From NCBI RefSeq assembly GCF_009914755.1, contig NC_060948.1: a stretch of 64,000 nucleotides of DNA. One strand, 5' to 3'. The notes below the pieces were generated by a model. It saw only the letters and a list, made by a program, of their open reading frames with translations. It did no database searches and had not been told where the DNA came from. The DNA comes from the human T2T-CHM13v2.0 reference genome, Homo sapiens. Positions 1-64,000 of this stretch are shown piece by piece. Every line of letters starts with the position of its first letter. The stretch's first letter is position 1. The translations under genes and the position numbers were made by a program.

Positions 1-177
1 AATTGGGCCGCACCATGGATGCCTTGCTTCCATCTCCTGGCGCACAGCATGGTTCCTGGATATGTTTTGTTTAAACCGCACGTTCTTTTGAAATTTGACC
101 TGGTTGTCAACATTTAAAACTTGGGAGATTCCACCACAAATTCTGCATTTTAAAGTTCTCTTAAAACATGAGGAGCC

Positions 178-546
<369 letters not shown>

Positions 547-1617
547 TTACATGCAAAGCACCCAGCCTGCAAGCAGACAGTTTCCCTCCCTGGCGTGGGC
601 TGAGCCCCCGAAAACACTGGAGTTTCTGACCTCTGTCATGGGGAATATGGGGCTTTCTTCAACAAATTCCTCTTTACGATGGTGACTTATGCCTGACCCA
701 CCCTTCTCTTGGGGTGTCCTTCTTTGAGGGGCTGAGGCAGGTGGGGCCTGCTGGCTCCAGCATGTTCCTTACCTCCCATGAAGTACCATGTACATGGTGC
801 AGTCTAGGCTATGAAGTCCACTAGGCTACCCCACCATTACCCTTGGTTCCCATGACGGGGGTGCCAGAGTGGCCCAGGGGCAGCAGGGCTATGGGAGACA
901 GAGGGAGGGCCTGCCACAGCCTCCTCTCCTGTGACCACCTGGCGGCTCAGCTGACAGGAGAGTCACAGCTGCTCAGGTCACCCTGGTCACTGGAGCATGC
1001 TGGGTGGGAGAACCACTCCCTGCAAGAGCGAAAAGCTGAGAACACTGCCAACCGTGCTGGCACCCCTGAGCCAGCCCGCCGCTGCAGAGAGCCCTCTACA
1101 AAGAGCCCGCTCTGTGCTGATGGAGGCTGGAACCTGGGGAAATCTGGCTCAGGGCTGCTTGCTGGGGCTCAGGGTGGGGTGGGGCTGTGGCCCTCCACAA
1201 CCCTGCCCTGGGATGACCGTGGGTGAAACAGAACCCTGACTTGCAGGCCCCAGTCTGAGGTGGAGGGAGGGGGCCCAGACCAACCTCACCCGAATGTTAG
1301 GATAACAGGAATTTCCTGCCAGGATGAGGCTGGCACTGGTTTCGGTTCTGTCCTGAGTGGAGGGGGAGGTCAGTAGTGGACTCTCCAATCAGTGGGGCCT
1401 TCACGGGCTCTGGTCGGAAGTTCCCACATGCCCCCATCAGGAGGTCTGACTCTGGCCACCTCCTGCCTCGCCTGAGCCTGTCCTGCTCATTGCCCTCCCC
1501 TTCTAAGCCTGTCCGAACACCCCTACCTTGGGGACCCCTCCTGTGTCTTCCTTCTCCAGGAAGCCCCTCTGATCCTCCCCCTCAGAGCTCTAGCCCTCCT
1601 CCAAGCTCCATCCCTGC

Positions 1618-4600
1618 CCTATCCCAGCCTTCCTATACAGCCCCACAAGTCAAAAAATCGTGACTAAAATAAAATATCTCCCTGACAAAAAACTAAAAAA
1701 AAAAGACACTGAAGTCCCAATTAAGACTAAAAAAATTAAAAAAAAATAAAGTATCCTTTTTAAAAGTGGCCACTGTAAAGCCTCCAAAACCCATTCCATT
1801 AACTTAAAAAACAAAAAAAACCTATATACGTAAATCAGTGGCCACTACCAAAACACAAACTAAAAACTTTACACTTACTAACAAAAAAATTTAAAAAAAA
1901 AAATTGAGCCTTCATTTTCGCCTTAAAATTCTCCTATGTTTATAATTCAAAAAAAAAAAAAAAATCCGACAAATGACACATACTAACCAACTTAAAAGCA
2001 TTAATGCCGTAATTCAACCCATGGAGAGTCTCCAACCTGAGTTGCCCTCTCCGGCCATAATCCCCCAAAATTGGCCTTTAATTATAATTAATCTAAAAGA
2101 TTACATTTTTACCATTCTTCTGACAAAACAAAATTTAAAAACATTTACTTTCACTATACCAGCCATAAATAATAAAAAACCAGCCACCAGGTTTCAGTAA
2201 AAAGTGTTACCTCAAAAAATACTTAATAGTTCAACTATTTGTCAAACTTTTTTGTAACTCAAACTCTTCAACCAGTTAAACACAAGTTTTCAAACTGTTA
2301 TTCATTATATTAATACTATTTTGTATACTACAAAAACAAAAAACAAATTAACTATTACACATTTCTACAAGCAAAGGTTACCAACATAAGACTGACAATA
2401 ATATCTAATAAAATTCAAACCTCTAATCCTTTCCATTACTTAAAAATGTAAGTTAAAAAACCACAAAAAATAAAAATTAAACATTAAAAACATTAAATAA
2501 CTTTCAAAAATTACTAAAAATTATTAAACTCAGCCAACTCTAGACATCCCTACTTATGCCATGTCAAATTTGTTCTCTATCTTAAAAAAAATCCAAAATT
2601 AAATAATGAACATTAACTCCAAAGACAACTAAAAAAATTAATTTAAAAAAGTTCAGTCAACCCAAATAAATAAAATGAATCACTTAGCCCCACTCCAACT
2701 TTTAATTTTTACTACTACACATTCTCCAACAGACATTATTGTTCAAAATACAAATCTTATGAAGTGGTCCTTCCTTCCTTACAGCACAATTAAGACTTTT
2801 ACATTGTACTTAAATCAAATGACTACATTAATTAGACAAAACTACAAATAATAAAATTATATAAAAATAACCCAAATAAAATCATTGTTCCTTTAAACAA
2901 AAAACAAATTAAACAAGACTTTATCAATTCTGGTATACAACAAATTGGTCTTACTAATTTTATAAAAAATTATTGACAATCATTACCCAAAAACAAAAAT
3001 CTTCCAGTTTTTAAAATTGACTACTTAAATTTTACCTAAAATTACCAAACATAAACCTTTAAAAAATACTCTAATGGTGTTTACTAATAGTTCCAACAAT
3101 AAAAAAATGACTTACACCAGACCAAGAAAACAAGTCATTAAAACTCAATGTCACTTAACTCAAAAAACAAAATTGGCTACTGTCATTACAATATTACAAA
3201 ATTTTAATCAGCCTATTAACATTGTATCAAATTCTACATATATAACACAAACTACAAAAAAGTTAAAACAGCCCTAATCAAATATCGAATATAATCAGTT
3301 AAACCAACTATTTAATTTGTTACAACAAACAGTAAAAAAAAAAATTTCCCATTTTATATTACTCATATTCAAGCACACACTAATTTACCAAGGCCTTTAA
3401 CTAAAAAAAACAAACTAATTTACTAGTATCATCTACATTCATAAAAACACAAAAACTTCATGCCTTAACTCATATAAATACAACAAAACTAAAAAATAAA
3501 TTTAATATCACATAAAAACAAAAAATATTGTACAACATTACACCCAGTGTCAAATTCTACACCTGCCCACTCAAAAAACAAAAGTTAATCCCAAAAGTCT
3601 ATGTCCTAATACGTTATGACAAATAAATATCACACATGTACCTTCATTTGAAAAATTGTCATTTGTCCATACAACAGTTAATACTTATTCACATTTTATA
3701 TAAACAACCTACCAAACAAAAGTACTTCCCATATTAAAAAAACATTTATTATCTTGTTTTACTGTCATAAAGTTCCAAAAAATTAAATAATAGGACAAAA
3801 TAGTGTAATAAAACATTTCAAAAATTCTTAAATCAATAAAAAATTACACATACACAAAAATCCCCTATAATTCCCAAACACAAACCATAATTTAAAAAAC
3901 TAACACTCAAAACTCAATTAAACAATAAAAAGCAAAACACTCCCCCAATACAACTTAATCTAACACTCTATACTTTAAACTTTTTTAACATATATAAAAA
4001 TCAGACCACTACTTCTACAGAACAACATTTTACTAATAAAAAACCCACATAAAAAAACTAATTTAATTTAAAAAACATAAAAAATAAAAACATTAAAAAA
4101 AGCTTTACTTGTGTTTCACCAAAAAATCAACTTCCTGTTTAAATACCCACTAAACATTTCAAATTCTACAATAAACCCATTAAAAATACAAAAAGCCACC
4201 TCCACAAAAATAAAAACACCACAATCAAGCATCATTAACTCACCAAATAAAATAACAATATCAAAAAAACAGTCGCCATCCACCAAAAAAACAAAGCCAC
4301 CAACTTAAACACAATTAAAAAAACTAACACCGTTAACTAAAAAAAGCCAAAAAAACACAAAAGTGACACAAACTCCAAAAAAATACTGTTTATGACTTTA
4401 ATAATTATATCAACAATAGTAAGTATCCCCATGTCTACAAAAACAACAACTAATTATACTAAGCCTATGTACCTTTCTCACCCTTAATTCAGTCACATAA
4501 ATAAATAATCCTATTAAAACATATATTAATAATACATGGGTACCAGGCCCCACAAATAATCGTTGCCCTGCCCAACCTAAAAATAATAATAATATAAATA

Positions 4601-5085
4601 TTTCTATTAAATATTATTATCCTATTTGCCTAAAAAAGACACCAAAATATTTAATACCTACAACCCAAAATTAGTAAAAGTACCTACTATCAATACCAAT
4701 AAATTTACTTATTACATAGTAAGTAAAATGTCACTCAAACCACAAATAATTTACAAAACTCTTCTTTTCAAAAATCATTAAAATCTAAACCTAAAAAAAT
4801 CCTTGCCCCTAAAAAATCAAAAGATCCAAAAGTCTTAGTTTTAAAAAAATATATAACTAATACTACAATAATACTACAAAACAATAAATTCAAAACTATT
4901 ATAAACTAGGCCCCTCAAAACCAATTATATTGTAATTCTACGGGTCAAACTCACTCATGTTCACAGGCCCCATCCATCTGGCCCATTAATCCAGCCTATA
5001 ATAATAATTTAACTAAAAAACTAAACCAAATTTATAAAAAGTTAAAATCACCCTATCCATAAAAATAAAATTAAAAAAAAAGTTT
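1618..5085 (+). mobile_element. HERV-K(HML-2) internal fragment (end of pro, whole pol, 5' env; type 2 pol-env junction), extremely G-to-A hypermutated and non-coding
   Basis: Collinear with recalled HML-2 sequence once A is read as G. ORF 1973-2200 gives [45 protein letters not shown] (RT). YIDD codons read TAT ATT AAT ACT at 2306-2317. Integrase HHCC region ~3457-3550. env ATG reads ATA at 4171. Only 3 G in 3841-4080. Confidence 0.95.
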
Positions 5086-5090
5086 TTTTT

Positions 5091-5748
5091 TACTATGCGT
5101 AAATGTATGCATAGGCCAGATTTATACTTCTCTCCACCCAAACATTTCAGTGTAGTAAAAAGTAATAGAACAACATTGCCGCCAACATAACTCGCCTCCA
5201 GCCACAGGGCGGTTTTCTCCTATCTCAAAATAAAACGAATGTACAATCGGGTTTTACACGGAGACACTCCATTCCCAGAGGCATACAAGAGATGGAGGCC
5301 TTCCTCTTACTAATCCTCCTCAATACAGACCCTTTATGGGTGTCGGACTGGAAGACGGTCAGGTCTTTCCTTTCCCATAAGGCCATATCTCAGACCATCT
5401 CAGTGGGGAAAAACCTTGGACAATACCTAGACTTTCTTGGGCAGAGGTCCCTGAAGCTTTCCGCAGTGTATTGTGCCCCTGGTTAATCAAAAATGAAAAA
5501 TGACAATAATTTTTACCAAAAATACTGCCTGTAAACATATTATTAACAAGACACATTCTACACAGCCCTAGATCCCTTAAACCTTAATTCTATACAACAC
5601 GTGTTTCTGTAAACACAGGGTTGAAACTAAAGTTACAAATGAACATCTCAAAACAATTATTCAGGGTACAAATAAAAATGAGGTTTCTTATGTCTTCCTT
5701 TTCTACATAGACACAGTAACAGTCTGATCTCTCTTTCTTTTCCCTACA
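5091..5748 (-). mobile_element. LTR5 (LTR5A/B-type) U3 fragment, opposite orientation to the adjacent pol/env
   Basis: Minus strand begins TGTAGGGAAAAGAAAGAGAGATCAGACTGTTACTGTGTCTATGTAGAAAAGGAAGACATAAG at 5748 and contains the GGGAAAGGAAAGACCTGACCGTC core; truncated after ~660 bp. Confidence 0.92.
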
Positions 5749-6316
5749 GACACCAGGCTTCCCTTCCCCTGGAGCAGCCAGACCTTCTGTGGTATCTTGA
5801 GCAAGCCCCTGGTCCTGTCTGGGCCTCTGCAGACTCAAGGTCTGGTGCCTGACTTACACCCTGTTATCATATCCTGCCATCTGGCCCCATATGGAGTCCT
5901 ACAGGGGACTCTCAGACCCAGGCGTGACCACTGGCTCAGGCCCCTCTCAGAGGTCTGGCGGCCCAGCATCTGCCCACGGGCCTCCTCTCCCCCTCCTTTT
6001 CTCCAGGCTCCTGTCTCTGCCACAGTTCCCTGGAGGTGACCTCTAGCCCGGCCCAGGGGCTCACACACTCCTGAGGGAGGCAGGGCCAGACTCAGGCAAG
6101 GCCTTGGAGGACACATCCCAGTGGGCAGGGCCCAGCACTCTTGGGGTGGAACTACAGGGAGGAGAGGCAGGGCAATTGAGGCTTGAGGTGCCTGGCCTCA
6201 CCCAATGTGGCCAGCCTGCTCCTTTTCCTCAGTCTCAGATGGAGCAGAGGATGGAGGTGGGGAAGAGAGGCCAGGGAGACAGTAGGGCTTGGTTATGGAT
6301 GATGGGGGTCCTTGTG

Positions 6317-6700
6317 TGATATAATTAGGCTTTGTGTCTCCACCCAAATCTCATCTTGAATTATCCCCATTTTCCCCACCTGTCAAGGGAGAGACCAGGT
6401 GGAGGTAATGGAGGTAGTTGGTGGATCATGGGAATGGTTTCCCCCATGCTGTTCTCATGACAGTGAGTGAGTTCTCATGAGATCTGATGGTTTTATAAGG
6501 GGCTCTTCCTACTTGTTCAGCACTTCTTCTTTCTGCCACCTCGTGAAGTTTCCTTGCTTCCCCTTCACCTTCCGTTGTGATTGTAAGTTTCCTGACACCT
6601 CCTCAGACATGCTGAACTGTGAGTCAATTAAACCTTTTTCTTTTACAAGCTATCCAGTCTCGTGCAGTTCTTTATAGCAGTATGAAAACAGACTAATACA
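6317..6700 (+). mobile_element. MaLR solo LTR (THE1D/MSTA type)
   Basis: TGATATAATTAGGCTTTGTGTCTCCACCCAAATCTCATCTTGAATT ... GACTAATACA; TSD TTGTG/TTGTC. Confidence 0.85.
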
Positions 6701-6749
6701 TTGTCCCTGCTGAGGGCTGCCCGGCTGGGCTCTCCCTGCTTTGGCACCT

Positions 6750-7940
6750 GGGTTGCCAGTAGCACATTATTTGGTCTAACAGTTTTTGTTTATCATTATG
6801 AAACTGAGCTTATCTAATACATTGATAAATTATTTCAAAGGTATTTTTATAGTTCAAATAGCTTCACTTTTACCCTGACACGTATAAATGACTAGTAATG
6901 ACCTTCAGATAGCGTTTAGCATCTGTAACCAATCTGACAATAATGTGTTCATCAGGTACCTATGGATTAAATCACATACTGGCATATTTAAACTGAATGT
7001 AAGTCTGAAAAATAAATGTACTATATTAACTCAAATACCACTCTTTGTATAGGTATTTTGTCATATGTTTAAGAAAAAGCTAAAAAGAATGGAAATCCTA
7101 TGACAATAACTTAAGTCTTTCTTCAAAGTGCATACAGTGTTTTGCAATACCTCATTCAGCCAAATATTTGTTCTCTTATTCAGTATAAGGCAGCTTTCAA
7201 TTTGCTTGGAAGGCAACATTAGAAGGTTAGAGTTCAGCAGGAACATAGAATTTTAAAATGTGACTTCAACTGAATGAATTTCTCTAGGGAGTAAAGAATC
7301 AAAATACCTACTTAAAGACTGCAATATGTGATAATTATTTTTAAAGTAATTGATTAAACCTGGTAGGTTTTCCCGAAATGAAAAAAAAAAACAGTTCTAA
7401 AACCAAAGCTGATTTTTAGAAAATGTGAAAATGTAAGTCAACTCTATCCAAAATAGATTCTCTAAAACTTTGTCTTACAGTCACTTTCAAATAACTATTC
7501 AAAAATGTAACTGCTATACTAACATCTTAAAATAATTCAAAACATTTTAAAATATGAATGCTCTAGTTTAAAACAAAGAATCTAGGGGAAGGAAAAGTAG
7601 ACAAAGAAATGCCAATTCCAGTCCAAAGCTGTGTTTGCCAAGTTTTCTTAGAATGACTTTTACTGATTTATGAATTCTTACAAACAGAATGTATAATGGA
7701 AATACTGATTTTTGTCTAAAGTGGTATTATTGACTGCTTCTGTGAAGCTACTGTAATGTAATACATTATTAAATTGTTTCAAGGTGCTGTTTTGCCTAAA
7801 AATTTTGTGTGTCTTGAAAACTATAGTATTAAAGGTATTGAGACTGTGCAAATGCTGGGCACGCTTGGCATGAGATAATCAGTTTTTATTCTTACAAAAT
7901 TGTAACTATGTAAGTGTGTTTATTAAAATAACACAAACTA
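6750..7940 (+). pseudogene. ITSN2-3'UTR-derived segment of the GOLGA core duplicon (distal GOLGA6/8 3' UTR)
   Basis: AT-rich UTR-like sequence recognised as the GOLGA6/8 3' UTR; ends in ATTAAA (7922) followed by an A-rich tail; ITSN2 origin is from established knowledge of the chr15 core. Confidence 0.6.
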
Positions 7941-8128
7941 AAAAAGTTACAGGAATTAAAGTTGTGGGATGAAAAAGTTACGGGATAAAAAATACTGTGG
8001 AAAAGTGGCAAAAAAAGTTGTGGAAAAAAAGTAAAAAAAAGTTTTATGAAAAATTTTTTTAAAAAGTTATGAAAAAGAAGTTACAGGATTTAAAAAAAGT
8101 CATGGTATAAAAATAAAAATAAATAAAA
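7940..8128 (+). repeat. Degenerate A-rich tandem array (AAAAAAGTTACAGGA-like units), probable decayed poly(A) tail
   Basis: Recurring aaaaaagttac / aaaaagttgtgg / aaaaagttat units between ATTAAA and resumption of the GOLGA2-like UTR. Confidence 0.7.
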
Positions 8129-8770
8129 GCAGGCCCCTGTCAGCATAAGCCTGGAGAAGTGGGTCTGGAGTCTTCACCCCCACCATGTCCCTACAACACC
8201 TCCCCAGTCACCCCTTTACCATTAGGGTAGCAAGACAAGACCCTGGTCTAATGCAGGGAGACAAACAGACCCTTACCACCTTGACCAAGGCTGAGTCCTT
8301 ACATTTCTGGATGATGATGTTTGTTATTTAAGAGCCAGAGGTTGGAGGAGTTGGTTTGTTTGGAGGAGGTCTGATGGCCTCCTTACTCTCACCAAAGCAA
8401 CTTTTCCCTCGGGGGGCTCCCATCTTCTTACTCAGAGAGGCAGCTGAGGCGGGACAGTGGAGATAACTGTAGATGAGGTGAGGGCACAGGCTGCTGGGGG
8501 TGGCCCCCCTTCCCCCGTGTACATACTGTAGCTGTGTAACATTCCGTATCGTACCTAGTGGAGGTTGCAGCTGGCATATGAGGAAGAGGTTCTTATAATT
8601 ATTCACGGCTGGGAAACTTATTTATTGCTAGCATAGGAGCGAGGAAGGAGGCGGGGATGGGGTCATGGCTCCCTGGTGATGGGACTCCTGTTTTTTGTTT
8701 GTTGTTGTTATTGTTGTTGTTGTTGTTGTTTTGCTTTTGATTTTGGAATAAATGTATTTAGCCATACTGC
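8125..8770 (+). pseudogene. GOLGA2-like 3' UTR remnant
   Basis: AAAAGCAGGCCCCTGTCAGCATAAGCCTGGAGAAGTGGG resembles the start of the GOLGA2 3' UTR; AATAAA ~8748; lies tail-to-tail with the DNM1 3' end, as GOLGA2/DNM1 do at 9q34. Confidence 0.7.
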
Positions 8771-9179
8771 TCAGCCTGTTATGTTCCCATTTCCCTGACT
8801 GGGTCCTGTAGTTTGTCCCACTGAACGAGGAGCCCCAGAGTGTCTCAGCATGTCCAGCTGGGCTGTGGGGAATCTTCCAGGCCTGTTACCTGTATGCTGC
8901 CTGGTGACACCTGGTGGATTTCATGGGGACTGCCATGGTGCCTATGGAGTACAGTCCAGCCCTGACAGACAACAGGTTGAGAAGCCTGATCTAGCTGTGG
9001 CCAGGAAGACAGATACCAGCACCCAAGGGCACTGACTTCCCTCCACCCCAGGTGTCTTCCGTTCTGTCCCCCTGCCTCCCGTTCCTGTCTGCACCAGGTG
9101 GCCTGTCTGTCCCTCCAGAGTGCTGGCTGCCCCGCAGGCTCCCTCCAGGCTGAGTTCAGGGCCCTGTGCCCTAGTGGCC

Positions 9180-9642
9180 AGAGCCGGCTTCACAGGATAA
9201 GAGCCAGCTAAGCTGCGGGGACTTTCCAGGAAAAGTGTCCCTTGAAAAGGGTGTGACCTTTTCACTGCTCCCAACAACACCCTAAAAATGGCTTGGCCTT
9301 TTCCATCCCCTGAGCTCCATAGAGAACACAGCCAGCAGAGGACACATTCTCTGTAATCCAGAAATGGGTTTCTCAGCCGAGGGACAGCAGGACTGGTAGA
9401 CACTGTCAGGCCACACAGCTGCCTGCACAGTGCAGCCATGCTTGGCTAGAAGGGCGGGAGGGATGGCAGGGGCTGGCTGTCCACAGGCTGCGCATGTCCT
9501 GGAAGCTCACTGGAGGTGGTGTACTTTGGAGGGGCGATGTCAGGAGACAGCTTTCTCTTGCTGGTCTACAAGACTCCACAAGCACAGCACGGGGACTGAT
9601 TCCCAGTTCTAGAGGCGAGGCAGTTGGCCACGTATATATATG

Positions 9643-9691
<49 letters not shown>

Positions 9692-10200
9692 ATTTATAGC
9701 TATTTATAGAACTGGGCAGGGGCATACCACAGAGGGGGCACAAGTTTTCAGCAATGGTCACACCTGGATGTGTCAGCTCACCACTACAACAGACTAAGTC
9801 ACAGATGAAGGGGGCTGGCTTTGGGGCTGGGGGAGCCACTGTCAAGTCACAGGACACCCACCCAGGCAGGCTTGGAAAGGGAGGTCTCTGAGAAGAGGAG
9901 AAATCTGTTTAGAGGTCGAAGTGGGGCCTGGAGCTCTCAGGATGGGATGGACTTGCCTGACCTGATCAGCTGGCAGTTGGAGAGAAAGCAGAGAGAAAAC
10001 GGGTTAGAGAAAAGTCAGAGCTGGTGAGGCGAGTGCAGAGTATGGGTGCGCTGCAGAAGCTGTGGGAGGGCCGGGGAGGGGAGGGCGTAGCTGTGGGCAT
10101 GGCAAGGTTCCTGGAAAAGAGGGGCTGGAAGGGAAAGGGGAGGAAGATGGAGGGAGAAGCCAAAGCTTCATAGGTAGTGCCTGGGGACTGCGGCGGCCCT
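9180..10200 (-). pseudogene. DNM1P: Dynamin-1 pseudogene fragment: last intron, last exon, 3' UTR and 3' flank
   Basis: Minus strand: polypyrimidine tract, CAACTGCCAG acceptor, then (C)TGA TCA GGT CAG GCA AGT CCA TCC CAT CCT GAG AGC TCC AGG CCC CAC TTC GAC CTC TAA, matching the DNM1 C-terminus RSGQASPSRPESPRPPFDL* with R->stop. Confidence 0.9.
9648..9690. repeat. (TG)n(AG)n microsatellite
   Basis: Direct. Confidence 0.95.
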
Positions 10201-10223
10201 CCGCACCCCACACACGCTAGCCT

Positions 10224-10640
10224 CTCTCATGGCACCCAGGCAATCCACCCTTCCACCCACAGTTCAGACCAATGCCAGCTCCCTCAGGCTTCCCTCTTCT
10301 CTGGTGACCATGTCTTCCAACCCACTGGCCCAGGGCCACCTCTTGCTTGGAGAGCCCTATCCAACAGCCACCAGACCTGATAGAGAAGGAACACTGCCTG
10401 AACCAAAATGGTGGAGCTATAAGGGATGGCTGGCTGGAGTGGTCGCCAGAGGCCCCTCTGGGCCATCAGAAAACCCAGGGTCCTCTGAGGGACCCTGGGG
10501 AAGGCATGGAGGGCAGGTAGCCAGATGGCACTGGCCATAGACATATAAGTCTAAAAGGGGAGCCTCAACTGGTTGACGGGGGGCTGCAGGTTGCATAGGT
10601 GAGGCTGGGCCTTTCCTGCTGGGAAAAGCAGAAGAGGGAG
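10224..10640 (+). repeat. Duplicated block, direct paralog of 46953-47358
   Basis: GCACCCAGGCA..TCCACCCACAGTTCAGACCAATGC ... CTGGGAAAAGCAGAAGAGG in both places. Confidence 0.92.
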
Positions 10641-10773
10641 GCTAACTTTTGTGTTGTTTAGTAGAGAGTGGGTTTCACCAGGTTGGCCAAGCTGGTCTCA
10701 AACTCCTGACCTCAAATGACCCATCTCTGCCTCCCAAAGTTCTGGGATTACAGGCCTGAGCCACCGCGCCCGG
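10641..10773 (-). mobile_element. Alu left monomer, truncated by deletion junction
   Basis: GCTAACTTTTGTG...CCACCGCGCCCGG; paralog 51698-51830. Confidence 0.85.
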
Positions 10774-11098
10774 ATCCGAGGCCCTTAAGCTTAAACACCT
10801 CGTTCTTCAGTCAGGTTTTCCTTGTTCCCGCGTGTTCAGCCAATCCTGTTTAAGGAGAAACTAACAATGAAAATGGACTCGTTGGTGGAGGAGAAGTTGG
10901 AATGCAGCCTCTGGTGCTGTTTGAGCGATCCCTCTTCCCTGGTCGCTGCTGTGTTCTGGAAAGGCGCATTGTACCCTGGATGCGGCAGGTAAGAGTCCTG
11001 TCCAGGTGCTCTGCCCGCTTTCCTTTCAGGCTTCTGTATCAGCTTTTGTGGGCTCTGGGTTAGCTACGTGGTTGTTGTAAAATGATTAGCAGGGAAAA

Positions 11099-11142
<44 letters not shown>

Positions 11143-11309
11143 TTTAAGTTTCTTTTCTTGTCAGAGGACTTCGAATTTTATTTTATATGGTAATTCTTTC
11201 AATTTACTTTATTCTCCACCCCACATTTATTGAACAGCAAAGTATGAAAGTAATGTGTCCCATAAGCAGCCTTCAGAAGAATTACAACTGCTGTATATCT
11301 GAAATTCTT

Positions 11310-11605
11310 TTTTATTTTTTTATTTTGAGATGGAGTCTCACTATATCACCCAGGCCAGAGTACAGTGGTGTGATCTTGCCTCACTGGAACCTCTGCTGCC
11401 CAGGTTCAAGCAATTCTCCTGCCTCAGCCCCCTGAGTAGCTGGGATTACAGGCACCTGCCACTGCACCTGGCTAATTTTTGCAGTTTTAGTAGAGACAGG
11501 TTTCACCATGTTGGCCAGGCTGGTCTTGAATTCCTGACCTCGTGATCTGCCTGCATCGGCCTCCCAAAGTGCTGGGATTACAGGCATGAGCTACTGTGCC
11601 CGGCT
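11310..11605 (-). mobile_element. AluS
   Basis: Poly-T then GAGATGGAGTCTCA...GTGCCCGGC; paralog 53165-53459. Confidence 0.9.
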
Positions 11606-12950
11606 GAACTTTCCAGAAGTTTGTGTGTCAGTTTTCAAAAAATTATGATATCAAAAGATAGCTGTGCCCTACATTTGGAAAGATACAAAAACTGAACATA
11701 CTGGCAGGCAGTTTTGCTTGCTGGTGCTTGAGATAGAGGCACACATTGGTCTCAGTGGATTTATGGAGAAAAATAGATACAGAAAGTTATTTCTAAATAA
11801 GACCAAAAAATCCTTTTCTTAAGCAGTGACAGGTAAAGAGGTTGTCTTGGCTAACCTTGAATTGTGTTGCCCTTGATTGAGACAGTTTTATGGTGGGGAT
11901 GGTAGTGGTGATAAACTTGTTGGAAACTTGTCTGCTAATGGTAACCTTTGTGGTAGCGGTCACAGACAACTTCATCCTCACAGGCCTTGAAATTAGTATA
12001 AAACTAACAGAATGGAGGAGAAACAAAGGACCTGAATAATCAGATGCTTAGATAATTGTTCTGTGTTTTCATAACTGATGAAAAAGAACAGTGTTAGGAA
12101 CACTTAAACATTCCATGGAAGGAACACTGCCTGAATTTATATTGTGATTTTTGAGCATCATTCACTGTTTAAAAACAGGCATATTGTAGGTAATATTTTA
12201 AAGACAAATAGAAAAGTTATCTTTTCAAGATGGATCTAAAACTTAACCTTATCAAAATTACAAAATGTAAAGCATACAATTGAAAAATATTAATGCATAG
12301 GTTTAAATATTGGTCATCATTTTAGATGTCTTTCAAAATACATTGTCTCTTAAATATTAAACTGAAAACATTGAACATGTTGTAGAGTTTGTGCTCAAGG
12401 TTAAGTTTCCTGGGGTGATGGATATTTTATAATATGGATAACAAAAACTTCTTATTTTAAGAAATTTAGAAAATTTTTAGGCAAAACTAGAACATAATAC
12501 CAGTAATTCTACCACTCAGAATGTACCACTGTCAGAATTTTGTATCTTTCCCATCATCTGCTCATCTCTTTTCTCCTTTGCTTGTATGTGTTCCCTCTCC
12601 CTTAAAAAATCAGATTTTTTTTTGTAATCTGCTTTTTCACTCAACAATATTGTAGACCCATGTCATAAGTTACTCCTCTACAGTGCCTTCAGTTATTGTG
12701 TGCTTTGTGTTGGATGACTATACCATCTAGTCATTCGCGTTTTCTGATACTGAATACATAGGGGTGAGTGAGTGAGTGTTTATGTTTCTGTGTGTGTGTG
12801 TGTGTGTGCACGTGTGTTTTCTACCTTAACTAATGCTTTAGACATCAATAGCTAGAGCTAAATACTTGAAACCTTCCATGTGGTGGCTTTCAGTTCTCAT
12901 TGCTGAATTGGTTTCTAGAGATGGAACCAATTATATTGTATGGAAAAAAA

Positions 12951-13338
<388 letters not shown>

Positions 13339-14069
13339 TAATTATCTTTGACTTTCTAGAAAGCAGTCTGACATTCTAGAAACTTGCCTAACCTCTTCCC
13401 ATTTAGGCAAGATGAATTCTGACTATCCCTAGGTGGCCAATCTTGTCCCTGTGATTCCATATCTCCCAGAAAGAGAGGTCTAGTCTCAGGGAAAACCCAG
13501 ATTTTCTTGGCTTAGCCCACCTGAGAGCTAATCACTGGAAATGGGGTGGGCCGGTAGAGTCCTTTGGTCAGGTTTTGTGTCAAGAGCAGGATGTGGAAAG
13601 ATAGGAGAGAGGTAGCAAAATTGGCCTCAATGGAACTATGTAAGTTAACATAGAATGGCAAAGGAATGTTTCTTCCAAGGAAGAAATTCTAGGGAAGGAA
13701 GAAAGTGGAGGGTAAGGCAGCAGTTCTCAAAGTTTTGGGGTCAGGATTCCTTTACACTCTTAAAAGTATATTGAGGGCCCAAGGAGCTTTTCTGTATATA
13801 GGTTATATCTATTGGTATTTATCATTAGAAATTAAATCAGAAATATTTAGAATATTCTTTAAAAGCTCACCAAATTTTGTTATAAATGCTTTTATGAAAA
13901 GAAAATTTCTAAACCCAAAATAGTACAATGTTACACCTTTTGCAAATTTCGTTGATGTTTGATACGTCATTTGCATTTCCATTCAATTTATTGTGTGATA
14001 TTTGCTTGAAAAAATGTGAACAAAGGCCAATCTGATACAGACAGCCATTTTAGATCATTATGGATATTT

Positions 14070-14285
14070 CTTTTTTTTTTTTTTTGTGAGATTGGGTCTT
14101 TCTCTGTCTCCCAGGCTGGAATGCAGTAGTATGATCACGGCTCACTGGAGCCTCAGTGTCTGGGGATTCAGGTGATCCTTCCACCTCAGCCTCCAGAGTA
14201 GCTGGGACTACAGATGTATACTACCCCACCTAGCTAATTGTTTGTATTTTTTTGTAGAGACAGGGTTTTGCCATGTTGCCTTGGC
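14070..14285 (-). mobile_element. AluJ (partial)
   Basis: Poly-T, GATCACGGCTCACTG, TTTTTTGTAGAGACAGGG; paralog 55955-56155. Confidence 0.8.
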
Positions 14286-14857
14286 TTCCTTTTTGATACT
14301 CCATCAAAAATTGATTTTTCTTGAACTTTGGATCTTTTACCCTTGCATGGTATTATAACATCATGCATTGTTCCGTTCAAAAATAATGGTTTACTGAGAT
14401 CTTCTATATGTTGATACATTTGATTGTACAATATCAAAATACACTCATCAATATCACCATCAATCTCATCAGAATAGTTTTAGAAAGCGATGGTGGATAT
14501 AAGTTTTCTAAAATTCTAATTTTTTGTTCAAAAGCTTGAGTTTTAGTATTAGCAATTTTATTGTTGAAATTTATTATGGCCTGTCTGTTATTTTCCTTGA
14601 AATAACAGAATCTCCTTTTTTGAGAAAATGTCCCCCAAAACCCAAGCTGAAATAGCATTTTTTGTCAGCCATCTTTTGGAATAAAAATGATATTCCATTA
14701 AAGTGGTTAATTCACTTCATGACGTAGTCTCATGAGGGTTTTTTCTCTGACAGTCTGTAGGTATGCTCATGTATACTTCCCATTTCATCACTTGAAATAT
14801 TAAAAAGGTATATTCAAGGATTAAGATGTAAATTTTTCACTGCTTCATCATAGACAT

Positions 14858-15153
14858 TCTTTTTATTTTTGAGACAGGGCCTTGTTCTGTCACCCAGGCT
14901 GGAGTGCAGTAGCATGATCACAGCTCACTGTAGCCTCAACCTTCTGGGCTCAATCAATCCTCCTGCCTCAACCTGCCAAGAAGCTGGGACTGCAGTCATA
15001 CAACCACCATGTCCAGCTAATTTTTATATTTTTAGTAGAGATGGGCTTTCACCGTGTTGGCCAGGCTGCTCTCAAACTGTTGACCACAGGTGATCTGCCC
15101 GCCTTGGCCTACCAAAGTGTTGGGATTACAGGCATGAGACATTGTGCCTGGCC
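14858..15153 (-). mobile_element. Chimeric AluJ/AluS
   Basis: Right arm matches 56735-56915; left arm and flank match 57260-57400. Confidence 0.85.
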
Positions 15154-15710
15154 TGCCCTTCCTTTTTCAACCTTTAAACCTTTCCTGTGCATAGTAGTCA
15201 TACCATGACTACTAGTAGTTTGGTGTTACTGCCTTTATTTGTGCTAAAGTACCAGCATTTTTACCCACCATTGCATCTGCACCCTTACAGCAAATGTCAC
15301 CATGTTAGTATTCCTGTCAAAACAGTTTGGACCTGGGGGTCTGAGGGCTGCACTTTGGGAACCACTGAAATAGGTACTTAAACCTACTATATATCATATC
15401 TTTTCATCTACAAGATTTTTAAAAACTTGATTTCAGTTAATATTTTTGTAGTTTTTAAAATATGGTTTTGAGGGGTTTCAGTCCAGAGCAGCAACATGTA
15501 TTTTACTTTGCTTATGCTGAAGTTTACTAGACAAATACTAACCTAATAGAATGAGGTCCTAAATCTAGTTGCATTTTCTTTAGCCAAAAAAAAAAAAACC
15601 CAAACTAAAAATTTAAAAATGGTCCATATGGTGTATTCCCAATGTATGCTGAAGAATTTGAAGAAGAAAATGCAATAGGCAGTAAGTGGTATTCTTTAAG
15701 AATAGCATTG

Positions 15711-16019
<309 letters not shown>

Positions 16020-16161
16020 TCATTCTGAAGAGTTTCTTTTAGCCTGTAAAAAGATTTGGGACACTGTAAGAGAGGAATGAGAAGAATGAGAATAGTGAAA
16101 TAAATCATTATTGAAGAGATAGACTGTTAATGATGTCCTCCTTCAATATAACTTGTTTTTC

Positions 16162-16462
16162 TTTTCCTTTTTTTTTTTTTTTTTTTGAGATGGAGTCTTG
16201 CTCTGTCACCAGGCTGGAGTGCAGTGGTGCATCTCAGCTCACTGAAACCTCTGCCTCCTGGGTTCAAGCGATTCCCCTGCCTCAGCCTCTTGAGTGGCTG
16301 GGACTACAGGCATGAGCCACCATGCCCGGCTAGTTGTTTTTATTTTGGTAGAGACAGGGTTTCACCACATTAGCCAGGATGTCTCGATCTCCTGCCTCGT
16401 GATCCACCCACCTTAGTCTCCCAAAGTGCCCAGATTGCAGGCATGAGCCACCACACCTGGCC
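16162..16462 (-). mobile_element. AluSc-like
   Basis: Antisense Alu; paralog 58408-58714. Confidence 0.88.
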
Positions 16463-16769
16463 AACTTGTTTTTCTGGTTTTCCGTGGTTTTCATGGTTTT
16501 CTGGTTTTCTTGGTTTTCCTTGACTTGAACCTAGTTCTTCTGAAGCTAATATATAATAACGATTGCTTTTCACCAGTTTCTAATAGAAGACAGTACAATG
16601 CAACAGAGTAAATGTCTATTAGTGGGTGAAAGTGCATAATGCTTAGTTCATTAGCTTTTTAAAAAATCACATGTAATTATCTCCCAAAAATATATGTATA
16701 ATAATGGCATTTATTCATATTACTTGGTTTGTGTGATAGAATAAAATGTATGAATTTTATGGTGTTTGA

Positions 16770-17303
16770 ATTAGTTATCTATTGCTCTGTAACAAATTTA
16801 GTAGCTTAAAACAACAAACATTATCTCACAGTTTCTGTGGGTCAGGATTCTGTGCAGTTTACCTTGGGTTCACTGGCCTGGCCTCTCACCAGGCAGTGAA
16901 GGTGTTGATGGCAGCTGTGATCATCCCAAGTCAGGATAGGGAGAGAATCCATCTCCAAGCTCACACTGGCGGGATTCACCTCAGAGGCTGCTGGACTGGG
17001 CCTCCGTTTCTAGATGGCTATTGGTCAGAGACCTTTTACAATACCTTGTCATGTGGGCCTCTCCATAGGGCACCTCATCACATGGCAACTGGCTTCCAAC
17101 AGAGGGAGCAATGGAAAGAGCAGGAGAAGGGTGAACAAGGCATGCATCGTAGTCTCCTTGTAGCCTCATCTCAGAAGTGATGTTATTACTTTTGCTGTAT
17201 TCTCTTTGTTAGAAGTGAGTCACTAGGTCCAAGGGTGGAATTTTACAAGGGTGTGAATGGCAGGAGGTGAGGGTGATCAGGGCCATTTAGAGGCTGCCTA
17301 CCA
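16770..17303 (-). mobile_element. MLT1-family MaLR LTR
   Basis: TTAGTTATCTATTGCTCTGTAACAAA...AGCTTAAAACAACAAACA...GAGGCTGCCTACCA; paralog ~59088-59616. Confidence 0.75.
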
Positions 17304-18321
17304 TTCTTGAAGAAAATTGTTGACTTCTATGAGCTGTGGCAGCAGACAGTGCTATGCAAGGAGAATGGCTGTCTCAGAAGTCCAGCTCCTCACATGGGTT
17401 TTAATGTGTTGCCTTTTCCTCCGATACATTTTGTTTAAATCCGTGGTCATCTTGCCCTTTAGTGATGTGGTTTAATTGCATATTTGGGTTAGGCTGTGTG
17501 TAAACATTTAACATAGGTGTCTCTGGGTTAAACAGGAATCCTATTCATCTTCTTCACCAATATGGTTTGTAGACTCTGATGAGCTAAATCTGACATCAGT
17601 TTTGGAATGTCTGGAAGATGATAAGAACAACAATTTGGTGAGGAAAGAAGCCAAGCTCTTTTCTCTTTTCCTCATAAACATTGTATTTAGAAATTAAATG
17701 TTAAGAGATAATATAATAAAAAAACATGATTAATAACTATAAACTTAGAGGAATTAAAGTCTGGGTATTTTAAGTCCTCCAAATCTTATTTACTACCTGG
17801 TTTCTCTTTGTTATTTCCCACATGTATAACCTTAGTTTAGATTAGCAATTCGGGATCTCTTTTGCCCTGAATTCTAACAATTAAGCCAAGCAAGCATTTT
17901 GGGTGGAGACCACTAGCCAAGGTGGGAAGTAGAAAAAAGACCAAGGTGGAAGTGAAGGGAAAGATGGGGAGAATGACACCAAAACTAGTGGGAGGGGATT
18001 GCCTTTTCTTTCAAGGGTCTGTAAGTCTGCAGTAAAAGTCAAAGGTATTCAAATAGGAAGTTTTGTTTTTGTTTTTAGTTTATAAAGAAATATAACTTTC
18101 CATGTTGGAAAAATTTTAAAAACTTTTTTTATTATAAAACTCACAAGCAACCATTGTTGAGAAAATTAGTAAAGTACAGAAAAGCAAAAAGAAAAAAAAT
18201 TAGTCTCCCATAATTTCTCTACCTAATATAACCACTATTGACAGTTGACATGATGGCCATTTTCTACCAGTATATATTTTTTCTTTGCTAGTAAAATACA
18301 TAACCTTATACATATGTTTAA

Positions 18322-18668
<347 letters not shown>

Positions 18669-19096
18669 CTTTTATATTCTTTTAAAAAGTATCTACTGTA
18701 TTTTCCCATGGTGTCATAGTCTATATAGAAAAATAACAATCATTATTTTCAGTTTACATGATTGTTTACCTAAAAATATCCAAAGGAACCAACTGAAAAA
18801 AACAATTTTTAAGATTATGGGTTAAAAGCTCTTTTATATAAAAATCAATAGCCTTCCTAAATGTTATTTATAATCACATAGAAGACATAGTGATGAAGTA
18901 TTTTTTCAGGTATTTCAGCAAAAATTAAATACCTAGGAATAAACTTAGATGTGCAGGACTTTTATCAAGGACATGACAAAATTTTGCTGAGTGGAATGAA
19001 AGATTTGCATTCTATGTTCCTGGATGAGCAGATTTCATGTTATAAATATGTTAGTTATCACCATGTCTTCATATTAATTTGTAAATGTAATTTCTG

Positions 19097-19330
19097 CTGG
19101 GCACCGTGGCTCACACCTGTAGTCCCAAAAGTTTGGAAAGCTGAGGCAGGTAGATGACAATTAGCTGGGTGTCTGTGGCACACACTTGTAGTTCCAAATA
19201 CTTATGAGGCTGAGGTGGGAGGATCACTTGAGCCTGGGAGGCAGAGGTTGCAGTGAGCCAAGATCATGCCTCTGAACTCCAGCCTAGGTGACAGAGTGAG
19301 ACCCTGTCTCAAAAAAAAAAAAAAAAGCAG
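19097..19330 (+). mobile_element. Alu with internal deletion, followed by TA-rich tract to ~19490
   Basis: CTGGGCACCGTGGCTCACACC...GACCCTGTCTC(A)n. Confidence 0.8.
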
Positions 19331-19889
19331 AAAAAAATGTGTATGTGTGTATATAAGTGTGTATGTACATTTCATATTTTATATATATATTTATATATAC
19401 ATTGTATATATACATTTCATATTATATATACTTATATATAAATTGTATATATACATTTTACATTATATATAGTGTGTATATACATATACACAAATTTCAG
19501 TACAAATTCCAGCAGATTTATTTTTGACACTTGACAAAAACGACTCTAAAGTTAGTTTAGAAGAATAAATAATAAAAATTCATAAAGTATAGACTCTTTC
19601 AACCAGATATTAAATAAAATATTGTGGACTAGCCCTGGACCAGACAGATAAAGGCAATGGAAGTTTAGAGCCAGAGTCATGCAAATGAGAATTTAGTGTA
19701 AGGAAAAGGTGGCATTTTAACTTAATACTGAAAAGAGAGATTATTCTGTAAATGGTTTTAGGAGAACTATTTGAGGAAGTTTGAGTCTTAACTCCAATTT
19801 TTGTCAAAATAAGTTACAGTTTGTTTAAACACATCTATTCGTAAAAATTAGAACAAAAGGATATTGGTTTGAAGATATTTTAAGAGTTA

Positions 19890-20024
<135 letters not shown>

Positions 20025-21566
20025 TCAATATAGATATACATGTAAATATACATATACAAATAGAAAAAAAAGAGTTAAGTTTTATATGGAGAGCCATGAA
20101 GATAAGAGGTAAAAATTAAAGGCTTGATGGACACATGTTTACATCTCCAGCAAGGGGGTTGATGGAAAGAATGATAGACATAGCTCCATTACTGCTACCT
20201 CCTTTTAGGAAGTTGCATCTGAACATCTAAAGATATCAGTTTTATAATAGCAGAAATGAGTTATTTTTCAGTGTCTAAAACATCACATGACATACATACA
20301 TACATGCATATATACATAAGTATGTTCATAAAGTTAAATGAAGTAGGATATAAAATTGGGCCTAGTGTTTAAAAAAGTAAATATATTTACATGAAGGAGA
20401 AAACAACTCACCTCCCACTCTTACAGCCTCTGCCAGTTTATCATAGCCTAGTTTCTTGAGAGAATAAGCTGCATGTCTTCACCTTTTTTCACTGAGCTCA
20501 TTATAATCTGGATTCTGCCTTCATCGTCGCGCTAAAATTTATCTCCTAGTTGCCAAATCCAGTGACTCCCCTCTTAGTCCCCAAATGGACCCCTCTGCAG
20601 TATTTTGATACTGTTGATTGTTCCTTTGTTGAAACATTCCTCCATTCTTAATGTCCACTAATAAAGAGTTGGTTAAATAAAAATTGTAGTGTACAGTTTT
20701 ATAATAGAATATTCTGTTGTTCTGTTGTGGACCAAAAAATGCAGCCAGTCTTTCCATAAGAGCATGTGCAAACTTCTAAGGTATATTAGGTAAAAAAAGT
20801 AAGGCATAAAATATTGTGTATAATCTGACTCCTTTAGCATACAGTGTAAAAACATCTATGTCTGTACTTGTTTATACTTACTTTTTTCTCCCCTGGTGGA
20901 TACAGGAAACTGTGAATAGTACAACACAATTTAAAAAAGTAACTGTGTGTCTTCTGCACCAGGACCTATGATAATTGGGTGTAAAAGACAAAAAAGGCAT
21001 GTCCCTGTCCTCTGGGAAGGGACATGATAATCGAATGAGACTTCTATCGGATTCTCTTCTCCTGTTTTGATCTTATCACCCTGCCTTGGTCTCCTCCGAT
21101 CTCTTCTTCCTTGTCCTACTTCTTTCTTCTCTTCTCATTCTGTGCTTTCTCTGAGTAATCTTTGACTCCCATTACTTAAGTCATGACCTGTGTTGCAGGG
21201 ACTCCTAAATTTGTATTCATCTCCGGAGTTTCAAACCCATATATCTGTCTGTATATCATATATGTTAGGGAATCTCACCTGGAGTGACATGGGTGTTCAA
21301 AATGATGATATTTAAATTTTCATGTATCCACCTCCTAGCACTCTATCTAGTCACATATGCCTAAACCTGGGAACTGTCTTAGCGTTCTTTTATATACAAC
21401 TGTTCTCTGACACCCCCAAACTAGTAAATTTCTAAGACCTGCCCTTCTGAATGTCTCTTAATATTTTCCCTGTGATCTCAGTTTCTTCCTCCCATCCCTC
21501 AAATGCTTTGTGTCTGTGTGTGGTGGGGGAAGAGAGTAAAATTTGTGGAAAATGTACTACCTTGTC

Positions 21567-22414
<848 letters not shown>

Positions 22415-24639
22415 TCCCAGCCCTCCTGTAGCCCCTTCAGTGCCAGAGGTCAGAGTGTTCAGGTCCATGTCCAGATCACCCTGCCTCATCTCCATTATGT
22501 ACTTGGCACAAAACAGAACACACTGAGTGTGTAACAAATCCACACTGGGGCTTGGCTTCCTTTTAAGCATGAGGATTTTTGGTGGATCCTAATTTATGGT
22601 TCAACCTTCCTATTTCCACTTGCTTCATTGTTCACTTTGGAAAGGCTTATTCTTTGCTTCCTTAACCCATTCTATCCTTTGTCTTCTTTCTCTGTCCTTT
22701 GTAAGCCTGCTTCTTTCTCTTCATCTCTTTTCTTGGTCAGAGACACCCAGAAAATTGTTCCTGACCAAGTGAAGTGAGTTGCCTTATTAGATCCCATTTG
22801 AGTCACCTTATACATTGAAAAACATTTTAAACAATGAAAACCACACTTGTGCACATAGTTTACCTTGCTTACTTCCTTAAAGTAAATATGCTTACAACAC
22901 AATTTGGACTTAAACATGGAAATTTACAGTTATTATTTGCAGTTTCCTAGTGAATTATTATTTTTTTAGACAGACACTTAAGAGCCTACTAAATATTAAG
23001 TCTTTTACAGGTTTCATTTAATCTTTACTATTCTGGGAAAGTTTTCATTTCTTTGTTTTGCAGATGAGTAGACTCAAACTCAGGGAATTAGATATAATAT
23101 CCAAGGTCATCTAGATTTCCAGGCTCTGTCTGCTGGATCACATTTGCTTTTGTACTTTTAACTGACTATGACAGGAACATATAATTTTATAATCCATCTG
23201 TAAGAACAGTGCCTGTGCATGGTTTTCTTTTTCTTTTTTTTTTTTTTTTTTTTTGGTGGCCTCATTAATGTTCTATTGTTTGAAGTTTTAAGTTTCTAAG
23301 AAAACAAGATAGCAATGAGAAATTGGACAATGTCTGGAACTTCCTTCCTCTGCCTTTATTGTTGACATTCTGCTAGGTATCAGTTATGTGATTATACCCC
23401 AAGCCATAGTAACTTTCTTAAGCTAGAAGCTCCTGAAAATATTTAGTTTTTTTTTTTAATCTGTAAGCTGCACTTGAGCAGTGACAAAATTTTTATTTCC
23501 TACTGGATTGATTACAGCAGTCATAACATTATTGATGTCTTCTAAGGGCTCTTTAACATAATGCTTATTTACTGAAATGTGTTTTGTAGCTTCATCAGCA
23601 ATTGAAGTGGTTGATATGTGGACTCTGCAGATTATATAACCTTCCTAAGCACCTGGATGTTGCCATGCCAGATCAACCACTACCCATGGGTCAGGTAGAG
23701 TAAAAATTCTCTAGTGTTCAAGAGCTAAAATAAATAGTCTCAAACAAAAGTCAAACTAGGATGATTTTTTTAAATTATTCAATTTATTTAGAAGTTAGCT
23801 TTTCTGTTCCTATTGAATTGTTTTGTTTGTCCTGTTTTAGATACTAAAAATAACCTTTTCATTCTTTGGAGCTGCTGGTATTTAGTATGACAGGCAAACA
23901 ATTGCCCTTTTCCCTAACACCAGCTTTTTATTATGAATATTCCTGGTGTCCATAAATGTTCTTGCTTCTTTCATTGTTTGTCTTTGCTCATTGAATTACC
24001 TTCACCTAGAAATGTCATCTCCTTAAGTCTGTCTATGCTTCTTAAGGACTCACCCAAATGTTATCTCCTGCAATCAACAGAAATCTCCACTAGCTCACCA
24101 CTACCCCTAACTTCTTCCTGGATTTACCTATTTAGGCATCAGCTATTGACTTTTTAGTATAATACATGAGAATTTAGCTCTTATACTACCCACTTTGCCT
24201 TCCTCAGATATTATCTTTAGTGATATAAGTAATCACTAATTATCATTAGGACTTCATGAAGCCAAGTTTTCTAGAATATTTAGGATAGGATATTTCTTTC
24301 CTTGGTGCTACTTTTTGTTTTGCAGTGTCTTCCTCATAATAGTAATTTTTAATTAAAAAATTTCTGTTGTAGCCCTTTCTGTGAGATCTCCTTCTCTTCC
24401 AAAGCCTTTGGCTCCTCTGTGCCCATTTTGGCAGGTTGTTCTTCAGCTTGGCTGTGCATATGTCATCTTGAGGTTTTTCTCATCTGCTCGCCTAGAGTAC
24501 ATCCATTGTTTCTTGGATCCCATGTCATCTTTCTTGGTTTTTCTCTTTGTCATTTTACCTGACTGTGTCCTCAAGTAAAACCCTGAGAAAGCATAGAGTG
24601 GTATATTTTCTGATCTCTAGCTTCTGAGAAAATATAATC

Positions 24640-24860
24640 CAGTGTTTGGGTTTTGGAGCCAGTCTGAGATAGATTTGAATCTTAGTTCTACTACTTATTA
24701 GCTCTATGCCCTTGGGCTGATTCCATAATTGCTCTATGCATCAATTTTCCATTTGCAAAATGGGGGAACCGGTAATAGTATTAGTACCTATGTTTCTAAG
24801 GATCTGTGAGGATTAAATGAGTTGGTACATGTAAATCATTTAGAACAGTGCCTGGTGCTT
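24640..24860 (+). mobile_element. MIR
   Basis: Core GTGAGGATTAAATGAG...TAGAACAGTGCCTGG. Confidence 0.75.
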
Positions 24861-25409
24861 AGCCCATCCCCATCACTATTCACTTTTGTCATAGTCTACC
24901 CTCACACTTGATTGATAGTTTGGTTGATTATGTATTTCTAGGTTGAGGATAATTTTACCTTAGAATTTCAAAGTCTGTGCTGTTGTGTTCTAACCAGTCA
25001 TGGTGGTGAAGCCTCATGTCATCCTGAGTTTCACTCATTTATGCATGACTTTCTCTCTGGAAGCTTTTAGGAGTTTGTCTTTTCCTTGGTGGCTGAAATA
25101 GCACAACATTGTACTTAGTGTGTGTCTTTTTTCATTCACTGTGCTGGGTATACCGAATGGATAGGCCTATGGATCGGCTCTTTCAAAGTTGTAATCTTGA
25201 ATCTTGTCATATTTTTGTTAACTTTCTCTTTTCCACTTTATTTGTTCATTCTGAAGTGTCTGTTAATTGGATTTTAGTCCTCTTCTCTTGAGACTTGCAT
25301 CTCACATTATTTCTAATTTTTTAAAAAATGTTAAGTTCTGGAACATTTTCCTTATATTTTGACTTTTAGGAAATTTTATTTGGACAGTCAACGTTAAGTT
25401 TTGTTTTGG

Positions 25410-25900
25410 TTATTTATTGTTGCTTAACCAATTTTCCCAAAACTTAATGGAATAAAACTACACATTTGTCTACCTGTCACTACTGTATGGGTTAACTGAG
25501 GACAGCCAGACAGTTTTTCTGCTGGTCTCGTTTGGCATCTCTCACTGTGCGGTTAGATGGTGTCAGGGACTGGTCATCTGGATGCTCAGCTGCAGTGGAA
25601 TGTCTGAGATGGCTTCTTCACCCACAGGTCACCTGCTTTGGTGTTTCTTCATGTGGCCTTCCTCTCTGGCCTCATCATATGGCTTCTCTTTCCCCGAGAG
25701 TTAGTCAGTACTTATTTTGGCTACTAGAAGCACAGATGTGGAGCTGCCAGGTGTTCTTAAGGCTTAGACCTGGAACAGGTCCAGCATCATTTCTACCAAA
25801 TTCTGCAGGTTAAAGTGAATCTTGGGGCCAACCTAGATTCACTGTGGGATGGGACTGTCCAAGGACATGATGCCGGGAGGTGTGGCTCACTGGGGACCAA
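25410..25900 (-). mobile_element. Old MLT1-type LTR
   Basis: TTATTTATTGTTGCTTAACC...CCCAAAACTTAATGG start typical of antisense MLT1. Confidence 0.5.
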
Positions 25901-26149
25901 CTCCCAAGATGAACCCTGAGTTCTAAGAACTTTTTCTTCTCTGATTATTCCTTATTCATATCCTATTTTTGTTTTATTCATGTAATATATTCACAAGTGT
26001 CTTTATGAAGTGATTTGGGTACTCTTTTGTCTTCTCCCTAGCATCTCTTTGTTCTTTAATAAATTTTTTTCTTAGTTTATTTTGGTCTTATTTTTCTTTT
26101 TAAAACCTTTCCTTAAATATCTACTCTATGTTGCTTATCATTTGTAGTC

Positions 26150-26444
26150 TTTTTTTTTTTTTTTTTTTGAGACAGAGTTTTGCACTTGTTACCCAGGATG
26201 GAGTGCAATGGTGTGATCTCGGCTCACCACAACCTCTTGGGTTCAAGTGATCCTCCTCCCTCATTCTCCTGAGTAGCTGGGATTACAGGCCTGTGCCACC
26301 ATGCCCGGCTAATTTTTGTATTTTTAGTAGAGACAGGGTTTCTCCATGTTAGTCAGGCTGGTTTTGAATTCCTGACCTCAGGTGATCCACCCACCTTGGC
26401 TTCCTAAACTGCTGGGATTAAAGGCATGAGCAACCGTGCCCAGC
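26150..26444 (-). mobile_element. AluSp/Sq-like
   Basis: Poly-T; TTTCTCCATGTTAGTCAGG. Confidence 0.88.
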
Positions 26445-26510
26445 CTGTATGTTTTCTTTAATTCCCTTTTTTGTTCATTCATATTTGAGAGAGGTACTAA
26501 AAGACTGGGA

Positions 26511-26855
26511 GTCTGGACGTGGTGGCTCACACCTACAATCTCAGTGCTTTGGGAGACTGACGTGGGAGGATCACTTGAGCCCAGGAGCTTAAGACTAGTT
26601 TGGGCAACATAGTGAGATCCCACCTTCACAAAAAAATAAATTAAAAAAATAACCAGGTGTGGTGACACCAACCCATAGTCCCAGCTACTTGGGAGGCTGA
26701 GGTAAGAGGATCACTTGGGCCCAGGATGTTGAGGCTGAAGTGGGCTGTGATCATCCTGCTGCTTCCTGCATTCTAGCCTGGGTGAAAGAGCAAGACCCTG
26801 TCTCAAAAACATAAATAAATAAATATATAAAAAAATAAATAAAAATAAAAAATTG
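26511..26855 (+). mobile_element. AluJ
   Basis: GGATCACTTGAGCCCAGGAG, GGGCAACATAGTGAGA; head-to-head with the previous Alu. Confidence 0.85.
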
Positions 26856-27793
26856 GGAGTTCTTCATGGCCAGGACTTGCCAACTGATAGCTTTTAGGGG
26901 GAATGTATGCTGATTCCTAATTGTCATCCTCTACCCCCCATCTTATCTCCCAGTGCAATCATAAATGATGGCTGGAACTACTCCATTTCTCTGGAGGTGA
27001 AATCTACATTCTCTTGTCTGAGGTAGATATGTTTGCTTGGGTTCTGCTTAAGGAGATAGGGGAGAGCAGTGTGTTTCAGGGCCTGGAAAATGTGTTCTCT
27101 ATATAGGCTTTTGGTTGATCTCTGTTTTCAGTCTTGCCTATCAGTCCCACTCTCGGGGGTACCTGGTGTCGGAGTCTAGAACCTTTCCAGGTTGCTGTGG
27201 GACAAATTAGCTTCCTTGTTATCGGTGTCCCCCTGACCTCCACTTTGCTTTGCTTTGCTCCATTAATTAACCATTTTCCGTTTACTGTCATTTTCTAATG
27301 GAGGTGAATTCTCTTCTGTGGGTAACCCCATTTCTTTTTTTTGTAATTGTGTGTTTATATATCGTTTATTCTTCACTGTATTTCTAGTGGAGCCTCAGGA
27401 CAAAGAGCAGATGGTGGAAATATGTGTTCAGTGTTCAGTTTTTTTCTGTAAGACATCTGCAACTTGTGTTTTTCACTGAATATCACGTGGACTTAATGCA
27501 TATAGAGCTACCTTGTTTTTCATGATTGTGCCTACAATTCTATGGAGAAATATAATTTGTGAATTACCTGATGAAATTTTCCTAATTTTGAATCATCCTT
27601 GCATTCCTATAATAAATACTGTTAGAATGGCTATGGTAATATTTTATTTTTGCATTTTTATTTCTGTATTAAATAAGATTATAGTTTTGTTTGCTTCCTT
27701 TCAGGCTCTTATTTCAGTATCAAGGGTGTGCAGGGCTAACTTGGGAAGCTTTACATCTTTTCTCTAAAACCTAGGATGTAGATCTAGTTTACA

Positions 27794-28009
27794 CAGTAGT
27801 TTTCAACTGCAGGAATATTTTGCCTCCCATGGGACATTTGGAAATATCTGGAGACATTTTTGTGGTCACAACTGGTCACGGTCGGGAGGTCTTACTGGCA
27901 TTCCATGGGTAGAGGGGATGTTACTAAATGTCCCACAACACACCAGGAGAACCCTCACAAAGAATTGTCTGGCCCAAGATATCAATATTGCTGAGGCTGA
28001 CAAACCCTG
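27794..28009. mobile_element. MER20 (hAT-Charlie MITE)
   Basis: CAGTAGTTTTCAAC...GGGACATTTGGAAATATCTGGAGACATTTTT...GCTGAGGCTGACAAACCCTG. Confidence 0.8.
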
Positions 28010-28487
28010 GTTTAAATAAATGTCCAATTTGGAGGATGAGTCTTTGTCTTTTTCCTTTTTCTGTGTGTATGGGTCTCCAGATTTTCCATTTCTTCAGTTA
28101 GTTTTCATAACTGTAGATTCTTAAAAGAAATGAACACTTCTCCCATACTTCTAAGGTGTTGTAAAGATGTGTAAAGTTTTCACTTTTTGCATCATATTCA
28201 CATGTGGCTATATGCCCTTTTCTCTTCAAAGGTTTCTTTATCTCGATCAATTATCAGAGGTGTGACAGTTTTATTATCTTAGTCTTTTGAAATAATCCAC
28301 CTTGAGTTTTATTTTTTAAATTTAGTGAGTTTTTTTGTCACATTTTCCTTATGTCTTAATTATTTCCCCTTTTTGTTTATTTTGCTTTTTCTAGTTTAGT
28401 GGATCAATGTAATTTAAATTGCCTTTTAAACAAACCTGTAATGGTATACATTTTCTTTGGGTGCTGCTTGACTTTAGTGCACAAGTC

Positions 28488-33921
<5,434 letters not shown>

Positions 33922-34410
33922 ATCTGAGAACAATAAAACAATTTGAAACAAAAATGTCTCCAGATCTCTTAAAAGGAAGCTAGGGCAGCTTTCTGTAGTG
34001 CACTTCCCAAAAATGGGCTGATTTACCTCAAGAGGTAGGGATTCTAGCCTACAAGGGATACATACAGGAGAAAAAAATCAGAAAAAGAAAAGAGATTTAA
34101 ATAATAAAATGAAAATAACAGTAATCCCTCATTATAAAGGAAATCATTCTTTTTGTAATAATTTGGATGACAAACATTAAGAAAAATCTTTAATTTGCCA
34201 CTCAAAACATTCTGGTTTGTTGCTTTTTATATGTTTTTCTGCACATAAACCTTTTAAAAAGTAGAATTGCAGTATGTAGTCTTTTGTCACTTACTATATT
34301 TTGGGCATATTTCTGTGGCAGTAAATATATCCTGGAATCATCATTTTTAATAGCTGGATGTATATTAAGTTAATCACTGCCACCCCAGAGGTGAATTTTC
34401 TTATACATAC

Positions 34411-35283
34411 TTTTTTTTAATTATACTTTAAGTTTTAGGGTACATGTGCACTTTATGCAGGTTAGTTACATATGTATACATGTGCCATGCTGGTGCACTG
34501 CACTCACTAACTCATCATCTAGCATTAGGTATATCTCCCGATGCTATCCCTCCCCCCTCCCCCCAGCCCACAACAGTCCCCAGAGTGTGATATTCCCCTT
34601 CCTGTGTCCATGTGACCTCATTGTTCAATTCCCATCTATGAGTGAGAATATGCGGTGTTTGGTTTTTTGTTCTTGCAATAGTTTACTGAGAATGATGATT
34701 TCCAATTTCATCCATGTCCCTACAAAGGACATGAACTCATCAATTTTTATGGCTGCATGGTATTCCATGGTGTATATGTGCCACATTTTCTTAATCCACT
34801 CTATCATTTTTGGACATTTGGGTTGGTTCCAAGTCTTTGCTATTGTGAATAGTGCCGCAATAAACATACGTGTGCATGTGTCTTTATAGCAGCATGATTT
34901 ATAGGCCTTTGAGTATATACCCAGTAATGGGATGGCTGGATCAAATGGTATTTCTAGTCCTAGATCCCTGAGGAATCGCCACACTGACTTCCACAATGGT
35001 TGAAGTAGTTTACAGTCCCACCAACAGTGTAAAAGTGTTCCTATTTCTCCACATCCTCTCCAGCACCTGTTGTTTCCTGACTTTTTAATGATTGCCATTC
35101 TAACTGGTGTGAGATGGTATCTCATTGTGGTTTTGATTTGCATTTCTCTGATGGCCAGTGATGATGAGCATTTTTTCATGTGTTTTTTGGCTGCATAAAT
35201 GTCTTCTTTTGAGAAGTGTCTGTTGATGTCCTTTGCCCAATTTTGATGGGGTTGTTTGTTTTCTTCTTGTAAATTTGTTTGAG
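34411..35283 (-). mobile_element. 5'-truncated young L1 (L1PA2-like)
   Basis: ORF2 C-terminus 34625-35179; 13-bp TSD TTCTTATACATAC (34398-34410, 35284-35296); GTGTGATATTCCCC and GAGAATATGCGG diagnostics. Confidence 0.93.
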
Positions 35284-35724
35284 TTCTTATACATACATTT
35301 TAATGGGCTCGAGCAAATATTATTGGACTGAATTCATAGAAGTAGAATTTCTGGAGGAAAATAATTTTTAGGGTTTTTAATAGAAATTTTCAAATCATTC
35401 TCCAGGAAAAGTGACTCCGGTTATACTCCCACCAACAAGGACAGAGCTCCAGGTTCCCCTTTCCATTTATCATCTTTCCTGCCTTTATACAGAAAATCTC
35501 ATTGTTTTCATGACATTTCTTTGATTTCTTGTGCTTTTGAATCTTTGTATATGCCATTGGCCATTTTTATTCTTATGAGAAGTGCCAGTTTCTCCATTGC
35601 CCATTTCAGTTGAAAATCATTTGTTTTTTTTTCTCAGTAATTTTAAAGATTTATTTATAGGCTAAGGATACAAGCCTTTTATCTGTCATTGAGGTGACAA
35701 AACTTTCACCCGGTAAGTAATTTG

Positions 35725-36005
35725 TCATTTCATTTTTTCTTCCTTCTTTTATTTTTCCTTTCCTCTCCCTTTCTTTCTTTTTCTTTTTCTTTTCCTTGTT
35801 TCTTTCTTCTTCTTCCTTCCTTACTTTCCTTTTCTTTCTTGCTTTCCATTCTTCATTTTTTTCTTTTCTCTCCATCCCTCTCTCTTTCTCTTTCTTCTCT
35901 CTTTCCTCTTTCTTTCTTTTTCTTTCTTTCCCTCTCTTTCTTCCTTTCCTTTCTTTCTCTTTCTTTGTTCCCTCCCTCCTTCCTTCCTTTTTTTCTCTTT
36001 CTTTC
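35725..36005. repeat. Pyrimidine-rich low-complexity (TTTC/CT) tract
   Basis: Direct. Confidence 0.9.
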
Positions 36006-36117
36006 ACTAGCCAAGCTCCAATGTCACATTTCACTTAATTTTTATCCTGCCAAATTTGAAGCCTCTTAACTCAGTGATTTTAGTGTAAAACAGGAGCAGG
36101 AGAAAATGTAATTATCT

Positions 36118-36393
36118 AAGTCTCGCTCTGTCACCCAGGCTGGAGTGCAGTGCCATAATCATAGCTACTGCAGCCTCCAAATCTTGGCCTCAAGCAATTT
36201 CCCACCTCAGCCTTCCAGGTAGCTAGGACTACAGCTGTGTGCCACCACACCTAGCTAATGTTTAAAAATTTTTGTGGAGATGTGAATTCGCTATGCTGCC
36301 CAGGCTAGTCTTGAACTCCTGACTTCAAGTAATCCTCCCACCTCAGCTTGCCAAAGTGCTGGGATTGCAGGCGTGAGCTCCTGCTCCTGGCCA
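36118..36393 (-). mobile_element. AluJ
   Basis: AGTCTCGCTCTGTCACCCAGG...ATCATAGCT...CCTGGCC. Confidence 0.85.
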
Positions 36394-37149
36394 AGAGTTT
36401 AGTTTTGTTTGCTAGTGGTGTTCTTGGTATCTTTTCATATTTGAGGCTTTGGGCTAGTGCTGAAGTATTACACTCACCATCCGCTGTCCAGGACTTTTGT
36501 TTTATATTGAACCGATGGAACTGTTTAGTTCTGCATCTTTGCAGGTATACAGAATGTGCCTACCAGGAATCTGCTTTATATCCATTGAAAGCAAGAAATA
36601 ATACAGTAAAACTTTGCCTGGCTAGAGGCTTTGAAAGAATGGCATATTCTGGTTTTATTCTATTAACTTGGAAGTATGAAGGTTAAAAAAAATTCAAAAC
36701 TTAAATTTCCTGTTGAATACAATTTGAAAATATGGCCAATGATTGCACTTTTCTTCTCTAGTAAGGTTGGACATTCTGATCTACTTGGTGTTTTATTATA
36801 GAACTGCTAGTGTGCCTGAGTGTTACATTGTGAAGATACTTTTTTAAAACTTGCGATGCAAGAGGATGAAAATGGTTTTGTAGGAGATCAGGCTGGATGA
36901 GAACGGACACTTGTAAACATACGTTTTAGACTAAATCTCTGATTGCCACTTGTTTTCTTATGGAACTCATAAAAGTAAAACACATTGGATGGAGGGTGGG
37001 AGCAGGAAGGAGATTCTCGTCTTTTAATTGCATGTCATTGTTTCATAACAAGGCAGAACATATGGCAACCCTGGCTTTGGACCTACAGAAGTAAACACAT
37101 TTTACTAACTGCTGTATGCCAGAGGTTCTTGAACACCTGGAGGGATTGC

Positions 37150-37272
37150 TGAACCCTACTCCAGAGTTTCTGATTCACCAGGTCCAGGGTGGGGCCTGAG
37201 AATTTGCACTTATAAAAAGGTCTCAGGTGCTGCTGGTGCTGCTAGTCCATAGACTACATTTTGAGAACCACT
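37150..37272. mobile_element. MER5A fragment
   Basis: CCAGAGTTTCTGATTC...GGGGCCTGAGAATTTGCA...TTTGAGAACCACT. Confidence 0.75.
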
Positions 37273-37583
37273 CTTGTCTATTAAGTGTAAATTGTAGAAC
37301 TCTAGAAAAAAGCTTAGTTTGGTCTGGGATAAGAAGCACACAGGTTATGGAGAAAATCATGAAAGATTCAACCCTTGATCCCAGCCTAGTGTGGATTTCA
37401 GGTAACAAGCAATACACAGTGACATAACACAATTCTTGGTTTTCATGATTGCAAGTCATAGCCAGATATCAAGTGAGAAATTCAGTTTCATTTGCAAGGC
37501 TTAGAGAGGCCAGGTGATTCTAGAAAAATGGGCCTTGTATTTGTTTTAAACCAGTAAAGAGCTTTAAGTGCTTATTAAATTGA

Positions 37584-37982
<399 letters not shown>

Positions 37983-39247
37983 TAGGAGGATAAGACAAAC
38001 AATTTTCCAAAAAAGAGAAATCATTGTGATTATTTTATCCTCCTGGAATGTTGGATACTATAGTCTGCTTCATTAATCAAGCATGCTATGGATTTTCCAT
38101 TTTTATATGATCTACATCTCAAAAGGTAAAATGTACCAGGTCATGGCCCCCAACCCAGCCACAGATCCCCTCTGATGACAAGACCGGTGCCAGAGTCCAT
38201 ACTAATCCTGTGGCATACCAGACTGGGCCCCCCAACCCCAGCACCTCTGGGCTCCCCCCACCAAAGTCTTCTCAGTCAGCCCCACCCCTTCAGCAAGCCA
38301 CTCAGTCCTTGCCCTTGCCAATCACCACAGGGTGAATTTGGGAGGGTGACTCCTGGGGCTCCTTGCTCCATACTTGGCCATCACCTTCTGCTGCCCCAAG
38401 CCCAACCTCCCTGGGCTCTTTGGGCTTGTGTCTCCCAGGACCTGGGTCCCCCAGCCCCAGGCCCTGCCCTCACCAGTCATCCCTGGGTGACTTTGGGCTG
38501 GTGACTCCTGGGGCTCCCTACTGCAGACTCTGCCCTCCCCTCCTGCTGCCGCAAGCTCAACCTCCCTGGGCTTCTTGGGCTGGTGTCTCCGAGGACCTGG
38601 GTCAAAACCCTGTATTTCCCTCCCCCATCATGGAGTGGCGACTCCGGCATCGCACTGATGTCCCCTCCCCTGGGAGGAGTGGAATGCAGTGATGTCACAG
38701 TGCCCCTAGGAACTGTCATTACTGCTGCAAGACCGGCCTTTGATCTTACAACCCAGTCCCCTAAGTTTTCTCACCCCATTTCTGGTTCCTCTGGTTGCAG
38801 CCTAAATTTCCAGCTGGAAGAGGAGTGGAGACTATGGGACGTATGAGCAAGAAGTTTCAGGCTGCCTTACTCCCTTAACAATGTCTAATTGACAGTGGGA
38901 AAAGCTTACACTTCCCCTGTGAACTCAAAATGTTGACAGTATCTCTGGGTGGCAATGGGAGAATGGGTTTGGTTTGGTTTTCTCCCAGGCTTCTACTTTC
39001 CAGAGAGACTTTGACAATTTTTTCTGAGTTCTCCACAGTTCTGGGACCAGACTGCCCTTCAGTCAGTGGTCTCTGAGGTGAGATTTGCCCATCTTCTGTG
39101 GAATAGATCTTGGGAAACTGAACTTGACAGCTTGAATCTTCTCATATCATCTCAACCTGGGGTACTTTGAGTGCTACAGGATAAATGTGGGACATCTTTC
39201 TGAAGCATCATTTTCCCTTGATTCTCTTGAGAAAAAATATTAATGTT

Positions 39248-40460
<1,213 letters not shown>

Positions 40461-43400
40461 TTGGGTTGTCCTCTTTCTGATAAATTCCCAGATTTAACAG
40501 AAAAGCTGCCTTCTGCCATGAGGACACATTGATATGAAAGTGTGAGAGGTACTCGTGCACTTCTTTACACTAACAGACATGTGAGGATGTATGACTCTAA
40601 ACTACACGGCCTACAGTTCCTGCCTGCTTAATGTTTACTTTTCTACCACTGTCCCTGGTTTTGGTCCCTGGAAGCTGCTGATTCATGGCAAAACCCCAGA
40701 GCTTGGAGTCAGAAGACTGAGTTTAAGTTCCAGTATTGCCTTTTTCTTTCCTTCTTTTTTTTTTTCTATCCATGATATCAATCACTCTCAGTCACTAAAT
40801 GATTGTGACAACATCTTGTACAGTTGTTGGTGGCATTAAACCAGATGGTGTATAAGAGTATTTTGTCAAAACTGTAAAGCAGGATGTGGCTATAGGGGCT
40901 GATTGTTCTCATGAGTGTTGCTGCTCTTCTTTCCCACAGTTAAAAGAATATTGGCAGAGGAAGAGCCCTGGCATTCCAGCAGGAGCTAACAGGAAAAAGA
41001 AAATCAATGGCAGTAGCCCTGACACAGCCACTTCTGGTGGTTACCACTCACCTGGGGATGTGAGTCTTGGCTGGCCAGGGTCCTGGGGACAGGGGGCCTA
41101 AGGGGCAGTAGGGGGTAATTTTTAAGATTGTAGATGGACTATTGGGTACTGGTTAAGAATTCTGGGTTTGAATCCTGCCTCTCCGTCTGCTAATGATTGA
41201 TTAGGGATTGATTAGCATATGATTTAGGGCAAGTTGCTTGAGGTCTTTGGGTCTCTGTTTTCACATCTGCATAATAGAGGTGGTATTTTTGACTTCCATT
41301 TGTGAAGTTTAAATCAGATTTGTTATTGCTTATATGTGAATCCTTAGTACATGGCCTGCTGTAAACACCCAGGACACCCAGGAAATGGTTGTTGTTTGAT
41401 TTTCCTCATCCCCAGTCTCAAGGGGAAGCCAGTTAATGAGAAGAGACACTTGCCATCAGGCTGTCCCTTTAGGAGTCACTGAAAGGGCCCCAGGGTGGGA
41501 TGGTGGGGAGATAAGAACCATGAGAGAAGTTGGCACAAAGGAGTTATGGGACAAAGGGTCCAAGATAGGCAGAAAAGAAGCTTTTGCCAGTTGATGGGGA
41601 AGAAAGGAAATCAGAGGGCTTAGACAGTGAGGGGGGACAGAACATCTCCATGTGCACTCTCATCTCTTGCAGTCAGCAACAGGTATCTACGGGGAAGGCC
41701 ATGCATCATCTGCTACCCTGGAGGATCTGGAGGTAAGAGGCCCTGGGCTGAGGTGCAGTGACCCTGCAGGCCAGCCCTCCAACCTCCTCCCACAGCAGGG
41801 GCTTGTTGCCCCTCTGCCAGCTGAGACAACCCACACCCTCCACCAGCCCTAATGATTGTTCTCTCTACCCCTCCCCACAATCTTCCTCCAACTCCTCCTC
41901 TCTGCATGCACCTCACAGCCAGTACCGAGAACTAGCAGTGGCCCTGCACTCAAGCTCCGCAATAATCAGTCAACTCAGTGAAAACATCAATTCACTGGTA
42001 AGAGTCCAGTGGGGTCCCCTGATTCCAGCTGGTCAATCCTGGACTCCAGTTTTCCCTTGGTGCCCTGAAGAAAGGGGCCAGGAGCCCCTGATGCCAAGGG
42101 CAAATGGGGAGCTGGGGCACCCAGGCCTCACCTGGAGGGACCCCAGAGCACAGAACATGCAGCATGGCTCTTCTGCACTGCCCTCTTTGCTGACTCTCTC
42201 TTCTCCAGACACCCTTGCTCTAGTTGTTGCCACACATGCCCTGGGGTTGTCATCTCTCAGGGAAGCACTAGCCTGACTGGTTGTCAGAGGCCCGTATTTC
42301 TGCCCTGCCTCAGCCCCTAATTTGCTTTTTGAGTCTGGACAAGCCATCTCTCCTCCTTAGGCTCATGTTTCTGGAGGAGGTAGAGAGTATCAAAGGTCAC
42401 TGTTAGCTCTGAGATTTAAAGGCCCCTAGAATGGAAACCTCAGGGCCAAGGGCTCCTGTCTGTCCTTTGCTGTCTTATATCTCTGCTATGAAGAATTGTA
42501 CGTGCTCAGTAAATGTTTGTTGAATGAATGCACCTTTCTCAATCACAAGGTGGCAGAAGGGGGGTGGGACTTTCTCAAACTCTGTCTCTAGAGGTTCAGC
42601 AGCCCCTCTCCAGGGCCCTTTCCCCTCTGTGCTTTGGGCAGGTCCACGCATTGAAAGAGGGGAAGCAGCATGAGATACATTGGGTACAGAAGCTTGGGAG
42701 GAACTTGTTCAAACTCAAAAACCAGATGGTTAAGATGGGACTGGCATGACCTAGGAGCAGGACTGGCATCAGAGGGCTGTGAGGGTGACTTAGAATGCCC
42801 CAGGGAGGAGGGTGGATGGAAGGGCTTTGAGGCAGAGGGAAAGAGGTCTGTGCCAGGAGATGGCAAGTCTTGTCATCTCCATGAACCTCAGTGTCCCTAT
42901 CAGTAAAGAGGGAGGAGTGCCCATTGTCAGCCACCCACAGTGCTCTCTATCTGAAAGTGACTTTGAAGATTGGCTACCATCCGGGTGTGAGGAGTCATTA
43001 GCAGTGAGGCCAAGTTTGGGAAGCCTGAGAGGAGGAGCTGTCCAACAAAGGGAGGTTTTTTTTTTTTTTTTTTTTTTGAGAGTCCAGAGGCCCTTATTGT
43101 CTGCTTCCTTTCTCAGCTGAACCCCTGGCCCCAGAGCCCCCAGCAGGGCCCTCTGAGGTGGAGCAGCTACAAGATGAGACCAACCACCTAAGGAAGGAGC
43201 TGGAGAGTGTGGGAAGACAGCTCCAGGCTGAGGTGGAAAACAATCAGATGTTGAGTCTCCTGAACAGGAGACAGGAGGAGAGGCTGCAGGAACAGGAGAG
43301 GCTGCTGGACAAGGGGTAGGAGCTGCTGGAACAGGAGAGGCTTCAGGAGCAGGATGAGAGGCTGTGGCAGCAGGAGACTCTGTGGGAGCTGGAGAGGATG

Positions 43401-43481
43401 CTGGAGCTGGAGTGGGAAGCCCTCTACAAGCAGCAGGCCGAGCCCCACAGCAGCTTTGAGGAGCTGGTGTGTTGCCCCACC

Positions 43482-43547
43482 TGGGGAGGCTGCCCTCTTC
43501 CCTAGCCCTCAAGGTGGGGAGGCTGCCCTCTTCCCTAGCCCTCAAGG
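43482..43547. repeat. Exact 33-bp tandem duplication
   Basis: TGGGGAGGCTGCCCTCTTCCCTAGCCCTCAAGG x2. Confidence 0.95.
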
Positions 43548-44105
43548 CCTTTGTTTCCCCACCTGTAAAATGGGGCATTGTGGCCTTCATATGAAATGGT
43601 ACTTCTAAAGGCACCTGTGAGCCAGAGCCCTGCTCTGATGGCTGTGGGAGAGGGTATGATTTTTCTAACCTGCCTCCACCCTTCCTGGTGCCATGGGAGG
43701 CAGACACCAAGTTCTGGGGTCTCCAGTTTTAGTGGGTGGCCACTGATTGCTTCTCTCTGTCCAGAATAATGAGAACAAGAGTGCACTGCAGTTGGAGCGG
43801 CAAGTAAAGGAGCTGAAGCTTGGTGAGCTGAAAGAGACGGTAACCTCTGACCCATCTAATAATGGTTGGGAGGCAGTCACCAGCCTCTGGGAAGGGGAGG
43901 TGCCAGGACAGAGGCAGCTGCAGCCTGAGGACAGGTGACCCCAGCACCCTCCAGGGTAGTCCTATGACTGTTTCTTGCTTCCTGCCCTCTGACGTTTAGA
44001 GGTGGGTAGCCCTGGGCTCCTCCCAGGTCTGGACATCATCATCCCAGCTAGAGGCATGGAGCCCCCCAATCACAGAGGAAGAGACAGTGGTATAAGAGGC
44101 TCCTT

Positions 44106-44420
<315 letters not shown>

Positions 44421-45360
44421 AGACTCCTTAGATTGAAAGTGGATTGCGGCCTCGGTTCCACTGGTCATAATTCAACTACTTTGCATCTCTAAGTCTCTGT
44501 TTAACTTCAAAAGGAAGTTAGCCTTTTCCTTGTGGAGGTGCTGAGGATTAAATGAGATGATACGTGGAAACATTAGGTATGTGGCACACTTAGCAGATGG
44601 TGGTTGGCTCCCCCTGCTTTTCCACCAGTCTGTCGCCTACAGTTTAAATGCTGGGAAAAAAGACATGAGATTTGAGGCTGTGGAAGGAGGCATGGGGTTC
44701 TAGGCAAAGGAGGCAGTCTCGTAGGCCTGGAGCAAGGGGCCAGGGGACTGAGCAGGCCACAGAGCCCCACAGTGTCCTTGCTACCCTATTAATGGGCCAG
44801 GAATCTGGAAGCCAGCCACCACATGCCCTCATGCCCAGCGTCTTCCTGCACGTGGAGCTGAAGAGCCAAGAGGCTCAGAGTCCACAGCAGCAGCAAGACC
44901 AGTACCTGTGTCACCTGCAGCAGTTCGTGGTCGCTTAGTAGCAGGTGGCTGCTTATCAGCAGCTGGCCTCTGAGAAGGAGGTGCTGCACAGGCAGTTACT
45001 GCTGCAGACCTGGCTCATGGACCAGCTGCAGCAGGAGGAAGCTCAGGGCAAAGCGGTGGCTAAGATGGCCCACCAAAAGTTGCAGGAGACCCAGGGGAGG
45101 GAGTTGTTGAGGACAGGGCTCCAAGAGGGACAACCTGGCAACCTCTGTACCTTCTCACCCTCTTTCCTGGCCCCTTAGGAGAACCTGGAAGCTACCAGCC
45201 AGCAGAAACAGCAGCTAAAGCCCAGTTGAGCCTCATGGCTCTCCCTGGGGAAGGTATGGGAGACCACTCAGAGGAAGAGGAGAGAGCCCCAGGAGGAAAG
45301 GGGGACTGTTAGCAGCGTAGGATTGAGGAGTTGGAAGAGACCTTTAAGACAGCTGGTCAT

Positions 45361-45545
45361 TATGCCAACTGGGTGTCCGTACTAAGTTCGGTATCAGTAT
45401 GGTGACCTCCTGGGAGCGGGGCCATCGGGTTGCCTAAGGATGGGAGAACTGGCCCAGGTCAGAAAGGGAGCAGGTCAGAATTCCTGCACCAGTCGGTAGT
45501 GGGACTGTGCCTGGGCAATATAGCAAGATTTTGGTTCTTAAAAAT
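45361..45545 (+). pseudogene. RN7SL: 7SL (SRP) RNA pseudogene in golgin intron
   Basis: S-domain TATGCCAACTGGGTGTCCGTACTAAGTTCGG...GGTTGCCTAAGGA...GGCCCAGGTCAGAAAGGGAGCAGGTCA; ends GCCTGGGCAATATAGCAAGA plus A tail. Confidence 0.88.
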
Positions 45546-48500
45546 AAAGAACAGCGCATTCCCCTCTGGGGAGGGGCTGGCTCAAGGTTACACAGTGAGT
45601 GTAGGGGCAGAGGTGGGCCCACTGTACCTCCCTTGTTGGGTTGTCTGAGGACCCCTCTGGCCACCTCCCACAGGATATGGAGGAGGACATCTGGACAATG
45701 AGGAGGAGGCACCTCGGCCCATGCTGAACATTCCAGGGGACCTGGAGAGCCGGGAGGCCATGGTGAGCCTGACTTTCCCTGCCCCTACTTTGCCACCTTC
45801 CTCTGTAGTCCCTCTGAAACCCCCTTATGTTCTTGGTTTCCCTGCCTTCTGACTTCTGTGGACTTTCTCTCCTTCCGGGAGCCAGTGGTCAGACACCATT
45901 TCACCTGTGACCAACAGGTGCACTCTGTGAGGCCCAAAAGGAAGGGGCTGTGCTCCATCTCCCTGCCCTGGTTGTTATGTGTATACCCCTACAAGAGTAC
46001 TCACCTCTTGCCTTCAGGTGGCATTTTTCAACTCCGCTGGAGCCAGTGCCCAGGAGGAGCAAAGCGTGTGCTGCCAGCCCCTGGCTCACCCAGTGGCCTC
46101 ATCCCAGAAAAAGCCAGAGGCAGCGGCCCCAGCCCCAGAGACTGGGGGTGAATCTGTGTGTGGGGACACCCACTGGGCCCTGCAGGAGGCCATGGAGAAG
46201 CTGCAGGTGAGTAGTCCTGGCATGGGCCAACAAGGGTGGGGTCGGGACAAGGCAGGTGACTCCTGACATGTGACCCCATTATTTTGGCTCCACAGCAACT
46301 TTATGGAAGGAGAAGATGGACCTGAAGGAGCTGGTGGAGAAACTAGAGCTTCAGTTCATCCACCTCTCAGGACAGACAGACACCATGAGTAAACGAGAGG
46401 CCAGGGCATGGCAGGGGGAGCTGCAGGGCCATCTGAGGGGCCCCAGCATCTGAGCCGTGTCCTCCTGCAGGAAAGTACATCAGCCAGGGGGCAGTGCCAA
46501 AGACGCAGCACTGGGAGAGGAGGACATCGTCAGGCTGGCCCAGGACCAGGAGGAGATGAAGGTAGGGTGTGCAACATCTCTGTGGGGGTGGGAGTGAATG
46601 TCGGTGCTGGCACCGGCATGACAGCTAACACCCCTTCCTCCAGGTGAACCTGCTGGAGCTGCAGGGGCAGGTGTTGCAGCTTGTGGGCGACCACAATGAG
46701 CAGCATGGCAAATTCTGACCATTGCCCAGAACACTGCTGATAAGCCCACTCTAGGAGCCCCAATCGCCCAGGAGCTTGGGTGTGCTGACAAGCAGGGTGG
46801 TGAGTAGAGCCCTCAGGCGGGGTGGGCAGGCAGGAACAGGGGAGGCTCGCACTGTGCTCAGATTCCCACTCCCCTCCCTCTCTCTGAAGATCTTTGTGAG
46901 GTGAGCCTCACTGATAGCGTGGAGGCTGCACCAGGAGAGGACAGGGAGGGTGCTGTCACAGCACCCAGGCAGTCCACCCACAGTTCAGACCAATGCTCAA
47001 CCCCCTCAGGGTTCCGTCTTCTCTGGTCACCATCTTCCAACCCACTGGCCCAGGGCCACCTCTTGCTTGGGGAGCCCCACCCAACAGCCACCAAGCCTGA
47101 CAGAAGGAACACTGCTTGAACCAAAATGGTGAAGCTATAAGGGATGGCTGGCTGGAGTGAGTACCAGAGGCCCCTCTGGGCCGTCTGAAAGCCCAGGGTC
47201 TTCTGAGGGACCCAGGGGAAGGCAGGAAGGGCAGGTAGCTTGATGCCATTGGCCATAGACTTCTAAGTCTAACAGGGGAGCCTCAACTGGTTGGTGGAGG
47301 GCTGCAGGTTGCATAGGTGAGGCTGGGCCCTTCCTGCTGGGAAAAGCAGAAGAGGAAGACTCCATGGCAGGAAAGGGAAGTGAGCTCTCTAGGCGGAGCT
47401 CAGCTGGGCCAGCATGCACTGTGGTCCCCTTGGCTGAATAGCACAGGCGAACCCTAGAAGCAACAGGCCAAGGTGCATGAGCCTGCTGGCCAGCAGTAGT
47501 GCTTCAGCAGGGGCCAGGGTCCCTGCCTTCAGTCGCATGCTAGCAGCTATCATGGTACCTGGTAGGGAGGGAAGGGGGCTGTGTGTCCTTCCATGGCCTA
47601 TGAAGTGTGTTGTGGGATGACCATGTGTATAGGACTCTCAGGCTTTTATCCTAGATCACCACTGAATTGCTGACAAATAGAGGATGTGGGACCCTGACTA
47701 CCACCCCTAATCTGCAGTGGATTTGGCTCTCAGCACTCCCAGGCTGGGAGCTGGATCCCTGCCCTGGCAGCATGACTCAGACCACACGACAGGTACGGCA
47801 TGCCCAGTATGATGTTCCCAGGTCTCTGGCCGCCTGAGTCCAGCCCCTCACACAACCCCCTCGAAGCTCCCAGCCCCTACACCATAAACCATGAGCTCTG
47901 TGCCCTCTCTGATGGTTCCATGTCTGCCAGGTTGGGCATGGAGCCCCCAGGCTCAGCCATGGAGACCTTGAGCAGTGGCACTGAGTCCCATGGCTCACAA
48001 GGAGGGAAGTGAGACAGCCAGCAGCACAAGGACAGAAAAAGGAAAGAGCAAGTCTGCAGCTCCAGAGGGAAGGGGCAGGCCTGGGGGTGGGGGACACACA
48101 CGCACACGCCGGAGTGTGCACACACATGCTGTGAGGCCCCACGGCCCGCATGCACACGCTAACACACATGCCCACAAACAACACGCATACGTCGCCCTCC
48201 CCACCACCTCCCGGTGCCCAGCACCCTCACCGGCCGGCACGTGCTGCATGGATCTGGGGTGTGCAGCCACTCGGCACACTGAAGTACATGCGTGGGCAGA
48301 GTCACAACACAGATGCTCACCCGCACACAGAGGCATGTGCACCAGCTCCCTGCACACTCGTGCCTGGCGTGCTCAGAGGACCACCCATGCTGCTCAGGGA
48401 GACAGGGCTTGCTCACTAATGTCCGGCTGTCATTTCTCCACCTAAGAGCCTTCCATGGCTCCCTACTGCCTACAGCATTGAATCCCAACAAGTCATACTC

Positions 48501-50239
48501 TTTGGACTTTGAAGGTTCTCCACCCGGTGCCCCACCCTCCCCACAGAGCTCTTCCTCATTCTGTCTCTGTTCCCTGCTTTGGCCAGTGGCTATCCTCAAT
48601 GTGACCCACACTACACTTCTGCCCACACTGCAGCTCTTTACCCAGTTACCCTCCAGTTCCTCACAACGTATGCCTATCTCAGTCATGCCCCGGACTGCAT
48701 TGAAGCCAGGCTGCCTTGAAGAAACTCTCCCAGACTGCCCTTTTCCCCAAGGCAGGGTCATGATTTGCCAAAGGTTTCGTGTGTGTTAGCAAGACTGGAG
48801 TCGGAGCAGGCATCAAACTTTGCATCCCATATGTCACACCTCACCATAGACCTGGGTGCCAAATAGCCTGAAGAGTCTGAACTCATGTTGGCAGTTAGCA
48901 AAGTGCTCCTACGGCCACATCTGCAGTTAACATAGTATCCCTATGGCCACTGTCTCCCTTGATCCCCACAGCCATCCTAGGAGAAAGGCAGAACGTCATT
49001 TGCTAGAAGGGATGCTGAGGCTCTGGGAGGGAAAGGGACTTGCCTAAAGCCCCAGGGTGAAGCAGCATCTCTGGACTCTCATAGACAGCCTAGAGCTGCT
49101 AGCATTCCCTTAGGATCTGTGCCCTTGGGCCTGGATTAATTTTTTCCTCTGCAAAGAGCCATCTGTAGGGCTAGAGGCTGGCAAAGCCTGACTTATTACT
49201 GGATGCCAGTTCCTTTGCCTGACTTTCAGCGATTTCTACCTTACGCTCGGGTTTTATGTTGCTTGTCTCAACACTATCACTTCTCATTCCTCCACAAGTT
49301 GAATTGCTCACTCCAGCCACTTGAAGCATGCTGTTCTTAACACAGTTAGCTCTAGGCACATGGTTGGTGCTAAAAAGGAAAAAAAAAGAAGATCGTTATG
49401 TCAATTTCATTGATTAACAAAAGCGATGGCTCCACTGCAAAGCAAAGTTGATACTCCTGGGTTCAAGAGCCTTTTAGACAAATGGATCTGAGCTAAAACA
49501 TGATCATGCACTCATATGCATCTGTCTCGGTCTGATGAGATAATCTGGATACTTGGTTGTTATCCTTCAGCATTTTCCTGCCTCATTAATGCATGTGTAG
49601 CCAGCACAATAATCATCATAGCTAATAATGGCTACAGCTGAGGGCTTTCCTGAACCAGGCAGTGGTTTTAAAAACTTTAACCCCTAAAGCTGAGGACTTT
49701 CCTAAGCTAGATAGTGGCTTTGAAAACTTTAAAGTTTTCACATAGACTGTCATTGAATAATTTCTGTTTTTCAGATCAAGAAACTGAGACTTACTATCAC
49801 ATTTGGGATTAAGCTAAACAAAAAAAAAAGAAAAGAAAAGAAACAGAGGCTGAACGCTGTTAAGTATTTCACAGCCAGCAGGAAATCAGAACTTGAACCC
49901 AGGCAGTCTAGCCCTGGGATCCTTTGCCCTTACCCATTATCCAGTGTTGGCTACACAAAACTAATGGGTACATATTTTCAACTATAGTGTAAGTGGGTGA
50001 CATATTTTTCACTATATTTTATGTAGGTGACTTTCAGTTTGGGGGTATTCTACTTACACAATCTATTGAGCTGGATATTAACTGAGAGCAAACAGAAACT
50101 AATGAACTCTGAAAAACATAAAACATGAGCAACATGACATCACTGCAAGAGACAAAACAGCACATAGCCTTCTTGTGACTGTATTTTGCTGACAGTCCAT
50201 GAGCAGATAGCCTGAACTCAGCAGTGCTGTTCCCTTGGG

Positions 50240-50241
<2 letters not shown>

Positions 50242-50289
<48 letters not shown>
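50242..50289. repeat. (CA)n microsatellite
   Basis: Direct. Confidence 0.95.
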
Positions 50290-50292
<3 letters not shown>

Positions 50293-50339
50293 TTGGTGGT
50301 TTTCTGCCTCCACCCCCACCCCAACACACACACGGGTTG

Positions 50340-51340
50340 GTGGTTGTGCTGCCCGGAGCCTCCAGTCCGCGAGTGTGAAGAACGGACCAGATGGGTCCAA
50401 CAGTGCTGGGTCAAGGCGAGGAGGGGGCAGCCGGAAGCGGGCGCATGCTCTGGACTCCTGCAGCCGCCGAAACGGGTGCGCAGGGGGCGCGCGGTTTGAG
50501 GGGTGAGGGGTGACGGGTGTGAGGGGCGAGAGGGACGGGAGCAGGCTGGGGGCAGCCCTTTCCCAGGCGGTAGCGGGGGCTGTGGTGCTGTTGCCCTTTT
50601 AAGCTGCGGCTTGACAGGAGCAGCGCCTCCTGTCGGTGGAGTCTGTTAGAAGGGGAGCAGCCGCCCAGGCCTCCACACAGCTCCCCGCAGAGGCCTTGGT
50701 GCCCCTTGCCATTTTCCAGCCCTACTGTGACTAGAGTTGAGGCAGCAGGGAGAGGCGGAGCTGGGAGAGCACCGCCGAGAGGTCCCGCGGGTGGTTGCGG
50801 CCGTCACAGCGGCTCCCGACGGGCTCACCTTCGCGCCCCACCTGCCAGAGGTGAGAATAAAATGTCCGTGTGAGGGTTCAAGGCCAAGCTGAAGTTGTTG
50901 GACTCTATCTTCCACAAGAACCAGGAGCCGCTGCCGCAGCTCATGCTCCACTGCAACATCACGTTGAGGCGCCCAGTGGCGGCCTCACGGGGCAGGGCGA
51001 GGGCGGAGAGGAGGCGCCCAGAGTCCCGGGACAAAGGGGAGCCTGCCCGGGAGAGGCCCCGGTTCCCCAGGCGGGGCGAGCGCGCCCCTTTCTCCCGCGA
51101 CTGGCCCGCCCCGCTGCGTGAGGCTTGCGTGGGAGGAGGGGGAGGGCGCGTCTCTCTGGCTCCTTGCCACGGGGCTGGCTTGGGGGCTGCTGGCACCTCT
51201 CGCCCCAGTCGCTGCGCCCTGAGGTGGGAGCCCGCGTCGCCCGCAGCCCTTTTGGGGCCCATGATCGCCCTCAGTCAGCTAGCCTGCTCCCCTGGACCGC
51301 GACGGGGCGTGGCAGGGTGGCTCCCGCTGTTGTTTGAGCC
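50340..51340 (+). promoter_or_regulatory. CpG island / duplicated UBE2Q2 promoter
   Basis: Locally dense CpG and GC boxes around UBE2Q2-like exon 1. Confidence 0.8.
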
Positions 51341-51697
51341 CAGTGAGGGAAGGGGAAAGGCCTTTAAGATTTTCGTTTTTTTGGCCGGGTGCAGTGCTCA
51401 TTCCTGTAATCCCAGCACTATGGGAGACTGAGGTAGCTGGATCTCCTGAGGTCAGGAGTTCTAGACCAGCCTGGCCAACATGGTAAAACCCTGTCTCTAC
51501 TAAAAATACAAAAATTAGCCGGGCATGGTGGCAGGAGCTTCTTGAGATGGAGCCTCACTCTGTCGCCCAGGCTGGAGTGCAGTGGGGCGATCTCGGCATA
51601 CTGCAGCCTCCATCTCTTGACAGTCCGTGGGTTCAAGCGATTCTCCTGCCTCAGCTTCCCGAGTAGCTGGGATTACGGGCGCCCGCCACCACGCCTG

Positions 51698-61485
<9,788 letters not shown>

Positions 61486-62203
61486 AAGCCAGAGGCTCTG
61501 CGGGGTGAGGGAGCATGAACCCTCTTCACCCCACCCAACGGGGACCTGTATAACTCTGCCAGTCTCTCACTTGGCCTTGCTGCTGTCCTCTGAGACTGCC
61601 TATTCCTCCCTCTCTGTGACTCTACACCACCATCACCTCCTCCAGGAAGTCCTCTGGATTGACTCCTAGCTTATTACATCTTTATTGTGCAGACCCTCTC
61701 CATTCAAAGCCCCTCTTCAACTGCCCCCCACCGCCCCACCACCTCCAAGACAGAGATTCTGGGTTCCTGCAACTGCAGCCCCTCAGAGAGTGTAAGAGGG
61801 TCAGAAAAAGGAGATTAGGAAATGAGGGAAGCAGCGCTGTCAGAGTTTCCAAAGCCCTGGCCAGCAAGGCATCAGAGGCCTCTGTTGGGGTGGGGGCCTC
61901 CCTGGCTATGCGCTCCAGCAGCACAAGGCAGCCTCTGTGAGCTTCTCCCGCTTAGCCCTACAGGAAGCAGGAGGGCCCAGCCTCAATGGACTGATTCAGA
62001 CCCCAGCACTCCAGAAAATACCTCTGCTTCCTGCCACCATTCCACTCTGGCCAAACAGCCTCTACTCTCTTCTGCTGGGAGGGGGCCACAGGCAGGTGGT
62101 TCAGTGGTTAGGGCCAACCATCTGCTTCAGTTCCTGTCTGGCCCAGATCCCTGATGTTGACCATGCCTTAGTGGGTGTATGTATACCTTTAGTGCAAGGG
62201 TGG

Positions 62204-62679
62204 TGTGACGGTTAATACTGAGTGTCAACTTGATTCGGTTGAAGGCTGCAAAGTATTGATCTCCTGGGTGTGTCTGTGAGGGCGTTGTAAAAGGAGATTA
62301 ACATTTGAGCCAGTGGGCTGGGGAAGGCAGACCCACCCTTAATACTGGTGGGCACCATCTTTCTAATCAGTTGCTAGTGAATATAAAGCAGGCAGAAAAA
62401 CATGAAAAGGCAAGACTGGCCTAGCCTCCCAGCCTTCATCTTTCTCCCACGCTGGACGCTTGCTACCCTCTAGCATCGGACTCCACGTTCTTCAGTTTTG
62501 AGACTCAGATTGTCTCTCCTTGCACCTCAAACTTGCAGACAGCCTATTGTGGGACCTTGGGATTGTGTAAGTTAATACTTGATAAACTCCCCTTTATATA
62601 TCTATATATCTATATTTATATCTATATCTGTCTATATCTCCTATTAGTTCTATCCCTCTAGGGAACCCTGACTAACACA
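62204..62679 (+). mobile_element. MLT2A (ERVL) solo LTR
   Basis: TGTGACGGTTAATACTGAGTGTCAACTTGATT...GAACCCTGACTAACACA; perfect 5-bp TSD GGTGG. Confidence 0.92.
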
Positions 62680-64000
62680 GGTGGGTAGGCACAGGGAGAT
62701 GTGCCCCCTTCCCTGTGGGTGCTGGGTAGGTAAATGTTTAGCAATGGGCTTTCTTGGGGAGAGGGAACCCTGATTTTCAGTATTTGCCTCTTTTCCTGGT
62801 ATAAATATTCCCACTGTGGGCAGTATCACATGGCTCTCAAAATTCCTGAAAATTCAACAGTTGGCTCCTGGCCACTGCTGTGAGCCGTTCCAGCTGGTGA
62901 CTGTGGTGGCTCCATCCTGCAGGGCCATGTGTCCCCACCCCTTGTGCTATGGCCTCCCTCACTTTAGTGTGCTGTGTTTTGCTCTTAGGAATCAATGTCT
63001 TTGCAGATAAGGCACCCCAGTAGGTCACCACCTGCAGTTCCCTGGTCTGTCTCTTGCTGGCACCAAGCTGTGCTGTGCCTGCTGAGACTGCTGGGCCACC
63101 CCCACACAGATGGTCTGTGGGGCTTGCTTGATTCCCTTAGCTTCCCAGCCAAGGTGCTGGTGTTGCCAGCAGTGCTGGCAGGAGGAGGGGATAACTAGAG
63201 GGGATTTAACTCAACCCGAGGGGCTCTTACGGGATCTTTCCTTGATATCCCTCCAGGTGGGGCTGGCTGCCCTTAGGGCATAGAGACCTCCAACTCCTCC
63301 AATGGCTGAAGCTACTTCCTCGAGCAGATGGCAGCTGGCTCAGGCTGGCTAGGGACCAGTGCATGTGAGGCCGGTGCTGGATCACCCCATCAAGGCCATC
63401 AGCCTGTGCTTGTTCTTGGGGTTTGAGGGAAACCCAACAGGGATGAATCACGGTTTTTAACCTGTGTTTGTCTGCCCCCCAGCCCTGGACAACTGCAGGC
63501 AAAGTCAAAGTTATATCTGGCTCTTGTCACCACAAAAGGCATAGACCAGAAATTATGGCAGTGGGTTGGAAGTCAGGGAGGCTAATTTGGGGAAACTGCC
63601 TGGAGGAAGCAGCAACTCAAAAGAGGAGGAGTCCCAGTGTGGGACAGAACGGGCCTTGCACAAGAACCACTAACCCCAGGCAAGCCCAGACATGGCCTTC
63701 TGCCTGGAGAGGCCATCTTTGGCCTGCCCAGCAGACCCTCAGCCCCTCCTAGGCCCTGTATTCAGCCTCAGACTGAGTGGTGGCCTGGGGAAGTTGGGAG
63801 CTCAGCTGTTCTCATCCCTGGTTCCTTGGCCAAGGTGGAAACAATGGGGCCGGATCTGACTGCTCAGTGGGGACTGTGAATAGCTCTCCAGCAGGAAGCA
63901 ACAGCAGGGGTAATGGAGGAAGTGTGGGCCCACTTTGGTTTGACACTGCATATGGTCCCCATCTGGCCTCAGAGCCTTTACTCCTTGGCAAACTCAGGCC

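What the first reader, a model, noticed from the sequence alone, without database searches (positions are those of the whole stretch)
1618..5085. HERV-K(HML-2) pol/env with near-saturating G-to-A hypermutation and a broad target context
Seen: G is almost absent (3 G in 3841-4080) while the flanks are GC-rich, so the loss is confined to the ERV. Against recalled HML-2 sequence, Trp codons become TAA (1924, 2198), YIDD becomes YINT (2306-2317) and the env ATG becomes ATA (4171). GG, GA and GC are all hit (TGTGCTGCAGAAAC -> TATACTACAAAAAC, ~2324) while GT often survives (AAAGTGTTAC, CCAGTT, AAGTTTT). Established: APOBEC3 deaminates minus-strand cDNA; A3G favours GG, A3F/B/H favour GA. Inference: this is far beyond an A3G-only pattern and implies a promiscuous or saturating ancestral deaminase, or several enzymes acting on one germline-bound molecule.
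Basis: partly seen in the sequence, partly recalled or inferred. Interest (0 to 1): 0.8.

Follow-up and report, generated by a model that had tools for sequence, protein, structure and literature searches.

The report
Extremely G-to-A edited HERV-K fragment
This is an ancient retrovirus fragment in which a host antiviral enzyme turned about seven in ten G bases into A before it entered the germline, and its odd inverted end suggests it is a failed copying product rather than a normal provirus.

Summary
Window 1619-5084 is HERV-K(HML-2) pol plus the first ~900 nt of env. G is 5.7% of bases, against 24-28% in the flanks.

Against 17 natural HML-2 copies compared one by one, G>A is 409-454, C>T 38-82 and A>G 15-32. 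About 72% of reference G read A. By the next base the loss is GA 92-94%, GG 74-79%, GC 65-72%, GT 40-49%, and C two bases downstream protects strongly. So the pattern is GA-first and near saturation, not an APOBEC3G (GG) footprint.

The editing stops exactly at the insert's edges. It is shared with a second Y copy and a chr15 copy, so it predates those duplications. The three copies fit the catalogued loci Yq11.23a/b and 15q25.2. The catalogue's main text has no word on hypermutation.

New here:
- Window 5091-5748 is an inverted LTR5 U3 piece (LTR positions ~1-700). It also carries G>A on the window + strand (31-34% against 7-10% C>T), so the LTR's own plus strand was edited.
- An empty paralogous site shows no target duplication and 28 nt lost.

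Best reading: an aberrant, heavily deaminated cDNA inserted non-canonically. That last step is inferred.

The parts
1619..5084 (+). HERV-K(HML-2) internal fragment: the last codons of pro, then pol, then the first ~900 nt of env. About 72% of G read A. It has many stop codons and about 200 nt of small deletions compared with relatives.
Evidence: Positions 1619-1621 (CTA) are shared with the flank.
3447..3521 (+). Remnant of the integrase zinc-binding domain
   Evidence: Pfam Integrase_Zn, E = 5.6e-5, translation with X at every stop.
4171..4173 (+). Position of the env/rec start codon, which reads ATA here
   Evidence: the 6p21.1 copy has ATG at the aligned place.
4246..4392 (+). Remnant of the Rec / env signal-peptide region
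   Evidence: Pfam HERV-K_REC, E = 1.8e-9.
4492..4960 (+). Remnant of the env surface subunit, spread over two reading frames
   Evidence: Pfam HERV-K_env_2, E = 6.8e-17 and 3.3e-15.
5085..5090 (.). Junction filler: a run of T with no counterpart in env or in the LTR. Window 5063-5084 aligns about equally well to env and to the antisense LTR.
5091..5748 (-). LTR5 U3 piece, LTR positions about 700 down to 1, inverted relative to pol-env. The canonical LTR start abuts the right flank at 5748. About one third of window-strand G read A, which is C>T in the LTR's own sense.
   Evidence: LTR hits flanking the 6p21.1 and Xq28 proviruses lie in the opposite orientation to their internal parts; aligns antisense to both 997-nt LTRs of 6p21.1, with window 5748 at LTR position 1; substitution counts.
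1319..1618 (.). Left host flank, unedited
   Evidence: against the empty paralog, the nearest 300 nt have G>A 2, A>G 7, C>T 4, T>C 5.
5749..6048 (.). Right host flank, unedited
   Evidence: the nearest 300 nt have G>A 5, A>G 1, C>T 4, T>C 6.

Best explanation
Shown:
- An HML-2 (older, LTR5B/5A-like) reverse-transcription product was deaminated on one physical strand, the window minus strand, before it entered the germline.
- The footprint is that of TC-preferring APOBEC3 activity driven close to saturation. On the plus strand the order is GA > GG ~ GC > GT, with C at +2 protective.
- About 380-405 net edits lie in 3.45 kb of pol-env, and about 30 more in the LTR piece.
- The event happened once. 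The edited insert was later copied, with its flanks, from chr15 (15q25.2) to the Y and duplicated there.

Inferred:
- The inserted molecule was not a normal linear provirus but a chimeric cDNA.
- The first ~700 nt of plus-strand strong-stop DNA, which begins at U3 position 1, became joined to minus-strand DNA of env-to-pol. This joining was probably a template switch during a failed plus-strand transfer.
- That molecule lacks the polypurine tract, so the minus strand stayed single-stranded unusually long. This would explain the extreme editing.
- It also lacks normal ends. It was therefore inserted non-canonically: possibly integrase at the U3 end and end-joining at the other end, with a 28-nt loss of target DNA and no target duplication.
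For: 1. Strand bias and extent. G>A is 409-454, against C>T 38-82, A>G 15-32 and T>C 37-75, in each of 17 pairwise comparisons. Between 71% and 73% of reference G read A.
2. Context. GA 0.92-0.94, GG 0.74-0.79, GC 0.65-0.72, GT 0.40-0.49 (13 references). GNC is about 0.42 and GNA about 0.86. By trinucleotide: GAA, GAG, GAT and GGA 93-98%; GCC 24-26%; GTC 5-20%.
3. Controls. The 3q21.2 copy gives GG 0.18-0.21 with the rest 0.01-0.06. Four of the six pairs of ordinary copies are close to symmetric; the exception is in the Against line.
4. Confinement. Flanks compared with an empty paralog show no bias. Left: G>A 26/438 against C>T 20/467. Right: 16/278 against 24/285.
5. One old event. The Y paralog differs at 1 of 4200 columns. 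The chr15 copy differs at 70 substitutions in 4184 columns with no bias (G>A 13, A>G 8, C>T 15, T>C 9, transversions 25).
6. Inverted LTR. Window 5063-5748 aligns antisense to both LTRs of the 6p21.1 provirus, at 85.3% and 84.6%, with window 5748 at LTR position 1. Sense alignments fail.
7. Same-strand editing in the LTR. In window 5095-5748 at non-CpG sites, G>A is 40-45 of 126-133 and C>T is 11-15 of 148-157, p = 6e-8 to 3e-6, in all 7 references. Against the two 6p21.1 LTRs, over 5063-5748, the counts are 51/146 and 54/147 against 17/170 and 19/172. The same sites are protected, +1 T and +2 C.
8. Abrupt drop in editing at the junction. The last env bin is 0.72-0.74. The next LTR bins are 5 or 6 of 13 and 3 to 5 of 15 to 18.
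9. Insertion site. The empty paralog at chr15:75.72 Mb has 28 nt where the insert sits. There is no target duplication, and there is a 3-nt overlap at the left junction.
10. Background from a review, passages seen (PMC7760323). [quoted passage not shown] Uracil repair can cleave edited cDNA. Editing gradients rise 5' of polypurine tracts. A mild rise is seen here, from 0.60-0.67 at the 5' end to 0.83-0.88 around 3869-4368.
Against: - The chimeric-cDNA step is inferred from a single fossil. A normal provirus in the opposite orientation, followed by one genomic inversion and one deletion, gives the same map if its 5' LTR plus strand had been edited.
- The empty site is a paralog only 91-92% identical to the flanks. 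The 28-nt difference could therefore be an unrelated indel, or part of a later deletion.
- Editing in the LTR piece shows no clear gradient.
- The LTR piece's order of preference (GA ~ GC > GG > GT) differs somewhat from pol-env and rests on about 40 edits.
- The dependence within GG could reflect local differences in accessibility rather than sequential editing, so a share of APOBEC3G is not excluded.
- Reference copies are themselves diverged (about 6% at other sites), so some 'G>A' calls are differences in the reference.
- Two of the six control pairs, the same pair of copies compared both ways, are not symmetric. The 3p12.3 copy against the 6p21.1 copy gives G>A 178 against A>G 131.
- I could not read Lee 2008 or Anwar 2013, nor the supplement of PMC4866542. 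I did not look up Armitage 2008, which I recall only. Any of these might already list this locus.
Confidence: 0.55

Rival explanations
1. An ordinary hypermutated provirus that was rearranged later in the genome. A complete, heavily edited HML-2 provirus integrated normally in the opposite orientation, with its 5' LTR at window 5748. An inversion between LTR position ~700 and env, and a deletion reaching 20-odd nt into the left flank, then produced today's map.
For: The right edge is an exact LTR terminus, as integrase would leave it. Proviruses do get rearranged. Two genomic events suffice to produce the map. All three copies share the structure, so it is old in any case.
Against: - It needs about one third of the non-CpG C in the 5' LTR's plus strand to have been deaminated, while the same LTR shows no excess on the minus strand. 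From established knowledge of reverse transcription (recalled, not tested here), plus-strand strong-stop DNA is paired almost throughout a normal cycle.
- It offers no reason for the extreme editing level.
- The missing 28 nt and the 3-nt overlap need a further coincidence.
Confidence: 0.27
2. Several enzymes acted on one molecule. The breadth of context comes from joint editing by a GG-type enzyme (APOBEC3G) and GA-type enzymes (APOBEC3F/D/H-like), not from one activity at saturation. This rival concerns the enzyme only and is compatible with either structural history.
For: GG sites are lost at 74-79%. They are still lost at about 50% when the second G is kept, which is above GT. Human ERVs as a whole show both GG and GA footprints (PMC6955324, passages).
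Against: - In the sub-saturated LTR piece, GG is only 5-11 of 37-44, which is close to background. GA is 13-17 of 29-31 and GC 15-19 of 31-35.
- Loss of the first G depends on loss of the second even within +2 strata.
- GA exceeds GG everywhere.
Confidence: 0.3
3. Editing of the chromosome in place. The strand-coordinated change arose after insertion, as an APOBEC mutation cluster on exposed single-stranded genomic DNA.
For: The edited strand is continuous across the inverted junction, as it would be for a chromosomal strand.
Against: - The change stops within a few bases of the insert's two edges, and the nearest 300 nt of each flank show no bias.
- Seven in ten G over 3.45 kb is far denser than any chromosomal cluster I know of (recalled).
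- The level drops abruptly at the internal junction.
Confidence: 0.03
4. No editing at all: the element belongs to an A-rich lineage, or lost G through ordinary decay.
For: None found.
Against: - The closest non-paralogous relatives are ordinary HML-2 copies at 74-79% BLAST identity, and 66-71% of all mismatches to them are G>A.
- Four of six ordinary control pairs are close to symmetric.
- CpG decay was excluded from the context counts.
Confidence: 0.01

Closest known systems
HML-2 proviruses at 3q21.2 (HERV-KI) and 21q21.1 (HERV-K60), reported as hypermutated by APOBEC3G (Lee, Malim and Bieniasz 2008, not held here; cited in PMC4379556, passage seen)
   Same: Same virus group and the same kind of event: strand-specific G-to-A editing fixed in the germline.
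   Different: - Those two carry a GG footprint at modest density. The 3q21.2 copy measured here loses 18-21% of GG and 1-6% of the other contexts.
- This element is GA-first and loses about 72% of all G.
- Those are full proviruses of the young LTR5Hs group (PMC4379556). This is a fragment of the older group with an inverted LTR piece.
'Ultra-edited' ERVs of Knisbacher and Levanon 2015 (PMC4866542, section 'Ultra-Edited Elements' read in full)
   Same: ERV copies in which G>A makes up most of the mismatches to an unedited relative. In that survey, primate motifs are GA or GG.
   Different: - Their maximum was 392 G>A in a 4304-bp alignment (zebra finch), and up to 234 editing sites in primates and rodents.
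- This element has 409-454 G>A in 3182-3451 aligned columns.
- Their supplementary lists could not be read, so I cannot say whether this locus is among their 44 human elements.
GA-context hypermutation of HIV-1 and of HERV-K reporter virus by APOBEC3F, 3B and 3D (PMC2531183, passages)
   Same: GA is the preferred context, and editing falls on the minus-strand cDNA.
   Different: - That paper found no clear GA or GT trace in 20 full-length genomic HERV-K copies, only GG.
- Here GA is nearly saturated, and GC followed by A or T is hit almost as hard, which is not part of the textbook footprints.
[quoted passage not shown]
   Same: It offers a cause for an aberrant product that involves plus-strand strong-stop DNA and abnormal ends.
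   Different: That work is on HIV-1 in cell culture. No germline fossil of such a product is mentioned in the passages I saw. The link to this locus is my inference.

Membership tests
HERV-K(HML-2) provirus | Colinear nucleotide homology of the internal region to HML-2 proviruses | tested here: met
   17 copies align over window 1619 (or 1821) to 5071-5103.
HERV-K(HML-2) provirus | HERV-K-specific protein domains | tested here: met
   HERV-K_env_2, HERV-K_REC and Integrase_Zn, with X at stops. No RT domain was detected.
HERV-K(HML-2) provirus | LTR5-type LTRs at both ends, in the same orientation as the genes | tested here: not met
   there is only one LTR piece (about 700 of 997 nt), and it is inverted. 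There is no 5' LTR, gag or most of pro.
Canonical integrase-mediated integration | Short target-site duplication flanking the insert | tested here: not met
   the empty paralog shows 28 nt missing and no duplication. Caveat: it is a paralog at 91-92% identity, not an ortholog.
APOBEC3-type cDNA hypermutation | G>A in large excess over C>T on the coding strand | tested here: met
   rate ratio 8.3-12.6, p down to 6e-144.
APOBEC3-type cDNA hypermutation | Confined to the reverse-transcribed element | tested here: met
APOBEC3-type cDNA hypermutation | Dependence on the neighbouring base | tested here: met
   +1 A > G ~ C > T; +2 A ~ G > T > C.
APOBEC3-type cDNA hypermutation | Editing rises 5' to 3' towards the polypurine tract | tested here: inconclusive
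   0.60-0.67 at the 5' end and 0.83-0.88 around 3869-4368, but 0.67-0.83 after that. Near saturation the gradient flattens.
APOBEC3G footprint | GG preferred over GA, GC and GT | tested here: not met
   GA 0.92-0.94 against GG 0.74-0.79. GG is near background in the LTR piece.
APOBEC3F/D/H/B-like (TC-type) footprint | GA preferred, with GAA among the top trinucleotides | tested here: met
   GAA 62/63 to 70/72. Which enzyme acted cannot be told from the sequence.
Catalogued loci Yq11.23a/b and 15q25.2 (Subramanian 2011) | Same chromosomes, copy number and size | tested here: met
   two hits on the Y and one at chr15:82.0 Mb. Table 1 lists two Y entries of 3.2 kb and one 15q25.2 entry of 3.3 kb, in hg19 coordinates. 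The match is inferred, because no coordinate lift-over was possible.

The most novel reading that the evidence does not exclude
This locus is a germline fossil of a failed reverse transcription. It would be a chimeric strand made of the first ~700 nt of plus-strand strong-stop DNA joined to minus-strand env-pol DNA. That strand was left single-stranded because it lacks the polypurine tract, was deaminated almost to saturation by a TC-preferring APOBEC3 in an ape or catarrhine ancestor, and was then inserted at a break with loss of 28 nt of target. If so, it records in one molecule both ways in which APOBEC3 harms a retrovirus, by mutation and by derailing plus-strand transfer and integration. 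It also gives an enzyme spectrum at saturation from roughly 20-30 million years ago.
Probability: 0.45. Interest if true: 0.7.

Novelty: new variant of a known kind. Interest (0 to 1): 0.55.

Why it matters
- APOBEC3 editing of endogenous retroviruses is well known, and for HML-2 the published footprint is APOBEC3G's. This element shows that an older HML-2 lineage also met GA-type editing.
- Its load (409-454 G>A in about 3.4 kb) is above the maxima given in a vertebrate-wide survey (PMC4866542).
- Because editing is near saturation, the G that survive give a clean picture of what the ancient enzyme would not touch: G followed by T, and any G with C two bases on.
- The inverted LTR piece edited on its own plus strand, together with the insertion site lacking a duplication, would be rare natural evidence of how edited cDNA goes astray.
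- A practical point: none of the 20 longest masked stretches named in the hub's list overlaps 1619-5748. Catalogues and trees built from such copies (long branches, mis-assigned subgroups) should flag them.

Tried and rejected
- My first pairwise alignments used the wrong strand for nine loci and a plain scoring scheme. They gave spurious extensions past 5085 and inflated transversions. I replaced them with oriented alignments under a symmetric transition-tolerant matrix.
- Reading window 5085-5750 as a continuation of env: rejected.
- Reading it as a 3' LTR in the normal orientation: rejected, because the sense alignments fail.
- A nested antisense LTR integration in the source provirus: rejected, because the env junction lies at LTR position ~700 and not at an LTR terminus.
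- A polyadenylated retrocopy made by LINE-1: no poly(A) at the right edge and no target duplication.
- Literature. Lee 2008 and Anwar 2013 are not held. The supplement of PMC4866542 could not be read.
- Searches for a printed report of hypermutation at this locus found none. The HML-2 catalogue's main text contains no 'hypermut', 'APOBEC', 'inverted' or 'inversion'.
All counts are pairwise against natural copies, so each count includes that reference's own changes.
Full report
**What is there.** Window 1618-5085 has only 198 G in 3468 bases (5.7%), with A at 46.5%.

A search of the window's own genome with window 1600-5800 found three things:
- an identical copy 1.6 Mb away on the same chromosome;
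- a 97% copy at chr15:82.03 Mb;
- well-known HML-2 proviral places at 74-79% identity, the best being chr6:42.72 Mb, chr3:75.61 Mb and the chr8 and chr4 clusters.

Only 39 of 1636 first-look candidates were scored. Nothing lay between the paralogs and the ordinary copies.

With stops read as X, Pfam finds HERV-K_env_2, HERV-K_REC and Integrase_Zn in the expected order. So the element is HML-2, running from the last codons of pro through pol into the first ~900 nt of env.

**Is it editing?** I compared the window with 17 natural copies one at a time. Each was oriented and aligned under a matrix that treats both kinds of transition alike.

| Change | Range over the 17 copies |
|---|---|
| G>A | 409-454 |
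| A>G | 15-32 |
| C>T | 38-82 |
| T>C | 37-75 |
| Transversions | 76-118 |
| Aligned columns | 3182-3451 |

- Against the closest copy (6p21.1, L004), G>A is 437 of 629 reference G and C>T is 38 of 689 reference C (p = 6e-144).
- In seven references G>A makes up 66-71% of all mismatches, and the net excess is 379-405 sites.
- The method behaves as it should. The 3q21.2 copy is described in print as APOBEC3G-hypermutated (PMC4379556, passage). Here it loses 18-21% of GG and 1-6% of the other contexts.
- Four of the six ordinary control pairs are close to symmetric. The exception is 3p12.3 against 6p21.1, compared both ways, with G>A 178 against A>G 131.

**Context.** These are the fractions of reference G that read A, by the following base.

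| Context | Fraction lost |
|---|---|
| GA | 0.92-0.94 |
| GG | 0.74-0.79 |
| GC | 0.65-0.72 |
| GT | 0.40-0.49 |
| C>T control at non-CpG sites | 0.05-0.11 |
| A at +2 | about 0.86 |
| G at +2 | about 0.80 |
| T at +2 | about 0.72 |
| C at +2 | about 0.42 |

By trinucleotide:
- GAA, GAG, GAT and GGA 93-98%;
- GCA about 90%;
- GCT 80-94%;
- GGG 82-86%;
- GGT 68-77%;
- GTG 58-69%;
- GTA 44-56%;
- GGC 41-45%;
- GTT 30-40%;
- GCC 24-26%;
- GTC 5-20%.

In GG pairs the first G is lost in 83-86% of cases when the second is also lost, and in 46-57% when the second is kept. The dependence survives stratifying by the +2 base, with Mantel-Haenszel odds ratios of 3.4-7.4.

This is what a TC-preferring enzyme would give once a downstream G has become A. 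Shared local accessibility could contribute as well. Of the 198 surviving G, 93 are followed by T and 43 by C.

The footprint is therefore GA-first and close to saturation. It is not APOBEC3G's.

Published traces in 20 full-length genomic HERV-K copies were GG only. That paper reports 'no clear-cut evidence' for GA or GT (PMC2531183, passages).

**One old event, confined to the insert.**
- The second Y copy differs at 1 of 4200 columns.
- The chr15 copy differs by 70 substitutions in 4184 columns with no bias.
- A paralog at chr15:75.72 Mb matches both flanks at 91-92% and lacks the whole insert.
- Against that paralog the flanks show no G>A excess. On the left, G>A is 26/438 against C>T 20/467. 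On the right, 16/278 against 24/285. The nearest 300 nt on each side have only 2 and 5 G>A.

Editing therefore happened on the retroviral DNA before insertion, and the later duplications merely copied it.

Window 5091-5748 matches LTR5 elements all over the genome. The matches that flank the 6p21.1 and Xq28 proviruses lie in the opposite orientation to those proviruses' internal parts.

I fetched both ends of the 6p21.1 provirus. Its LTRs are 997 and 996 nt long, and the 3' LTR follows a purine run.
- The window aligns only antisense to these LTRs, at 85.3% and 84.6%.
- Window 5748 sits at LTR position 1, and window 5063-5094 at about position 700.
- Env homology ends at 5084, which is 1077 nt short of that provirus's 3' LTR.
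- A run of six T (5085-5090) has no counterpart in either parent.
- About 20 nt before that run align equally well to env and to the antisense LTR.

**The inverted piece is edited on the same window strand.** At non-CpG sites in window 5095-5748, G>A is 40-45 of 126-133 and C>T is 11-15 of 148-157 in each of seven LTR references (p = 6e-8 to 3e-6). Against the two 6p21.1 LTRs, over 5063-5748, the figures are 51/146 and 54/147 against 17/170 and 19/172.

In the LTR's own sense these are C>T changes, so the deaminated strand was the LTR's plus strand.
- The protected contexts are the same as in pol-env: +1 T at 2-4 of 25-31, and +2 C at 2-4 of 29-38.
- GA (13-17 of 29-31) and GC (15-19 of 31-35) are hit hardest. 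GG (5-11 of 37-44) is near background.
- The level drops abruptly at the junction, from 0.72-0.74 in the last env bin to 5-6 of 13 and 3-5 of 15-18 in the next two LTR bins.

**How it most likely came about.**

Shown: one physical strand, the window minus strand, was deaminated across a junction that joins sense U3 (positions 1 to ~700) to antisense env-to-pol.

From established knowledge of reverse transcription (recalled): the only plus-sense DNA that begins at U3 position 1 is plus-strand strong-stop DNA, and it is normally paired throughout.

Inferred:
- Plus-strand strong-stop synthesis or transfer went wrong, and the strand became joined to minus-strand DNA of env-pol by a template switch.
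- That product lacks the polypurine tract, so second-strand synthesis was delayed and the minus strand was exposed for unusually long.
- Having no normal ends, it entered the chromosome non-canonically.

The insertion site fits this. The empty paralog has 28 nt where the insert lies. There is no target duplication. The left junction shares 3 nt (CTA, window 1619-1621) between flank and virus. The right junction is the exact LTR terminus.

A review states that APOBEC3 proteins cause defects in plus-strand transfer and integration, and that uracil repair can cleave edited cDNA (PMC7760323, passages).

The mild 5'-to-3' rise in editing (0.60-0.67 up to 0.83-0.88) is in the usual direction, but it is blunted by saturation.

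**Main rival.** A normal provirus in the opposite orientation could have been inverted and deleted later in the genome, which gives the same map. It requires heavy plus-strand editing of a 5' LTR that shows no minus-strand editing. It leaves the extreme load and the 28-nt loss as coincidences. I give it about 0.27, against about 0.55 for the cDNA-stage chimera.

Editing of the chromosome in place is contradicted by the sharp edges.

Whether one enzyme at saturation or a mixture did the editing cannot be settled from one molecule.

**What is known.** The three copies fit the catalogue entries 15q25.2, Yq11.23a and Yq11.23b of Subramanian et al. 2011. Table 1 records 15q25.2 as shared down to orangutan and the Y copies down to chimpanzee.

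A later paper groups Yq11.23 with the LTR5B proviruses that arose by duplication (PMC4379556, passage). The catalogue dates LTR5B proviruses at ~27.9 ± 12.0 My on average, with the subgroup active ~19-25 My ago (PMC3228705, passages).

The catalogue's main text has no occurrence of 'hypermut', 'APOBEC', 'inverted' or 'inversion'. Four full-text searches found no report of hypermutation at these loci.

I could not read Lee 2008 or Anwar 2013, nor the supplement of Knisbacher and Levanon 2015. I did not look up Armitage 2008. Prior mention therefore cannot be excluded.

That survey's stated maxima are 392 G>A in 4304 bp (zebra finch) and up to 234 sites in primates and rodents (PMC4866542, section read). 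This element exceeds both.

**Verdict.** The phenomenon is a known kind. This instance is an extreme and structurally unusual variant, and its most interesting feature is the inverted LTR piece edited on its plus strand.

Noticed in passing
L002 = chrY:24607654-24611853 against window 1600-5800: The two Y copies lie on the same strand in this assembly. The hg19-based catalogue lists Yq11.23a on the minus strand and Yq11.23b on the plus strand. This may reflect a structural difference between the two Y chromosomes in this amplicon region.
   Followed up: no
L005 (chr3:75.61 Mb copy) against L004 (chr6:42.72 Mb copy): The 3p12.3 copy shows a small one-way excess of G>A over A>G (178 against 131). 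GA sites are hit most, at 63/356 = 0.18 against 0.09-0.11 for the other contexts. This may be a mild GA-type editing trace.
   Followed up: no
chr6:28557587-28562102 (hits): In this HML-2 copy, a ~640-nt LTR5-like piece sits between two colinear pol segments, in the same sense as pol. It looks like an LTR inserted inside the provirus.
   Followed up: no
chr4:14269-17477, chr15:14325-17533, chr21:11261-14469, chr22:12831-16039: Near-identical HML-2 pol-env matches lie 11-17 kb from the start of four chromosomes. This suggests a shared subterminal duplication that carries a provirus.
   Followed up: no
window 1619-5748: None of the longest masked stretches named in the hub's repeat list overlaps this 4.1-kb insert. 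Heavy editing may let it escape routine repeat masking, at least as long stretches.
   Followed up: no
window 175-470: An Alu-like element with an A-rich tail lies upstream of the insert, read from the sequence. It is unrelated to the finding.
   Followed up: no
window 1619-5084 against L004-L020: Besides substitutions, the edited copy has lost about 200 nt in many small deletions, the largest being 11-22 nt at 2458, 3920, 4072, 4808 and 4905. Several of them fall in A-rich runs created by the editing.
   Followed up: partly
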